A DNA stretch of 64,000 nucleotides from an uncultured Chloroflexia bacterium (GCA_963762445.1 CAVXLA010000007.1:735-64734), one strand, 5' to 3'; shown: positions 1 to 64,000, counted from the stretch's first letter. Program-made: numbers and translations. Notes: generated by a model from the letters alone, not told the origin.

Positions 1-140
1 GGTGAGCCCGCCGGGCCCCCGCCTCCGCCACAGGCCGCCACCACGGCCGCCAGCGCCAGCGCCGCGACCGCGGTCGACGCTCGCCGCCGCCGCCCGCGCG
101 CCCGCGCCCGATCCTGCAGGGCCACCCCGCGTCCCACCAT
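1..140 (-). CDS. Lipoprotein, N-terminal part (runs off window edge)
   Basis: Manual translation MVGRGVALQDRARARGRRRRASTAVAALALAAVVAACGGGGG: basic N-region, hydrophobic stretch, lipobox VAAC; GGGAGAGG SD upstream. Confidence 0.6.
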   Translation of the reverse strand, partial: MVGRGVALQDRARARGRRRRASTAVAALALAAVVAACGGGGGPAGS

Positions 141-330
141 TGCCGGCCTCCTCCCGCCGCTGCGAGGTCGCCAGTGTGAACCCGGGGCGGCACGATGGCC
201 AGCAGGCGCGCCTCATCCGCCGCCGTCCACGCACATCCGCCGCCGACTTGACATGCTCCGCCGCCCGGCTACGCTCACCCGGCCGCGGATCGTGCGCGCC
301 TCTCCGGGTGCCCCGCGGCAGGGGGGTTCC

Positions 331-651
331 ATGCCGAAGTACCTCGTCACGGGCAGCTTCACGGCGGAGGGCGCCCGGGGGGTCCTCGCCAAGGGCGGGT
401 CCGCTCGTCGCACGGCGACCGCGGATCTCCTCGCCTCGGTCGGCGGCACGCTGGAGGCGTACTACTTCGCCTTCGGCAGCGACGACTTCTACCTCATCGC
501 CGACGTGCCGGGCAGTGCCGCTGTGGCGGCGGCCACCCTGGCGGCCGCCGGGTCCGGCGCCGTCTCGACCCGGACGATCGTGCTCATCACGCCCGAGGAG
601 ATCGACGCGGCCTCGAAGCTGTCGCCGCGCTACCGGGCCCCCGGGGCCTGA
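331..651 (+). CDS. GYD domain protein
   Basis: MPKYLVTGSFTAEGARG...GGTLEAYYFAFGSDDFYLIADVP pattern, ~106 aa. Confidence 0.8.
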   Translation: MPKYLVTGSFTAEGARGVLAKGGSARRTATADLLASVGGTLEAYYFAFGSDDFYLIADVPGSAAVAAATLAAAGSGAVSTRTIVLITPEEIDAASKLSPRYRAPGA

Positions 652-715
652 CCGGCCACGACCCAGCGTCGGCCGGGCGCCTCGCGGCCCCGGCCGGCGA
701 ACCCACGGAGATCCC

Positions 716-1219
716 ATGACCCTGCGCGAGATTCAGCAGCCCATCAAGCAGCGGTACGCCGGCGAGCCGTCGGCCGCCCGGGTCACCCTGCGGGCGACCG
801 GCAGCTCCGGCGGCGGGGCGATGAGCTGCTCGGTCGACATCGGCCGCGCGCTGTACGCCGCGGGCGCGCACCCGGGCGTGGGCGGCGCGGGCACGGCCGC
901 CTGCTCCGGCGACCTCGTGCTCGGCGCCCTGGCCGCCTGCGCCCAGCTCACCTGCCAGATGGTCGCCGCGAACATGGGCCTCGACGGCGTGGCGGTGGGC
1001 GTCACCGTCGAGGGCGACCTCGACCTCCGGGGGACGCTCGGGACGCCCGGCGTCCCAGTCGGGTTCGAGGCGATCCGGGTCCGGTTCAGCCTGGCCGGCG
1101 ACGGGATCGCCGACGAGCGCCTGGCGAAGCTCAAGGAGCGCACCGAACGCTACTGCGTCGTCCTCCAGACCCTGCTGGCGCCGCCGTCGATCGAGACCAC
1201 CTGGGAGGGCGCGGCCTGA
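716..1219 (+). CDS. OsmC/Ohr family protein
   Basis: LGALAACAQLT, VEGDLDLRG and ERYCVVLQTL (two conserved Cys); GGAG SD. Confidence 0.85.
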   Translation: MTLREIQQPIKQRYAGEPSAARVTLRATGSSGGGAMSCSVDIGRALYAAGAHPGVGGAGTAACSGDLVLGALAACAQLTCQMVAANMGLDGVAVGVTVEGDLDLRGTLGTPGVPVGFEAIRVRFSLAGDGIADERLAKLKERTERYCVVLQTLLAPPSIETTWEGAA

Positions 1220-1273
1220 CCGACGGGCCGCTCGCGGGCGCGCCCTCTGGGTCCCCCTTCGCGCCTCGCGGGA

Positions 1274-1459
1274 CTACGCGATGGCTTTCTTCACCGCGGC
1301 GACGCGCTCGGCGTAGTAGTAGCCGCAGCCCGCCTTGACGAAGTCCGGCTCGACCTTGAGCGCGGCGAGCGCCTTCTTCACGGCGGCGGGGGTGGCCTCG
1401 AGCTCCTTCGCGATCGCCCCTGCCGAGAGGCCTTCGCGTCCGGTCGCGTCCTTGACCAT
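1274..1459 (-). CDS. Small basic protein, possible HTH
   Basis: MVKDATGREGLSAGAIAKELEATPAAVKKAL...; strong AGGAGG SD; 61 aa. Confidence 0.6.
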   Translation of the reverse strand: MVKDATGREGLSAGAIAKELEATPAAVKKALAALKVEPDFVKAGCGYYYAERVAAVKKAIA

Positions 1460-1586
1460 GGTTGAACCTCCTGTGGCGTGGAGGACCACAGTACCGCGAC
1501 GACCGGCCGCTCTGCGCGACCCGGGGCCGAACCGAGGTTCTGAGCAGCGGGCGCCGTCGCCCGCCCGCGGATAGGGTCGCGCGGCT

Positions 1587-2030
1587 TCAGCGAAGCGCCG
1601 CGACCCGCGACCGGATCGTCGACGGGAGCTTCGTCGCGAGCAGCGTCGCGATGTCCGCGGCATCACCATCCGACTCCACCGGGATGAAGAGCCAGCGACC
1701 GTCGGGGTACTGGCGCGCCGCGTCGAACACGGCCCGGACGTGCGGACCGAGGGGGAGCGTCGGGACCTCTTCTACCTGGGCGCGTCCCAGGATGACCAGG
1801 GCCCGGAAGCCGCCGTCGCCCGGCGAGAGGGCCACGAACGGCCGACCTGCCCGGGTGTACCTCAGCGACCAGCCGTACTTCGGGCCGTCCCAGGTGAAGC
1901 TCCCCCGGGCGCCCATCGCCTCGACCCGGGCGACCAACGCGTCCCACCGGTCGGCCGCGTTGCCGAGGGCCGTCCGCACGGCCTCGCGGGTGGGCATCGT
2001 CCCGGCGTCGAACAGCAGGTCCCCCACCAT
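1587..2030 (-). CDS. DUF3788-like protein
   Basis: W-x-W-DGPKYGWSLRY and YPDGRWLFIPV pattern. Confidence 0.7.
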   Translation of the reverse strand: MVGDLLFDAGTMPTREAVRTALGNAADRWDALVARVEAMGARGSFTWDGPKYGWSLRYTRAGRPFVALSPGDGGFRALVILGRAQVEEVPTLPLGPHVRAVFDAARQYPDGRWLFIPVESDGDAADIATLLATKLPSTIRSRVAALR

Positions 2031-2111
2031 GTGCCACCTCCGGCCATCTGGTGCTGAGTTCCGTCGGTACCCAGTTGAGCGCGCATCAGACCCGGTGTCG
2101 AGGGGCGTGGG

Positions 2112-2639
2112 TCACGAGACAGGGCCCACGTCGTGATCCGTGAAGGTGCGGCGCCACGGCCCGGTGCCCGGGATGAACGCCTGCATGACGGCCCGCTCCG
2201 CCTGGACGACGTGCATGAGATCATGCGCGGCCCATTCGTTGAGCAGCTCGCGCATGGTGACCGGGCCGAGCTCCGCGTGGCGAGCCGTGCGCTCCAGGTC
2301 CGAGGCCGTCACGGTGGCGAGAAGGGCAAGGCTCTCGGACCGGAGGGCGGCGTGGCGCTCGGCGAGCGGGGCCGGGTCCGTGGCGGCGGTGATCGGCGTC
2401 GATTCGCGGTCGGGATCGTAGCCCGGGAACGATGGCTGGCCCGCCAGCATGACCCGCACGCGGGCGGCGAAGACGGCAGCCTCGGTATCGACCGCGTGGC
2501 CCAGGCACTGCAGGGCGGACCACTTGCCGGGAGCGGGCGCATGCAGGAGGAGCTCGCGGTCGAGGCCGGTGGCCAGCGCGCGCCAGCGGCTGCCATTGGC
2601 GCGGAGGACGGCGATCGTGCGGCTGATGAGGTCGGTCAC
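2112..2639 (-). CDS. DinB family protein
   Basis: GKWSALQCLGHAVDTE and WAAHDLMH metal-binding His pattern; GTG start after GGAG. Confidence 0.8.
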   Translation of the reverse strand: MTDLISRTIAVLRANGSRWRALATGLDRELLLHAPAPGKWSALQCLGHAVDTEAAVFAARVRVMLAGQPSFPGYDPDRESTPITAATDPAPLAERHAALRSESLALLATVTASDLERTARHAELGPVTMRELLNEWAAHDLMHVVQAERAVMQAFIPGTGPWRRTFTDHDVGPVS

Positions 2640-2697
2640 GTCGCTCGCTCCTCCCGGCTGGTCGCAGGTCTTCCGGGTCGGCGGAACCCGCCCCGAT

Positions 2698-2931
2698 TCA
2701 GGAACCCTTCGTGAGGTCCGTCTCCTTGACGAGCCGTCCCGATCGGTCGAACGTCCGCCAGGTGCCAACCTGCCGGCCCCGATCGAAGTGCCCGGTGCGC
2801 ATGACCGTGCCGTCCTTGCGGAAGAACTCCCAGGCGCCATGCATCGCGCCGTCGAGGAAGAACCCGTTCGACTTCACCGCGCCCGTGGCGTAGCGCACCG
2901 TCTCGGGCGCGGGCTCCGCTGGCTTGGCCAT
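2698..2931 (-). CDS. Small MORN-variant repeat protein
   Basis: MHGAWEFFRKDGTVMRTGHFDRGRQVGTWRTFDRSG repeats. Confidence 0.75.
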   Translation of the reverse strand: MAKPAEPAPETVRYATGAVKSNGFFLDGAMHGAWEFFRKDGTVMRTGHFDRGRQVGTWRTFDRSGRLVKETDLTKGS

Positions 2932-2996
2932 GGTCCGGAGTATCGCAAAGGTCGCCGGCGCGCGGGATGCCGGACGCCGGCCGCGGCGCCCCTGCC

Positions 2997-3752
2997 TCAG
3001 CCGGCGTACAGCAGCGACCCCGGCGTCGTCAGCAGCTGGCCGGTCTCGAGCCACGTCTTGAGCCCGGAGAGGATCATCGGCCAGCCGCCGTAGAGCTGCT
3101 CGTTGGCGCCCTCGCGGAGCTGGTCGTGGGTGACGGTCAGGCGGCACGAGTCGACGACCTGCTCGATCTCCCAGGTCACCCGCGAGGTGCCCTCGGCCTT
3201 CACGTCCTCGCCCCACAGGGCGACCATGCTCTGCACGAGCCGGCGGGGCGGGTCGACCTCCAGGTTCACCCCTTCGCCCAACGGCCGGGGGGCACCCGGG
3301 GCGCCCATCTCGTATCGCGAGCCGGGGGTCCAGTCGGACGTCTGCCGGGCGCCGAAGTTGTACTTGCTCCGGATCTCGGGATCCGTGATCGCCTGCCAGA
3401 GGCGCTCCGGCGTCGTCTTGATGTAGATCTCGAACACCTTCTCCATGGGACGCTCCAATCTGCTCTTGAGGCCGCTGAGCCCAGCCACCCAGGGCTCGGC
3501 GTACTTGCTCACCCACCGGTCGTGGACGAGCCGGATGGGGACCGGGTTCAGGAAGTGGAGCTTCTCGCGGCCGCGCCGCCTCGTCACCACGAGGCCTGCC
3601 TCCTCGAGCTGCCGCAGGTGCTTCATGACCCCGAAACGGGTCATCGCGAAGCGCCCCTGCAGTGAGCTGAGCGTCTGCCCGTCCTCGCGGAAGAGCTCGT
3701 CGAGCAGGCTCCGCCGGGTCGGATCGGCGAGGGCCCTGAACACCCCGTCCAT
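2997..3752 (-). CDS. ArsR HTH - SRPBCC (AHSA1) fusion protein
   Basis: VFRALADPTRR...MKHLRQLEEAGLV, then YIKTTPERLWQAITDP...GGWPMILSGLKT. Confidence 0.9.
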   Translation of the reverse strand: MDGVFRALADPTRRSLLDELFREDGQTLSSLQGRFAMTRFGVMKHLRQLEEAGLVVTRRRGREKLHFLNPVPIRLVHDRWVSKYAEPWVAGLSGLKSRLERPMEKVFEIYIKTTPERLWQAITDPEIRSKYNFGARQTSDWTPGSRYEMGAPGAPRPLGEGVNLEVDPPRRLVQSMVALWGEDVKAEGTSRVTWEIEQVVDSCRLTVTHDQLREGANEQLYGGWPMILSGLKTWLETGQLLTTPGSLLYAG

Positions 3753-3897
3753 GGGCGCGAGAATATGTGACTGTGCGGTCACCTGTCAAGCCCGGGGCCA
3801 GGGCTGACGGCTTCGGTTTCTGTCCGCGCCCATGGTCGGCGGTCGACGAGCCCGCGGCGGCGCGCGGGCGCGGGCGACCAGCGGGCCCGCGCGAGCC

Positions 3898-4275
3898 CTA
3901 GAGGACTTCGGCGAGCTCGAACGTGTTGCCCTCGGAATCGATGAACCAGGCCGCCTTCCCAACGCCGAAGTCGGCCAGCCCGTCGACCGTCTTCAACTCG
4001 CCGAAGTCGTAGTCCTGGAACTCGACGCCCCGCGCGCGCAGTTCCGCCATGACCCGCTCGATCCCGGTGACCTGCCAGCCGGCGACCGTGTTCTTGGCCG
4101 TCCCGGCCGACGGCGTCTGGTACAGGTACAGCCATGTCTCGCCGCCGAATCGGTACCAGGCCCCCTCCGGGTCGACCCGCGCCGGGACGAGCCCGAGCTT
4201 TTCCTCGTACCACGCCCTCGCGCGCCCCAGGTCGCTTGCCGCCGCCCGCGCGCTGATCGGGAACTGCTCCAGCAT
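3898..4275 (-). CDS. VOC/glyoxalase family protein
   Basis: DLGRARAWYEEKLG, AAWFIDSEGNTFEL. Confidence 0.85.
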   Translation of the reverse strand: MLEQFPISARAAASDLGRARAWYEEKLGLVPARVDPEGAWYRFGGETWLYLYQTPSAGTAKNTVAGWQVTGIERVMAELRARGVEFQDYDFGELKTVDGLADFGVGKAAWFIDSEGNTFELAEVL

Positions 4276-4487
4276 CGTGAACCCCCTTCTGCCGCCCACC
4301 CGGCCCGCGCATTGAACACCCTTCGTGGGCCCGTGAACATGACCTACCTCGAGACCGCGGCCATGAACCGCCAGTCCAGCGAGGCCGAGGCGGTCCTCCT
4401 CGAGGATCCGCTCGGCCCTAGCCTCTCGGCCGCGGCCCGGGGCATCCTCGCGAGGGCAGGTTCCTCGCCACGTCAGGGAGCTCACAC

Positions 4488-5036
4488 ATGTCGGTCCTCG
4501 TCGCCTACGCCACCCGCCACGGAGCCACCCGGGGGATCGCCGAGCGCATCGCGGAGCGCCTGCGGGCCGACGGGCTCGACGCAGACGCGCGCCCGGCGGC
4601 CCAGGTCCGTGACGCGGCCCGGTACGACGCGTTCGTCGTCGGCAGCGCGGCCTACATGTACCGGTGGCTCGGCGACGCGACGACGTTCGTGCGGCGGAAC
4701 CGGGCGCTGCTCGCGCAGCGGCCCACGTGGCTGTTCAGCAGCGGCCCGCTCGGGACGGACACGGTCGACAAGGACGGGCGCGACGTCCTGGTCGTCTCCA
4801 TCCCGAAGGAGTTCGGCGAGCTCCGCGGCGCGATCCACCCGCGGGACGAGAAGGTGTTCTTCGGCGCGCTCGATCCCTCCGCGAAGCCCGTCGGGCTCGC
4901 CGAGCGGTTCATGGCCCAGATGCCGGCCGCCGCCAGGGACGCGCTCCCGAAGGGCGACTTCCGCGACTGGCCGGCGATCGACGCCTGGGCGGACGGGATC
5001 GCGCGCGAGATCGCGGGCGCGGCCGTCCCGGGCTGA
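4488..5036 (+). CDS. Flavodoxin domain protein (HemG-like)
   Basis: YATRHGATRGIA, VVGSAAY, WLFSSGP, GDFRDW. Confidence 0.85.
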   Translation: MSVLVAYATRHGATRGIAERIAERLRADGLDADARPAAQVRDAARYDAFVVGSAAYMYRWLGDATTFVRRNRALLAQRPTWLFSSGPLGTDTVDKDGRDVLVVSIPKEFGELRGAIHPRDEKVFFGALDPSAKPVGLAERFMAQMPAAARDALPKGDFRDWPAIDAWADGIAREIAGAAVPG

Positions 5037-5084
5037 CGAGGGGCGATCGCGCGGCCCGGTGACGCGGCCGCGAGGGGTCGCGCC

Positions 5085-5691
5085 TCAGGCGGCGGCCGGC
5101 CGCCACATCGTCGTGATGACGTGGCCATCGCTCGGGACGGTGAACGAGCCGACCGCCCGGAAGCCGAGGCGCTCGTAGCCGGTGGTTGTTCGCCGGGTTC
5201 GTCGATTCGAGGTAGGCCGGCATCCGGTCCGCATCGACGCGCGCCAGGTTCTCGGCCAGGAGAGCCATCCCGATGCCTCGGCCGCGATGGTCCGGATGCG
5301 TGCCCAGCAGGGACAGGTAGTGGTGAGGCTCGGAGCGCGGGTGGGACGCCTCGAACCGCGCGAGGAGCTCCACGACGCTCTCGGCCGCCGGACCGAGACG
5401 GTCGATGATGAGGCGCTCGTAGCGCTCCTCCTGCTCGGGTGACAGCTCGGTCCCGCCGGGCGGATACCAGACGGAGACCGCCTCTCCGCCTTCGGTGAGC
5501 CACGTCCAGGGATAGCGAAGGGCGCCCTCCAGGTAGGCGCGCCAGAGGTCCCTCGCCACGGCGTCGCCACCGTCCGGGCTCGCGAACGCCTTCCCCCAGA
5601 CGGGATCGTGCCGGAACGCAAGGGTGATGGTGTTCGTGACGGCGTCGAGGTCGCTGACCGTCGCAACGCGCGCGCGAAGGCCGGCATCCAC
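5085..5691 (-). CDS. GNAT acetyltransferase, frameshift near 5180
   Basis: YLSLLGTHPDHRGRGIG...AYLESTNPANN in one frame; YERLGF...TMWRP continues in another. Confidence 0.8.
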
Positions 5692-5857
5692 GATGGGCTA
5701 CCCGCGGGAAGAGTGGGGACGCATCGCACGACGATGACAGCGCGCCCGACCGCAGTCAACGCCCGGGGCGAGGAGGACGGGCCGCTCATGTTCTACCGGG
5801 TGCTGCCGGACGGGGCCTAGCCAGGCAGTGGCCTGCGACGCATCCCTGCGTCGCGGC

Positions 5858-5886
5858 TTGACAACGTATTAGCGCCTGCTTATTGT
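5858..5886 (+). promoter_or_regulatory. Sigma70-type promoter, leaderless arsR transcript, overlapping imperfect operator
   Basis: TTGACA-17 bp-TATTGT, ATG 7 nt downstream; imperfect dyad aacgtattagc/gcttattgtt. Confidence 0.65.
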
Positions 5887-5892
5887 TCGGCG

Positions 5893-6210
5893 ATGCACCG
5901 CGAGCAGGCCGTCTTCCGCGCCCTGGCAGACCCGAGCCGCCTGGCCATCTACGCCCGGCTTGCCCGCGGGGAAGCGCCGGTGAAGGACCTGGTCGCCGGC
6001 TTCGACATCTCGCAGCCCGCGGTCTCGCAGCACCTCGCGAAGCTCCGGGGCGCCGGCCTCGTCGCCGAACGGCGCGAGGGTCGCCTCGTCTACTACCGGG
6101 TGGATCCGGACGGCCTGCGGCCGCTCGTCGACTGGCTGGCCCGGTACCAGGCGTTCTGGCCGGAGCGCGTCGGCCGCCTCGAGGAAGTGCTCAGGGGGAT
6201 GGACACATGA
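5893..6210 (+). CDS. ArsR/SmtB regulator
   Basis: VFRALADPSR, ISQPAVSQHLAKLRGAGLV. Confidence 0.9.
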   Translation: MHREQAVFRALADPSRLAIYARLARGEAPVKDLVAGFDISQPAVSQHLAKLRGAGLVAERREGRLVYYRVDPDGLRPLVDWLARYQAFWPERVGRLEEVLRGMDT

Positions 6211-6650
6211 GCGAAACGGTGGAAACGCAGGCGATCGCCTTCTCGTGGGATCTCGCGCACCCGCCGGCGAAGGTCTGGCGCGCGCTGACCGAGCCGGACA
6301 TCCTCGCCCAGTGGCTCATGGCCACCGACCTGCGGCCGGCGGTCGGCGAGCGCTTCACCTTTCGCCAGGATCCGACCCCGTGGTGGGACGGGATCGTGCA
6401 CTGCGAGGTGCTGGAGGTCGAGCAGGGGCACCGCCTCCGCTACACCTGGCGGAGCGGCAGCGGCGCCAACGGCGTCGACACCGTGGTCACCTGGACGCTG
6501 ACGGCGACGCCGTCCGGCGGCACGCGGCTGGCGCTCGTGCAATCCGGGTTCCTCCCGGCCTACGCGGCCGCGTTTGAAGGGGCGAAGCAGGGTTGGGAGC
6601 GGATGGCCGCGGAGCTCGGCCGCGTGCTCGATCGGCTGCCCGCGGCCTGA
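6207..6650 (+). CDS. SRPBCC domain protein
   Basis: HPPAKVWRALTEP...GWERM; ATGA overlap with arsR. Confidence 0.85.
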   Translation: MSETVETQAIAFSWDLAHPPAKVWRALTEPDILAQWLMATDLRPAVGERFTFRQDPTPWWDGIVHCEVLEVEQGHRLRYTWRSGSGANGVDTVVTWTLTATPSGGTRLALVQSGFLPAYAAAFEGAKQGWERMAAELGRVLDRLPAA

Positions 6651-6658
6651 CACAACGA

Positions 6659-6686
6659 GAAGGGCCGCCCTTGCGGGCGGCCCTTC
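6659..6686. terminator. Hairpin between convergent genes, probable terminator
   Basis: GAAGGGCCGCCC-TTGC-GGGCGGCCCTTC perfect 12-bp stem. Confidence 0.7.
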
Positions 6687-6708
6687 GTGATCCCTGGCGG
6701 TCAGCCGC

Positions 6709-9700
6709 TCACTTCGTGATCGTGAACGTGTTGAGGACCGTGGTGGTGCCTGGGGTGACGTTGGACGTCATCTGGGCGATCGAGCGCCAGGTCCCGATCC
6801 TCCTGGAGAACGTATCGTAGGTGATGACCTGGGTCCCGCCGGCGGCGGGTGGGCTGGTGTTGACCCTGTATTCGGAGCCGTTGGCCGGTGCCGAGGCGAT
6901 GTTCACGCCGCTCGTGCCGGTCCGGTTCTCCGCGCCCCAGTTGACGCCGGAGCCCGGATCGCCGGAGCCGGCGTTCCCCAGGCCCGGGCCGTCGCCCGGG
7001 TAGGTGAGGTTGGGGCCGTAGGAGTACGTGATCTGCTCGCTCGCGGGCCCGGTCCCAGGGGTACCGGTGGCGCGACGGAGCCAGACCTCGAAGCTGTGTG
7101 TCGTCGCGCCGGTGAAGTTCTTCACTCCGTCCCAATCGACGACGATCCAACTCTCGCCGCCGCCGCTCAAGGTGGCGACCCGGATCGCGCCGCCAGCTGG
7201 CGGGTTGAGATCCGTCCAGAGCGGCGCGAGCGTGTTGTTCGGCGGCGCCGCGTTCGGGAAGGTCTGCGGCGCGGAGTAAACGTCGCTGCCGGTGCCGCCG
7301 CCGATCACGACGTAGCCGTTCGAGACGACACCGATGCTGGTGTACGACTCGCCGCCGTAGAAGAACGCCGGCACGGTGAAGTTCGTGATCGTGTCGTCGC
7401 CGACGCCCGCGACCGGCGGGACGCCAAAGATCGACAGCGCCAGGTAGCCCTCGTCGGGCCCGACGGTCGGCGTGATGGAGTTGACCGTTGGCGGGGTGGC
7501 CGGACTCAGCGTCCCGCTCCAGCCGACTCCGAGATCGCGGCCGATCGAGGCGAATGCCGGAGCCGCGATGTTCTTGAAGAGGAGGCTTGCGCCCGGATCA
7601 AAGTTGGACACGTTGAGCGCGACGTTGGCCGGGCTGCTCCCGAGGTTGGCGACCGTCGCACTGCAATGCGAGAGACCGCTCTCCCTCTTGATGGTCAACG
7701 GACTGCAGGTGTTGGCCAGGGTCACTGTCCCCTGCTTCTTGACGAAGGCCACCGGGATCGTGACCGGGTTGCCACGGGGCGTGGTGAGCGTGATGCGCGC
7801 GAAGTACTGGCCTTCCGCGACGTCCGGGGCCTTGATCGTGACCCAGAACGTGTACGACTCGTCCTTCCTGACGTTGAGAGCGGTGATGTTGGGCCCTGTC
7901 GCCGAGCGCGAGACCTTGATGGTTACGCCGGCCGGGGCCTGGATCGCGATCCGCAGCTCCTGCTCCCGCCCTGAGACGTTGAGGAGTGTCCGGCTGGTCG
8001 TGATCTCGCCGGTCATCGTCGTGGCGTCGATGCTGGGGATGTTGAGATCGATCCGGTGCAGCGGGTCGGTCCCCGCCGCGACGAAGTCGGCGAACGTCTC
8101 GTCGAAGACGACCGTCGGGTTGACGGCGCGGTCGGCCCGGATGGACCCGGCGCCCATGTCGAACGGCGTGGCGGGGGTGACCCCGTCCTCCTTGACGACG
8201 CTCTGGACCGACGAGGTCATGAGGGCCGACTTGATCATCGCCGGTGTCCAGTCGGGATGCGCCGCCTTGACGAGCGCGGAGACACCCGCCGCGTGCGGGC
8301 TCGACATCGACGTCCCGGCGATCGCCTGGTAGAGGTTTCCGGGGGGGCCGTTGGTGATGCCAGTGGGCTGCGGGGTCATGCCGGCGAGGACCTGGACGCC
8401 CGGCGCCGTGATGTCAGGCTTGATCCAGTCGCCAGTCGGGCCGCGCGACGAGAAGGCGGCCATCATGTCGGCCAGGGCCGGGGTCGCCGTGCCCTGCACC
8501 CAGGTCGCCATGACGTTCGTGTAGCGGCGTTGACGAAGGCGAGCAGCGCGGTGCTCCGGGCCGTCGACGTGGATGGCCGGCAGCCAGTGGTTGTCGGACT
8601 CCTGGTCCATCTTGATCGGGTTGTACAGGATCATCCCGACCGCACCGCCCTGGAGGACGTTGAAGCCCTTGTCGACGCGGGCGTTCGTGCCGCGCTCGGC
8701 ACATGACGACCTTGCCGGTCGCGGCGCCCGCGGCGAGCGGACTCTGGCAGAGCGAGTCCTCGAGTCCACCGCCGGCCTTCGCCAGGGTCTGGGCCAGCAC
8801 GACCGGGGTCGGGGAGCCGATCCCGTCGGTCAGGGTCACGCCCGACATGTCGAACGTGGCGCCGCCGTCGGCGGTCAGGTGGAGGGTCGAGAGGAAGGAG
8901 CGCGGGCCGGTCGAGGCGCCGACCGTGGTCGTCCACGGCCCGCCATGATCGGAGGTTGCGGCGCCTGGTCCGTTGTTGCCGGCGGACGCGTTGACCGAGA
9001 TGCCCGCGTTGACAGCGTCGAGGAACGCCAGCTCGACCGGGTCGCTGTACGGCTGTGCGCCGCCGGAGATCGAGAAGTTGATGACGTCCACGCCGTCGAG
9101 GATCGCCTGCTGGACGGCGGCGACGGAGTCGGAGCCGTAGCAGCCCTGCGCCAGGCAGACCCGGTACTGGATGACGCGCGCGCCGGGGGCGATCCCGCAG
9201 ACCGGGCCGCGCTCGACGCCGTACAGGAGGGCGGAATCGACGCAGTCGCCGGCCGCCGTGGTCGTCGTATGCGTCCCATGGCCCTCGGGGTCGCGGGGCG
9301 AGCAGATCCCCGTCACGCTGTCGCAGAACTCTTCGGCGCCGGGGTGGTAGTTGGCCACGTACGTGGCCGTCTTCGCGTAGGCGCCGATGAGCTTGTTGTT
9401 GCAGTCGAACGTGGGGCCGAGATTCGCGACATCGCTTCCGTCGCCGAACTCGCAGCCCCACGGGCCGCCACTCGGCGCGGGGAGGCTCCCCGGGGCCAGC
9501 ATCGGATGCTCGGGCCAGACGCCGGTGTCGATGACGCCGACGATGACGTTGCTGCCGGCAGTGGCGGAGCCGCCGAGCGACGGCCACACGGCGGTCGCGC
9601 CGATGAACGAGGTGTTGTCATCGAGCGGCTGCGCGAGGCGGTCCTGCTGGACCGCGACGACGCCGTCGACGTTGAGCAGCGCGCCGATCTCGTTCGCCGG

Positions 9701-10153
9701 GAGGGTCGCCTGGACGCCACCGTAGGCTGTGCTGTACTCGGAGCCGACGGCCAATGCGGGCACGGCCGCCTGGGCGTCAGCCGTGATCTCGGCCGAGAGG
9801 TCGGCCGTGTAGGCGTCGTACGCCTGCACTGCCTCCGCGTTGTCCTTGAGCTCCTTGCCGGTCACGGCCGGGCTCGTCGCGGCGAGGCCGTCAACGCCGC
9901 CGGCGTACGTGGCGGTCGCGTCGTAGTCGTACTTGATCATGACGTTGACGGGCGTCGCGTCGGTCCGCCCGAGGAGCGCCGGATCGGACTGGGCGATCGC
10001 GCCCGACGACGACTTCGTCCCCTCGTACGTCGAATCCGGCGTCAGGGGCGATGCCGTGAACCTCGATGGGTCTGCGCCGGACACGGCGCCGGCAAAGATC
10101 GTCTGCCCGGCCAACAGGCACAGCGTGGCCAGTGCGACAGCAATCCGCCTCAT
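6709..10153 (-). CDS. Secreted S8 subtilisin-like protease (I9 propeptide, PA domain, C-terminal beta domains); frameshifts around 8530-8700
   Basis: Signal peptide MRRIAVALATLCLL; triad VIDTG, HGTH, GTSMSSPH split over ORFs 8414-10588 and 6709-8769. Confidence 0.9.
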
Positions 10154-10468
10154 TCGCGGTCCTCCTCGAAGTCCCTCCGCCCTTGGCGTGCCAAGATCAC
10201 CCGCGGGACATGCGGGCGACCAGCGCCGTTGACAGGGTTGGAACCTACATCCGCAGGTGCGTGCGGTCAACATCGGAGGGCACAGGCCAGGGTAAGTCGG
10301 TGCGGATGCGCACCGGAAAACGGGACCACCCGCCGACGCTCCTCGCCGACGGCCCTCGCCGACTCGTTGATGGCCAACGATGCGAGTGCTGCGCGGCGCG
10401 CGGCCCGGGGCCGGGGCCGGACGAGCACGCGCGGCCGCGCTCGAGAGGGCCGGGTAGACTCCGACCCG

Positions 10469-11077
10469 ATGTCCGTCCTCGACGCCGCGCCGTACGTCCA
10501 CGCCGACGATCGCGCCACGTGGCGTGCATGGCTGGAGGCGAACCACGGAACCGCCCGGGGGGCCTGGCTCGTGACCTGGCGGCCACACACCGGCCGCGTC
10601 GGATTGGACTACGAGGCGGCCATCGAGGAGGCCCTCTGCTTCGGCTGGGTGGACAGCACCGGCGGCCGGGTGGACGACGAACGCGGCAAGCTCTACTTCG
10701 CGCCGCGCAAGCCGCGCAGCGTCTGGGCTGCGTCCAACAAGGCGCGGGTCGAGCGCTTGATCCGCGAGGGGCGGATGGCTCCCGCGGGCCTGGCCGCGAT
10801 CGAGCGGGCGAGGTCCAATGGATCGTGGGAGATCCTGGAGGCCGCCGAGCGGCTGGAGGTCCCCGGCGATCTCGCGGCAGCCCTCGAGAGCCGCCCGCCG
10901 GCCGCCGCCAACTTCGCGGCGTTCCCGCCCTCGGCCCGCAAGATGCTGCTCGGCTGGGTCGCGCTCGCCCGGCGCCCGGAGACTCGGGCGACGCGGATCA
11001 CGAAGGTCGCTGAGGGGGCCGCCCGGAATGCAGCGGGCGCCCCTCAGGCGGCGCCGGCGCGAGGAGGCGGGACATGA
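10469..11077 (+). CDS. YdeI/OmpD-associated family protein
   Basis: WRAWLEANH, EEALCFGWVDS, FAPRKPRSVW. Confidence 0.85.
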   Translation: MSVLDAAPYVHADDRATWRAWLEANHGTARGAWLVTWRPHTGRVGLDYEAAIEEALCFGWVDSTGGRVDDERGKLYFAPRKPRSVWAASNKARVERLIREGRMAPAGLAAIERARSNGSWEILEAAERLEVPGDLAAALESRPPAAANFAAFPPSARKMLLGWVALARRPETRATRITKVAEGAARNAAGAPQAAPARGGGT

Positions 11078-12048
11078 GCTCCGCGGCCCTGTCCGAGACG
11101 GCCGACCTCTACGACCGGATCGCCGCCGGCTACCAGAAGTGGTGGGCGCCCGTGATCGCGCCCGCGGCGCTCTACCTGCTCGACCTCGTCGCCCCGACGG
11201 TGGCCGATCGTCCGAATGCCCGGCTCGTCGATGTCGGCGCCGGCACGGGCACCCTCGCCCGCGCCGCCGTCGCCCGCTGGCCGTCGATCCGGGTCACGGC
11301 GGTCGACCCCGCGCCGGGGATGCTCGCGGTGGGGGAGCGGGAGGCGACGCGCACCCTCGCGTCGTCGGATGCGGAGCGCCTCGACTGGCGGACGGGCACG
11401 GCCGGACGCCTCCCGCTCGTCGCCGGCAGCGCCGATGCCGTCGTGTCCTCGTTCGTCTTCCAGTACCTCCGCAGCCGGGTCGCCGCCCTGCGCGAGGCGT
11501 ATCGGGTCCTCCGGCCCGGGGGGACGGTCGCCGTCGTGACGTGGCTGGCGGCCGACCTGCCGTTCGAGCCGTGGGACCTCTACGAGGCCGTCATCGGCGA
11601 GCTCGGGCTCGAGCGGCCGGCGAGCCGCAGCGTCTACCGGCCGCTCCGCAGCGAGTCAGCCGCGGCCGCGCTCGTCCGGCGTGCTGGCTTCCGGCAGGCG
11701 CACGCGTCGTCCGGGTTCGTGGAGAAGCAGTGGACGCTCGATGACTACGTGGCCACCACCTTCGAAGCCGAGGACTGCGACTTCGCCGCGACGCTCGATG
11801 CGCCGACCCGCGCCCGGCTCGAGGCGCTCTGGCGCGAGCGGCTCGCTCGCCTGGAGCCATCGGCCTTCCTCTACCGGGACCCGATCATCTACGTGACCGG
11901 CCGGCGACCAACGCCGGTGGCGCGGATTCGTGGTCTCAAGTCGACCGGGATGCCCGTTCGACATGACGTGCCCAAGGTCGCGCCAGCATCTTTGGACCGG
12001 GAGCTGCGGGAGCCGGTCAGCCGGGCTCCTCGCGGCGGACCGTCATGA
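11074..12048 (+). CDS. Class I SAM-dependent methyltransferase with read-through C-terminal tail
   Basis: LVDVGAGTG motif I, RVLRPGG; domain ends near YVTGRRP (~11910). Confidence 0.85.
   Translation: MSSAALSETADLYDRIAAGYQKWWAPVIAPAALYLLDLVAPTVADRPNARLVDVGAGTGTLARAAVARWPSIRVTAVDPAPGMLAVGEREATRTLASSDAERLDWRTGTAGRLPLVAGSADAVVSSFVFQYLRSRVAALREAYRVLRPGGTVAVVTWLAADLPFEPWDLYEAVIGELGLERPASRSVYRPLRSESAAAALVRRAGFRQAHASSGFVEKQWTLDDYVATTFEAEDCDFAATLDAPTRARLEALWRERLARLEPSAFLYRDPIIYVTGRRPTPVARIRGLKSTGMPVRHDVPKVAPASLDRELREPVSRAPRGGPS
11896..12044 (+). repeat. Internally deleted copy of the 14473-15798 segment
   Basis: 11944-11977 matches 14523-14555 (ccgggat...cgttcgacatgacg); 11977-12044 matches 15718-15798 (tggaccgggagctgcgg, gcggcggaccgtc). 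Confidence 0.75.
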
Positions 12049-12412
12049 CGCGGTCGATCGCCCGATCGAAGGAGGCAATGACGCCGATCCCGGTGCGTTC
12101 AGCGCTCGACACCAGGTAGGCATCGGCAAAGTCGAGCCGGTGGACCTCGTAGACCTCGACGGCCCGCTGAAGCAGGTCGACATCGAGCACGCGGATGGCA
12201 GGGAAAGCCAGCAGGGCCCGGAGCATCGTCGCCACCTGCGCCCGAGGCGCCTCGTAGAACGACTCGAGGACGTACGCCACTTCGGCCAGGATCAGATCCG
12301 GCAGCAACAGCTCATCGGCAGCCCCGAGGTAGCGGGTCGCCCGCGCCGCCAGGTCGGGTGGATCGCCGGTGAAGTGCCGGACGAGGATGTTGGTGTCGAC
12401 GAACGCCGTCAC
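12017..12412 (-). CDS. vapC: VapC/PIN toxin
   Basis: FVDTNILV, ILAEV, DFADAY, ASFD acidic PIN residues. Confidence 0.9.
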   Translation of the reverse strand: MTAFVDTNILVRHFTGDPPDLAARATRYLGAADELLLPDLILAEVAYVLESFYEAPRAQVATMLRALLAFPAIRVLDVDLLQRAVEVYEVHRLDFADAYLVSSAERTGIGVIASFDRAIDRVMTVRREEPG

Positions 12413-12657
12413 AGGTGCTCGGCGGCCCGGGCCCGCCGCGTCTGGCGCAGGACCTCGGCCCACGGGGTGCCCCGCCTGGCTGCGGGCACGCTCACCGATC
12501 CCGCCAGGGCCAGGAGATCCGGGGTTCGCGCGAGCACGGCGTGATCGCCCTCGACGCGGAACACGACCCGATCCCCTTCTTCGAGCGACAACGCCTCGCG
12601 AACGGCCCGGGGCACCGTCACCTGGCCCTTGGAACTGAGCCGCGCCGAGACTTCCAT
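12409..12657 (-). CDS. vapB: AbrB/MazE-type antitoxin
   Basis: SSKGQVTVPRAVREALSLEEGDRVVF; GTGA overlap with toxin. Confidence 0.9.
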   Translation of the reverse strand: MEVSARLSSKGQVTVPRAVREALSLEEGDRVVFRVEGDHAVLARTPDLLALAGSVSVPAARRGTPWAEVLRQTRRARAAEHL

Positions 12658-12666
12658 GGTTCGTGC

Positions 12667-12692
12667 TCCTTACAACATCATCGATGTAAGGA
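12667..12692. promoter_or_regulatory. Inverted-repeat operator of the AbrB-VapC pair
   Basis: TCCTTACA-N10-TGTAAGGA just upstream of the antitoxin start. Confidence 0.6.
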
Positions 12693-12857
12693 TACCACGA
12701 GGCTCACCGGGCCCGGGAGTACGCCGACGTCGCGTGATCGACGGCATCGCCCCCCTTGCGCCGCGCATTGTGCGCCGCGTCACATCCGGCAGAGCCTCCT
12801 CTGTCGAACATGTGGGCATGAGCTGGCTCCGGTCGGCCGTTCGTGGGGGGCAGACAA

Positions 12858-13286
12858 ATGACGCTCGCACTTCGGGCGACCGCCGGCGCGCCGGTGGCAT
12901 CCACTTCCGGCGCGGAGTACCGGCCGGGCTCCTGCAATATCGGGGCCGCCGAGATCGCCCGGCGACACCGGGCGGGGCACGTCGGCCTCGGCGCCGCGAT
13001 CGTCCTGCTGGCCGGGCTCGTGGCGATCGACGCGCCGCCGATGGCTAGGTTGTTGGTCGCCCTGCCGGCGGCCGGCGCCGCCTCGGGGTACCTCCAGGCT
13101 CGGCTTCGGTTCTGCGCCGGCTTCGGGTCGCGGGGGGTCTACAACTTCGGCGAGCTCGGGCAGGCGCAGCGGGTGGCGGACGGCGACGCCCGCGGGCGCG
13201 ACCGGGCACGCGCGATGCAGATCGGCCTCGCGAGCCTGGCCATCGGCGCTGCCGCGGGGATCGCCGCGGCCCTGCTCCCGCGCTGA
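12858..13286 (+). CDS. Hypothetical membrane protein
   Basis: YRPGSCNIGAAEIARR, YLQARLRFCAGFG; 3 hydrophobic segments. Confidence 0.65.
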   Translation: MTLALRATAGAPVASTSGAEYRPGSCNIGAAEIARRHRAGHVGLGAAIVLLAGLVAIDAPPMARLLVALPAAGAASGYLQARLRFCAGFGSRGVYNFGELGQAQRVADGDARGRDRARAMQIGLASLAIGAAAGIAAALLPR

Positions 13287-13391
13287 GCTGCGTCGACTGG
13301 TCTGCCTGGTCGGCGGCCCCTTGACGGCCACGTACGATGGCAGGCCGGCAATCGTCCGACGCCGGTGGGGGATGCAAGGGGGGTGGGGGTC

Positions 13392-14378
13392 ATGACGCAG
13401 GCGCCAGCGGCCGATCCGGCGCGCCCGGACCGCATCACGCTCGCGGCCTTCGTGGGCGTGGTGCTGTTCGGCGGCGTCAACGCGATCGCGGTGAAGAAGA
13501 GCGTGGCCGAGCTCGCCCCCTTCTGGAGCGCGGGCCTCCGCTTCGTCGTGGCCGGCCTGCTGCTCGTGGCGATCGTCGTCGTGACCCGGAGGTCGTTCCC
13601 GCGCGGCAGGAGCCTCGCGGGCGCGATGCTCTACGGCGCCCTGGCCTTCTCGGCGAGCTTCGCGCTCATCTACCCGGCCCTGCGCGTCGTGCCGGCCGCC
13701 ACTTCCGCGGTCCTGCTCGCGCTGGTGCCCCTGCTGACCTTCGGCCTCGCGATCCTGCACGGGCAGGAGCGGTTCCGCGCCCAAGGGCTCCTCGGCGCCC
13801 TGGTGGCGGTCGCCGGCGTGGGCGTCGTCGTGGTCGACCAGCTGAGCGCCGCCGTCCCCCTCGTCCCGCTGCTCTCGATCGTGGGCGGCGTTGCGTTCAT
13901 CGCTGAGAGCGGGGTGATCCTCAAGTGGGTCCCCCGCAGCGATCCGTTCGCCACCAACGCCGTGGCCATGCTGACCGGCAGCGCGATCCTGCTGGCCGTC
14001 TCGACCGTCGCCGGGGAGTCGTGGACGATCCCCGCCGCGCCGGCGACGTGGGCGGCCATGGCCTATCTCGTCGTCTTCGGCTCGATCGTGATGTTCGGCC
14101 TCTACCTCTTCGCGCTCCGCCGCTGGACGGCGTCCGGCGTCTCGTACGTCACGCTCCTGATGCCGCTCGTCACGGTGCCGCTCGCCGCGGCGCTGACCGC
14201 GGAGTCGATCTCCTTCTCGTTCCTGGTGGGCGGCGCCATCGCGCTGGCGGGCGTGTACGTGGGCGCGTTCCTCAGGATCCGTCCGCGCCGCTCGTCGGCG
14301 ACGAGCCTGCCGGAGTGCCTCCCGATCGACGCCTGCGCGGATGCCGGGCCGGCCGCGGCCGAGCCGGCGGGGGCCTGA
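13392..14378 (+). CDS. EamA/DMT family transporter
   Basis: ~10 TM segments in two EamA repeats. Confidence 0.85.
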   Translation: MTQAPAADPARPDRITLAAFVGVVLFGGVNAIAVKKSVAELAPFWSAGLRFVVAGLLLVAIVVVTRRSFPRGRSLAGAMLYGALAFSASFALIYPALRVVPAATSAVLLALVPLLTFGLAILHGQERFRAQGLLGALVAVAGVGVVVVDQLSAAVPLVPLLSIVGGVAFIAESGVILKWVPRSDPFATNAVAMLTGSAILLAVSTVAGESWTIPAAPATWAAMAYLVVFGSIVMFGLYLFALRRWTASGVSYVTLLMPLVTVPLAAALTAESISFSFLVGGAIALAGVYVGAFLRIRPRRSSATSLPECLPIDACADAGPAAAEPAGA

Positions 14379-14559
14379 AGGGGCGGGCCGTGGCCGCCTA
14401 CCGGCTCGGCCCCCCGGATCGCCCCTCTTCCTGGAGGCGGGGCGACCCCCTCGCCAGGGGAGGAAGGCGCCGGACCGGCGGCGACCTGATCGCTGAGCGT
14501 GCGGACTGCCGGTCTCGGTCGGCCGGGATACGCGTTCGACATGACGAGGCCCAGGCCCG

Positions 14560-15768
14560 ATGATGGCCAGCGTCTCACGCGGCGACGCCAAGGTGAAGGA
14601 GGGGTCCCTGCTCTCGCGTCCCGAGCCAGCCTGCCTGCTGATCGCCGACATCTCCGGCTACACGAGCTACCTCGCCGGCGTCGAGCTCGACCACGCCCAG
14701 GACATCCTGGCCGACCTGGTGACGACGGTTGTCGGCGCGATGCGGCCGGGCTTCCGGCTCGCAAAGCTCGAGGGCGACGCCGCGTTCGCCTACGTGCTCG
14801 CCGAGAAGATCGACGGCTCGCAGCTCCTGGACACCGTCGAGCGGACCTACTTCGCCTTCCGCCGGCGCCTCCGCGACATTGCCCAGGCGACCGCCTGCGA
14901 GTGCAACGCGTGCGTCCTCATGCCCCGGCTGGATCTCAAGGTCATCGCTCACCATGGCTCGGTCATCCGGCACCGGATCGCCGGCCGCGAGGAGCTCGTC
15001 GGCTCCGACGTGATCGTCGCCCACCGACTCCTGAAGAACCATGTCGTGGAGCGGCTCGGCATCCCAGCCTACGCGCTCTTCAGCGGTTCGTGCGTCGCCG
15101 CCATGGCGGTCGATCCCGTCGCACTCGGGATGACCGAACACGTCGACACCTATGACGATCTCGGGGAGGTGGGTGCCTGGGTCCACGACCTCGGGTCGGC
15201 ATGGACGGCGGAGCTGGAGCGCCGCCGAACGATCGTCTCGGAGCGCGACGCCGAGTTCGTGCTCGAGACGGTCCAGCCCGCTCCCCGAGACATCGTCTGG
15301 TCGTTCATGACTGACCCGGCGAAACGTCCGCGCTGGCAGGCCGACGTCGTCGGCGTCGACGAGCTGCCGACCGCGCCGCGGCGCGGCGTCGGGACGACGA
15401 ACCACTGCATGCACGGGACGGAGATGCTCATCGAGGAGATCCTCGACTGGCGGCCGACCGACTATGTGACGCTGCGCACGACCATGCCGAATGGCTTCCA
15501 GGTCGTCTCAACGTACGCGTTTGCGGATGCGCCGGAGGGCACCCGCGTCCGGATCCTCTTCACCTGGGGCAAGAACCGACGGCAGCAGGAGGAGCTCTCG
15601 GCCGTGCGCGAGCTCGTGGCGGACCTGGTCGGCCGCGGCCAGGCGACCCTGCGTGACGTGCTGGAGGAGGAGATGGCCCGCCTGGCGACACTCGCTGCCG
15701 ACAACCCGCCCGAGCCTGTCGCGCCTGGATCGATGGACCGGGAGCTGCGGCAGCCAGTGCGGCGCTAG
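14560..15768 (+). CDS. DUF2652 (cyclase-like) domain + SRPBCC domain protein
   Basis: LIADISGYT, KLEGDA, CECNAC, LKVIAHHG, VIVAHRLLKN; C-terminal APRDIVWSFMTDP; start uncertain (14560/14593). Confidence 0.8.
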   Translation: MMASVSRGDAKVKEGSLLSRPEPACLLIADISGYTSYLAGVELDHAQDILADLVTTVVGAMRPGFRLAKLEGDAAFAYVLAEKIDGSQLLDTVERTYFAFRRRLRDIAQATACECNACVLMPRLDLKVIAHHGSVIRHRIAGREELVGSDVIVAHRLLKNHVVERLGIPAYALFSGSCVAAMAVDPVALGMTEHVDTYDDLGEVGAWVHDLGSAWTAELERRRTIVSERDAEFVLETVQPAPRDIVWSFMTDPAKRPRWQADVVGVDELPTAPRRGVGTTNHCMHGTEMLIEEILDWRPTDYVTLRTTMPNGFQVVSTYAFADAPEGTRVRILFTWGKNRRQQEELSAVRELVADLVGRGQATLRDVLEEEMARLATLAADNPPEPVAPGSMDRELRQPVRR

Positions 15769-15858
15769 CCGGTCGGCTGCGGTCAGCGGCGGACCGTCGC
15801 GCCAGGCAAACGGCTCGCACCAATCACCACGCTCCGTCATGCGACGGACCGCGGTATC

Positions 15859-17322
15859 TCAGGCCGGCACCAAGTGAGCGCCAGCGCCGCGTCTGATCAA
15901 GTCGAGGCGGTCGCCGAGGTCGTGCGCCGGCCTGAAGACGAACCGGCGCCCAATCTGTGTCCGGACGAGCAACCCCATCCCTGCAAGTTCAAGCAGATCG
16001 GACCGCGCCGATTCGTATACCACACGATGGCTTGTCATGTGACTCCGGAACGTGTACTCGGCGTCAGGATTGCGGAGTGCGTGTCCGATGACGGCGAGTT
16101 GACGGTGGTTCAAGTCGGTGTCCCTCAGCAACTCCTCCGCCTTCCGCACCTCTCGGATCTTGCGCACCAGGTACTGGTGAAGTTCGTCGATCGCGCGGCA
16201 GATGACGCTGAGTTGGTAGAGCAGGAAATATGTCGTATCGAGATCGTCGGTCTCGGTGTAGAGGAAGGCGCGGGCGTACTGGGCCGGCGCCTTCTTGAGA
16301 ATCCTCGAAATCGACAGGAATTCCGTGAGCCAATAGCCCTGGCGGAGCATTGACCAGTAGAAGAGCGCACGAGCGGTCCTCCCGTTCCCATCCGAAAACG
16401 GGTGGTCGTACGCAAGCCAGAAGTGCACGAGGATTGAGCGGACTACTGGGTGCATGAACCCGCTCGTTTCGCCCCCGTTGGCAAACCTGCAGAGCGCCTC
16501 CAGACGCTCCGGCAGCAACGCGGCCGGAGGTGGCTGGTGGAGGACCTTGCCATCGGATCGGTCGATGATTGAGACGCGCGTCTCACCTGGGAGTTGCGGG
16601 CGCCCTGCCCCAGACGCGTCGTCGAGCGTGTCTTCGGTCAGGATCCGATGCAGTTCGAAGATCCGTTGGACCGTCAATGGCTCATCCGACCATGTCCGCA
16701 TCGAGCCCATGGCGCTGTAGTTGTTCAGGATCATTCGCTCGCTGACGCTTCGCGGCGCCCGACCCGACTTGATCATCTCCTTTGCCACCCTGGCGGTGGT
16801 CGACGCCCCTTCAAGCTGGCTCGAGTTGATCGCCTCCTCGATCAGAGAGCTTACGAGATACCTCCTCCGAGACTGCTCGTTGGCGACTAGCTCGGGGAAC
16901 GTGATCACGCCGCTCGCCTTCTGATCGATTTGGTGGACCATTTCCCATGCGGGATCTGGCATGGCGAACAGGAACGGCCTCCCGGCGGCGTCGGCGAACC
17001 GCAGCTGTCTAAGCAGAGACTGTCGGGCCAGCTTGATTCCGGCCCACCACTCTTCGTGGGTCAGACCAGCCGGAGGTGTGAGTTGCCGCAGCGTGTCCCA
17101 GTGTCGGTACTTCTCACCCACCGTTGGAAACACGCCAGCAGCCAAGATCTTCTGCAGGCTGTCGGGCGACCGCCCGAGGATGTCCCAGTGTCCCGGCGGT
17201 GCGAGAGGGAGTTTCACGCCCTGCTCCAGTCCAGTTTCAAGTCCCAACGTCCGACGGAATGGTACAAGTCTACCATCATCGACGCTTGATGGTAGTCGGA
17301 GGCAGTCGCCTGACGTGGCCAA
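15859..17322 (-). CDS. Fic family protein with internal inhibitory motif and C-terminal wHTH
   Basis: HPFSDGNGRTAR active motif; SSQLEG inhibitory motif; lower GC; true start may be near 17217. Confidence 0.9.
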   Translation of the reverse strand: MATSGDCLRLPSSVDDGRLVPFRRTLGLETGLEQGVKLPLAPPGHWDILGRSPDSLQKILAAGVFPTVGEKYRHWDTLRQLTPPAGLTHEEWWAGIKLARQSLLRQLRFADAAGRPFLFAMPDPAWEMVHQIDQKASGVITFPELVANEQSRRRYLVSSLIEEAINSSQLEGASTTARVAKEMIKSGRAPRSVSERMILNNYSAMGSMRTWSDEPLTVQRIFELHRILTEDTLDDASGAGRPQLPGETRVSIIDRSDGKVLHQPPPAALLPERLEALCRFANGGETSGFMHPVVRSILVHFWLAYDHPFSDGNGRTARALFYWSMLRQGYWLTEFLSISRILKKAPAQYARAFLYTETDDLDTTYFLLYQLSVICRAIDELHQYLVRKIREVRKAEELLRDTDLNHRQLAVIGHALRNPDAEYTFRSHMTSHRVVYESARSDLLELAGMGLLVRTQIGRRFVFRPAHDLGDRLDLIRRGAGAHLVPA

Positions 17323-17457
17323 GGTTAGCGATCATTGATTCCCAAGTTTGGGAGTCATTAGTAGTTCACTGGTAGTCGGAGGCAGTCGCCTGACGCGGCC
17401 AAGGCTAGCGATCGTTGATTCCCAAGTTTGGGAGTCATTAGTAGTTCACTGGTAGTC
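17291..17457. repeat. 80-bp tandem repeat, 2 copies plus partial
   Basis: 17291-17370 vs 17371-17450 differ at 3 positions; each holds the dyad GATTCCCAA-GT-TTGGGAGTC. Confidence 0.95.
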
Positions 17458-17586
17458 CGGAAAGGATGCGCCCAGGCGGGCCGCTCTTCGACTTCCGCAC
17501 AGACTCACGAACTAGACCAGACGCTGGCGACAGTCCACACACGAGCATGGCACTCGGCTACCCTCTCTTCGGGCTTCCGCAAGCGA

Positions 17587-19576
17587 GTGACGGACATCAA
17601 CAACCACGGCCAGCTCATCTGGGCCATCGCCGACCTGCTCCGGGGTGACTACAAGCAGTCGGAGTACGGGCGGGTCATCCTCCCGCTCGTCGTGCTGCGC
17701 CGGCTCGACTGCGTCCTCGAGCCCACGAAGCAGCAGGTCCGCGCCCGCCTCGCGTCGCTCGAGGGCCGCGTCGAGAACGTCGGCCCGATCCTCCAGGCGA
17801 TCACGGGCATCGAGGTCTACAACACCTCGCCCGCTGACCCTGAAGAAGATCCTCGCCGACCCGTCCCAGGTCGCCGGCAACCTCCGGGCCTGGATCGCCG
17901 CCTTCGACGACGAGACCCGCGACGTCATCGAGAAGTTCGACTTCGACGCCCAGATCGGGCGGCTCGACCGGGCGAAGCTCCTCTACCTCGTCCTGGCGAA
18001 GGTCACCGAGGTCGATCTCCATCCCGACGCGGTCAGCAACGTCGAGATGGGCTACCTGTACGAGGAGCTGATCCGCAAGTTCTCCGAGCTGTCGAACGAG
18101 ACCGCCGGCGAGCACTTCACGCCCCGCGAGGTCATCCGCCTCATGGTCGATCTCCTCTTCATCGAGGACGACGAGGCGCTGCGGACGCCGGGCATCGTGC
18201 GGACGATGCTCGACCCCGCCTGCGGCACCGGCGGGATGCTCTCGGTCGCCGCCGAGTACCTCCGCGAGCTGAACCCGGGCGCGAGGCTCGAGGGCTACGG
18301 CCAGGAGCTGAACGCCGAGACGTACGCCATCTGCCGCTCCGACATGATGCTCAAGGGCCAGAAGGCGTCGAACATCCGCCTCGGCAACAGCTTCAGCGAG
18401 GACGCCTTCAAGGGCGCTCGCTACGACTACCTCCTCGCCAATCCGCCCTTCGGGGTCGAGTGGAAGAAGGTCCAGCGCGAGATCGAGGACGAGCACGACA
18501 AGCTCGGCTTCGGCGGTCGCTTCGGGGCCGGCCTGCCCCGCATCAACGACGGCTCGTTCCTCTTCCTCCAGCACATGATCAGCAAGCTCAAGCGGCCCGA
18601 GGAGGGTGGCGGACGGCTCGCCATCGTCTTCAACGGCTCGCCCCTCTTCACGGGCGGCGCGGGCTCGGGCGAGAGCGAGATCCGGCGCTGGATCATCGAG
18701 AACGACTGGCTCGAGGGGATCGTCGCCCTCCCGGACCAGCTCTTCTACAACACCGGGATCAGCACCTACTTCTGGATCGTCACCAACCGCAAGAAGCCCG
18801 AGCGCCGGGGCAAGGTCCAGCTCGTCGATGCCCGCGAGCTGTTCACGAAGATGCGGAAGAGCCTCGGCGAGAAGCGCAAGGAGATCAGCCCGGACCAGAT
18901 CGCCGAGATCACCCGCCTCTACGGCGCGTTCGAGGAGAACGAGCGGGTGAAGATCCTCCCGAACGAGTCGTTCGGGTTCCAGCGGATCACGGTCGAGCGC
19001 CCGCTCCGCCTCCGGTACGAGGTCACCGAGGCGACCCTGCCGGCGGTCGAGACCTCGGCGGGCTGGGCGAAGCTGACCGAGCCGGAGCGCCTGGCTCTCG
19101 TGGATCGTCTCGAGGCGCTCAAGGGCCTCGCATCGACGGACCGAGCCGAGGTCGCCCGACGCCTCGGCCCGCTCCCGAAGGCCATCGACAAGGCGGTCTG
19201 GGACGCGCTCGCGGTCCGCGACCCCGACGCCCCGGTCATCACCGACCGCAAGGGGCATCCCGAGCCGGACCCGGACCTCCGCGACAACGAGAACGTCCCG
19301 CTGCCGGGGCCGGTCGAGGGGTACGACGAGGACCCGACCGAGCGCCTCGCCTCGCCGCCGTACCGCGCCGCCGTCGATGCCTACATGGCGGCCGAGGTCC
19401 TCCCGTTCGTGCCCGACGCCTGGGTGGACCACGCCAAGACGAAGATCGGCTACGAGATCCCGCTCACCCGCCAGTTCTACCGCTACGTCCCGCCGCGCCC
19501 GCTCGAGGAGATCGACGCCGAGATCAGGGCGCTCGAGGAGGAGATCCAGCGGCTGCTCCGCGAGGTCACGGCGTGA
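17587..19576 (+). CDS. hsdM: Type I R-M methyltransferase subunit (m6A); frameshift near 17830
   Basis: IWAIADLLRGDYKQSEYG, GEHFTPREVI, DPACGTGGML, NPPF. Confidence 0.92.
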
Positions 19577-20827
19577 CGTGACGTGGCGGTTCGGGCCGCC
19601 GCACAACGACTGCAGCCGCCAGAGTGGCGATGGGTGTCCCCGGAGCGCGTCGCGTCGCTCGTCCGTGCAGCGGATCGCGACGGCCGAGCGCCCCTGCATC
19701 CGTGTCACGGAGCTGACATCAGGAGCGCCCAGCGGACGGCGGACGGCAGCTTCCGACGGACGTCCGATCCCCGACTACTGGCTGGTCGAGCGGGGCGACC
19801 TCGTCGTGAACCGAATGGGGCGCATCGAGGGCGGTCGGGCGTGCGCCGTGCGCGGCGTCGTCGGCGCTGTGAGTCCTGCGTATCGCGTCGACGGGCCACT
19901 CGGTGCTGGAGCGCGACGGTTCTGGCACCACTACTGCGATCTCAGGTTGCGCGGGCCCAGTGACGACCTAGATCACGCGGCATCGGATCGACGTTCGACC
20001 GCTGCGCATCTCGCGAGCAGACCTCGAGTGGCATGCCAGTGCCGGTGCCGTCCCGATGCACGTTCAACGCGCAGTCGCCGACTACCTCGACGCGGAAGCA
20101 GCACGCATCGACGTACTTGTCGAACTCCGTAGGAGGATCCTGGAGCTCCTCGCCGAGCGGCGACGGCTGGCGACGGATCGGACGTTCGCCGACTCGTCGG
20201 GAGGTCGTGCTTGGCCGGTCGTGAAGCTGAAGCATGTGGTCGTGGGCTTCGTGGATACCCTCCACGCGACTGCTCCCGGTGAAGATGATGGCCCCGGCTA
20301 CATCGTTGGGACGAGCTGCATCAAGGGCGGGTCCCTGAACCTTGCCGTCGCTCGACGCTGCTCGACTGCAACGCTCCGTGAGTGGACGAAGCGTGCCGTC
20401 CCACGTCCGGGCGACGTTCTGCTGACCCGCGAAGCCCCGGCGGGTGAAGCGGCTCTCGTCCCCGCCGGGATCCGACTTGCTCCCGGGCAGCGCGTCGTAC
20501 TGGTTCAGACCGACCGCCGTCGCATGCTGCCCGAACTCGTGTTGCACTCGATCTACTCGGCACGCGCTGGGCGCTTCTTCGACCTTCTCGGACGCGAGAC
20601 CACCGTGGCGCACCTGAACATGGGCGACATCGGCGAGTTGCCCGTTGTGCTGCCTCCGCTCGAAGTCCAGCCGGCGATCGGCGGCCAGGATCGCGGCGGA
20701 GCTCGCCTCGCTGGATCAGGCCAGTTCGGCGATGTCCCGCCAGATCGCCCTCCTCCGCGAGCGTCGTCAGGCCCTTATCACCGCTGCGGTCACCGGCCAG
20801 CTCGACATCCCCGGAGTCGCCGCGTGA
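19573..20827 (+). CDS. hsdS: Type I R-M specificity subunit; many frameshifts, first TRD scrambled
   Basis: GDLVVNRM, VSPAY, QRAVADYLDAEAARIDVL, GDVLLTREAP, LRERRQALITAAVTGQLD in different frames. Confidence 0.8.
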
Positions 20828-20952
20828 AGCCCGACGAGCGCGGCTTCGAGGACGCGATCACGGAGTCGTTGGGCGAGGATGGCGGCTATCGAGTCAGGAA
20901 GTGGCGTGAGGCCCCCGCGGGCGGAGCGGGCTTGACCGGGACGGCCGAGTAG
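20824..20952 (+). pseudogene. Truncated duplicate of the hsdR 5' end
   Basis: VKPDERGFEDAITESLGEDGGYRVRKW vs MKPDERGFEDAITASLVEAGGYRVCKW at 21678; first 32 nt identical. Confidence 0.85.
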
Positions 20953-20966
20953 GCGAGTATGCGCGT

Positions 20967-21239
20967 ATGAGGCGCACAACGATCAGCCTGCCGGACGACG
21001 TTGCGGCTGCCCTCGAACGGGAGGCGCGCCGGCGGCGCGTGCCCGTGTCACAGGTCGCCCGCGAGGCGATCGAGGCTCGGCTGGGACTCGCGGACGAGGG
21101 GCCGCGCGACATCCCGTTCATCGGCATCGGGGACAGCGGCGGGGCGTTCGTGGGCATCGCCGAGTACATGGACTCGGGCGAGTTCGAGAAGGACTACGCG
21201 GACTGGATCTACACGGATGCGTTCGGTCGCGATCCTTGA
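20967..21239 (+). CDS. vapB: CopG/RHH antitoxin
   Basis: MRRTTISLPDDVAAALEREARRRRVPVSQVAREAI. Confidence 0.85.
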   Translation: MRRTTISLPDDVAAALEREARRRRVPVSQVAREAIEARLGLADEGPRDIPFIGIGDSGGAFVGIAEYMDSGEFEKDYADWIYTDAFGRDP

Positions 21240-21681
21240 CGCCGGGCCGCTGTACGCGGCCACGGACCGCAGCGAGCCGGACCACCGGCGGTGCGTCGAC
21301 GTCCTTCGACGGCGCGACCTCGAGCTCGTGATCCCAGTCTTGGCTCTGGCGGAGGCAGCGTACTTCGTTGGCAAGAGGCTGGGCCCGACCACGGAAAGCG
21401 CCTTCGTGCGGGGGCTCAGCGTCTTCGCCATCGAGTCGCCGGGCGTTGAGGACTGGCCGGTCATCGCTGACCTGGTCGAGCGCTACGCGGACCTGCGGCT
21501 CGGCACGACGGACGCGGCAACGATCGTTCTCGCGGACCGCCTCGAGACCGACCTCATCGTGACCCTCGATCGCCGCCATTTCGGTGCGATCCAGTCGCCG
21601 CAGGGCCGGCGCTTCCGCCTGCTTCCGGAGCTCCCCGCGGTCCACGAGGAGCCGGCGTCGTACGAGGCGGCGCAGGAGTGA
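21217..21681 (+). CDS. vapC: VapC/PIN toxin
   Basis: ILDAGPL, LAEAAY, LGTTDA, TLDRRHF. Confidence 0.88.
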   Translation: MRSVAILDAGPLYAATDRSEPDHRRCVDVLRRRDLELVIPVLALAEAAYFVGKRLGPTTESAFVRGLSVFAIESPGVEDWPVIADLVERYADLRLGTTDAATIVLADRLETDLIVTLDRRHFGAIQSPQGRRFRLLPELPAVHEEPASYEAAQE

Positions 21682-24600
21682 AGCCCGACGAGCGCGGCTT
21701 CGAGGACGCCATCACCGCCTCGCTGGTCGAGGCCGGCGGATACCGCGTCTGCAAGTGGGGGACGAAGCCCGAGTGGGCGGGCGACTTCAACCCGAAGCTG
21801 GGCCTCGACACGGCGGAGCTGCTCGGCGTTCATCGCGGAGACCCAGCCGACGGCCTGGAAGCGTCTCCTCGAGGTCCACGGCGGCGCCGGACGGCGTCCT
21901 CGCAGCAGTTCGGCGACCGCCTCGCCAAGCAGCTCGACGAGCGCGGCGCGGTGGATGTCCTCCGCCACGGCGTCAACGACCACGGGATCGAGGTCCGCCT
22001 CGCGTTCTTCAAGCCCGCCCACGGCCTGACGCCCGAGCTGACCGAGCGGTATCTCGCCAACCGCCTGACCGTCACCCGCCAGCTCCCCTACGAGGCCGGC
22101 GCGGCGAAGACGCTCGACCTGTGCCTGTTCGTCAACGGCATCCCGGTCGCGACCGCCGAGCTGAAGAACCCGCTGACCCACCAGACCGTCGAGCACGCGA
22201 AGAAGCAGTACCGCGAGGACCGGGACCCGGCGAACGTGACCCTCGGGCGGCGGGCGCTCGTCCACTTCGCGGTCGATCCCGAACCTCGTCGAGATGACGA
22301 CCAGGCTCGAGGGCCTCAGGACCCGGTTCCTGCCCTTCAACCGTGGCGACGCGGGCGGCAAGGGCAACGCCCCCGACCCGACCGGCCACCGGACCCGCTA
22401 CCTGTGGGAGGAGATCTGGGCGCGGGACGCCTGGCTCGACCTCCTGGGCCGCTTCGTCCACGTCGTGCCGGGCGAGGGGCCGACCCACGCGGCGAAGCTC
22501 AAGGCGGGCTCGGTCATCTTCCCCCGCTACCACCAGTGGGACGCCGTCCGCCGGCTCGAGGCGACCGCCCGCGCCGAGGGTCCCGGCCACTCGTACCTCG
22601 TCCAGCACTCGGCGGGCTCGGGCAAGAGCAACACCATCGCCTGGCTCGCCCACCGCCTCATGTCGCTCCACGGGACCGACGAGCGGCCCGTCTTCGACAA
22701 GGTCGTCGTCATCACCGACCGGGTGATCCTCGACCGCCAGCTCCAGGAGACGATCTACCAGTTCGAGCATGCGACCGGGCGTCGTCGCCCGGATCGACCA
22801 GGACAGCGCCCAGCTCGCGGAGGCGCTCGCCGGCGAGCAGAGCCGGATCGTCATCACGACCCTCCAGAAGTTCCCGTTCATCCTCGACAAGGTCACCGAC
22901 CTCGGGCAGCGCCGCTTCGCCGTCATCGTGGACGAGGCCCACTCCTCCCAGACCGGCGAGGCCGCCAAGGACCTCAAGGCCGCCCTCGGCGCGGCGTCCG
23001 CCGAGGCGCAGCTCGAAGCCGCCGAGGGCGCGGACGCGGCGGACGTGCCGCTGGACCCGCAGGACGCCCTGGCGGCGACCGTGGCGGCTCGTGGACGCCA
23101 GCCGAACCTCTCGTTCTTCGCCTTCACCGCGACCCCCAAGGCCCGGACGCTCGAGCTGTTCGGCCGGAAGAACGACGAGGGCAACTACGCCCCGTTCCAC
23201 CTCTACTCGATGCGCCAGGCCATCGAGGAGGGCTTCATCCTCGACGTCCTCGCCAACTACACGACCTACGCGACGTACTGGAAGGTCGGCAAGGCCGTCG
23301 CGGACGATCCCGAGTACGACATCCGCAAGGCGCGGCGCTCCATCGCCCGCTTCGTCTCCCTCCACCCCCACAACCTCGCCCAGAAGGCCGAGGTCATCGT
23401 CGAGCACTTCCGCGAGCACACCCGCCACAAGATCGGCGGGCGCGGCAAGGCGATGGTCGTCACCTCGTCCCGCCTGCACGCGGTCCGCTACAAGCAGGCC
23501 ATCGACGCCTACCTCCGCGAGAAGAGGTACGCCGACACGAAGGCCCTCGTGGCGTTCTCCGGGCGCGTCGATGACGCCGGTCTCGAGTTCACCGAGTCGG
23601 GCATGAACGGCTTCCCCGAGAGCCAGACGGCGGTGCGCTTCAACGAGCCCGCGTTCGGCGTCCTGATCGTGGCCGAGAAGTTCCAGACCGGGTACGACCA
23701 GCCGCTCCTCCACACGATGTTCGTGGACAAGACGCTCGTCGGGCTCGCCGCCGTCCAGACCCTCTCGCGGCTCAACCGGATCCACCCCGAGAAGACCGAC
23801 ACCTTCGTCCTCGACTTCCGCAACGAGGCCGACGAGATCACCGAGGCGTTCAAGCCCTGGTACGAGACGACGGTCGCCGTCCCGACCGACCCGAACCTCC
23901 TCTACGACCTCGCCGACCGGCTGCTCGCGCTCCAGGTCCTCGACGACGCGGAGGCGCGGGCGGTCGCCGCGATCATCGCGGACCGGACGAAGAAGGTCGG
24001 CGATCACGGCCTGGTCCACGCGCTGCTCGCTCCCGCCGTCGAGCGGTTCAAGGCGAAGTCGCCCGACGAGCAGGTCGAGGTCCGCGACGCGCTCGACCAG
24101 TACGTCCGCGCCTACTCGTTCCTGTCCCAGGTCGTGGACTTCGGCGATGTCGCGCTCGAGGCCCTCTACCTCGCGAGCCGAGCCCTGATCGCCCTGCTGC
24201 CGGCGGACGGCGGAGGCCGGCTCGACCTCGGGTCGGACGTGGAGCTGACCCACCTGCGCCTCGAGAAGACGAGCGAGGGCGACATCGGCCCGGACCACGG
24301 AGTCGGGGAGCTGAAGGCGATCTACTCGGGCCGGGGCAAGGAGGCCGAGGAGGAGAAGGAGCACCTCTCGGCCATCATCGCGGTCCTCAACGAGCGGTTC
24401 GGCCTCCAGCTCGGCACCGCCGACCAGCTCTTCTTCGACCAGATGGAGGCGACCTGGCTCGGCGACGAGCAGCTCGTCGCCCAGGCCCGCGCCAACCCCA
24501 TCGAGAACTTCCGCCTGGTCTTCGCCGACCGCTTCATCAAGAGCATCGTCGAGCGCATGGACGACAACGCCGACATCTTCCGCCAGATCCTCGACGAGCC

Positions 24601-24688
24601 GGCCTTCCAGGCGGTGGTGATGGACCACTACCTCCAGCGGGTCTTCGAGCGGGCGCGGCTGCCTGGGCCGGAGAGGGCCGGGGCGTAG
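21678..24688 (+). CDS. hsdR: Type I R-M restriction subunit; frameshifts near 21830/21895, 22283 and 22778
   Basis: DLCLFVNGIPVATAELK nuclease motif, HSAGSGKS, DEAH, TATP, QTLSRLNR. Confidence 0.92.
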
Positions 24689-24758
24689 CAGCCGCCTCAG
24701 AGCGTCGCGAACCAGGGCAGATGTGACGCAAACGGTCATGCGGAGAAGCTCTTGTCGG

Positions 24759-25658
24759 CTACCCGCGGCTCGGGAGTCTCAACCAGTAGACGAAGTCCAC
24801 GAGCCATCGGTCAAACGCGTATGCAAACTCGTCACCGGTGGCGCCGACGTTGGGAATCGGCATGCCTTCGGTCGACATCCGGTCGACAAGGGAGTCGACG
24901 AGCCGGCGCGCCTCTATGGCGCGGACCGTCGTCGACAGGCCCTCGCGCCCGAGGAATCGATGGACTTCGAGCGCAACGCCAAACCGGCTGACCCAATCGG
25001 GCTGAGCGACTGGCGGTTGGAGGCCCGGCAGAATCGGAACCTTGGGCGGCAGGACGAAGCGTCGCTCGTTCCCCACGGATCGTGCCGTCACCAGCCCCGC
25101 CAGAAGGAGCGCATCCAGGGCGGACGCGACGTTCGGCTTCGTGAATCGGGTGACTCGGGCAAGATCGGCGGCGTTGAGGCCTCCGGGCGAGGTGGCCAGT
25201 AGCGCGGCGAGGACATCCGCCCGTGCGTTCACACCGAACGCCGCACGAAGCCGGATGCGCAGCCGTGCCCGTGGTTCCGCCGAGTCCAGTCGGGCCTTTT
25301 CGCGCCGGACGTAGTCTGGCCGGGGTCGCGTCGCCGTCGGCCATGATGGACCGCCCGCTGCTGCGACCGTGGCGACGTACTCACCGATGGCGCCGCTTGG
25401 TGTCCCGAGCTCCCGAACGACCTGCTTGAGCCGGGACCCGTTGACATATCGACCGTACGCGACGCACCAGTCCGTGCTGAGGTCCCGGAGTCGTGCGTCG
25501 GCGTCGCCCAGTTCGGCGGTGAGGGCGATGAGGGCCTCCGGATCCACCACGGCGTCGTCGCGCTCTCCGACCGCGTCGACACCGAGCGCGATCCATTGGA
25601 TCCAGGCTCGGCTGAGAAGTGCTCCACGGAGGGAGCTAGCCGAGGGATGCATCGCCAT
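24759..25658 (-). CDS. Hypothetical protein with C-terminal winged HTH (putative antitoxin/regulator)
   Basis: ARADVLAALL...LNAADLARVTRFTKPNVASALDALLLAGLV; overlaps the 3' end of the upstream NTase gene. Confidence 0.7.
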   Translation of the reverse strand: MAMHPSASSLRGALLSRAWIQWIALGVDAVGERDDAVVDPEALIALTAELGDADARLRDLSTDWCVAYGRYVNGSRLKQVVRELGTPSGAIGEYVATVAAAGGPSWPTATRPRPDYVRREKARLDSAEPRARLRIRLRAAFGVNARADVLAALLATSPGGLNAADLARVTRFTKPNVASALDALLLAGLVTARSVGNERRFVLPPKVPILPGLQPPVAQPDWVSRFGVALEVHRFLGREGLSTTVRAIEARRLVDSLVDRMSTEGMPIPNVGATGDEFAYAFDRWLVDFVYWLRLPSRG

Positions 25659-26226
25659 CGTCCACGCCGAGACCGCGAAGCGTATCGACCAGCAGGCTCC
25701 GGAAGCCAGGCGAGGGGTCGTGGCTCCTCGCCCAGCGGGCAGCCTTGAGGAGATCGTCTCGTCCCGGCTGCAGATCGCGGAGGTCTTGGAGGTGCCGGCT
25801 CCGCGGGCCCTGATCGACGGCCGCGTAGAGCTTGAAACACACCATGTCGAACCAGCCCGCGAGCCACGCCACGACCCCGCCGAAGTCCCGGCGTTCGAGG
25901 CGATCGAGGAACCCATCCGGAAGGCCGAGGTCGAGCAGGGAGTCGGGTCCGGCGTTGAGCCAGTCGGTCGCTAGTCCGAATGCGCGGCCGACATCGATGA
26001 CGGCGTCGCGCAGCGGCTCCGGCATCGGGCGAATCGGCCTGATGCCGTCGGGTGTCCACTCGCCGAGGACGTCGAGGTCCTTGGTGGTCGGGCGCTCGAT
26101 GAGCCCGCGCAGGATGAGGTTGCCACCACCCACGATAACGACGTCGTAGTGGACCCCACGGGCCGCCAGCAACTCGCCAAGGGCGCTCAGCGCCCCCTCG
26201 AGCTGCGCCCTGCCGATCGTATCCAT
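25636..26226 (-). CDS. DUF6036/AbiEii-like nucleotidyltransferase
   Basis: VVIVGGG...RPTTKDLDV Pol-beta motif, WLNAGP, FKLYAAVD, HLQDL. Confidence 0.8.
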   Translation of the reverse strand: MDTIGRAQLEGALSALGELLAARGVHYDVVIVGGGNLILRGLIERPTTKDLDVLGEWTPDGIRPIRPMPEPLRDAVIDVGRAFGLATDWLNAGPDSLLDLGLPDGFLDRLERRDFGGVVAWLAGWFDMVCFKLYAAVDQGPRSRHLQDLRDLQPGRDDLLKAARWARSHDPSPGFRSLLVDTLRGLGVDDGDASLG

Positions 26227-26518
26227 ACGCTGACGATACGTCGCCTTGTGGGAAGAGTCAACCTATCGACTCGATAAACTGATACTTACTGGTGGGCCCA
26301 GTATCACGAGCTGCTGTCCAAGAGACAGCAGGTCCTCGAGGCGAGCCTTCGCGCCTGCCACTGGATCCTCGGCGGATCGGAACCCGTGCACGAGGGCTCA
26401 ACGATCTTGTCCAGTTGGCAGGTCTTCGCGGGCCTTCGAGCGCTGTGGCGAGGCCGGCGGTGCCACGAACGGGGGACCCGCACAGATAGCAGGTCTTCCC
26501 ACGCACGAATCGAAGGAG

Positions 26519-26593
26519 TGGAGCCGACACTCGGATTCGAACCGAGGACCTGCTGTTTACGAAACAGCTGCTCTACCGCTGAGCTATGTCGGC
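26519..26593 (-). tRNA. tRNA-Thr(CGT)
   Basis: GCCGACA...TGTCGGC-TCCA cloverleaf, anticodon loop TTCGTAA, GGTTCGAATCC T arm, encoded CCA. Confidence 0.97.
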
Positions 26594-26715
26594 GCGGTGG
26601 CGAATCTACCACGGCTCTCGGTGCCGGGCGGGAGTGGGCGCCAGGTCAGGGTCGAGGGCGGGCCGGGGTAGGCGAAGCCCGGCCGGGCTCGGCGCCGCCG
26701 GGCTCGGGGCTGCCG

Positions 26716-26856
26716 TCAGGACGGGATCTTCTCCACGGTGGTGATGGCGAACTTGCCGACGGCGTAGGCGATCTCGAGGGCAACGGCGGCGGCGGCGACG
26801 ATGAAGGCGAGAGCCGCCACGACCCGCGGATCGACGCCTCGACCATGCTTGCTCAC
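26716..26856 (-). CDS. Small single-TM protein (46 aa)
   Basis: Manual translation MSKHGRGVDPRVVAALAFIVAAAAVALEIAYAVGKFAITTVEKIPS; GC3-rich codons; below the ORF-track cutoff. Confidence 0.55.
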   Translation of the reverse strand: MSKHGRGVDPRVVAALAFIVAAAAVALEIAYAVGKFAITTVEKIPS

Positions 26857-26977
26857 GGCGATTCGACCACCTTCAGCTGCCACGGGCCGGCGCGCTGGCG
26901 CAACACAGGGCCCCGCGAAGGATCGCCGGTCGACGGGCAGCCGCGATACCAGCCGGTGGTACTACCCGGGCGGCCGC

Positions 26978-29900
26978 TCACGGTCGGATGCCAAGCCGGG
27001 CGTCAATGGCTGCGGCCTCGGCGGTCTCGGCGGCCGTTGCCGCGCCGTGGCGGGCGAGGAGCCGGATCACGCGCGACATCCACCAGGGAGCCCCGGCCTC
27101 CCGGGCGTGCCCGAGAGCGTGGCGGGCGTAGGTGGCCCCGCCGTCGGGCGCCGCCGTGCCGTCGGGCGCGGCGGCGCCCGCCAGCCACGAGGCGATGAGC
27201 GCGCGCGAGGCCAGGGCGAGGGCCCGGCTCCCTTCAGCACCGACTGCCGGCAGGAGCTCGACCATCCGGCGCGCCAGGTCGACCTGTCCGCCGGCGATCG
27301 CCCCCTCCATGATCCGCTCGACCGCCGCCAGCCACTCCGGCGAGTCGTCGTCGATCGCGAGACCGGCGAGGAGGGTCTCGTCGTCGAGGGCCGGCGGGTC
27401 GCCGAGCCCGGCGTCGGCCAGGCGCAGGTCCACCCCCGCATGTTGGACGGTGCCGTACGGGCTGTGGGGGAACGAGGCCTCGTGCTCGGCGAACCACGCC
27501 GCGGCCCACTCCAGCGTCGCTCGGTCGCCCCGCGCGGCGGCCATCGGGGTCACGGCGAACCACGTCCGGACGGCAGCCCGGTCGTAGCGGAGGCGGACAG
27601 CGAGCTGGAGCCCGGCGCGAGCCGCGGCGACGCCCGCCTCCCAGTCGCCGCCCCTCAGCGCGGCGCTCGCGCGGATGAGCCCGATCCAGCAGAGCCGTTC
27701 GCTCAGGCCGCGGGCCTCGGCCGTGGCCTCGGCCTCGTCGAGGAGCCTCGCCGCCGCGCTCGGGTCCTGGGCGGCGATGAGCTCCGAGGCGGCCGACAGC
27801 GCCCCCGCGGCCTCGCTCCAGCGGCCGAGCGCGCGCGCCTCCTCGGCGAGGGCGGACCACTCGTCGGCGGTCTCGCTGCCCAGGTTCGCCGCGAAGGCGA
27901 GCCGGAGCCGCCGGGCCTCGAACGCGAGCAGCGGGTCACCGGTCGCAACGGCGGCCTCCAGGACGCGCTCCGACTCCCGGTAGACCGCGGTGTAGTCGTT
28001 CGAGACCCCCTCGATCCCCCGCAGGCGGGCGAGGTGGAGCGGCACCGCCTCCGGCAGGTCGTCGCCGACCACGGCCAGCGCCGCGTCGGCGACGGCGAGA
28101 GCCTCGGCGAAGCGAATCTGCTCGTAGCGGGCGCGCGCCAGCCCGGCCGAGGCGAGGGCGAGCTCCCGCCGGGCGCCCGTGGCAGCCGCCGGGGGCGCGC
28201 CGGGGGCGTCGAGGGCCTGACGGGCCAGCTCCGCCGCGGTCCCGAAGGCGGCTGCAGCCTCCTCGAGGTCGCCTGTGCCGGCGATCGCCTCGCCGTTTCG
28301 CCGGTGGCGTCGGGCGCGGTCGACGCCTTCCGTCGATCCGGTCAACCCGGCCGATCGTCGAAAGAGCTCAGCCGCTCCCGCCCGGGCCCCGCGCTCGAGC
28401 GCGCGATCGCCGGCGGTCTCCAGCCACCCGGCGGCCAGCGACGCGGCCGTCGCCCGATCCAGCCCGCCGGCGACCGCCGCCGCGAGGGCCGGCGCTTCCG
28501 CCACCGCATCCGCGTAGTGACCGCCGATGACTGCGGCGAGCTCGCCCGCGAGGTCACCCGCCATCTCCTCGAGCCAGCGCGCCGTCCGCACGTGCAGGTC
28601 GGCCCGCTCGGCCCGCCCCAGGCTCGCGTATCCCGCGTCCCGGAGGAGCGCATGGCGGAAGGCGAGCTCGTCGCCGACGAGCTGGGCCTGGACCGGCGGG
28701 CCGACGATCCCGCGCCGGCCGAGCGCGGCCACGGCGTCGGGCGCGGCGTCGATGCCGAGGGTCGGCAGGACGTCGACCGGGAAGCGGCGACCGCAGACCG
28801 AACCCCGCCGGGCGGCCTGGCGCGCCGTCCCGGGCAGGTCGTCGAGCTGCGCGGCGTAGACCGCCTGGACGGTGGGCGGCAGGGGCACCTCGTCGGGATC
28901 GACCGCCAGCCGGACGCCGCCCGCGCCCGTCTCGACGAGGATCCCGGCACCGACCCAGGCCCGCAGGATTTCCTCGATGAACAGGCAGTTGCCGTCGGAC
29001 CGGGCGACGATCTGCTCGGCGAGGGCGGCGGGCAGGGCGGACCCGGTGAGCTCGTCGACGAGGGCCCGGGCGTCGGTCCCGTCGAGCGTCGGCAGCTCGA
29101 TCCGCTCCCAGCCGTCGGCGAACGCGCCGGTTTCGAGGACGCTCGGGCGGGCCGTCGCGATGACGAGCCGGCCCGACGCCGGGGACCGATTCCCGGCCGT
29201 TTGCAGCGGCACGTCGCCCGCCGCCTCGAAAAAGGCGAGCACGTCGCGGCCTGCCCAATGGAGGTCCTCAAGGATCCAGGCCTGCGGCGTTCGCGCGGCG
29301 AGCGCCTCGAGCGCCTGGAGCCAGCCGAGGAAGAGGCTGGCGCGATCGGTGGTCGCGGGCGCGGGAGGGGCCGGGGCCGAGCCGGGCTGTGCCGCGAGCA
29401 GGCCCCTGACGTTCTCGACGACCGTCTCCGCCCGACCCGCCGAGACGCCTGACGCGACGAGGGCGGCCCGCAGCCGCTCGAGGCGGTCACCCGGTGCCGG
29501 CTTCTTCCCGCCCGTACCGCCGTCGAGGGCGGCCGCGACCAGCCGGGCGATCGGCGCGAACGGCGCCCCGGGCTCCGCGGTGACCCGGACCCGGAGCACC
29601 GACCAGCCCGCTGACGGGTGGGGCGACGCCGCGTCGGGGAAAGAGGTGTGCTCGAGCGTCGCCGCGAACTCCTCGACCAGGCGCGTCTTGCCGACGCCGG
29701 GAGGTGCGAGCAGGAGCACCCGCGGTGCCTCGCCGTCCGCGGCGCGCACGGCGGCCGAGCGAAGCGCCGCGAGCTCCGTTGAGCGCCCCATGAGCGGGGA
29801 TCGCAGGCGGCCCATCGCCAGCTCGCGGGAGGGCTCGCTGCGGAGCGCGATGGCACGAGAAGCGCGGACGGGCTCGGCCTTGCCCTTGAGGACGAGGGGG

Positions 29901-30412
29901 GCGAGCGGCTCGAGCTGGACGGCGCCGGCGACGGCCAGGGCGGTCACCTCGCCGACGAACATCGCCCCCGGCTCCGCGGCGGCCTGCAGCCGAGCCGCCA
30001 CGTTCACCACGTCGCCGCTCAGCCGTCCCTCGTCAGGGCCGCCCACGGCGACGACGACCTCGCCCGTGTTGACGCCGACGCGCAGCCGGAGCTCCTCGGC
30101 GTCGAGGCCGAGCCGCGCGCCGAGGTCGCCGATCGCGTTCAGGAGCGCGAAGCCAGCCGACACGGCGCGCACGGCGTCGTCGTCCGCCGTTCGCGGCACC
30201 CCGAACGCCGCCATCGCCGCGTCGCCGATGAACTTCTCGAGGCGGCCGCGGTACCGCCCGACCACGTCCCGGACGGCCGCGAAGTAGGCGTCCTGGACGA
30301 TCGCGAGGTCGTCGGGGTCCAGGCGCTCCGCGAGCGAGGTGAACCCGACGAGGTCGGCGAACAGGACGGTGACGATCCGTCGTTCGGGTCCGGCGATGGG
30401 CTGCGACTCCAC
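26978..30412 (-). CDS. Adenylate/guanylate cyclase + STAND AAA ATPase + helical repeats
   Basis: VLFADLVGFT, KFIGDA, NVAARLQ; APPGVGKT; LEDLHWA; GNCLFIEE. Confidence 0.9.
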   Translation of the reverse strand: MESQPIAGPERRIVTVLFADLVGFTSLAERLDPDDLAIVQDAYFAAVRDVVGRYRGRLEKFIGDAAMAAFGVPRTADDDAVRAVSAGFALLNAIGDLGARLGLDAEELRLRVGVNTGEVVVAVGGPDEGRLSGDVVNVAARLQAAAEPGAMFVGEVTALAVAGAVQLEPLAPLVLKGKAEPVRASRAIALRSEPSRELAMGRLRSPLMGRSTELAALRSAAVRAADGEAPRVLLLAPPGVGKTRLVEEFAATLEHTSFPDAASPHPSAGWSVLRVRVTAEPGAPFAPIARLVAAALDGGTGGKKPAPGDRLERLRAALVASGVSAGRAETVVENVRGLLAAQPGSAPAPPAPATTDRASLFLGWLQALEALAARTPQAWILEDLHWAGRDVLAFFEAAGDVPLQTAGNRSPASGRLVIATARPSVLETGAFADGWERIELPTLDGTDARALVDELTGSALPAALAEQIVARSDGNCLFIEEILRAWVGAGILVETGAGGVRLAVDPDEVPLPPTVQAVYAAQLDDLPGTARQAARRGSVCGRRFPVDVLPTLGIDAAPDAVAALGRRGIVGPPVQAQLVGDELAFRHALLRDAGYASLGRAERADLHVRTARWLEEMAGDLAGELAAVIGGHYADAVAEAPALAAAVAGGLDRATAASLAAGWLETAGDRALERGARAGAAELFRRSAGLTGSTEGVDRARRHRRNGEAIAGTGDLEEAAAAFGTAAELARQALDAPGAPPAAATGARRELALASAGLARARYEQIRFAEALAVADAALAVVGDDLPEAVPLHLARLRGIEGVSNDYTAVYRESERVLEAAVATGDPLLAFEARRLRLAFAANLGSETADEWSALAEEARALGRWSEAAGALSAASELIAAQDPSAAARLLDEAEATAEARGLSERLCWIGLIRASAALRGGDWEAGVAAARAGLQLAVRLRYDRAAVRTWFAVTPMAAARGDRATLEWAAAWFAEHEASFPHSPYGTVQHAGVDLRLADAGLGDPPALDDETLLAGLAIDDDSPEWLAAVERIMEGAIAGGQVDLARRMVELLPAVGAEGSRALALASRALIASWLAGAAAPDGTAAPDGGATYARHALGHAREAGAPWWMSRVIRLLARHGAATAAETAEAAAIDARLGIRP

Positions 30413-30464
30413 GCCGGGACTGTAGCGGCGCCCATGCCGCGCGTCGATGGCCGCGAAAAGGGGC

Positions 30465-30509
30465 TTGACACCGCCGCGCCGGGGCCGTATATATCGCGCC
30501 ACGATATAT
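30465..30509 (+). promoter_or_regulatory. Sigma70 promoter with palindromic PadR-type operator
   Basis: TTGACA-17 bp-TATATA; ATATATCG-N5-CGATATAT at 30489-30509. Confidence 0.7.
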
Positions 30510-30536
30510 CGTCAAGCGTACGAAAGGTCATCTGCC

Positions 30537-30860
30537 ATGGTCGCCCCGCTTCCCGAGCTCGGGCGGTTCGCCGAGCCGGCACTCCTCATCCTGGTCAGCC
30601 TCAGCGACGGCCCCAAGCACGGCTACGCGATCATGGCCGACGTCGAGCAGGGAACCGGCCGGCCGATGGGTCCCGGGACCCTGTATGCCGCGCTGGCCCG
30701 CCTCGAGGAGCGCGGCTTCGTCGAGGCGCTCCCGCCGGTGGACCGGCGGCGGCCATACCGCCTGACGGCCCTCGGCGCCACCACGGTGGCCGAGCAGCTC
30801 CGCGAGCTCTCGGCGTTCGCCGAGCTGGGTCTGCGCCGGCTCGGGCAGTCACCAGGCTGA
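30537..30860 (+). CDS. PadR family regulator
   Basis: GPKHGYAI, GPGTLYAALARLEERG, RRPYRLT. Confidence 0.9.
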   Translation: MVAPLPELGRFAEPALLILVSLSDGPKHGYAIMADVEQGTGRPMGPGTLYAALARLEERGFVEALPPVDRRRPYRLTALGATTVAEQLRELSAFAELGLRRLGQSPG

Positions 30861-30876
30861 CAGGGCGACGCGTCCC

Positions 30877-31638
30877 ATGATCGCCCTCCTCCTCCGCCTC
30901 TATCCCGCCCGCTGGCGGACGCGCTACGGCGACGAGTTCCGGGCGCTCCTCGCGGAGCGCCCACTCGGCCCGTTCGACGTGGCCGACGTCCTGCTCGGCG
31001 CGCTCGACGCCCACCTCCACCTGCGGGGGCTGGGCTCCTGGTCCGAACATCGAAGGGGGTTTCCCATGTCGCTCCGCATCGGGGGGATCGCCGCCGCCAT
31101 CGGCGGCGCCCTCTGGCTCACTGGCCTCGCCTGGTCGTCCGCCGATCCGGCCGACCAGGACCTCGGCTCGGTGGTCTTCCTGGTGGGCGTCATCGCCCTG
31201 CTGGTGGGCCTGGCCGGCCTCAGCGCCTTCCAGGCCCGACGCCACCCGGCGCTGGCCTGGGCAGCCTTCGCGGTGCCGGCGCTCGGCGGAGCCGTCACCA
31301 CCATTGGCGTGCTCCTGATGGCGACGATGCAGGATCGAGACGTCATCGGCGACCTGTCCGGCTGGGACTTCTTCATCCTGGGCATGCTGACGACGGTCGC
31401 CGGATCGATCCTCTTCGCCGTCGCCGCGTACCGGACAGCGGCCCTCCCGCATTCGGGGCCGCTGCTCCTCGGTGTCGCGTCCGCGGTCGCCCTCCTCTCG
31501 TTCGCCGGCTCGTTCGTGTTCGGCGAGTGGCTCCAGGCCGTCTTCATCGCCGGGTTCCTGGCATTCCCGATCGGCTGGATCGTCCTGGGGCTGCAGGCCT
31601 TCCGCGTCGATCGCCCGATCGCGGCCGGCGCGATCTGA
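30877..31638 (+). CDS. PadR-associated membrane protein, copy 1
   Basis: LLRLYPARWRTRYGDEF N-terminal domain, ~6 TM segments. Confidence 0.8.
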   Translation: MIALLLRLYPARWRTRYGDEFRALLAERPLGPFDVADVLLGALDAHLHLRGLGSWSEHRRGFPMSLRIGGIAAAIGGALWLTGLAWSSADPADQDLGSVVFLVGVIALLVGLAGLSAFQARRHPALAWAAFAVPALGGAVTTIGVLLMATMQDRDVIGDLSGWDFFILGMLTTVAGSILFAVAAYRTAALPHSGPLLLGVASAVALLSFAGSFVFGEWLQAVFIAGFLAFPIGWIVLGLQAFRVDRPIAAGAI

Positions 31639-31700
31639 CCCGTCGCGGCCGGGCGGCCGCCCGCACGCCAACCCACATCCGAAGGTCAAGGAGCGTCCCC

Positions 31701-32252
31701 ATGTACCTGACCCGAAGGCTCTTCGCCGTCGTCTCCGCGCTCGGGCTCGCCGGCGCGCTCGCCAGCACCGCCCTCGGCGGCGGTGCGCTCCACGCCTCGG
31801 CATCCTTCGTGGATGCCTCGGGCGCCACGGTGGGCTGGGCCCGCCTCGTCGAGGACGGGACCGGCCGCGTCCACGTGAACATCCACGTGGATGGCCTGAC
31901 CCCCGGCCTGCACGGCGTCCACATCCACGCGGTGGGAGCCTGCGCGCCGACGTTCGCCGCGGCCGGCGGCCACTACAACCCGCTCGGGCACCAGCACGGG
32001 CTGGAGAACCCGGCCGGACCGCACGCCGGCGACCTCCCGAACCTGGAGGTCAACGCCGCCGGCGTCGGCCACCTCGACGCGACGACCGACCGGGTGACGC
32101 TCTCGCCGGGGCCCGCGACCCTGTTCGACACGACGGCGGGGGCAATCGGCAGCGCCTTCATCATCCACGCCAACCCGGACGACCAGGTGACCGACGCGAC
32201 CAACGGCGGCAGCGGCGCCCGGATCGCCTGCGGGGTCATCGTCCCCGACTGA
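31701..32252 (+). CDS. sodC: Secreted Cu/Zn superoxide dismutase family protein
   Basis: HGVHIH, GGHYNP, HAGDL, IIHANPDD, GARIACG; signal peptide; AAGGAG SD. Confidence 0.9.
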   Translation: MYLTRRLFAVVSALGLAGALASTALGGGALHASASFVDASGATVGWARLVEDGTGRVHVNIHVDGLTPGLHGVHIHAVGACAPTFAAAGGHYNPLGHQHGLENPAGPHAGDLPNLEVNAAGVGHLDATTDRVTLSPGPATLFDTTAGAIGSAFIIHANPDDQVTDATNGGSGARIACGVIVPD

Positions 32253-32284
32253 GGCGAACGCACGCCTGGGCCGGTGGCCCGCCC

Positions 32285-33061
32285 GTGATCCCGCTCCTCC
32301 TCCGCCTCTATCCAGCCCGCTGGCGGGCGCGCTACGGCGACGAGTTCCGGGCGCTCCTCGCGGAGCGCCCCCTCGGCCCGTTCGACGTGGGCGACGTCCT
32401 GCTCGGGGCGCTCGACGCCCACCTCCACCTGCGGGGGCTGGGCTCCTGGTCCGAACACCGAAGGGGGTTTCCCATGTCTCTCCGCATCGGGGGGCTCGCC
32501 GCCGCCGCCGGTGGCGCCCTCGTCTTCACCGGTTGGATCTGGTCCGCGGCAGACAGCGCCGACAGCGACCTCGGCGCCTGGCTCTTCCTCGCCGGCATCG
32601 TCGCCCTCCTCGTCGGGCTCGCCGGCCTGAGCGCGTTCCAGGCTCGCCGCCATCCCACCCTCGTCTGGACGGCCTTCCTCCTGCCGGCGGCGGGGGGCGC
32701 GATCACGACCTTCGGGATCCTCGCGATGGCCGCCTTCCCGGATCGCCCCGTCGTCGGCGACTGGAGCGGCTGGGACTTCTTCATCGTCGGGTTGCTTGCG
32801 ACCGTCGCCGGCTCCATCCTCTTCGCCATCGCGACGTACCGCACGGGCGCCTTGCCGCGGTCGGGCTCGCTCCTGCTGGCGGCCGGGTCCGCGATCGCCC
32901 TCGCCTCGTTCGCGGTGTCGTTCTTCGGGGTCGCCGCGATCGAAGGGGCCGGCCTGCAGCCGATCCTCGCCTCCGCCTACCTCGCCTTCCCGCTCGGCTG
33001 GATCGCGCTGGGGATCCAGGCGGTTCGGGCCGACAGCCCCTCGGCGGCCGCCGGGGCCTGA
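32285..33061 (+). CDS. PadR-associated membrane protein, copy 2
   Basis: Paralog of 30877-31638; first ~210 nt nearly identical. Confidence 0.8.
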   Translation: MIPLLLRLYPARWRARYGDEFRALLAERPLGPFDVGDVLLGALDAHLHLRGLGSWSEHRRGFPMSLRIGGLAAAAGGALVFTGWIWSAADSADSDLGAWLFLAGIVALLVGLAGLSAFQARRHPTLVWTAFLLPAAGGAITTFGILAMAAFPDRPVVGDWSGWDFFIVGLLATVAGSILFAIATYRTGALPRSGSLLLAAGSAIALASFAVSFFGVAAIEGAGLQPILASAYLAFPLGWIALGIQAVRADSPSAAAGA

Positions 33062-33066
33062 GCGGT

Positions 33067-33104
33067 TTGACATCTGATGCGTGACGACGAATCATCACGC
33101 ATCA
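33067..33104 (+). promoter_or_regulatory. TA promoter/operator
   Basis: TTGACA at 33067; perfect inverted repeat TGATGCGTGA-N10-TCACGCATCA reaching the ATG. Confidence 0.65.
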
Positions 33105-33340
33105 TGAGTCGGACCACGATCGACCTCGACCCGACGGTCCTGCGCCAGCTGAAGGCGCGCCAGCGACGCGAGGGCAAGACCCTGGGCCGCCTGGTCTCCG
33201 AGCTGCTGAGCACGGCGATGGCGGCCGATCGCGACGAGTCGGCCCTCCCGGCCCCGCTGGCCTGGTCGTCGCGGCCGATGCGGGCGCTCGTCGACCTCGA
33301 CGACCCGGAGGCGCTCCGCCGCGCGCTCGACTCCCCGTGA
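33104..33340 (+). CDS. vapB: RHH antitoxin
   Basis: MSRTTIDLDPTVLRQLKARQRREGKTLGRLVSELL. Confidence 0.85.
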   Translation: MSRTTIDLDPTVLRQLKARQRREGKTLGRLVSELLSTAMAADRDESALPAPLAWSSRPMRALVDLDDPEALRRALDSP

Positions 33341-33771
33341 GCTACACGATCGACGCCAACGTCCTCCTGTACGCCTCGGACGAGTCGAGCCCGGAGCACG
33401 CCCGCGCCCGCGCGTTCGTCGGGCGCCTCGCGGACGGGCCCGAGATCGCCTACCTGTTCTGGCCGACCGTCATGGCCTATCTCCGCATCGCGACGCATCC
33501 GGCCGTCTTCGCCCGCCCGCTGACCGCGGCCGAGGCGATCGGCAACGTCGAGCAGCTGCTCGTCCGCCCGCATGTCCGGACCACCGGGGAGACGGAGCGC
33601 TTCTGGGAGCGCTACCAGGAGGTGGCGGACGACGCGATGCCGAGCGGGAACCTGGTCCCAGACGCGCACCTGGTGGCGCTGATGCTGGAGAACGACGTCA
33701 GGACGATCTGGACGCGCGACCGCGACTTCCGGCGATTCCCCCGCATCGAGGTCCGCGACCCGTTCGCGTAG
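33337..33771 (+). CDS. vapC: VapC/PIN toxin
   Basis: IDANVLLYA, GNLVPDAHLVALM, TRDRDF. Confidence 0.9.
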   Translation: MSYTIDANVLLYASDESSPEHARARAFVGRLADGPEIAYLFWPTVMAYLRIATHPAVFARPLTAAEAIGNVEQLLVRPHVRTTGETERFWERYQEVADDAMPSGNLVPDAHLVALMLENDVRTIWTRDRDFRRFPRIEVRDPFA

Positions 33772-33899
33772 GGCCGTGCGCGACCAGATCGCGCGGGGCC
33801 GCGGGCCGTCCGTCCCGGCGAAAGCGTCCGGACGTCACTGGCCCGGATCTCCCGGGACCGCGACCATCGTGCCTCCCGATCTCCGCCGGAGGAGTGCTC

Positions 33900-34118
33900 A
33901 TGGTCGCCCGACTCGTCATCGCCGCCCTCCTCCTCGCCCACGCCGCCATCCACGCCGGCTTCGTCTCGCGGCGCCCGCCGGAGAAGCCCGGCGCGCCACC
34001 CTGGCCGTTCGACCTGGAGCGGTCGTGGCTCCTCAACCGCCTCGCCGCGCCGCCGAGCGCGCGGCGCCTCCTCCGCCTCGCCCTCGTGGCGGCCTGGACT
34101 CCCGACCTGCTCGGCTGA
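33900..34118 (+). CDS. Small membrane protein, possibly truncated
   Basis: GGAGGAG SD; MVARLVIAALLLAHAAIH...WPFDLERSWLL. Confidence 0.5.
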   Translation: MVARLVIAALLLAHAAIHAGFVSRRPPEKPGAPPWPFDLERSWLLNRLAAPPSARRLLRLALVAAWTPDLLG

Positions 34119-34139
34119 CCGCTTCGCCCGGAGGTTCCC

Positions 34140-34676
34140 ATGCGCGCCCTCGTCGTCTTCGAATCGATGTTCGGCAACACCGAGGTGATCGCGCGCGCGA
34201 TCGCCGAGGGGCTCGGCCGCACCGCCGATGGGGCGGTCGAGGTGGTCGAGGTGGGCGCCGCTCCCGCGGCGATCCCGGCCGGCGTGGACTTGCTGGTGGT
34301 TGGCGGGCCGACGCACGCGCACGGCATGACGAAGCCGGAGACACGCACGGACTCTCTCAAGCGCGCCGGGGATCGCCTGGTGTCGCGGGGGAGCGGCATC
34401 CGCGAGTGGCTGGAGACGGTGCAGGGCGGCTCCTCGGCGGTCGCGGCCGCCGCCTTCGACACGCGCATCAAGGGGCCGGGGATCCTGTGGGGGTCGGCCG
34501 CGAAGGGCGCCGACAAGCAGCTCCGGAGCCTCGGCCTGCGCGTGGTCGCCGGGCCGGAGAGCTTCCTCGTCGAGGGGCCGACGGGACCGCTCTTCGACCG
34601 CCTCGTCGACGGCGAGACCGATCGCGCCCGCCGCTGGGGCGAGAAGCTGGCGGCGGGGCTCCGCTCCGCGCGTTAG
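34140..34676 (+). CDS. Flavodoxin-like protein
   Basis: FESMFGNTE, VVGGPTH, AAAFDTR. Confidence 0.85.
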   Translation: MRALVVFESMFGNTEVIARAIAEGLGRTADGAVEVVEVGAAPAAIPAGVDLLVVGGPTHAHGMTKPETRTDSLKRAGDRLVSRGSGIREWLETVQGGSSAVAAAAFDTRIKGPGILWGSAAKGADKQLRSLGLRVVAGPESFLVEGPTGPLFDRLVDGETDRARRWGEKLAAGLRSAR

Positions 34677-34689
34677 GCCGCGCCGCGCG

Positions 34690-35727
34690 TTAGGCCGCGC
34701 CGCGGCGCGCGTGCAGCACGACGTGCGTGAACGGGATCCGGATCTCGCGGAACACCTCGATCGAGACCAGGAAGCCGGCGAAGAGGAAGACGACGCCCGC
34801 CAGCTCGCCGAGGAAGAACGCCTGCGTCATCCCGAAGCGGGCAAGGCTGCCCGTGAGGGACGGAACGAAGCCGCCGATCGCCACCAGGACCGTCGACGGG
34901 ACGCGGCTGTGGAGCTCGCCGCGGGACAGGGCGACGATCGCGCCCGGGATCGAGGCGACCAGGTTGATGGCGATGGCGAACGGCGCGACGGCCAGGTTCG
35001 CGAGGAACGGCACGACGCCCTGGTCGCGCCGGAGGTCGTACCGGACGAGGCGCGTCTTCGGCATGAAGACGTAGGCGGAGTAGAGGGCGCCGAGGACGAG
35101 GGCGAAGCCCCCGGTGATGTTGAAGAAGGGCGTGAGGAGGCGGACGTAGCCGGGGAAGAGCTCGCCGCTGGGGATGCCCGTGACCGCGTCGAGGGCGTAG
35201 CCCGGTGCGGTGAGCGGCGCGAGCGCCACCATCGGGATGGAGGCCAGCGTCCCGGCCACGATCAGCGCGCCCGCGACGTGCGCCCAGCGGCCTTTCGTCC
35301 GGTAGGTCTCGACGGCGATCACCGCCGCGGCGACGACCGCGATCAGCAGGTAGAGGTACGGTGAGGCGCCGCTGTCCGCGTAGTCGTTCTTGCGCCAGGT
35401 GAGGAACGTGAAGAGGCCGGCCAGGAGGAGCGACACCGCCGCCCCGTAGCCGAAGCGCGTCTTCGCCAGCAGGTACATCGTGCCGAGGCCCAGCCAGCCG
35501 GCGACCCAGACCGCGCCGGTCAGGTACCAGGCGCGGTAGAGGGGCTCGCTCCAGCCGAGCGCCCCGCCGAGGAACTCGGTCCCCGCCGAGACGCCGTACA
35601 TGAGCATCCCGATCGTCCAGATGAGCTGGTACGGCCGGCGCCGCTCGCGCCACTGGTCCAGCAGGAAGACGGCGAAGACGAAGCTCAGCAGGGACGACCC
35701 GAGCGGGAGGAAGACGTTCGGCTCCAT
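34690..35727 (-). CDS. Multi-pass membrane protein of unknown function
   Basis: MEPNVFLPL...; ~9 TM segments; GGAGAAGAGG SD. Confidence 0.75.
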   Translation of the reverse strand: MEPNVFLPLGSSLLSFVFAVFLLDQWRERRRPYQLIWTIGMLMYGVSAGTEFLGGALGWSEPLYRAWYLTGAVWVAGWLGLGTMYLLAKTRFGYGAAVSLLLAGLFTFLTWRKNDYADSGASPYLYLLIAVVAAAVIAVETYRTKGRWAHVAGALIVAGTLASIPMVALAPLTAPGYALDAVTGIPSGELFPGYVRLLTPFFNITGGFALVLGALYSAYVFMPKTRLVRYDLRRDQGVVPFLANLAVAPFAIAINLVASIPGAIVALSRGELHSRVPSTVLVAIGGFVPSLTGSLARFGMTQAFFLGELAGVVFLFAGFLVSIEVFREIRIPFTHVVLHARRGAA

Positions 35728-35796
35728 GGCCCTCTTCTCCGCCGGGCGATCCCTCGCACGCGGTGGGACGCAACGCTGGTGGATCGCCCGGCTCTT

Positions 35797-35925
35797 CGCG
35801 GGCCTCGACACCTCAGGGGCCCGACTGGACCGAACCGTAGGTTCGTCGCCGGGGCGCCTCAATGTGCCCCGCGATGGGTCTTTGGGGCCCGGCCGGACCC
35901 TTCGGGGGATATCAACCGGCACAGG
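35797..35925 (-). ncRNA. Probable 6S-like structured RNA
   Basis: On the minus strand: long closing stems with G-U pairs, central bubble with CGAACC-TAC-GGTTCG hairpin, apical CGGGGC/GCCCCG stem. Confidence 0.5.
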
Positions 35926-36075
35926 CCGCCGGTGAGCCGAGGTCACGGCGGCGGCCCGGCGGGCCACGCCCCTTCGATGCGCCGCCGCGGCGTCGGTCCC
36001 CCACGAGGCTGCGGGGCACTGCCGACGGCCGCCTGGCTTTGGGGCGCCGCCGGCTCGACCGGCCCCCGCGCTCGA

Positions 36076-36302
36076 CGGGAATCTCATTCACATTCGCTCG
36101 GCAGGCGGACGCGGAGGCGGCGGGCCACGGGACCCGACCACCTCAGCGTGCCCGATGATCGGGTCGCAGACGAATCGCCTGAGCGTGGAGACGGCGCGGA
36201 CGTGCGCACCAGGCAGGTCGCGGGCTCGCCCGACGCGGCAGCGGACAGCAGGCCTGGAAGCTTGCGCGGGCGCCAGTCCACAGAATGTGAATGGGACTCC
36301 CG
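36076..36302. mobile_element. MITE-like element with 20-bp terminal inverted repeats
   Basis: CGGGAATCTCATTCACATTC (36076) vs GAATGTGAATGGGACTCCCG (36283), 18/20; no credible ORF inside. Confidence 0.45.
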
Positions 36303-36382
36303 GCGCGGTGGCTGCTTCCATCGCCCGGCCCGTCCCGCTGTTGCACACGTGGGGACGTGACCCGCCGCCCCTTGGGCACCTG

Positions 36383-37327
36383 TCAGATGCGATCCCACTC
36401 GAACATCAGCAGGTCGCGGTTGTCCGGCGCGACGCGCACGGGGAGGGACACGCCCACCGCGACCCGGCCGACCTTCGAGAGGGGCACCATCGCCGCGGAC
36501 GGGCCGGTGACGAACGGCTCCCAACCCGGGACGCTGACGGTGGTCGTCATCGTGAAGAGGCGCTCGTCACCCACGGTCTCGCCGCTGTCGACCAGGCGGT
36601 CAATTCGCGCGCTGCCCGCGACGCCGTTCGCGCCGAGCCACTCCCGCAGCTGCTCGATCGTGTAGCCGGCCTGGGCCGCCTGGCCGAAGACCGGGGCCGC
36701 CTCTCCGCTGGCGGCCGCGAGGGCCGCGGAGACCTGGGCGAGGGTCTCGTCGGCGGTCGAGCCAGGGCCACCTGCGCCGCCCCCGTCGCCTGCGCCGCCC
36801 CCGTCGCCTGCGCCGCCCCAGCCTGCCTGGGCCCCGGGCACCGCCACCGTCTCGACGCCCACGTTCGGCTGGTCCCACTGGATGACGATCGTCTCCGGGT
36901 GCGCCGGGTCGACGCGTACGGGCAAGGTGCCCTGGAGCCGGTTGAGCATGATGAGCGGGACGATCTCCTTCACCGTCGTCCGGTACGGCGAGCGGCCGAG
37001 GATCGTGACCAGGAGCTCGAGCTCCACCTGGGGCTGGTCGTTGACGGTCAGGCCGGTCTGCCGCAGCCCCATGATCTGGCCGGTGCCGGCCACGCCGGTG
37101 ACGCTGATGTGGTCCTTCGTCGCCGCGCTGCGCATCCAACGCAGCCCGAACACAAGCAGGATGACCCCGACCCCGCCGAGGATCGCCCCCGTCAGGATCA
37201 TGACGCCGCCGACGTCCGCGTCCCCGCCGCCGACAAGCCAGAAGACCGCCGCGAGCCCCAGCTCGAAGATCCCCGTCAGGACGAGCATCCGGCCACCCCG
37301 TCGGCCGAACATCGAGCTCCGGTACAT
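36383..37327 (-). CDS. Membrane-anchored hypothetical protein with two repeated beta domains
   Basis: 2 TM segments; QTGLTVNDQP...LPVRVDP and DSGETVGDER...LPVRVAP; GGAGDG tandem linker. Confidence 0.7.
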   Translation of the reverse strand: MYRSSMFGRRGGRMLVLTGIFELGLAAVFWLVGGGDADVGGVMILTGAILGGVGVILLVFGLRWMRSAATKDHISVTGVAGTGQIMGLRQTGLTVNDQPQVELELLVTILGRSPYRTTVKEIVPLIMLNRLQGTLPVRVDPAHPETIVIQWDQPNVGVETVAVPGAQAGWGGAGDGGGAGDGGGAGGPGSTADETLAQVSAALAAASGEAAPVFGQAAQAGYTIEQLREWLGANGVAGSARIDRLVDSGETVGDERLFTMTTTVSVPGWEPFVTGPSAAMVPLSKVGRVAVGVSLPVRVAPDNRDLLMFEWDRI

Positions 37328-37401
37328 CCGTCTCCTCCTCTCGGATCGTGGCGCCCGGGCCGCGCCGGGTCAGCCGCTCGCCGGGCCGGTGCCGCGCCGG
37401 G

Positions 37402-39159
37402 TCAGCCGCTCGCCGCGCCCTCGGCCAGCTCCACGGCCGCCTCGGACGGGAGCCAGAACCAGCGCAGGTGCTCGAAGTCGGCGTCGACGTCAAGTGGACC
37501 CATGGCGGCGGCGGGCGTCGGCGGCGGTGCCTCCAGGAGCGACCGCGCCTCCTCGAGGTACGCCGCCAGCCGTGTCTCCGGCTCGCGGTGGCGGTGCGCC
37601 TCGTAGCGCATGACGCCGTCCTCGTAGCGGACGTCGTGGAGCGAGAGCGGCGGCTCCGCGGCGCCCCCGCTGTGCTGCCAGAGCCCGGTCGGTGGATCGA
37701 AGCGGTACTGCGGGAGCAGGCGCCAGCCTTCGCGGGCGACCAGGTCGACCGCGTCGAGGATGAAGCCGAACACCGTCTCGCTGATGAAGTAGTTGAAGTT
37801 GACGCGCACCCAGCCGGGCTTGATGCCCTCGCACCCGCGCGCGATCTCGCGCTCGAACTCGTGCGAACGCTCGAGGTCGATCCCGAGGAGCCGGTGGCCA
37901 TACGGCCCGGCACAGGAGCAGCCGCCCCGCGCCTGGATGCCGAAGAGGTCGTTGAGCAGGGCGACAACGAAGTTGTGGTGGAGGTAGCGCCCCCGATGGC
38001 GGACGACGAAGGAGACGATCGAGAGGCGCGGAAGCTCTGGGTTGCCGAGGATCTCCAGGGCCGGGTTCGCCCGCCAGCGCCGGATCGCCCGGCCGATGAA
38101 GTCCTCCTCGCGCTCGCGGATCGCCGCCACGCCGACGGCTTCCTTGAGCCCGAAGACCAGCCCGGCCCGGATCGATTCGACGATCGCCGGCGTCCCGCCC
38201 TCCTCGCGATGCTCCACGTCGTCGAGGTAGACGTGCTCGGTCGGGTTGACGTAGGCCACGGTGCCCCCGCCGGGCACGGTGGGGACGCGATTGCGGAACA
38301 GGTCGCGGCGGGCGACCAGGATCCCCGGCGTCCCGGGCCCGCCGATGAGCTTGTGGGGCGAGATGAAGATGGCGTCCTTCGTGTCGAGGACCGCGTCGTC
38401 GGGGCCCGCTCCCGCCGCCCCGGTCGCCGGCCCGTCCGGTGCCGGCCGGCGGGGCGACATCTCGATCTCGACGTACGGTGCGGCTGCCGCGAAGTCCCAG
38501 AACGAGAGCGCGCCGTGGCGGTGGAGGAGGACCGAGATCGCCCGGGTGTCGGACAGGATGCCGGTCACGTTGGAGGCCGCCGAGAAGCTGCCGATCTTGA
38601 GCGGTCGATCGGCGTAGCGCATGAGCTCGGCGTTGAGGCGGGCGAGGTCGATCCGGCCGTCGCCGTCCTCTGGGATGGTGACGACGTCGGCGATCGATTC
38701 GCGCCAGGGCAGCTCGTTGCTGTGGTGCTCGTAGGGGCCGATGAAGACGACCGGGCGGTCCGCGGCGGGGATCCGACCGGCAAGGTCGTAGCGCTCGGCG
38801 AGCTCCGCCGGCAGGCGCAGCCCCAGGACGTGGACGAGGCGGTCGATGGCGGCCGTCGATCCCGATCCGACGAAGATGACCACGTGCTCGTCGCCCGCGC
38901 CGACGGCGTCCCGGACGATCCGCCGGGCCTCGGCCCGGAAGCGCGTCGTCTGGAGACCGGTCCCCGACAATTCCGTGTGGGTGTTGGCGTAGAGCGGCAG
39001 GACCGCGTCGCGAAGGTAGTCCTCGACGAAGGACAGGCTCCGGCCCGAGGCCGTGTAATCGGCGTAGGTCACGCGGCGGACGCCGAACGGGCCGGCCACG
39101 GCCTCGTCGTCGCCGATCACCGAGCGGCGGATGGTCTCGATCAGGGCGGGCGCGTCCAT
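37402..39159 (-). CDS. Class V PLP aminotransferase / cysteine desulfurase-like
   Basis: YADYTASG, YEHHSN, SPHK (PLP Lys), RGGCSCAG. Confidence 0.9.
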   Translation of the reverse strand: MDAPALIETIRRSVIGDDEAVAGPFGVRRVTYADYTASGRSLSFVEDYLRDAVLPLYANTHTELSGTGLQTTRFRAEARRIVRDAVGAGDEHVVIFVGSGSTAAIDRLVHVLGLRLPAELAERYDLAGRIPAADRPVVFIGPYEHHSNELPWRESIADVVTIPEDGDGRIDLARLNAELMRYADRPLKIGSFSAASNVTGILSDTRAISVLLHRHGALSFWDFAAAAPYVEIEMSPRRPAPDGPATGAAGAGPDDAVLDTKDAIFISPHKLIGGPGTPGILVARRDLFRNRVPTVPGGGTVAYVNPTEHVYLDDVEHREEGGTPAIVESIRAGLVFGLKEAVGVAAIREREEDFIGRAIRRWRANPALEILGNPELPRLSIVSFVVRHRGRYLHHNFVVALLNDLFGIQARGGCSCAGPYGHRLLGIDLERSHEFEREIARGCEGIKPGWVRVNFNYFISETVFGFILDAVDLVAREGWRLLPQYRFDPPTGLWQHSGGAAEPPLSLHDVRYEDGVMRYEAHRHREPETRLAAYLEEARSLLEAPPPTPAAAMGPLDVDADFEHLRWFWLPSEAAVELAEGAASG

Positions 39160-39243
39160 CCGTTGCTCCTGCGTCAAGCGGCCGCGGCGGGGGCTCGCGC
39201 GGTCGCGCGGATCGTAGCCCCCGGCCGGCACCGCGACGGCCCG

Positions 39244-40455
39244 TCAGGCGCCGGGCACGCGCGCGCCCGCGGCCGGCAGCGCGTCGTACTCGGCCTTCAA
39301 CGCCCGCACCAGGTCGCGCTGGCGCGCCACGTCCGGGCCATCCGCGGCGCCGGCCCGGTTGGTTGCCATGGCCAGGCTGATCTGCTGGCGCTGGATCCGG
39401 CCCTTGAGGCGGCGGCCGGCCGGCCCCATGGTTCTGCCCGCCTCGCGACGCGCAGCCCAGCGCGAGCGGAGCCCACCCAGCTCGCGCATCTCGTCGGCCG
39501 TGATCGTGCCGTCGTCGACCTGGGCGGCCGCCAGGCGGGCGAACCACCGTCGCTCCCTGCCCCGGGCGAGCCGGAGCAGCACCACGAGCCCGATGAGCAT
39601 CGGCAGGCCCTTGGCCGTGACGTAGGTGAGCCAGCCCATCACATCGCCGTCGCCGAGCAGGTCCCCGAGCAGCGGCGAGTTCCAGAAGAAGTGAGCCCCG
39701 ACGCCGGCGGCGCCCAGGGCGACCGCGACGAGCAGCCGGCGATCCCGGGGGACGTCGTCCCGCGTCGCGTAGTAGGCCACGCCCATGCCGACGAGGCCGG
39801 TGTACAGGAAGTGGCTGTACGGACCGGCGCCGACGATCCGGATGAGGAAGACGTCGAAGAGACCTCCGAACGAGCCGCCGGTGGAGACGTACGCCCCGAC
39901 GAAGTAGAAGATGTCCTCCACGAGGAGGAAGCCGAGCCCGACCATCGCGCCCCAGACGAAGCCGTCGACGACGTCGTCCATCTCGGCCCGCGCCAGGGAG
40001 ACCAGGAGGATCAGCCCGAGGGCCTTGAACCCTTCCTCGACAAACGGCGCGGTCAGGGCGGCGCCCCACTCGGACGTGAAGGCGGGATCGGCGCTGATCT
40101 TGAAGACGAGCTCGTCGAGCGGCGTGTTCGTGTAGAGCGAGAGCGTGGTCGCCACGATCCCGCCCCAGAGGAGCGCGGCGGCGAGGATGCTCTTCGGCTC
40201 CCGCTCGTAGAGGTCCAGCAGGTAGATGACCAGGAGGATCGGGATCGCGTACGGCAGGAGCAGGAGGAGGGTGACCAGCCAGGCTCCCGGCGCGGCCTGG
40301 ATCATCTCCAGCTGCTGCCCGACGGCGACGAGCCCGGTCAGGGCGAGGGTGACGACGAAGAGCCAGAAGGCGGGCTGGCGCCGCTGCCAGAACGACGTCT
40401 GGTAGCCCCAGCGGGGCGGGAGGCTCTCGCCAGGGGCCCCGGATCCGGCGCTCAC
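39244..40455 (-). CDS. PrsW family intramembrane protease
   Basis: VEEGFK, GFLLVED, HFLYT, HFFWN. Confidence 0.88.
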   Translation of the reverse strand: MSAGSGAPGESLPPRWGYQTSFWQRRQPAFWLFVVTLALTGLVAVGQQLEMIQAAPGAWLVTLLLLLPYAIPILLVIYLLDLYEREPKSILAAALLWGGIVATTLSLYTNTPLDELVFKISADPAFTSEWGAALTAPFVEEGFKALGLILLVSLARAEMDDVVDGFVWGAMVGLGFLLVEDIFYFVGAYVSTGGSFGGLFDVFLIRIVGAGPYSHFLYTGLVGMGVAYYATRDDVPRDRRLLVAVALGAAGVGAHFFWNSPLLGDLLGDGDVMGWLTYVTAKGLPMLIGLVVLLRLARGRERRWFARLAAAQVDDGTITADEMRELGGLRSRWAARREAGRTMGPAGRRLKGRIQRQQISLAMATNRAGAADGPDVARQRDLVRALKAEYDALPAAGARVPGA

Positions 40456-41159
40456 GGCTGGACACCCCCGATCTGGATCGTGTCCAGCAGATGGTCGACG
40501 TCGTCCGACACGCCCTCGAGGCCACCGGCCGCCACGACCACGTTCACGACGACGCCCGAGCCCTCGGCGGTGCCGGCGATCATCGCCCCGTCGACCTGCG
40601 AGCCCGCCAGGATGCCGGCGTACTGGAAGCCCGCCGCCGGGATGCCGTCCCCGATCTCGAACGACTGGGGCTCGTTGGCCGTGAGCTGGCCGTCCTCGAA
40701 GAACGCGTCACGGTAGGCGACGACCAGGTCGACGGCCGACGTGGTCCACGGGGTGCCCAGCACGAGGATGAGCGCCCCGCCCTTCTGGAGGATCGCCTGG
40801 CCGGATTCGGAGCCGACGACGGTCCAGCCGTCGGGCGGGTAGACGACGACGCCGTACCCGACGTCGAGGCCCGTCCCGGGGACGACCGGGCCCGGCTCGA
40901 CCGGCGGAGCGGCGGGCTGGCTGGGATCCGTGCCCGGGCCGACCGGGACCTCGGGGCCGGGATCGACGGTGCCGAGGCTGGCGGGGAGGGGGACGGCGGC
41001 GTTGACCAGGTTGGCGCCGAACACCGTGGCGAGCATGATCGCCGCGACGATCACGGTGGTGCGCCACCCATGAGGGTCGAGGCGCGCCAAGGCGGGCGAT
41101 GTCGGCGGCGCCGGTGCCGCGGGCGTCTCAGCCGGCTCGCCGGCCGGCAGGTCGGTCAT
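40452..41159 (-). CDS. Membrane-anchored hypothetical protein
   Basis: One TM segment, Pro-rich linker, YPPDGWTVV; overlaps the PrsW start. Confidence 0.65.
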   Translation of the reverse strand: MTDLPAGEPAETPAAPAPPTSPALARLDPHGWRTTVIVAAIMLATVFGANLVNAAVPLPASLGTVDPGPEVPVGPGTDPSQPAAPPVEPGPVVPGTGLDVGYGVVVYPPDGWTVVGSESGQAILQKGGALILVLGTPWTTSAVDLVVAYRDAFFEDGQLTANEPQSFEIGDGIPAAGFQYAGILAGSQVDGAMIAGTAEGSGVVVNVVVAAGGLEGVSDDVDHLLDTIQIGGVQP

Positions 41160-41379
41160 TCCCCTCTCCCTCCGGACTGCACGAGGGTGCGCCCCGTGCG
41201 CCCTCCCAGTGGCGCCGGGCTCCCAGCGTACGCGGACCGCGCCACCCCGCGCACCCTTCGCGGGCCCTCGACGTTGGGACAGTCGGCCGGTCCGTCCGGG
41301 CCATCGGTCCCTGACGCGCCGTCGCCGGCGGCGCTACGCTGGCCCGACCGTTTGCCCTGCACTGGGGGTTCCCGGCCGC

Positions 41380-42420
41380 ATGAGCCTCGTCATCACCGAC
41401 CTCCAGAAGTCGTTCGGTGCCGTCCGAGCCCTCGACGGGATCAGCTTCACCGTCGAACCCGGCCAGGTCTTCGGCTTCCTCGGCGCCAACGGGGCGGGCA
41501 AGACGACGGCGATGCGGATCGTCCTCGACATCCTCCGCGCCGACGGCGGCAGCGTGACCTGGAAGGGTCGCCCGTCGACCGACTTGCCGCGGCGCACGTT
41601 CGGCTACCTGCCCGAGGAGCGCGGCCTCTACCCGCGGATGAAGGTGCTGGACCAGCTCGTCTTCTTCGCCGGCCTTTACGGGGTGCCCCGGAAGGCCGCC
41701 GAGAAGGAGGTCCGGGCCTGGCTCGCGCGCTTCCGCGTCCCCGAGTACGCCGACCGGCGCGCCGAGCAGCTCTCCAAGGGCAACCAGCAGAAGATCCAGT
41801 TCATCGCCGCGATCCTGCACGACCCCGAGGTCCTGATCATGGATGAGCCCTTCAGCGGGCTCGACCCGGTCAACGTGGCCCTCCTGAAGGCGGCGTTCCT
41901 CGAGATGCGCGACCGCGGGAAGACGCTCGTCTTCAGCACGCACCAGATGGACATGGTCGAGGAGCTCTGCGACGCGATCGCCATCATCGACGCGGGCCGG
42001 CTGGTGGCGTCCGGGCCGACCCGCGACGTCAAGCGCTCCACCGGCAAGCAGGTCGTGCGGCTCGCGACTGACGGCGACCCCGACCTGCCCTGGCTGGCGG
42101 ACATCCCGGGTGTCGCGATCGTGCGGCCCGGCCGCGACTACAGCGAGCTCGAGGTGCGCGGGGCGACCGACCCCGAGGCGATCCTGCAGGCCGCCCTCGC
42201 CCGCGGCGAGCGGGTGACCCGCTTCGAGATCGCCGACCCGTCGATTGAGCAGATCTTCATGGAGCGCGTGGGCCGGTCGGTCCGCGAGGAGGTCTCACTG
42301 GCCGGAGTGCACGACGCCCCGGGCGCCGCGCGCCGTGGCGGAGGTCGGGACGGGGGCGGGCCGGGCGGCATGCCCGAAGGCGGGCCGGGCGTCGCGCCCG
42401 AAGGCGGGGCCGGTCGATGA
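41380..42420 (+). CDS. ABC transporter ATP-binding protein (NatA/DUF4162-like)
   Basis: GANGAGKTT, LSKGNQQK, MDEPFSGLD. Confidence 0.92.
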   Translation: MSLVITDLQKSFGAVRALDGISFTVEPGQVFGFLGANGAGKTTAMRIVLDILRADGGSVTWKGRPSTDLPRRTFGYLPEERGLYPRMKVLDQLVFFAGLYGVPRKAAEKEVRAWLARFRVPEYADRRAEQLSKGNQQKIQFIAAILHDPEVLIMDEPFSGLDPVNVALLKAAFLEMRDRGKTLVFSTHQMDMVEELCDAIAIIDAGRLVASGPTRDVKRSTGKQVVRLATDGDPDLPWLADIPGVAIVRPGRDYSELEVRGATDPEAILQAALARGERVTRFEIADPSIEQIFMERVGRSVREEVSLAGVHDAPGAARRGGGRDGGGPGGMPEGGPGVAPEGGAGR

Positions 42421-43733
42421 GCCCCACCGTCCGCAACATCGTCGCCGTCGCCCGGCGCGAGTTCCTCGTCCGGGCCCAGACCCGCTCGTTCCTCTTCGGC
42501 ACCCTGTTCCTCGCGGTCGCCGGGGCAGCCCTCGCGCTGGCCCCCATCGGGATCCGCTGGTTCGAAGGCGAGGGGAAGACGAACGTCGCCGTCGTGAGCC
42601 GCGCCGAGCCTGCTCCCTCCTTTGACGCGGTCGTCCGGCTCAGCACCCTCCTGAACGCCAGCGCCGTCGACAGCGAGGGCAGCTTCGTCGTCTCGACGTC
42701 TCCCGACGAGGCTTCGGCGCGGGCCGCCGTCGAGGACGGCAAGCTATCGGTCGCCGTCCTCATCGACCGGGCCACGAGCGGTGACCTTGCCTTCACGGTG
42801 ATCACCAAGGATCCGCCCGGCCGCCGCTCGCCGGAGCTGATCCGCCAGATCGCGCTCTCGCTCGCGATCGGGGACCGCCTCGACCGGCTCGGCATCGCAC
42901 CGGGCGACCAGGCGACGCTGTTCACGCCGCCAAAAGTGACCGTCGAGCCGCCGAAGCCGGCTGCGCCCGGGGCGCCGACGACCGGCACGGAGCTGGCCGC
43001 GACCGGCCTCGTCGGCCAGGTGCTGATCGTCTTCCTGCTCCTCGCGGTCGTTCTCTATGGGCAGTGGGTGGCGATGAGCGTGGCAGAGGAGAAGAGCAGC
43101 CGCGTCATGGAGATCGTCATCAGCGCCGCGACGCCGCTCCAGCTCCTCGGCGGCAAGGTGATCGGCGTGGGCGGGCTTGGCCTGGTCCAGCTCCTCGCGG
43201 CGGTGATCCCTGCCGGCATCGCGATCATCCTCCAGGGCGCGATCGCCCAGGCGGTGCTCGGGGCCGAGCCGACGACGATCGAGCTGCCGCAGATCCTGAC
43301 GCCGGGCACCGTCGGCGCGTTCGTCGTCTTCTTCGTGCTCGGCTACCTGCTCTACTCGGCGCTCTACGCCGCGGCAGGGTCCCTCGTGTCCCGGATGGAG
43401 GACGTCAGCAACGTCGTGGCCCCCATGTCGATGTTCGGGGTCGTCGGCTACATGATCGCCGTCTACGTCTCGTCGGGCCTCCTGCCGGCGGACGCCGGCT
43501 GGGTCATCGGGCTCTCGTACGTCCCGTTCGTCAGCCCGTACCTGATGCTGGCGCGGGTCGTCGCCGGGCAGGCTGGGCTGCTCGAGGTGGTCGTCGCGGC
43601 GGCGATCCTCGTCGTCTCCATCGTGGTCATGCTCTGGCTGGCGGCCCGGGTTTACGCCGCCGGCGTCCTCATGTACGGACAGGCGCCCACCTTCCGGCGG
43701 CTGATCGTCACCGCGTTCGGACGCCGGGGGTAG
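42417..43733 (+). CDS. ABC-2 type permease
   Basis: VAEEKSSRVMEIV, GKVIG, TM pattern. Confidence 0.9.
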   Translation: MSPTVRNIVAVARREFLVRAQTRSFLFGTLFLAVAGAALALAPIGIRWFEGEGKTNVAVVSRAEPAPSFDAVVRLSTLLNASAVDSEGSFVVSTSPDEASARAAVEDGKLSVAVLIDRATSGDLAFTVITKDPPGRRSPELIRQIALSLAIGDRLDRLGIAPGDQATLFTPPKVTVEPPKPAAPGAPTTGTELAATGLVGQVLIVFLLLAVVLYGQWVAMSVAEEKSSRVMEIVISAATPLQLLGGKVIGVGGLGLVQLLAAVIPAGIAIILQGAIAQAVLGAEPTTIELPQILTPGTVGAFVVFFVLGYLLYSALYAAAGSLVSRMEDVSNVVAPMSMFGVVGYMIAVYVSSGLLPADAGWVIGLSYVPFVSPYLMLARVVAGQAGLLEVVVAAAILVVSIVVMLWLAARVYAAGVLMYGQAPTFRRLIVTAFGRRG

Positions 43734-43815
43734 GGGGCCGGAGACCGGCCGGCGCGGGCAGCCGGCGCCGCGACCGGTTCGGGCCGGCGCATGGCCCCCC
43801 GGCGCACGCCCCCGT

Positions 43816-44292
43816 TCAGTAGCGGCGCGCCCGCAGCTCCACGGTGAAGTCGACGTAGCCGCGCAGCCAGGCGAGCGCTTCCCCCCAGCCCTCGTTGGCT
43901 TCGGCGTAGGCATCGAGGACCCCGGGCACGCGGACGTCGAAGGGGCCGTCGGTGAGCGTCATGAGCGTCCCGTAGCCGGCCGGCTCCAGCGCGATCGCGA
44001 CGGTTGTCTCCCAGGCGTTGTCCGGGAGCCAGGGCCAGCGGAACTCGAACCGCCGATCGCTCTGCAGCAGCGTGACGTCCCACGAGACGCGCTGGTTGGG
44101 GAAGACGAGGATGCTCCGGGTTCCGAGGGCGAGCGAACCCTCGATCCGCTCGGGGAACCAGCGGACGATCTCCTCGGGGTCCGTCCAGCAACGGTAGAGG
44201 CGGGCCGGCGGGGCCCCGAAGCGGCGGACCATCCGGATGGTCCGCGGCGTGGCGAGCGGGTCGATCGGGGTGCGGGTGTCGTCGGTGCTCAC
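43816..44292 (-). CDS. SRPBCC domain protein
   Basis: APPARLYRCWTDP...EGWGEAL. Confidence 0.8.
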   Translation of the reverse strand: MSTDDTRTPIDPLATPRTIRMVRRFGAPPARLYRCWTDPEEIVRWFPERIEGSLALGTRSILVFPNQRVSWDVTLLQSDRRFEFRWPWLPDNAWETTVAIALEPAGYGTLMTLTDGPFDVRVPGVLDAYAEANEGWGEALAWLRGYVDFTVELRARRY

Positions 44293-44403
44293 GTGCGGGC
44301 CTCCAGGCGGGCCGCGGCGTGCGATCCAGCGGCGCCAGCCTCAAGCCTACTCTGCGTGCCGGCAACCGGCCGGACGCGGCGGGGTTCCGGGCCACCCGGT
44401 CCC

Positions 44404-45861
44404 TCAGCCCTCCGTCGGCGCCTCCGCGGGCAGCGTCAGCGTGAGGGCGGCGCCCGTGCGCGCGCCCGGGCCCGCGCCCGTGGTCTCGCCGGGGCCCGCG
44501 CCCGACCCAGCGCTCTCATCCATGCCCGCCGCCGCGTCCTCCAGCGCAAGCTCCCCCCCGTTCGCCCGCGCGAGCGCCCGCCCCACGTACAGGCCCAGGC
44601 CGGTCCCCTCGCGGTCCTCCGAGCGGCCGCCGCGCGCGTAGCGGGCGAACAGGCGCTCCCGGTCGGGGCCGGCAACCCCCGGGCCGCCGTCGGCGACGGT
44701 CATCGCGATCCGCCCGCCCTCCCGGTCCACCGCCACGCGGACGTGCACCGGCGTGCCGGCCCCGTGCTTCACGGCGTTGTCGAGGAGCGCCCAGATCACC
44801 TGGTCGACCAGGTCAGGATCCGCCAGCGCCAGCCAGCCGTCGGCCCCGTCGACGAGCTCGAACGGCACCGACCCGGCGCCCAGCGCCTCCCACGCCCGCC
44901 GGACGCGCGGCGCCAGGGCGAAGACCTCGACGACCGGGCGGATGACGCCGGCGTCGAGGCGGCTCACCGTCACCAGCTGGCGAACCATGTGCGAGAGGCG
45001 CTCGCTCTGCTCGGCGATGATCGCCGGCCGCCGGTCCGGCGTCCCCGCCACCACCAGCTCGCTCGCGAGCTGGTCGGCGTAGGCGCGGATGCGGGCGAGG
45101 GGCGTCTGGAGGTTGTGGGACATGCCCCGCAGGAAGTCGTCTTTCTCGGCGTCGAGGGCAACGAGTCGCGCGTTCTGCTGCTCCACCCGCGCCAGCAGCC
45201 CGGCGTCGCGGAGGGCCACCGCGACGCTCGCGGCGAAGAGCTCCAGGAGGTCCTGGTCGGCCGGCTCCCAGCGCGTGGTGGCGGCCGCATGTCCGGCCAG
45301 GACTCCCCCGACCTCCGGCCCGGCCCGCAGGTCGGCGCGGACGGGCTGAGGCTCGCCGGGGATGCGGTCCTCGAGGGCGATGTCGTCGGGGTCGCCGATA
45401 TCGATCCGGGCGTCGATGAGGCCAAGGGCTTCGCGGGCATCGGCCGCGGCGCGGTCCAGGAGGGCGGCGGCGCCGTCGGCGGGGGCCCAGGCGGTGATCG
45501 CGTCCACGGCCCGGGCCACCTGGCGGTTGCGCCGGGCCAGGTCCGCGGCGAGCTCCTCCTGGCGCTCCGCGAGCCGGCCGAGCTCGTCGTCGGGGAACGC
45601 GGGAAGCGGATCCACGCGCTCGCCGGCGGTGATCCGGTCGAGCCGCGCCTCGAGCTTCCCCAGGGGTCCGACGATGCCGCCGACGAGCATGCTCCCCACG
45701 ACGAGCCCGACGAGGGCGGCGACGACGAGGGCGATCAGGACGAGGACGACGGCGCCCGGGCTCCCGCTGGCGATGAGCAGGATGCCGAAGGCGCCCACCG
45801 GCAGGACGGCGGCGGCCAGCGCTGCGATCGTGATCCGGACGCGGAGCCCGCTCCCGCTCAC
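44404..45861 (-). CDS. HAMP sensor histidine kinase
   Basis: MSHNLQTPL H-box, LLDNAVKH, DGGPG, GTGLGL. Confidence 0.9.
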   Translation of the reverse strand: MSGSGLRVRITIAALAAAVLPVGAFGILLIASGSPGAVVLVLIALVVAALVGLVVGSMLVGGIVGPLGKLEARLDRITAGERVDPLPAFPDDELGRLAERQEELAADLARRNRQVARAVDAITAWAPADGAAALLDRAAADAREALGLIDARIDIGDPDDIALEDRIPGEPQPVRADLRAGPEVGGVLAGHAAATTRWEPADQDLLELFAASVAVALRDAGLLARVEQQNARLVALDAEKDDFLRGMSHNLQTPLARIRAYADQLASELVVAGTPDRRPAIIAEQSERLSHMVRQLVTVSRLDAGVIRPVVEVFALAPRVRRAWEALGAGSVPFELVDGADGWLALADPDLVDQVIWALLDNAVKHGAGTPVHVRVAVDREGGRIAMTVADGGPGVAGPDRERLFARYARGGRSEDREGTGLGLYVGRALARANGGELALEDAAAGMDESAGSGAGPGETTGAGPGARTGAALTLTLPAEAPTEG

Positions 45862-46580
45862 GCCGGCTCGACCTCCAGGCGGTAGCCGGCGCCGCGCACC
45901 GTCACGAGGTGGCGGGGCCGGTTCGGGTCGACCTCCAGCTTCGTCCGCAGGCGGCGCATCGAGACCCAGACGTAGGACGGGTCGGCGTCCTCGGTGTCGG
46001 CCCAGCCGCGGAGGAGGAGCGTCTCCGTGGAGACGGTCTGGCCCAGGTTGGCGGCGAGGGCGTAGAGAAGCCGCGATTCGATGGGCGTGAGGGCCACCGG
46101 CACCCCGTTCACGATCGCCGAGCGGCGGTGGAGCTCGAGCGCCAGCGCCGGTCCCAGCACCACGCGCTGGCCGGGCAGCCGGTCGCCGAGGCGGCGCAGG
46201 ACGCGGTTCACGCGCGCCCGCAGCTCCGGGTAGTGGTACGGCTTCGTGACGTAGTCCTCGGCCACCTCGTCGAGAAGCTCGGCCTTGGAGTCCGCGGCGT
46301 CGATCGCCGAGAGGACGATGATCGGGAGGTCGGCCCGGGCCTTGATCTCGCGGGCCAGGGCGAGCCCGTCGAGGCGGGGCATCATCATGTCGACGATGGC
46401 GAGGTCGGGCCAGCCCGATTCGAGCCGGCGCAGCGCCTCGGCGCCGTCGCGGGCGGTCGCCACGTCGTAGCCGTCGTCGCGCAGCTGCTCGGCCAGGACG
46501 ACGAGGAGGTTCACGTCGTCGTCGACGAGGAGAAGCCGGGCCGGCCGTTCCTGCCCCGCCGGCCCGCCGCCGATCATCAT
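45858..46580 (-). CDS. OmpR-family response regulator
   Basis: LLVDDD, DMMMP, KPY, TVRGAGYR. Confidence 0.92.
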   Translation of the reverse strand: MMIGGGPAGQERPARLLLVDDDVNLLVVLAEQLRDDGYDVATARDGAEALRRLESGWPDLAIVDMMMPRLDGLALAREIKARADLPIIVLSAIDAADSKAELLDEVAEDYVTKPYHYPELRARVNRVLRRLGDRLPGQRVVLGPALALELHRRSAIVNGVPVALTPIESRLLYALAANLGQTVSTETLLLRGWADTEDADPSYVWVSMRRLRTKLEVDPNRPRHLVTVRGAGYRLEVEPA

Positions 46581-46669
46581 GGGGCGAGCATACGCCGCGC
46601 GGGGTCGCCGATTGGCCGCCGCCCTGCCCGGGGCACCCGTCTGGGGCGCCCCACGTGCTGCGCGAATGC

Positions 46670-47530
46670 CTACGGGGCCCGCGGGTCGAGGTACCGGCAG
46701 CGGGGGGCGAGCGGGCAGCGATCGCAGGCGGGCCGGCGGGCGTCGCACGTCCTCCGGCCGTGCTGGATGAGCAGGACGTGCGCGGCATGGACGTCTTCCG
46801 GCGCGAGCAGGTGCCAGTAGACCTCGTGCTGCTCGTCCGGCCCCGCCTTCGGCGGGACGAGGCCGATCCGGCGGCTCACCCGCTCCACGTGCGTGTCCAC
46901 CGGCATGAGCGGCTGCCCGAAGCAGAAGAGGAGGACGATCGAGGCCGTCTTCCTGCCGATCCCGGGGACCTGGGTCAGCCAGTCGCGGGCGGCGCGCGGG
47001 TCCATCCCGGCCAGGAAGCCGAGGTCGTGGCTGCCGGTCGCCGCGCGGATGTGGCCGAGCGCGGCCTGGATGCGGGGCGCCTTCTGGGCGGCGAGGCCCC
47101 CCGGCCGGATCACCTCCATCAGCTCGTCGAGCGGGGCGTGCTCCACGGCGTCCCAGTCCGGCGCGGCGCCGGCCTCGAGCCCGCGGCCGCCCCAGCCCTC
47201 GGGCGGCGCCTCGGTCCCGTCGGGTGCCGTCACCCGGTGGACGGTGACCGGTCCGTCGCTCGGGTACGCCGCGCGGAGTGCCTCGAAGGCGCGCTCGGAG
47301 TTCACGTCGGCCGTGTTCTGGGAGAGGATCGTCAGGACGAGCTCCGAGACCGGGTCCAGGCGGGTGTCCCGGCGGGGGGTGCCGTAGAGCGCGGCCAGCT
47401 CGGCCAGCACGAACGGGACGAGGCCCGGGCGGCGCCGCTCGAGGGCGCGGGCCCAGGTTCGCGCCGGGTCCGGCGGCTTGCGGCGGCGCGCGCGCGTCGC
47501 CATCCCAGATGCAGCGGCCCGCGGGCTCAT
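46670..47530 (-). CDS. nth: Endonuclease III family HhH-GPD glycosylase
   Basis: ILSQNT, VPGIGRKTA, VDTHV, C-x6-C-x2-C-x5-C. Confidence 0.85.
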   Translation of the reverse strand: MSPRAAASGMATRARRRKPPDPARTWARALERRRPGLVPFVLAELAALYGTPRRDTRLDPVSELVLTILSQNTADVNSERAFEALRAAYPSDGPVTVHRVTAPDGTEAPPEGWGGRGLEAGAAPDWDAVEHAPLDELMEVIRPGGLAAQKAPRIQAALGHIRAATGSHDLGFLAGMDPRAARDWLTQVPGIGRKTASIVLLFCFGQPLMPVDTHVERVSRRIGLVPPKAGPDEQHEVYWHLLAPEDVHAAHVLLIQHGRRTCDARRPACDRCPLAPRCRYLDPRAP

Positions 47531-47540
47531 GCGCGCCCCC

Positions 47541-48680
47541 TCACCACCCCATCCCCAGCCCAACGAGTCGGGCCAGGCGCTCGCCGCAGCGCTCCACCGG
47601 CGCCGGGCCCGCGGCCATCGCCTCCTCGACCGGTTGCGGGCGCTCGGCGACGGGGATGGCCACGGCCCCCACCGCCGCCAGCGCCGCGATCCCGGCCGGC
47701 TCGACGCCGCCGCCGACCGCCACGCACGGGACGCCTGCCGCGGCCGCCCGGCGGGCGACGCCAAGGGCGGTCTTGCCGAAGGCGGTCTGGGCGTCGATGC
47801 GGCCCTCCCCGGTGAGGACGAGGTCGGCGCCGGCGAGCTTGCCGTCGAACCCGGTCGCGTCCATGACGAGGTCCACCCCGGGGACGATCGCGAACGAGCG
47901 GAAGCGGTCGCGCAGGCAGGCCAGCCCGAAGACGGTTCCCCCGGCCGCCCCCGCCCCCGGCGTCTCGCGCTCGCGGTGCCCGGTGGCCGCCTCCATGGCG
48001 TCCGCCCAGCGGGCCAGGGCGTCGTCCAGGTTCCGGACGTCGACCGGGCTGGCGCCCTTCTGGGGCCCGTAGACGGCGGCCGCACCCGAGGGTCCCAGCA
48101 GCGGGTTGGCCACGTCGGAGGCGATCCGGAGATCCACCTCGGCCAGGCGCGGGTCGAGGTCGTCGAGGTGGACGACGAGCTCCGGCTCGACGGTCATCCC
48201 CAGCCCGAGCGCCGCCAGGATCCCCAGGCCCCCGTCGGTCGTCGCGCTGCCGCCGACACCCAGGTCGATCCGCCGGACCCCCGCGTCGAGGACCGCCAGG
48301 AGCACCTCGCCCGTGCCGAAGGTGGACGCCGCGACCGGGTCGCGTTCGGCGGCGGCGAGGCGCGACAGGCCGGACGCCGCGGCGAGCTCGACGACGGCCG
48401 CGCTCCCCTCGCTGGACCGCAGCCAGCGCGCCTCGATCGCGCGCCCGAGCGGGTCGTGCGCGGCGGCGGTTCGCCACTCCCAGCTGCCGGCCGCCTCGAT
48501 CGCCACCAGCGTCCCCTCGCCGCCGTCGGCGAGCGGGGCCAGGCGGAGGTCATCGCCGGGTCGGGCGCGGAGCCAGCCGGCGGCGAGCGCCAGGGCGACC
48601 TGCACCGACGTCAGCGATCCCTTGAACGAGTCCGGCGCGACGACGACGGCGAGGGGTCGGCCGGGTCGTCGCTCGCTCAT
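47541..48680 (-). CDS. Glycerate kinase (GlxK/GarK family)
   Basis: APDSFKGSL, ADGGEGT, GGSATTDGG, TGEGRID. Confidence 0.92.
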   Translation of the reverse strand: MSERRPGRPLAVVVAPDSFKGSLTSVQVALALAAGWLRARPGDDLRLAPLADGGEGTLVAIEAAGSWEWRTAAAHDPLGRAIEARWLRSSEGSAAVVELAAASGLSRLAAAERDPVAASTFGTGEVLLAVLDAGVRRIDLGVGGSATTDGGLGILAALGLGMTVEPELVVHLDDLDPRLAEVDLRIASDVANPLLGPSGAAAVYGPQKGASPVDVRNLDDALARWADAMEAATGHRERETPGAGAAGGTVFGLACLRDRFRSFAIVPGVDLVMDATGFDGKLAGADLVLTGEGRIDAQTAFGKTALGVARRAAAAGVPCVAVGGGVEPAGIAALAAVGAVAIPVAERPQPVEEAMAAGPAPVERCGERLARLVGLGMGW

Positions 48681-48690
48681 CGCCGCTCGT

Positions 48691-50622
48691 TCACCCGGCG
48701 GCTCCGCCCGGGCGGCCGCTGCTCGCCCGGCGTTCCAGGTACTCGGGGATCCGGATCATCGGGGGCCGCTCGCGGTCGGCCAGCTCGATGATCTCGAGGC
48801 CCAGGTGGTCGTCGCCGAAGCGCGGCAGCTTCATCGTCGAGCCCAGCTCGGCGAAGAGGCGGGCCCGGCGGCGCTCCTCCAGCCGCTTCATGACGGCCTG
48901 GAGGATCACGAAGCTCATCCGCGAGAGGCCTTCGAGCTCCTGGTTGCGGTGCACGCGCCGCTCCAGGTCCACCTGGCCGAGCCCGGTGAGCCCGACGCGC
49001 TCGCCGATGTCGACCAGGTGGCCGATCTCGACGGCATAGCCGGTGAAGAAGGGGATCGTCTCGAGGAGGCTTCGGCGCCCGGCGTACTCGCCGGCGAGCG
49101 GCTGGATGAAGCCGGACAGGTCCGGGAAGAAGAGGTTGATGAGGGGCCGGGCAACGAGCTCGGTGACGCGCCCGCCGCCGCCCTCCTTGAGCACGCCGTC
49201 CTCAACGATCGGGCGCTGGTAGTAGCCCTTGACGTACTGGATCCGCGGCTCCGCCAGCAGCGGGCCGAGCGTGCCGTAGGCCATCCGCGGGTGCCAGTTC
49301 CGGACGTCGGTGTCGCACCAGGCGATGAGGTCGCCGCTCGTCTCGAAGAGGCTCTTCCAGAGGGCCTCGCCCTTGCCGCGATACGAGCCGTACCGGGGCA
49401 GCACGTCGGGGTGCTGGACGACGCGTGCGCCTTCGCCCTCGGCGATCTCGCGCGTCCGATCGGTCGACGCGGAGTCGATGACGAGGAGCTCGTCTACCAG
49501 CGGCACGCCGTCGACGAGGACGCGCCGAGCGCGGGCCACGATCTCGCCGATCGTTGCCTCCTCGTTCAGCGTCGGTAAGACGAGGCTGACCGTAAGACCC
49601 TGCTGCTCCTTCAGGTCGACGAGGCGGCGCAGGTTGCGGTACTCGCCGTGGTGGAAGTTGGACTCGGCGAACCAGCGCTCCACGCGCACCGGCACGGCCC
49701 GCGACTCCTCCGCGGCGCGATCGGCGGCCGCCAGCGACTCGGCCCGCCCGGCCAGCTCCTCGAACGTGGCCCGCCCGATCCGCTCCCGCGTCTTGACCAC
49801 GATCACCGGGGGCGTCGCCCGGGCGGCGATCGCCTCGGGCAGGGCGCCGAACAGGAAGGCGTCGGCGGCCGTCCCCTCCGGTGCCGCAGAGGCGCCCATG
49901 ATCACCACGTCGGCCCGCTCCGCCTCGCGGAGGATCGCGTTGCGGACGTTGGGGGCCTCACGGAGGAGCCCGTCGGCGTGGCCGCGGGCGTGCTGCCTGA
50001 GGAACGTGGCGAGGGCCTGCTCGGCCTGGGCCCGGACGGCGCTCGTCACGCCCGGCGGGATCACGTGGAGGACGACGATCCGGGCCTCGTGGCGCCGGGC
50101 CAGGGCGTCGGCGAACTCCAGGGCGAGCTCGGCGTGCGGGCCGCCGCGCACCGGGACGAGGATCCGCCGGACCTCGCCGAACGGGCGCTGCTTGACGACG
50201 GCGATGTCGCACGGCGGCTCGCGGACGACGGCGTCGATCGTCGGCGAGAAGACGGAACCGGTGGCGGCACCCCGACCGCCGGGTGGTCCGCCCCACCCGA
50301 AGATGAGCAGGTCGGCGTCCACCTCGGTGGCCGTCTCGACGATCCCCTCGGCCGCCCGGCGCCCGATCCGGACGAGCGGCCGGATCCGGGTCCCCTGCGG
50401 CGCGTAGTCGAGGACCTTCTGGAGCAGGCGCCGCGCCTGCCTCGCCCGGGTCGCGCCCTCCGAGAGGGCGACGTCCTCGGGGACCTCCACGATCCCCAGC
50501 ACAGTGAGCTCGCCGGTCCGCGGGTCCATGATCTCCGCGCCGATCCGCACCAGGTCCTCGGCGGTCGCGGGGTTGGCGACGGGGATCAGGATCCGGGCCG
50601 GGAGCGGCGACCGCTGGCTCAC
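48691..50622 (-). CDS. gpgS: Glucosyl-3-phosphoglycerate synthase with two N-terminal USP domains
   Basis: RILIPVANP and RILVPVRGGPH USP repeats; LPTLNEE, GKGEALW, GGRVTELVARP, QPLAGEYA. Confidence 0.85.
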   Translation of the reverse strand: MSQRSPLPARILIPVANPATAEDLVRIGAEIMDPRTGELTVLGIVEVPEDVALSEGATRARQARRLLQKVLDYAPQGTRIRPLVRIGRRAAEGIVETATEVDADLLIFGWGGPPGGRGAATGSVFSPTIDAVVREPPCDIAVVKQRPFGEVRRILVPVRGGPHAELALEFADALARRHEARIVVLHVIPPGVTSAVRAQAEQALATFLRQHARGHADGLLREAPNVRNAILREAERADVVIMGASAAPEGTAADAFLFGALPEAIAARATPPVIVVKTRERIGRATFEELAGRAESLAAADRAAEESRAVPVRVERWFAESNFHHGEYRNLRRLVDLKEQQGLTVSLVLPTLNEEATIGEIVARARRVLVDGVPLVDELLVIDSASTDRTREIAEGEGARVVQHPDVLPRYGSYRGKGEALWKSLFETSGDLIAWCDTDVRNWHPRMAYGTLGPLLAEPRIQYVKGYYQRPIVEDGVLKEGGGGRVTELVARPLINLFFPDLSGFIQPLAGEYAGRRSLLETIPFFTGYAVEIGHLVDIGERVGLTGLGQVDLERRVHRNQELEGLSRMSFVILQAVMKRLEERRRARLFAELGSTMKLPRFGDDHLGLEIIELADRERPPMIRIPEYLERRASSGRPGGAAG

Positions 50623-52066
50623 GCGCCACCCTCCCGCTGGCCCGCGGCATCGCGCTCGGCGGCCGGGGCGGCCAAGGCGGCCAGGGCGGCATCGCCTCGG
50701 CGGCGCGCCAGCGCTCGACCAGGTAGGGCTTCCGGAGCTCGAAGGCCCGGGCCTGGCGCTCGACGCGCTCCTCGGCGTCGTCCTGGCCCAGGTGGCGGCT
50801 CTCGACGATGAGGCTGCCGACACGCCCGAAGTACAGGGGCACGAGGGCGGCGACGAGGCGCTCGGGGGCGATGGCGCCGAAGCGGGCGGCGACGACGAGG
50901 TCGTAGACGATCCCGGCCCACAGCTCGTCCGGGAAGTGGAAGCCGGCCACGGCCTCGCTCATCTCGTCGGTGGTCACCTCGTTCGTGCCGCTCTCCGACC
51001 CGCCGATCCCCAGGCGCCGGCCCGCGCGCTCGGCGAGCCTGCCGGCCTCGATGGCGAGCTCCTCTGCCGCCGCAGCATGGTCTGGGGCCAGCATCGCCTG
51101 CCAGGTGTCGGCCAGCGTCACCCGCCCGGCGCCGTACTCGGAGAGGAGGCGCAGCGTGTTGACCTGGAGCGGGGCGGGCTCCACCCAGCGCTCGAAGCCG
51201 TAGGCGGGGACCTCGTGGCTGCCCCGGATGTCGAGCCAGGATTCGGGGTGGCGTCCCGCCAGCCCGAGGACCGTCACCACGACCTGGCGGAACATCGGCC
51301 CGAGGTCCGCCGAGGGGTCCTTGGGGTCGTGGACCTTCGCCCCGAGCCGGGTCTCGCAGACCGCGAAGCCACCCACGAGCGCGTGCGTCGTCATCCAGAT
51401 GTCGATCCCGAACCGGCTGACCTCGGCGGTCCAGTCGTCCTGGGCCAGGTAGTGGCGGACCAGGTCGCCCGAGACGCCGAAGTCGCCCCCGATCGGCTGT
51501 CGGATCCGCCGGCCATAGAGGGCCCGCGTCAGCGGGTAGGTGACCGTGTTGGTGATCGTGCCGTCGTACTTGTGGCGGGCGTAGAGCGGCGTGACGTAGT
51601 CGAAGCCGCCCTTGAGGATGGGCCCGGCGAGGAGCTCGATCCACTCGGGCGTGATCGAGCGCAGGTCGGAGTCGACGACCACGAGGGCGCGCGCGTCGAG
51701 GGCGGCCGCGATCTCGAAGATCGTGCGCAGGGCGGCACCCTTGCCGCCCACGCCGTCCACCTCGGGGTAGGTGAGGGTCAGGCGCTCGAGGCGGTTCGTC
51801 GGCCGGACGAGGAGGATCCGCTCGACGTAGTCCGGCGGCTCCGTCTCGGCGACCACGCGCTGGGTCCCGTCGGGCGAGCCGGCGTCGGAGTTGACGAGCA
51901 GGGGCCGCAGGTCGGCGAAGTACTGGACGAGCCCGGCCTGGGCGGCCCGCGTCACGTGCCCGATCGTGGTGGCGTTCTTGAAGCTCGGGATGCCGACGAC
52001 CAGGTCGGCCCGGCCGAGGCGTTCGATCTCCGCGGTGATCGCGGGCGTCAGCACGGTGGAGGCCAC
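50619..52066 (-). CDS. Glucosylglycerate/mannosylglycerate synthase-like GT2; probable frameshift near 50700
   Basis: VVGIPSF, GKGAA, DSDLRS, YARHKYDGTITN, RQPIGGDFG, FGIDIWMTT; alternative frame ends at 50619 overlapping gpgS start. Confidence 0.8.
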
Positions 52067-52112
52067 CCGGTCACCCTACCACGGGCCACGAGGGGGCCGC
52101 CGAGCTGGCACC

Positions 52113-52820
52113 CTAGCGGCGCGGCATCGCGACGAGCGACCAGCCGTCGTTGGGCGCGCCCGGGTGGTAGCGGCTGTTCGCCTCCTTGTAGGCCAGGCCG
52201 CCGAAGCCCAGCGAGCGCCACGTCCTGATGAAGCTGCCCGCCGGCTCACGGACGTAGGGCGAGCGTCGGACGCGCGGCCCCTCCGGGAGGACGCCCTCGA
52301 GGAGGCGCTTGCGCTCGAGCAGCGGGATCTCGAGGAGGGGCTCGCCGTCGAGGGCGACGAGGTCCACGGCGACGAACGCGATCGGCACGCGCTCGCGGCC
52401 GGCGGCTGCCTCGACCTGCTTGACCGTTCGGCCTGCGGGCAGTCCGGGAACGCGGCCGCCACCGCCCAGCTGGTCGGCGGCCCGGCCGCCGAGGAAGTAC
52501 TGCGTCACGTGCTCGCCCATGCCGGGGATCTCGTCGGCGTCGAGGAGGACTCCCTCGGCGGATCGGAGCGCCTGGTCCGTCAGGTACCCGTCGACGACGA
52601 GCACCTCCGCGAGCCGGCCGGCCGCCAGCTCGGCCACGACCTCGGGGTGCTCCAGGGCCAGGTCCGTGCCGCCGGCGTCGACCAGGCTGACGCCCGCCCG
52701 CGCGACGTGGGCGAGGACCCGGGTGCCGTCCCACGCCGGCTCGACGAGCGTGTCGCGCAGGTCGCGCGGCTTGCGCCGCCCGAACGGCTGCGGTCGCCAG
52801 GTGCGCGGATCGGTCTGCAT
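52113..52820 (-). CDS. ATP-dependent DNA ligase adenylation-like domain lacking catalytic residues
   Basis: EPAWDGTR, VDGYL, FVAVDL...PLLERKRLL, GGLAYK...SRYHPG. Confidence 0.7.
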   Translation of the reverse strand: MQTDPRTWRPQPFGRRKPRDLRDTLVEPAWDGTRVLAHVARAGVSLVDAGGTDLALEHPEVVAELAAGRLAEVLVVDGYLTDQALRSAEGVLLDADEIPGMGEHVTQYFLGGRAADQLGGGGRVPGLPAGRTVKQVEAAAGRERVPIAFVAVDLVALDGEPLLEIPLLERKRLLEGVLPEGPRVRRSPYVREPAGSFIRTWRSLGFGGLAYKEANSRYHPGAPNDGWSLVAMPRR

Positions 52821-52958
52821 CCCCGGATCGTAGCAGCGCCGCCGCGCCCACCGGAAGCGGCCGGAATAGCGGCGACGGCTTCCGGCGGCCCTGCACGACC
52901 GTCAGGATCGCGCGAACGCGCGCACCCCTCGCGCAGCGCGGTGGCCGGAGGACGCCAG

Positions 52959-52984
52959 AACGCCCCGGCCGGGGCCGGGGCGTT
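52959..52984 (-). terminator. Hairpin terminator
   Basis: AACGCCCCGGC-CGGG-GCCGGGGCGTT downstream of the 53030 gene. Confidence 0.55.
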
Positions 52985-53029
52985 GCTGAGGACGCGCGTC
53001 GTCGAGGCGACCCGGGCCGGGCCGCCCGG

Positions 53030-53278
53030 TCAGGCGATCGTGTGGGCGGCGTCGACGCAGGAGACGGCGCAGCCGCGGGCATCCTTGCCGGTCGAGCCGA
53101 CGAAGTGGAACCAGCGGCGCGCGCCGCTGAAGCCGGCGTCGTCCGCGGACTCGCGGGTGCTGAGGCGGCAGCCGCAGGCGTCGCAGACCACGGTGGCGCT
53201 GGACACGCGGGTCGCGGTCGCCGCCGGCCTTCCGAGGCCCCGGCTGTAGGTGGGCGGGATCAGGTCGATGGCGGTCAT
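53030..53278 (-). CDS. Small Cys/His-rich putative zinc-binding protein
   Basis: CDACGC...WFH...DARGC-x3-C-x4-H; AAGGA SD. Confidence 0.6.
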   Translation of the reverse strand: MTAIDLIPPTYSRGLGRPAATATRVSSATVVCDACGCRLSTRESADDAGFSGARRWFHFVGSTGKDARGCAVSCVDAAHTIA

Positions 53279-53468
53279 GGCGTCGGCGTCCTTGCTGGCG
53301 GGGCCCGATGGAGGGGCGGCGCTGCGGCGAGCCGTGGAGACGCTGCCCCGGAGGTTCGAACCCTACGCGGCGTCGGCGCGCCGGTCAGTACCGCCGCGGG
53401 GTCGCTTGCGTGTCGATTCGGTTGCCGGCCGAGGCGAGACGCGGCGGGCCCGGGAAGGTGGGAGCCCC

Positions 53469-54506
53469 TCAGGCTCCGTAGCCGCCGGGATGGGCTCGCC
53501 GCCAGGCCCAGGCCGAGGCCACGATCTCGGCGAGGTTGCGGTGAGTCGCCTCCCAGCCGAGCACGGCCCGGGCCCGGCTCGCCTCTGCCACGAGCGCGGG
53601 CGGATCGCCCGCGCGGCGCGGGCCGATCTGGTGCGGGACGGGGCGCCCGGTGGCCGCGGCGACGGCGGCGAGCACCTCGCGAACACTGAAGCCGCCGCCG
53701 TTGCCGAGGTTGAGGGCGATCGCGGCGGCGTCGCGGGATCCCGGCGCCCCGCCGTCGCCCACCGGCGCGCCCGCCGTGCGGGCGTCGCCCGGCGCGGTGG
53801 CCTCGAGGGCGAGCAGGTGGGCCAGGGCCAGGTCCTCGACGTGGATGTAGTCCCGGATGCATGTTCCGTCGGCGGTCGGGTAGTCCGTTCCGAAGACGGT
53901 CACCTCGCCACGCCCCTCGACGGCCGCGAGCACGCTGGGGACGAGGTGCGTCTCCGGCTCGTGGACCTCGCCGTTGCGGGCAGAGGCTCCGGCGACGTTG
54001 AAGTAGCGAAGGCTGACGCTCCGGAGGCCGTAGGCGGCGGCGTACCAGCGGAGCGCGCCCTCGAACGCCCGCTTGGTCTCGCCGTAGGGGTTGATCGGGG
54101 CCAGGACGGCGTCCTCGCGGATCGGGACGCCGGCGGGGGTCCCGTAGACGGCGGCAGTGGAGCTGAAGACGAGGCGTCGCACGCCGGCCTCGCGCAGCGC
54201 CTCCAGGAGCGTCACGCCGCCGACCACGTTCTCGCGGTAGTACAGGGCGGGGTCCACGACCGATTCCCCGACGAGCGAGCGCGCGGCGCAATGGAGGACG
54301 GCATCGACCGGGGCCTCGGCCAGGAGGGCGCGCACGAGGCCGGCGTCGCCGTAGCTCCCCACGACGAGACGGGCGCCGGGCGCGACGGCCTCGCGATGGC
54401 CCTTCGAGAGGTCGTCGAGCACGACGACGTCATGGCCGGCGGCGACGAGGGCCTCGACGGAGACCGATCCCACGTAGCCGGCGCCGCCGGTGACGAGCAC
54501 GCGCAT
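53469..54506 (-). CDS. galE: UDP-glucose 4-epimerase
   Basis: TGGAGYVGS, FSSTAAVYG, YGETK, LRYFNVAGA, RDYIHV. Confidence 0.92.
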   Translation of the reverse strand: MRVLVTGGAGYVGSVSVEALVAAGHDVVVLDDLSKGHREAVAPGARLVVGSYGDAGLVRALLAEAPVDAVLHCAARSLVGESVVDPALYYRENVVGGVTLLEALREAGVRRLVFSSTAAVYGTPAGVPIREDAVLAPINPYGETKRAFEGALRWYAAAYGLRSVSLRYFNVAGASARNGEVHEPETHLVPSVLAAVEGRGEVTVFGTDYPTADGTCIRDYIHVEDLALAHLLALEATAPGDARTAGAPVGDGGAPGSRDAAAIALNLGNGGGFSVREVLAAVAAATGRPVPHQIGPRRAGDPPALVAEASRARAVLGWEATHRNLAEIVASAWAWRRAHPGGYGA

Positions 54507-54907
54507 CACGACCTCCGGATGATGCGCCGCAGGAGCCCGCGGCGCGCGGGAGCCGCCGGGGGGGCTTCGGCGCCGGGAGGGGCCGGGTCGGGCACGGGGC
54601 CCGGCGAACCCGTCACGCCTGCGGATGCCGCGCGCCCGGCCACGGCGGCGTCCCGGTGGCGAGCCACTTCGTCGAGGCGGTCGATCATCCGTCGGGCGGT
54701 CGCGTTCTCGGGGTCGATCTCCAGGGCGGCCTGCGCCAGGGCGTGAGCGCCTGCATCGTCGCCGCGCTCGAGGGCCACGCGAGACAACCCGACCGCGGCG
54801 ATGCCGTTGCGGGGGTCCGCCTCGAGCACCGTGCGGTAGGTCGCCTCGGCCTGGTCCAGGAGCCCGAGGGCGAGCAGGCGCTCGGCATTGAGGAGGAGCT
54901 CGATCAC
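54506..54907 (-). CDS. TPR repeat protein
   Basis: AEATYRTVLEADPRN, ALEIDPEN. Confidence 0.75.
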   Translation of the reverse strand: MIELLLNAERLLALGLLDQAEATYRTVLEADPRNGIAAVGLSRVALERGDDAGAHALAQAALEIDPENATARRMIDRLDEVARHRDAAVAGRAASAGVTGSPGPVPDPAPPGAEAPPAAPARRGLLRRIIRRS

Positions 54908-56313
54908 GGCGGAGTCCCGGGGCCGGCGGCGAGGTCGGCGTCGAGCCGGGTGGCGCCCGCGAGCTCCCGCGCGATCGCGAGGAGCCGCCCGCGCTCGTTG
55001 AGCATGGGGTCGGCCAGGACGCGTTCCAGGAGCTGGTCGAGCAGGCGGCCCACCGCCGGACCCGGTCCGAGGTCCAGCGCGCCCATGAGATCGTCGCCGC
55101 CGACGGCGAGGTCGCCCCGCTCCAGGGCGACGTGGGCAGCGACCTGCGCCCGGCAGCGCTCGCGCAGCTCGTCGAGGTCGTCGACGTCGACCGGCAGGCC
55201 GCTGCCGATGTTGTCGGCGGCGCGCAGGTCCAGCAGCTCCTCCAGATCGGCAAGGCCAACGCGCCGGATGAATCGCCGGATCGCAGCGTCCGACCAGTCC
55301 GGGACGTAGGCGAACATGTGGTGGCGCACGAGGCCGACGACCCGCAGGGCGAACGCCCGCGGCGCCCGCAGCCCGTCGAGCCAGGCCGCCGCGAGATCCG
55401 CCCCGACCGCGTCGTGGCCGACGAAGTGGCCGTCGGCGAAGGTGGCCGGCTTGCCCACGTCGTGGAGCAGCGCGGCGGTCCGGGCGAGCGGAAGCCCGTC
55501 CACCAGGGTCGGCGCGGCGGCGTCGACCGTCCGCCAGGTGTGATCCCAGAGGTCGTCGCCGGGGATCTTCGCCTGGGGGATCCCGCGTTGACGCGCCAGC
55601 TCGGGGGCGACGACGGCCAGGAGGCCGGTCTCCCCGGCGAGGCGGAGGCCGGTCGACGGCCGCTCCGCCCCGAGCAGCCGCATGAGCTCGGCGAACGTGC
55701 GCTCCCCGGACACGTGGACGGCGAGCGGCGCCTCGGCGGCGATGGCGGCGCGCGTGGCCGGCTCCACCGCGAAGCCCAGGGTCGCCGCGAAGCGGACCGC
55801 GCGGAGCATCCGCAGGGCGTCCTCGCGGAAGCGCGCCGCCGGGTCGCCGACGGCGCGGAGGATGCCCGCCGCGAGGTCGGCCCGGCCGTCGAAGAGGTCC
55901 TCGACGGCGCCCGGCAGCCCGTCGGCGTCGAACGGGATCGCCATCGCGTTCACGGTGAAGTCACGCCGCGCGAGGTCCTCCTCGAGCGTGTCGCCGAAGG
56001 TGACATCGTCGGGTCGCCGGTGGTCGGAGTACGTGCCGTCGCGCCGGAAGGTCGTGACCTCGTGCGTGCCGTCGGCGAGCGGCACGGACACCGTCCCGAA
56101 GCGGTTCTCGTAGCGCGCTCCGGGGAAGAGGGCGAGGAGGCGGTCCGGCCGGGCGTCCGTCGCCACGTCCCAGTCCGGGGGCCGGACCCCGCGCAGCAGG
56201 TCGCGGACGCAACCGCCGACGAGGTGCGCCTCGTGGCCGGCCGCGCGAAGCGTGCGGGCGATCGACCGCACGCCGGCGGGCACCGCGTCGGGCGGCATCG
56301 CTCCGGCGGCCAT
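54904..56313 (-). CDS. cca: CCA tRNA nucleotidyltransferase with HD domain
   Basis: VGGCVRD-DWD, RRDFTVNA, EDALRMLR, LLHDVGK; start approximate. Confidence 0.88.
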   Translation of the reverse strand: MAAGAMPPDAVPAGVRSIARTLRAAGHEAHLVGGCVRDLLRGVRPPDWDVATDARPDRLLALFPGARYENRFGTVSVPLADGTHEVTTFRRDGTYSDHRRPDDVTFGDTLEEDLARRDFTVNAMAIPFDADGLPGAVEDLFDGRADLAAGILRAVGDPAARFREDALRMLRAVRFAATLGFAVEPATRAAIAAEAPLAVHVSGERTFAELMRLLGAERPSTGLRLAGETGLLAVVAPELARQRGIPQAKIPGDDLWDHTWRTVDAAAPTLVDGLPLARTAALLHDVGKPATFADGHFVGHDAVGADLAAAWLDGLRAPRAFALRVVGLVRHHMFAYVPDWSDAAIRRFIRRVGLADLEELLDLRAADNIGSGLPVDVDDLDELRERCRAQVAAHVALERGDLAVGGDDLMGALDLGPGPAVGRLLDQLLERVLADPMLNERGRLLAIARELAGATRLDADLAAGPGTPP

Positions 56314-56345
56314 CGCTCCCGTGATCGCGGCCCGCTCGCCGCCCG

Positions 56346-56861
56346 TCAGTTCGGGCCCAGGAAGAGATAGCCGCGCCATGCTCCGTTGCGCTCGTCGGCG
56401 AGGTACGGCGTGAAGAGGGAGTAGACGTCGCTCCGCGGCTCGTAGGGCGGGCGGAGGAGCCGGATCCGCGCCTCGTCCGGCGTGCGGCCGCCCTTGCGGT
56501 GGTTGCAGACCTTGCAGGCCGTGACGAGGTTCTCCCACGTGTGGCTCCCGCCGCGGTGCCGGGGGATCACGTGGTCGAGTGTCAGGTCGTGGCCCTGCCG
56601 GCCGCAGTACTGGCAGGTGTGGGCGTCGCGGGTGAAGATCTCGCGGCGGCTGAGGCGGACCCGGGGGCGTGGGCGCCGGACGTGGTGCTGCAGCCGGATG
56701 ATCGAGGGCGCCCGGTACGCGGCGCGCGGCGTCCTGATCGTCTGGTGGTCGTACTCGACGACTTCCGCCTTCGCGCCGAAGACCAGCCGGAAGGCGCGGG
56801 GCAGGTTGCAGACGTTCAGCGGCTCGTAGTTCTGGTTCAGCACGAGCACGACACCGTCCAT
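56346..56861 (-). CDS. HNH endonuclease
   Basis: VLVLNQNYEP, CQYCG, TLDHVIP, CKVCNHRKG. Confidence 0.9.
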   Translation of the reverse strand: MDGVVLVLNQNYEPLNVCNLPRAFRLVFGAKAEVVEYDHQTIRTPRAAYRAPSIIRLQHHVRRPRPRVRLSRREIFTRDAHTCQYCGRQGHDLTLDHVIPRHRGGSHTWENLVTACKVCNHRKGGRTPDEARIRLLRPPYEPRSDVYSLFTPYLADERNGAWRGYLFLGPN

Positions 56862-56994
56862 GGTGGCCGGATCGTAGCAGGAGGCCGCGGCGGACCGCGC
56901 CCGCCTCGTCGCTGAGTCACCCGCGGCACGTCGCCGGCGCCCACTCGTCGCGCTCGCGGCGTCGCGCTACCCGCGCCGTGTCACCGGCGCGGCG

Positions 56995-57510
56995 TCACCA
57001 GGCCGCGCCCTCGGCGACCTTGTCCCGACGCAGCCAGACGATGAGGGCGATGACGAACCGCAGGATCAGGCTGATCCCGTAGGCGGTGCACCAGACGCAC
57101 ACGGCCTCGATGAGGAAGACCTGGGCGAACATGAACCAGGCCTCGAAGGTCACGCCGACCAGGCTCAGCCCGTAGTGGATGGCAAGGAGCCGGCGATCGC
57201 CCGTCTTCCACCAGCCCAGGGCGGCCGCCAGGAGGATGAGCGAGAGGCCAACGCCGAACACCGCGACCGGGATCGGCCCGAGCCACGCGTACTGGCTTTT
57301 CGCAACCTCCTCGCAGCCCTTGAGCGGGCCGCAGACCGGTACGCCGCCCGAGAGCTCGACGACGGAGAGGTACGAGGCGACGACGAGCCCGAACGTGTCG
57401 AGGGCGGCGAGGATCAACCCGGGGTGGACCCCGCGCGCGCGGATCGCGAACATCGCGACCCCGAACGTGACCACGGCGACGACAACCCAGAAGAGCACCC
57501 AGGCAAGCAT
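56995..57510 (-). CDS. Vitamin K epoxide reductase (VKOR) family protein
   Basis: C-x5-C...S loop and CVWC motif; TM segments. Confidence 0.88.
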   Translation of the reverse strand: MLAWVLFWVVVAVVTFGVAMFAIRARGVHPGLILAALDTFGLVVASYLSVVELSGGVPVCGPLKGCEEVAKSQYAWLGPIPVAVFGVGLSLILLAAALGWWKTGDRRLLAIHYGLSLVGVTFEAWFMFAQVFLIEAVCVWCTAYGISLILRFVIALIVWLRRDKVAEGAAW

Positions 57511-57648
57511 GAGGTGCAGGGTAGCGAAATCGCGCGATTGGGGTGGAGGGCCTCACAGCCTGCCGAAACGGGGCCGGTCGGCGGGGAATCGCTGCCGCGG
57601 TCGCCCTCGGGGTGGCATGCGGACCCCGCGGGGGCGTACGCTCCGGAC

Positions 57649-58434
57649 GTGCTGCTCGGGATCGACCACCTCGTGCTCGCCGTCGACGACCCCGACGTGG
57701 CCGCCGCTGCGCTGGAGGCCGAGCTCGGTTTGGCCGCCACCGCCGGCGGGCGTCACGACGCGGGAACCCATAACCGCCTCGTCTTCCTCGGCGACGCCTA
57801 CCTCGAGCTGATCGGCGCCTGGGATCGTGACCGGGCGCTGGCCCATCCGATCGGCGCCGCGGTCGTCCGCGCGCTCGACGCGGGCATCCCCGGGCTCGTG
57901 ACGTACGCCCTCGCGACCGACGGCGCGCGCCGCGAGGTCCTGGCACTCCGCGCCGCCGGCTCCGCGATCTCGGACGCGACCCCCGGTGCGCGGATGCGCC
58001 CTGACGGCGAGGCGGTGGCCTGGCAGGTCGCCTTCCCGCCCGTCCTCGGCCCGGCCGAGCCGCCGTTCCTCATCGAGCACGAGCTGCGCGGGCCCGAGTG
58101 GGGCGACGAGGCCCGCCGGGCTCGCGCGTCACTCGTTCATCCCTTCGGCGGCATCGCCCGCCTCGTCGGACTGGAGCTCGTGGTGGAGAACCCGGCGACG
58201 GTCGCGGCCGCCTATGCCGCGACGGTGGGAGTCGCCGTTCCACCCGGTCCGGGCGCCGCGCCCGGCGGGCGCGAGGCTCGCATCGGCGAGCACTGGGTGC
58301 GCCTGGTGCCGCTCGGCAACCGTGCCACGGGGGAGCCGGCTGCCTCGGAGCCGGCCGCTCGCGTCGGGATTCGCGGGACGGCCGGCAGGCGCGTCATCCG
58401 AGACCTCTTCGGGGTCCGATTCGCCCGGCTCTGA
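57649..58434 (+). CDS. VOC family (glyoxalase_3-like) protein
   Basis: IDHLVLAV, GGRHDAGTHNRLV, YLELI, PFLIE. Confidence 0.85.
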   Translation: MLLGIDHLVLAVDDPDVAAAALEAELGLAATAGGRHDAGTHNRLVFLGDAYLELIGAWDRDRALAHPIGAAVVRALDAGIPGLVTYALATDGARREVLALRAAGSAISDATPGARMRPDGEAVAWQVAFPPVLGPAEPPFLIEHELRGPEWGDEARRARASLVHPFGGIARLVGLELVVENPATVAAAYAATVGVAVPPGPGAAPGGREARIGEHWVRLVPLGNRATGEPAASEPAARVGIRGTAGRRVIRDLFGVRFARL

Positions 58435-58507
58435 CGACCGGCACGGGCCGCGGCTCGCCGTGTCGGGGAGGACGCCGGGGACCCGGCGCAGCGTACCATC
58501 CCGCGTG

Positions 58508-58999
58508 ATGGACCCCCTCGCGCAGGCCAGCCACGAGCACCACGACCGCCTCATCCCGCACGTCGAGCAGCTCGCCCGCCTGGCCGAGCGCATCGACGAG
58601 GGCATCACCCCCGCCTTCCTCGACGACTGCGAGGCGGAGCACCGCTTCATCGTCGGCTCGCTCCTGCCGCACATGGAGGCCATCGAGACGACGCTCTACG
58701 GCGCGCTGGACCGGCTCATGGACGGCCGCCACTCGATGGCCCCGATGCGCCGGGAGCACGCGGAGCTCCGGCGCCTGATCGAGTCCACGGGCGAGTACCA
58801 CGAGCTCGTCACCAGCGGCCGCCTGGGAGCGGCCGAGGCGATGGGCCTGCGCCGGGCCCTCTACCGGCTGCACGCCATGCTCAGGGTCCACCTCGCGGAG
58901 GAGGAGCTCTACCTCCGAGTCCTCGATCGCAACCTCTCCGAGGCCGAGAAGGACGAGCTGGCGCGGGGCATCGAGCACGCCGTGGCGGAGCCGCTGTAG
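58508..58999 (+). CDS. Hemerythrin domain protein
   Basis: HEHH, HMEAIETTLY, MRREH, HLAEEELY. Confidence 0.85.
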   Translation: MDPLAQASHEHHDRLIPHVEQLARLAERIDEGITPAFLDDCEAEHRFIVGSLLPHMEAIETTLYGALDRLMDGRHSMAPMRREHAELRRLIESTGEYHELVTSGRLGAAEAMGLRRALYRLHAMLRVHLAEEELYLRVLDRNLSEAEKDELARGIEHAVAEPL

Positions 59000-59035
59000 C
59001 GGGCCGTCAGGCGCCAGATCCCAGGGAGGATGGGC

Positions 59036-59485
59036 TCAGGCGCGCGGGTGCCGGGGCCCGGTGACGGCGTCGAGGTAGCGACCGTCGAACTCGCCGATCA
59101 GGCGGGCGCGCTCCTTCATGACCGCCGCCCACTCGTCGAGGGCCGCGTAGCCCGCCGCCGTCAGCTCGTAATCGCGCCGCTGGGGGCCGACGGCCTCCGT
59201 CGACCAGCGCGACGTCACGTGGCCGGCCGCCTCGAGGTCGCGAAGGGTCCGGTAGACCTGGCCGACGTCGACCGCGCCGCCGGTGATCCCCATCTCCTCG
59301 AGCTCGCCGGTGATGGCGTAGCCGTGGGCGCCCGTCGTGGCGAGGACGACGAGGACGAACGGCTCCATCCAGCGGTGCCGGCCCCCGAGCGGCGCCCAAC
59401 CCCGATGGACCGGGACGCCGGACTCGTCGTGGTCGGACGCCAGGGCGTCCGACGCCGCGCCCGCGGTCTCCTCCGTCTCTGACAT
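59036..59485 (-). CDS. PadR family regulator
   Basis: AHGYAI, VYRTLRDLEAAG, GPQRRDYELT. Confidence 0.85.
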   Translation of the reverse strand: MSETEETAGAASDALASDHDESGVPVHRGWAPLGGRHRWMEPFVLVVLATTGAHGYAITGELEEMGITGGAVDVGQVYRTLRDLEAAGHVTSRWSTEAVGPQRRDYELTAAGYAALDEWAAVMKERARLIGEFDGRYLDAVTGPRHPRA

Positions 59486-59564
59486 CAGCGGGTCGCTCGA
59501 GGCACGCATCTGCCGCGGGAGCATAGCCGTCCGGTGCCGCCCCTGCCCGGCCCGGCGGCCCGCG

Positions 59565-60059
59565 TCAGGCCTCCGGGATGCCCGAATGCTTCAGGGCGGC
59601 CGCCATCACCTCGGCCGCCTCCTCGCTCACGCCGTGGTTGATGATCGGGATGTAGACCTCTTCCTCCACGAGATGGATCTCGAGCAGGGCGTAGAGCCGG
59701 TACAGCACGCGCCGCAGAGCCACGGTCCTGCCGATCCTGGGTCGCTCCTCGCCGAGGGCCTGGACCAGGTGCGAGAGCTCGGCCACCAGGCGACGGATCT
59801 CGACGTGCTCGCGGCGCATCGGCGCCATCGAATGCCGGTTCTGCATCATGCGCTCGAGCTCGGGGTAGAGGGTTCGCTCGGCTGCCTCCAGGTGGGGGAT
59901 CAGGAGCGCATTCAGCCATCCGTCGAGCTCCGCGAGGCGCGGCCGGAGCTCCTGGATGGGAGCGGTCAGGATCATCTTCCCGACCGCCGGCATCTCATCG
60001 ACGTGCTGCATGAGGCGTTCGTGGTGCTCGTGGGCCACGCGCGGCAGCGTGGGCATCAT
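59565..60059 (-). CDS. Hemerythrin domain protein (paralog of 58508)
   Basis: HEHH, HLEAAERTLY, RHSMAPMRREH, HLVEEEVY. Confidence 0.85.
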   Translation of the reverse strand: MMPTLPRVAHEHHERLMQHVDEMPAVGKMILTAPIQELRPRLAELDGWLNALLIPHLEAAERTLYPELERMMQNRHSMAPMRREHVEIRRLVAELSHLVQALGEERPRIGRTVALRRVLYRLYALLEIHLVEEEVYIPIINHGVSEEAAEVMAAALKHSGIPEA

Positions 60060-60178
60060 CGGATCCTCCTCGGCGTCGTCGTCGACCCTGCTGCCCGATC
60101 GTCGCGCGGGAGTCCCGGGCGTGCCTCCCGTGTCCCCAACCGGTCTCGAACCCCGTCGGCTCGTGTACATGCGTCGAG

Positions 60179-60209
60179 ATTATAAGATCGTCAACCCTAT
60201 ATATGTCAA
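60179..60209 (-). promoter_or_regulatory. Consensus sigma70 promoter with 19-bp spacer
   Basis: Minus strand TTGACA (60209-60204), N19, TATAAT (60184-60179) in an AT-rich patch. Confidence 0.65.
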
Positions 60210-60236
60210 TACCATCTATCTGGTAGCAGCTGGGCC

Positions 60237-60935
60237 TCAGGCCGGTCCCAGCGCAGCGACCTCGCGGGCGCGCGCGATGACCGCGTCCAGCATCTCGGCC
60301 GTCAGCCGTCCGGTGAACGTGTTCTGCTGGCTCGGGTGGTAGGTGCCGAGGAGCGTGTACGGGCCGGCCGGCGCCTCGGCGCCGTGGGCGAACCGTGGCA
60401 GGGGGCGAGGGATGGGGCCAACGGCGGCCTCGACCGCTCGCAGGGCCGTCTCCCAGGCGAAGGCACCGAGGGCGACGATGACGCGCAGCCCGCCCAGCAG
60501 CGCCAGCTCGCGCTGGAGGAAGGGCGCGCAGCGATCGCGCTCGTCGGGAAGGGGCCGATTGGCGGGCGGGGCGCAGCGGACGGCGGCCGCGACGTAGGCG
60601 GCGTGGAGCCTCAGCCCGTCGTCGACGTGTGCCGAGGTCGGCCGGTTCGCCAGCCCGACACGGTGGAGCGCCGCGAACAGGAAGTCGCCGCTGCGGTCGC
60701 CGGTGAAGACCCGCCCGGTCCGATTGCCGCCGTCCTTCGCCGGGGCGAGGCCGAGGAGCAGGATCCGCGCTGCCGGATCGCCGAAGCCGGGAACCGGGCG
60801 GGCGTGGTACGCCTCGCCCCGGAAGCGGGCCGGCGGGTTGGCCGCCGCCGCCTCGCGCCACGCGACGAGGCGCGGGCAGGCGCGGCAGGCCACGATCTCG
60901 TCGCTGAGCGATGCGAGGGCCGAGGGTTCACCCAT
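60237..60935 (-). CDS. Uracil-DNA glycosylase family 5 (UdgB-like)
   Basis: [36 protein letters not shown]. Confidence 0.9.
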
Positions 60936-61114
60936 GCTGCCAGCGTAGTCGGCCCCGGCCCGGGCCGCCCGCCGCCCTCACCGCGCTCGGGGTTCCGCGA
61001 CCCCTCCGCTATACTCGCCTCACGTGCGCGGGCGATGGCGTGACCCGTGCGGGCATGACCCCGCGGCCGGTCGCGCCCAGCAACCCGCCCGAAGGAACCA
61101 GGGACCCACCACAC

Positions 61115-62002
61115 ATGACCGTCGAGACCTCCACCTGGGCGACGAAGAAGGGGCTCGCCCAGATGCTCAAGGGCGGCGTCATCATGGACGTCGTCACGCC
61201 CGACCAGGCGAAGATCGCCGAGGATGCCGGCGCCGTGGCCGTCATGGCCCTGGAGCGCGTCCCGGCCGACATCCGCGCGACCGGCGGGGTGGCCCGGATG
61301 AGCGATCCGTCGATGATCGAAGGGATCATGGCGGCCGTCAGCATCCCGGTCATGGCCAAGGCCCGCATCGGCCACTTCGTCGAGGCCCAGATCCTCGAGG
61401 CGCTCGGGGTCGACTACATCGACGAGTCCGAGGTCCTCACGCCCGCCGACGAAGAGAACCACATCGACAAGCACGCCTTCAAGGTCCCGTTCGTGTGCGG
61501 CTGCCGCGATCTCGGGGAGGGCCTCCGGCGGATCGCCGAGGGCGCCGCGATGATCCGCACGAAGGGCGAGGCCGGCACCGGCAACATCGTGGAGGCGGTC
61601 CGCCACATCCGGACCGTCAACCGCGAGATCCGGCGCCTCTCCTCCATGCGCGAGGACGAGCTGTTCGTCGCGGCCAAGGAGCTGCGGGCCCCGGTCGAGC
61701 TCGTTCGCGAGGTGGCGCGCGAAGGCAGGCTGCCGGTGGTCAACTTCGTGGCCGGTGGCATCGCCACCCCGGCGGACGCCGCGCTCGCGATGCAGCTCGG
61801 CGCCGACGGCGTCTTCGTCGGCTCCGGCATCTTCAAGAGCGAGGACCCGGCGCGGACGGCGAACGCGATCGTCCAGGCGACGACCCACTACGACAACCCC
61901 AAGATCCTGGCCGAGGTCAGCAAGGGCCTGGGCGCCCCGATGCGCGGCATCGCCCTCGAGACGATCCCCGAGGGCGAGCGCCTCGCGGTGCGGGGCTGGT
62001 AG
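61115..62002 (+). CDS. pdxS: Pyridoxal 5'-phosphate synthase lyase subunit
   Basis: [37 protein letters not shown]. Confidence 0.97.
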
Positions 62003-62039
62003 CGACGACCCGGCGCGCGGGGCGCGCAGGAGCTGCCCG

Positions 62040-62678
62040 GTGAGGATCGGCGTGCTGGCGCTGCAGGGCGCCTTCCGCGAGCACGTGGCCACGCTCGCCG
62101 CCATCGGCGTCGAGGGCGTCGAGGTGCGCCTGCCGGAGGACCTGGCGGGCGTGCAGGGGCTGATCCTTCCCGGCGGCGAGAGCACAACGATGCGCCGCCT
62201 CATCCGGCGCTGGGGTCTGGCCGAGCCGATCCTCGATCTCGCTCGCTCGGGCGCGCCGATCTTCGGGACCTGCGCCGGCATGATCGTCCTCTCCACGGCC
62301 ATCACCGGCGGCGAGGAGCCGATCCTGCCGCTCCTCGACGTGGTCGTGGAGCGCAACGCCTTCGGCCGCCAGCTCGAGTCGTTCGAGACGGACCTCGACG
62401 TGCCGGTCCTCGGCGAGCGCCCGGTGCACGCTGTCTTCATCCGGGCCCCGGTCATCGAGGAGGTCGGTCCCGAGGTTGTCGTGCTGGCGCGCCTGGACGA
62501 TGGCCGGATCGTGGCGGTGCGCGAGGGCAACGTCATCGCGACCGCGTTCCACCCTGAGCTCGCCGGGGAGACCCGCTTCCACCGGCTGCTGGCGACGATG
62601 GCCGCCGAGCACGCCGACCCCGGCGAGGGCGCCGGCCGCCGCCCCCACCCGCTCCGCCGCGCGAGGACGGGCACGTGA
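62040..62678 (+). CDS. pdxT: PLP synthase glutaminase subunit
   Basis: GVLALQG, PGGEST, GTCAG, FHPEL. Confidence 0.96.
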
Positions 62679-62700
62679 CCGGCCGCGCGAGGACCGCCAC

Positions 62701-63768
62701 GTGACCGGCCGGTCGGGCCCTTCGCCGATCCGGGCGGGCAAGGTCCGCGCCGCCCGGCTGACCGACCTGTCCGCACTCGGCGAGCTGTCGCGCCTCGCCC
62801 AGGCCGAAGGCTCGGGTGCCCGCTCGCTGGGCCTGCCGCTCGCCGGCCCGCCGATCGGCGTCTTCACGCTCTTCCGCCTGCCGCTGGGCGCCTTCCGTCC
62901 GCACGACCTCCTCTACGTCCACGAGCAGGACCGCCACCTGGCCGGCCTGTTGCGCGTCGAGCGCGACGGCCAGCGCGACGAGTGGACGATCGTGGAGCTC
63001 GACGCCATCGGCCACGGCGAGGCCGGCGATATCCGCTACCGCCTGGTCCAGGCCTGCCTCCGCGACGTCGCGAAGCGCGGCGCCACCCGCTTCCACGTCG
63101 CCTGCGCCGACGTGGACGGCAACGTGGAGCTCTTCATGCAGGCCGGCTTCGCCCGCTACGGCAACGAGCTCATCTGCTTCCGTGGTGCCGAGCGCCCCCT
63201 CCCGGCGCCGCTCGCGGACGAGGAGGTCGGCCGCCTCGGCATCCGTCCCGTCGGCCCGACGGACGCGGTGGCCCTCTTCCGCCTCTACTGCGCGGTCACG
63301 CCCGCCCCCGTCCAGCGCCTGGAGATGAGCCGGATCGCCGACTGGGAGCTCCACGGCAGCGACTCGCTGATGCCGCGCTCCAGCCTGACCCCGATCCTCC
63401 GCTTCGCGGACGTGGAGTCGTTCCTCCAGGAGGCCCCGGAGGGCACGGCCGACCCGACGGCTGCCACCGGCTTCGTGCAGGTCGGCGTGGCGAAAGAAGA
63501 CCAGCCCCACTACCTGCGGGTCCTCGTCCGCCCGGGCGCCGACGCGGCGCCGCTCGTCCGGTTCGGGCTCGGCGTCATTGCCGCTCGTGCCGAGCGCGGC
63601 GACCACCCCCGCGATCACGGTGTCATCGCACCGGTCCGCACCTACGAATCGCCGCTCGAGCACCGGCTCGAGGAGGAGGGGTTCGAGACCATCGCCACCG
63701 TCACGCTCCTGATGAAAGAGACGCTCGTCCGCGTCGCCGAGCCGGCCCTGGTGCCGGCCGTCCGCTGA
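62701..63768 (+). CDS. Hypothetical tandem GNAT-like protein
   Basis: VRAARLTDL, ELFMQAGF, IRPVGPTD, LEEEGF. Confidence 0.6.
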   Translation: MTGRSGPSPIRAGKVRAARLTDLSALGELSRLAQAEGSGARSLGLPLAGPPIGVFTLFRLPLGAFRPHDLLYVHEQDRHLAGLLRVERDGQRDEWTIVELDAIGHGEAGDIRYRLVQACLRDVAKRGATRFHVACADVDGNVELFMQAGFARYGNELICFRGAERPLPAPLADEEVGRLGIRPVGPTDAVALFRLYCAVTPAPVQRLEMSRIADWELHGSDSLMPRSSLTPILRFADVESFLQEAPEGTADPTAATGFVQVGVAKEDQPHYLRVLVRPGADAAPLVRFGLGVIAARAERGDHPRDHGVIAPVRTYESPLEHRLEEEGFETIATVTLLMKETLVRVAEPALVPAVR

Positions 63769-63779
63769 GGGGATCGCCC

Positions 63780-64000
63780 GTGGCCAACCGCCTGTTCCGC
63801 GAATTGATCGATGACCTCGATGCCCTCCTGGCCGCGCTGCCGGCGGAGATCGTCGCGGCGATCCGCGAGCTGCCCGAGCAGTCCGCCCTGATCGAGGTCG
63901 TCATGGACCTGGGCCGCCGGCCCGAGGCGCGCTTCCCGGAGAGCGAGGTGACCCTCCTCGACCGCGAGGTCACCGAGGCGGACATCGCCCACGTCGTGGA
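63780..64000 (+). CDS. Ycf45/SpoIIIAA-like AAA ATPase, N-terminus (runs off window edge)
   Basis: DDLDALLAALP...LIEVVMDLGRRPEARF. Confidence 0.75.
   Translation, partial: MANRLFRELIDDLDALLAALPAEIVAAIRELPEQSALIEVVMDLGRRPEARFPESEVTLLDREVTEADIAHVV

Follow-up and report, generated by a model that had tools for sequence, protein, structure and literature searches.

A VapBC-type toxin-antitoxin cassette between hsdS and hsdR in a type I restriction-modification operon of an uncultured Chloroflexota-like bacterium

A two-gene cassette which, judged from its sequence, is a type II toxin-antitoxin (TA) module of the VapBC kind, with an RHH antitoxin and a putative PIN-domain RNase toxin, is found inside the type I restriction-modification (R-M) operon of an uncultured soil or sediment bacterium with a high-GC, Chloroflexota-like genome. 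In the window, by which we mean the whole stretch of 64,000 nucleotides that was analysed, the gene order of this operon is hsdS, hsdR' fragment, vapB, vapC and full hsdR (Table 1); the operon sits in a defence island adjoining tRNA-Thr, and a SoFic-like gene is present in the same island. We consider it probable that the cassette is a recombination-mobile lodger of the hsdS/hsdR slot which carries the expression of hsdR, that the hsdR' fragment is a scar and that the frameshifts in the hsd genes are errors of the assembly. The original prediction had pointed to the hsdS end, an hsdR start fragment, the RHH and PIN genes and a second hsdR start, and all these elements were found in their places by ORF and Pfam analyses; the VapBC-type module that it had recognised within a type I R-M operon is likewise borne out by the RHH_1 and PIN matches together with the hsd domains.

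Table 1. Features of the operon and of its cassette, in positions of the window
Feature	Position	Strand	Evidence and remarks
hsdM, type I methylase	17587..19576	+	Pfam N6_Mtase E 1.6e-59; start approximate
hsdS, specificity subunit	19583..20827	+	position and conserved 3' end; stop TGA 20825-20827
hsdR', 42-codon remnant of hsdR 5' end	20824..20952	+	GTG 20824 overlaps hsdS stop; TAG 20950-20952
hsdS-stop motif GCGTGA, second copy, at the right-hand joint of the putative scar	20904..20909	+	junction comparison with 16 other TA-form loci
Promoter-like motif for vapB	20932..20960	+	TTGACC 20932-20937, 17-nt spacer, GAGTAT 20955-20960
vapB, RHH antitoxin, 90 aa	20967..21239	+	Pfam RHH_1 E 6e-8, residues 3-39
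vapC, PIN toxin, 154 aa	21217..21681	+	Pfam PIN E 8.2e-11; 23-nt overlap with vapB
hsdR, restriction/translocase subunit	21678..24688	+	GTG 21678 overlaps vapC TGA 21679-21681
81-nt direct repeat	copy 1 20824-20904, copy 2 21678-21758	+	repeat search

VapB and VapC form a textbook pair, and the window has a small RHH antitoxin gene directly upstream of the toxin gene and overlapping it, as in VapBC modules. In Pfam the toxin matches the PIN family only (PF01850, 43 bits against a cut-off of 23.6), and D8, E46, D99 and D118, which we take to be the acidic quartet of the PIN active site, are invariant in all 18 aligned homologs; the rows of this alignment were picked from the window and from 54 loci, and two rows were dropped, one of them for stop codons. 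Both genes are under purifying selection, with dN/dS values of 0.16 for vapB and 0.28 for vapC in comparison with locus L020, whose VapB shares 87% of its amino acids with that of the window. Searches of NCBIfam and PADLOC gave no match for VapB or VapC. Of the 54 genome loci, 42 have a VapB match immediately ahead of vapC. The toxin does not appear to depend on the restriction enzyme, since vapBC is present in two congeners where hsdR is a remnant or absent (G001 and G033), and in 50 of the 54 genome loci that contain a VapC relative the DNA examined shows no hsdR match next to it.

Comparison of sequences also indicates that the cassette is an allele form that recurs in this R-M family and is not peculiar to the window. 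A check that had been proposed with the original prediction, the comparison of homologous loci with and without the insert, gave among 63 metagenome loci of the hsdR family 45 canonical ones, where hsdS abuts hsdR, 17 with vapBC in the same slot and one of another form; three more TA-bearing loci were found in Chloroflexota genome records, hsdR following directly after vapC in three of the 54 loci with a VapC relative. The cassette is at exactly the same junction in about a quarter of the sampled loci, with repeats of 4-9 nt ending in TGA on both sides, and congener G028 has the order hsdM ... hsdS-vapB2C2-vapBC-hsdR, with an intact hsdR of 1000 aa. Thus the proposed entry of the module by recombination at the hsdR start holds insofar as loci with and without the module differ exactly at the hsdS-stop/hsdR-start junction, but the module did not arrive in this genome as a new insertion that simply duplicated its target: the unit of vapBC and hsdR is an old common allele form. 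Mobility is indicated by the hsdR tree built from nt 91-630 of 52 rows, where the TA label takes 10 changes, no fewer than three of them forced by well-supported branches, and the clade of 12 rows to which the window's hsdR belongs contains nine canonical and three TA rows. In steps of 60 nt, the segment 21112-21590 is 85-97% identical to L020 but no more than 40-83% to G028; in hsdR, from about 21740 on, the identity amounts to 85-97% with G028 and to 68-88% with L020.

The two copies of the direct repeat are 84% identical over 81 nt, with no differences in the first 32 nt and 13 in the next 49 (Fisher p 0.001). The repeat is not due to chance: homology to it is found at the 5' end of every one of the 67 hsdR genes of the family that were compared. 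The homology of hsdR' to hsdR is limited to the first copy, 20824-20904, and the fragment has 64% amino acid identity with the live hsdR N-terminus; the fragment carries states that are rare in the hsdR family, its position 25 being Arg, a residue found in none of the 63 listed metagenome N-termini, 59 of which have the Cys of GGYRVCKW. At the right edge, hsdR nt 81 runs into the hsdS stop motif GCGTGA, here present for a second time. In the 15 loci showing this motif, it precedes the vapB ATG by 41-57 nt; in the window the distance is 57 nt, and a further copy lies at 139 nt. The hsdR' fragment is found only in the window and is absent from the 16 other TA-form loci with the junction in view; a small duplication is present at the same junction in an independent contig, L078. 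No second hsdR of the family was found in the assembled genome, which gave weak scattered matches only and thus offers no internal donor for hsdR', and no donor with the hsdR'-specific residues was found among the 63 metagenome loci using a search pattern allowing GGYRVRKW.

On this comparison, hsdR' looks like the scar left when a canonical allele recombined with a TA-bearing one, and not like the footprint of a transposition, because the fragment is unique, differs at 13 of 49 positions after the first 32 nt and ends at a second hsdS stop motif. The insertion of a transposon or IS was rejected, since vapB and vapC are the sole genes between the repeat copies, and so was the target-site duplication of such an element, since the repeat, of 81 nt at 84% identity, is neither short nor exact; the idea that hsdR' contains an attenuator or terminator was dropped as well, the RNA fold of 20815-20975 being not unusual (z -1.59). 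In the mechanism that we propose, recombination between a canonical allele, in which the stop of hsdS overlaps the start of hsdR, and a TA-bearing one would have left the 42-codon fragment through one illegitimate joint, where hsdR nt ~81 and the GCGTGA end of a TA-form hsdS have a microhomology of GTG. It may have gone in either direction, as a swap of hsdS from a canonical donor or as the capture of the cassette by a canonical resident. A one-step scar alone leaves the pattern of 0 versus 13 differences and the rare states unexplained; the account further requires later decay with gene conversion, or else selection acting on the first 32 nt. Excision of the cassette via the 32-nt repeat is plausible on mechanical grounds. 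Short-sided read joints (e.g. 20860 to 21720) are expected from canonical relatives and were not counted as excision of the window's locus.

A Campbell-type entry is a possible but not a probable origin of the same structure. A circularised fragment, made of a TA-form hsdS end, vapBC and the first ~81 nt of hsdR, would have entered by a single crossover in the hsdR 5' end of a canonical resident, duplicating that end, and the cassette could leave again via the repeats; the insert is flanked by exactly such a direct duplication, of hsdR nt 1-81, the breakpoint between L020-like and G028-like sequence lies near hsdR nt 60-90, and nine of the 12 close relatives of the window's hsdR are canonical. 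However, the divergence of the copies after nt 32 and the rare residues of hsdR' imply that the event is not recent or that the copy decayed, and no such duplication is found in the 16 other TA-form junctions; moreover, hsdM and hsdR are about equally far from the TA-bearing G028 (dS 0.26 and 0.23), which fits a TA-bearing resident with a swapped hsdS equally well.

Besides the cassette, the operon has the domains of a type I R-M system, namely an N6-adenine methylase (N6_Mtase) and the nuclease, SF2 motor and C-terminal domains of HsdR (HSDR_N, 4.3e-12; SWI2_SNF2/ResIII; T1R_D3-like), those of hsdR lying on three frame pieces; the intact hsdR ortholog matches TIGR00348 (hsdR) at 4.8e-53, under the curated cut-off, and PADLOC REase_I at 8e-35. 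Nucleotide identity with congener G028 is 92% for hsdM and 93% for hsdR. The pieces of the window's hsdS gave no match in Pfam; HsdS-like motifs run through successive frames, with at least three frame changes (three-frame translation, by eye), and the resemblance to the hsdS of G028 is limited to the last ~87 nt (20741-20827, 84% identical). The second full hsdR start of the original prediction is there, but the gene is not one open frame in the assembly: compared with the intact ortholog of G028, it has six single-base insertions, near 21826, 21886, 21903, 22278, 22778 and 24658. A +1 frameshift was found in hsdM by alignment near 17826, and the GC3 frame model places the frame change at 17829. 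The hsd genes thus have about ten +1 frame changes in 7.2 kb, and the 0.7 kb of vapBC has none; the density in the operon is far above the genome-wide density visible to the GC3 model by which frameshifts were gauged (165-215 in 2.8 Mb), which would fit a real decay of the R-M genes. The assembly is of metagenome type, with 10 contigs and 83% completeness, and rpoB and rpoC (TIGR02013, TIGR02386), sought in it to gauge frameshifts in core genes, were not found.

Taken at face value, these frame changes would mean that the R-M operon is dead, with hsdM, hsdS and hsdR as true pseudogenes and an addictive vapBC as the sole working survivor. The contrast between the hsd genes and vapBC, the fact that vapBC outlives hsdR in congeners and the location of the one other dense frameshift cluster, again in a defence island, are in favour of this explanation, which we nevertheless regard as unlikely: all measurable changes are +1, as in the 165 clear frameshift-like junctions of the genome (137 +1 against 28 -1), a bias foreign to ordinary gene borders, where it is the opposite (440 versus 899); metabolic genes are also split, a carboxyltransferase (CT_A_B) and a B12/radical-SAM gene among them; the shifted hsd segments show no stops, deletions or raised dN/dS, which is 0.12 in every frame segment of hsdR and 0.13 in hsdM; and, at the operon's own rate, zero changes in the 0.7 kb of vapBC have a chance probability of about one third. 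Contigs from four other metagenomes are without the extra bases at 21826, 21885, 21902, 22277 and 22775/22777. Most likely the frameshifts in hsdM, hsdS and hsdR are insertion errors of the assembly, because of the genome-wide +1 bias and the low dN/dS of hsdR, and with so strong a bias the broken genes of this assembly should not be taken as pseudogenes.

Upstream of vapB, the motif TTGAC-N19-AGTATGC is conserved in all 17 TA-form loci with the vapB start in view, at a fixed distance of 35 nt from TTGAC to the ATG in each of them. The promoter-like motif ends 6 nt before this ATG, and the vapB transcript would be leaderless or nearly so. A strict scan of 19400-22000 for sigma-70 promoters and terminators found none, the promoter-like motif scoring only 8 of 12. 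At the other end of the cassette, the overlap of the vapC stop with the GTG start of hsdR, already predicted for the window, proved to be a 4-nt stop/start overlap ([A/G]TGA) kept in 21 of 21 TA-form loci; an [A/G]TGA overlap is found in 42 of the 45 canonical loci. The further claim that hsdR is under the TA promoter and translationally coupled is in agreement with the conservation of overlap and motif, from which we infer the expression itself. In the reading that we favour, the cassette would come with a promoter of its own, autoregulated by VapB, and the vapB mRNA made from it would probably be leaderless; hsdR would be transcribed from this promoter plus read-through from hsdMS, and translated by coupling to vapC, while in canonical alleles it would be coupled to hsdS instead. 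The cassette is most likely an addictive, recombination-mobile lodger turned carrier of hsdR expression, and it may add abortive-infection capacity. An extended scheme, which is tentative and which we would not expect to hold, makes the VapBC promoter the control point of restriction: HsdR would be produced solely together with VapB and VapC and in amounts proportional to theirs, the toxin:antitoxin ratio would set the restriction capacity, and destabilisation of VapB, for instance by phage-induced shut-off or by stress, would relieve the repression of the promoter, so that HsdR increases and VapC is released at the same time, giving a two-layer defence on one autoregulated TA operator, in a cassette moving by recombination at the hsdS 3' and hsdR 5' ends.

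The association of PIN toxins with type I R-M has been published before. In the hsd locus of Mycobacterium tuberculosis, VapBC modules (vapBC21 and vapBC42) are similarly found beside the type I genes hsdM and hsdS.1; this locus, however, is a methylase without an hsdR partner, while the window's cassette lies between hsdS and hsdR and is overlap-coupled to the latter. Deletion of vapC21 is reported to have raised the transcripts of the adjacent hsdS.1 and hsdM (PMC7517352), so that vapBC can affect the expression of hsd genes next to it. PIN-like nucleases that are apparently transcribed together with subunits of type I R-M systems are described in a survey (Matelska et al. 2017, NAR, PMC5499597), where such arrangements are said to be usually not conserved between close species. 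The likeness consists in a PIN TA toxin in one apparent operon with HsdM, HsdS and HsdR, in a defence-island setting; the present family differs in that it has the same nucleotide junction in 21 loci, a conserved motif, the stop/start overlap and 45 canonical alleles, although Supplementary Figure S7 of the survey may hold similar cases. Pairs of an M78 peptidase (ImmA/IrrE-like) and DUF4411 (PIN-like), for which protease-controlled regulation has been proposed (PMC5499597), are also PIN-related two-gene modules in an accessory slot of the same R-M family, but they belong to other families and use the slot between hsdM and hsdS, where they were found in G028 and two metagenome loci; the window has none.

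PrrC, the textbook guardian of R-M, is likewise an RNA-targeting toxin whose gene lies in an hsd operon: this anticodon nuclease is embedded in the EcoprrI type IC locus and described as silenced by the restriction complex (review, PMC12707154). By analogy, VapBC could be a guard wired to the R-M enzyme, inhibition or depletion of the restriction complex or a shut-off of host transcription freeing VapC and leading to abortive infection, with a common promoter that would raise HsdR and VapC together. The position in the hsd operon with tight hsdR coupling throughout the TA-form loci, the setting in a defence island with a SoFic-like gene and the existence of R-M guardians, as shown by PrrC and PARIS (PMC12707154), are consistent with this idea, which we hold to be quite unlikely. 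PrrC is not a PIN protein and is without a dedicated antitoxin, whereas the window's VapC is a PIN protein with its own RHH antitoxin and shows no similarity to PrrC; the class of PrrC-type guardians was therefore rejected for it. Furthermore, the cassette is missing from 45 of the 63 loci of this R-M family, and vapBC is retained beside an hsdR remnant or none in two congeners and without an adjacent hsdR match in most genome loci. Finally, it is very improbable that hsdR' is an assembly chimera from joined reads of two co-occurring strains, one canonical and one TA-bearing: both allele types do co-occur in environmental samples, the metagenome-type assembly has many indel errors and no public sequencing run reached above 0.17 of the sampled words, the four best showing relatives only, but the joint of hsdR nt 81 with GCGTGA links sequences without homology, which overlap assembly had no reason to bring together, the repeat copies are diverged rather than identical, and the duplication in L078 indicates that the site rearranges in nature.

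The hsdS/hsdR slot is a recurrent docking site for accessory genes, and the wiring of such cargo into an operon is rarely documented at the nucleotide level. The family is a natural series of 45 canonical and 21 cassette alleles, with the same junction, a conserved motif and an obligatory stop/start coupling to hsdR, and one allele, that of the window, would preserve a scar of recombination. Even if the cassette were only a selfish lodger, it would still be a clean example of TA modules spreading among defence loci by homologous recombination.

The gene order at the locus agrees with the original prediction: when re-read, the sequence contains the end of hsdS, an hsdR start of 42 codons (hsdR'), a ribbon-helix-helix (RHH) gene, a PIN gene and a second hsdR. 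The claimed overlap between the toxin stop and the hsdR start is present, and a repeat search of the window placed the 32 nt said to be identical in the two hsdR starts at the beginning of a direct repeat whose 81-nt copies, 20824-20904 and 21678-21758, share 84% identity.

Features of the hsd locus and of the island around it, in window coordinates
Feature	Position	Strand	Remarks
SoFic-like Fic gene	15859-17322	-	PADLOC SoFic 8e-39
hsdS stop	TGA 20825-20827	+	overlapped by GTG 20824
hsdR', 42-codon frame	GTG 20824 to TAG 20950-20952	+	reads VKPDERGFEDAIT...GGYRV
vapB, 90-aa ribbon-helix-helix	20967-21239	+	Pfam RHH_1, E 6e-8
vapC, 154-aa PIN	21217-21681	+	Pfam PIN, E 8.2e-11; 23-nt overlap with RHH gene
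hsdR, long	GTG 21678	+	start overlaps vapC TGA; pieces with HSDR_N, SWI2_SNF2/ResIII and T1R_D3-like domains
MarR-like gene	24759-25916	-	overlaps DUF6036 gene
DUF6036 nucleotidyltransferase gene	25636-26226	-	overlapped by MarR-like gene
tRNA-Thr(cgt)	26519-26593	-	island adjoins

VapC residues D8, E46, D99 and D118, which we take to be the acidic active-site residues typical of PIN proteins, are invariant in all the 18 homologs aligned; the rows were picked from the window and 54 loci, and two were dropped, one with stop codons and one without a test. Both genes are under purifying selection, with dN/dS of 0.16 for vapB and 0.28 for vapC against the toxin-antitoxin (TA)-bearing locus L020. 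On sequence grounds, the VapBC module is complete and conserved; its catalytic quartet is intact and its slot is fixed. In VapC proteins embedded in R-M loci, and in those most closely related to them, some 15 C-terminal residues form a tail reaching the hsdR start (window 21589-21678), and in the alignment more distant stand-alone homologs end shortly past the conserved LLP; the tail may have originated for reaching the hsdR start codon.

The original prediction had suggested comparing hsdMSR loci with and without the insert, and both forms were found, the vapBC-bearing one being an allele form shared by relatives. Metagenomes scanned with aligned hsdR N-termini as query gave 63 loci belonging to this hsdR family, 45 of which are canonical, with hsdS abutting hsdR, 17 carry vapBC between the two genes and one is of another kind. 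The vapC stop and the hsdR start overlap as ATGA or GTGA in 21/21 TA-form loci, and the hsdS stop and hsdR start do likewise in 42/45 canonical ones. In all the 17 TA-form loci with the vapB start in view, TTGAC lies 35 nt ahead of the vapB ATG and AGTATGC at -11 to -5, both without variation. This motif would form a promoter, TTGACN / (G/C)AGTAT with a 17-nt spacer, ending 6 nt before the ATG, and from this position the vapB message would be leaderless or near-leaderless; the site is not listed by a strict consensus scan upstream of vapB. In 15/17 TA-form loci hsdS ends with GC(G/A)TGA, which is a relic of the stop/start overlap seen in canonical alleles; the final 8-9 nt ahead of hsdR repeat, in several loci, the final 8-9 nt of hsdS, so that the cassette is flanked by short direct repeats. 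Locus L078 has a tandem duplication of 13-14 nt, starting with the hsdS stop motif GCGTGA, at its hsdS-stop/vapB-promoter junction (about 20-60 nt upstream of vapB); the closely similar L138 lacks it.

The cassette is mobile among alleles. In a tree of hsdR nt 91-630 (52 rows; 15 left out, 14 as too short and one unclassified), TA-bearing alleles are intermixed with canonical ones: 10 changes of the TA label are required (mean of 14.5 after shuffling), at least three of them enforced by well-supported branches, and the well-supported group of the window comprises nine canonical and three TA rows. The window itself is a mosaic when identity is followed in 60-nt steps against L020 and the congener G028. 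The DNA-binding half of vapB is 77-88% identical to both; 21112-21590, i.e. the C-terminal half of vapB and vapC, is 85-97% identical to L020 and only 40-83% to G028, and hsdR from about 21740 is closer to G028 (85-97%) than to L020 (68-88%).

Among the TA-form loci compared, hsdR' is present only in the window. Here, 139 nt separate the hsdS stop from the vapB ATG, compared with 41-57 nt in 14 other loci with hsdS directly before vapB. The extra 82 nt comprise hsdR nt 5-81 and, after them, another GCGTGA (20904-20909), past which the window returns to the usual hsdS-vapB spacer; thus, the left side is an ordinary canonical hsdS/hsdR junction. The sole novel joint, with GTG as microhomology, is between hsdR nt ~81 (…AAGTG) and a TA-form hsdS at its GCGTGA end. 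From these joints, hsdR' is best read as having arisen when a canonical allele recombined with a TA-bearing one, homologously at one end and illegitimately at the other. Two directions are considered. A TA-bearing resident may have swapped in a foreign hsdS, as favored by the hsdM and hsdR distances, both genes being equally close to the TA-bearing G028 (dS 0.26 and 0.23); or a canonical resident may have captured the cassette, a reading favored by where the breakpoint lies (near hsdR nt 60-90) and by close relatives being mostly canonical. Such capture could have been by a single crossover, a picture that agrees with the originally proposed entry by recombination at the hsdR start.

Beyond the identical 32 nt, hsdR' and the live hsdR differ at 13/49 positions (Fisher p 0.001 for the contrast). 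The Arg site of hsdR' is a Cys (GGYRVCKW) in 59/63 of the metagenome N-termini listed and an Arg in none, and several states of hsdR' are found in only 1-5 of 67 relatives. Judged by its sequence, hsdR' is no fresh copy, and for this reason its perfect 32-nt start needs a further cause. The first 32 nt are identical to the live hsdR in 5/67 relatives, codons being constrained there, and gene conversion between the hsdR copies is possible. RNA folding gave no unusual fold for hsdR'. An assembly chimera is an unlikely origin for the fragment, because the novel joint is non-homologous and the two hsdR 5' copies differ; moreover, the 14-nt duplication of L078, on an independent contig and at the same junction, indicates that the site does rearrange.

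A DNA search of 60 relatives matched the vapBC region in four congeners. G028 has the order hsdM, M78-peptidase/DUF4411 pair, hsdS, a second VapB/PIN pair, RHH/PIN pair and intact hsdR, which starts with an ATGA overlap, and its locus contains no hsdR fragment. This locus (L017, G028:C40, 135-10783) holds three accessory modules in a single hsd operon, the M78 peptidase and DUF4411 pair between hsdM and hsdS, and, between hsdS and hsdR, the RHH/PIN pair together with a VapB_antitoxin(PF09957)/PIN pair; upstream is a transposase gene of IS4/5 type, and the double-TA layout is shared by L103. In G001, vapBC is retained and precedes what is left of hsdR, about 45 codons with an internal deletion; in G033, vapBC adjoins a different, divergently oriented hsdM, with no hsdR; in G019, only the vapC 3' end (last ~40 codons) and a corrupted hsdR start stub are left. 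The G001 (L018, 8500-9540) and G019 (L019, 6200-6370) loci represent decay stages of the vapBC-hsdR unit; both adjoin the same conserved methyltransferase-like and LysM-like genes, and by eye an XRE/HipA-like pair neighbors the G001 stub. A VapC scan with one genome per species gave 54 loci, the titled records being all MAGs, mostly of Chloroflexota; hsdR lies immediately 3' of vapC in 3/54, and in 50/54 there is no hsdR match near the VapC relative within the DNA examined per locus.

In the assembly, the window hsd genes are not open. With respect to G028, whose hsdR (1000 aa) is 93% identical at the nucleotide level, window hsdR carries six single-base insertions, near 21826, 21886, 21903, 22278, 22778 and 24658, and hsdM one, near 17826, and at least three frame changes, all +1, were seen by eye in hsdS. 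Since rpoB and rpoC are absent from the genome of the window (83% complete, 10 contigs), frameshifts were gauged by a seven-state model of codon-position GC (genome GC 73%) rather than by core genes. Genome-wide, 165 clear frameshift-like junctions were obtained (215 with a looser cut), 137 being +1 and 28 -1, and at ordinary gene borders the bias is reversed (440 vs 899). The junctions are clustered, with roughly seventeen separate stretches having at least three inside 7.2 kb; one is a second defence island containing DUF1156, HEPN_Swt1 and, both split, an SNF2 helicase and DUF499, and in another both a carboxyltransferase (CT_A_B) and a B12/radical-SAM gene are split. Examples of such regions are C10:177000-190000 (L074) and C5:624000-631000 (L075). 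Read in the frame of the ortholog, hsdR has a dN/dS of 0.12 for every segment, out-of-frame ones included, and hsdM of 0.13; at five hsdR sites, the extra bases are absent in contigs of four other metagenomes. Systematic insertion errors in the assembly are therefore the best, and a probable, explanation. Real recent decay is possible, the operon rate of about ten in 7.2 kb being far above the genome average visible to the model. The sequencing runs searched contained no reads of this strain, and broken genes in this assembly are not to be taken for pseudogenes without reads.

The operon lies inside a lower-GC island (15859-26593). Between hsdM and the divergent fic-like gene, the spacer contains an 80-nt unit in tandem duplicate (17290-17449, 96% identity, GC 53% vs 73% for the genome), which may be a duplicated regulatory region; the MarR-like and DUF6036 genes are possibly another two-gene module.

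The presence of a TA module in an R-M operon is a kind of arrangement already known. A passage of Matelska et al. 2017 (PMC5499597) describes PIN-like nucleases whose genes are apparently co-transcribed with those of type I R-M subunits, in arrangements usually not conserved, and in M. tuberculosis deletion of vapC21 is reported, in a passage of PMC7517352, to increase the adjacent hsdS.1 and hsdM transcripts. The open-access literature searched, mostly at abstract level, yielded no account of a VapBC cassette that is conserved at the junction of hsdS and hsdR. The observation is real and its original interpretation partly right; the new elements are a well-populated natural series of alleles that have or lack the cassette, the conserved way in which the cassette is wired to hsdR, and one allele that bears a recombination scar.

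In TA-form loci the hsdR start is always inside the vapC stop codon and a conserved motif precedes vapB. RHH antitoxins generally autoregulate their promoter; VapB with VapC would do so at the vapB promoter, hsdR would be expressed from this promoter plus read-through from hsdMS, and its translation would need ribosomes finishing vapC or, in canonical alleles, hsdS. The R-M guardians named in a section of PMC12707154 are PrrC and PARIS, and a PrrC-like guard role for VapBC is attractive but unsupported. Since the cassette outlives hsdR in congeners, has relatives mostly outside R-M loci and hops among alleles, it is most economically regarded as an addictive, recombination-mobile lodger, fitted into the operon with hsdR still working, which may stabilise the island or add abortive defence.
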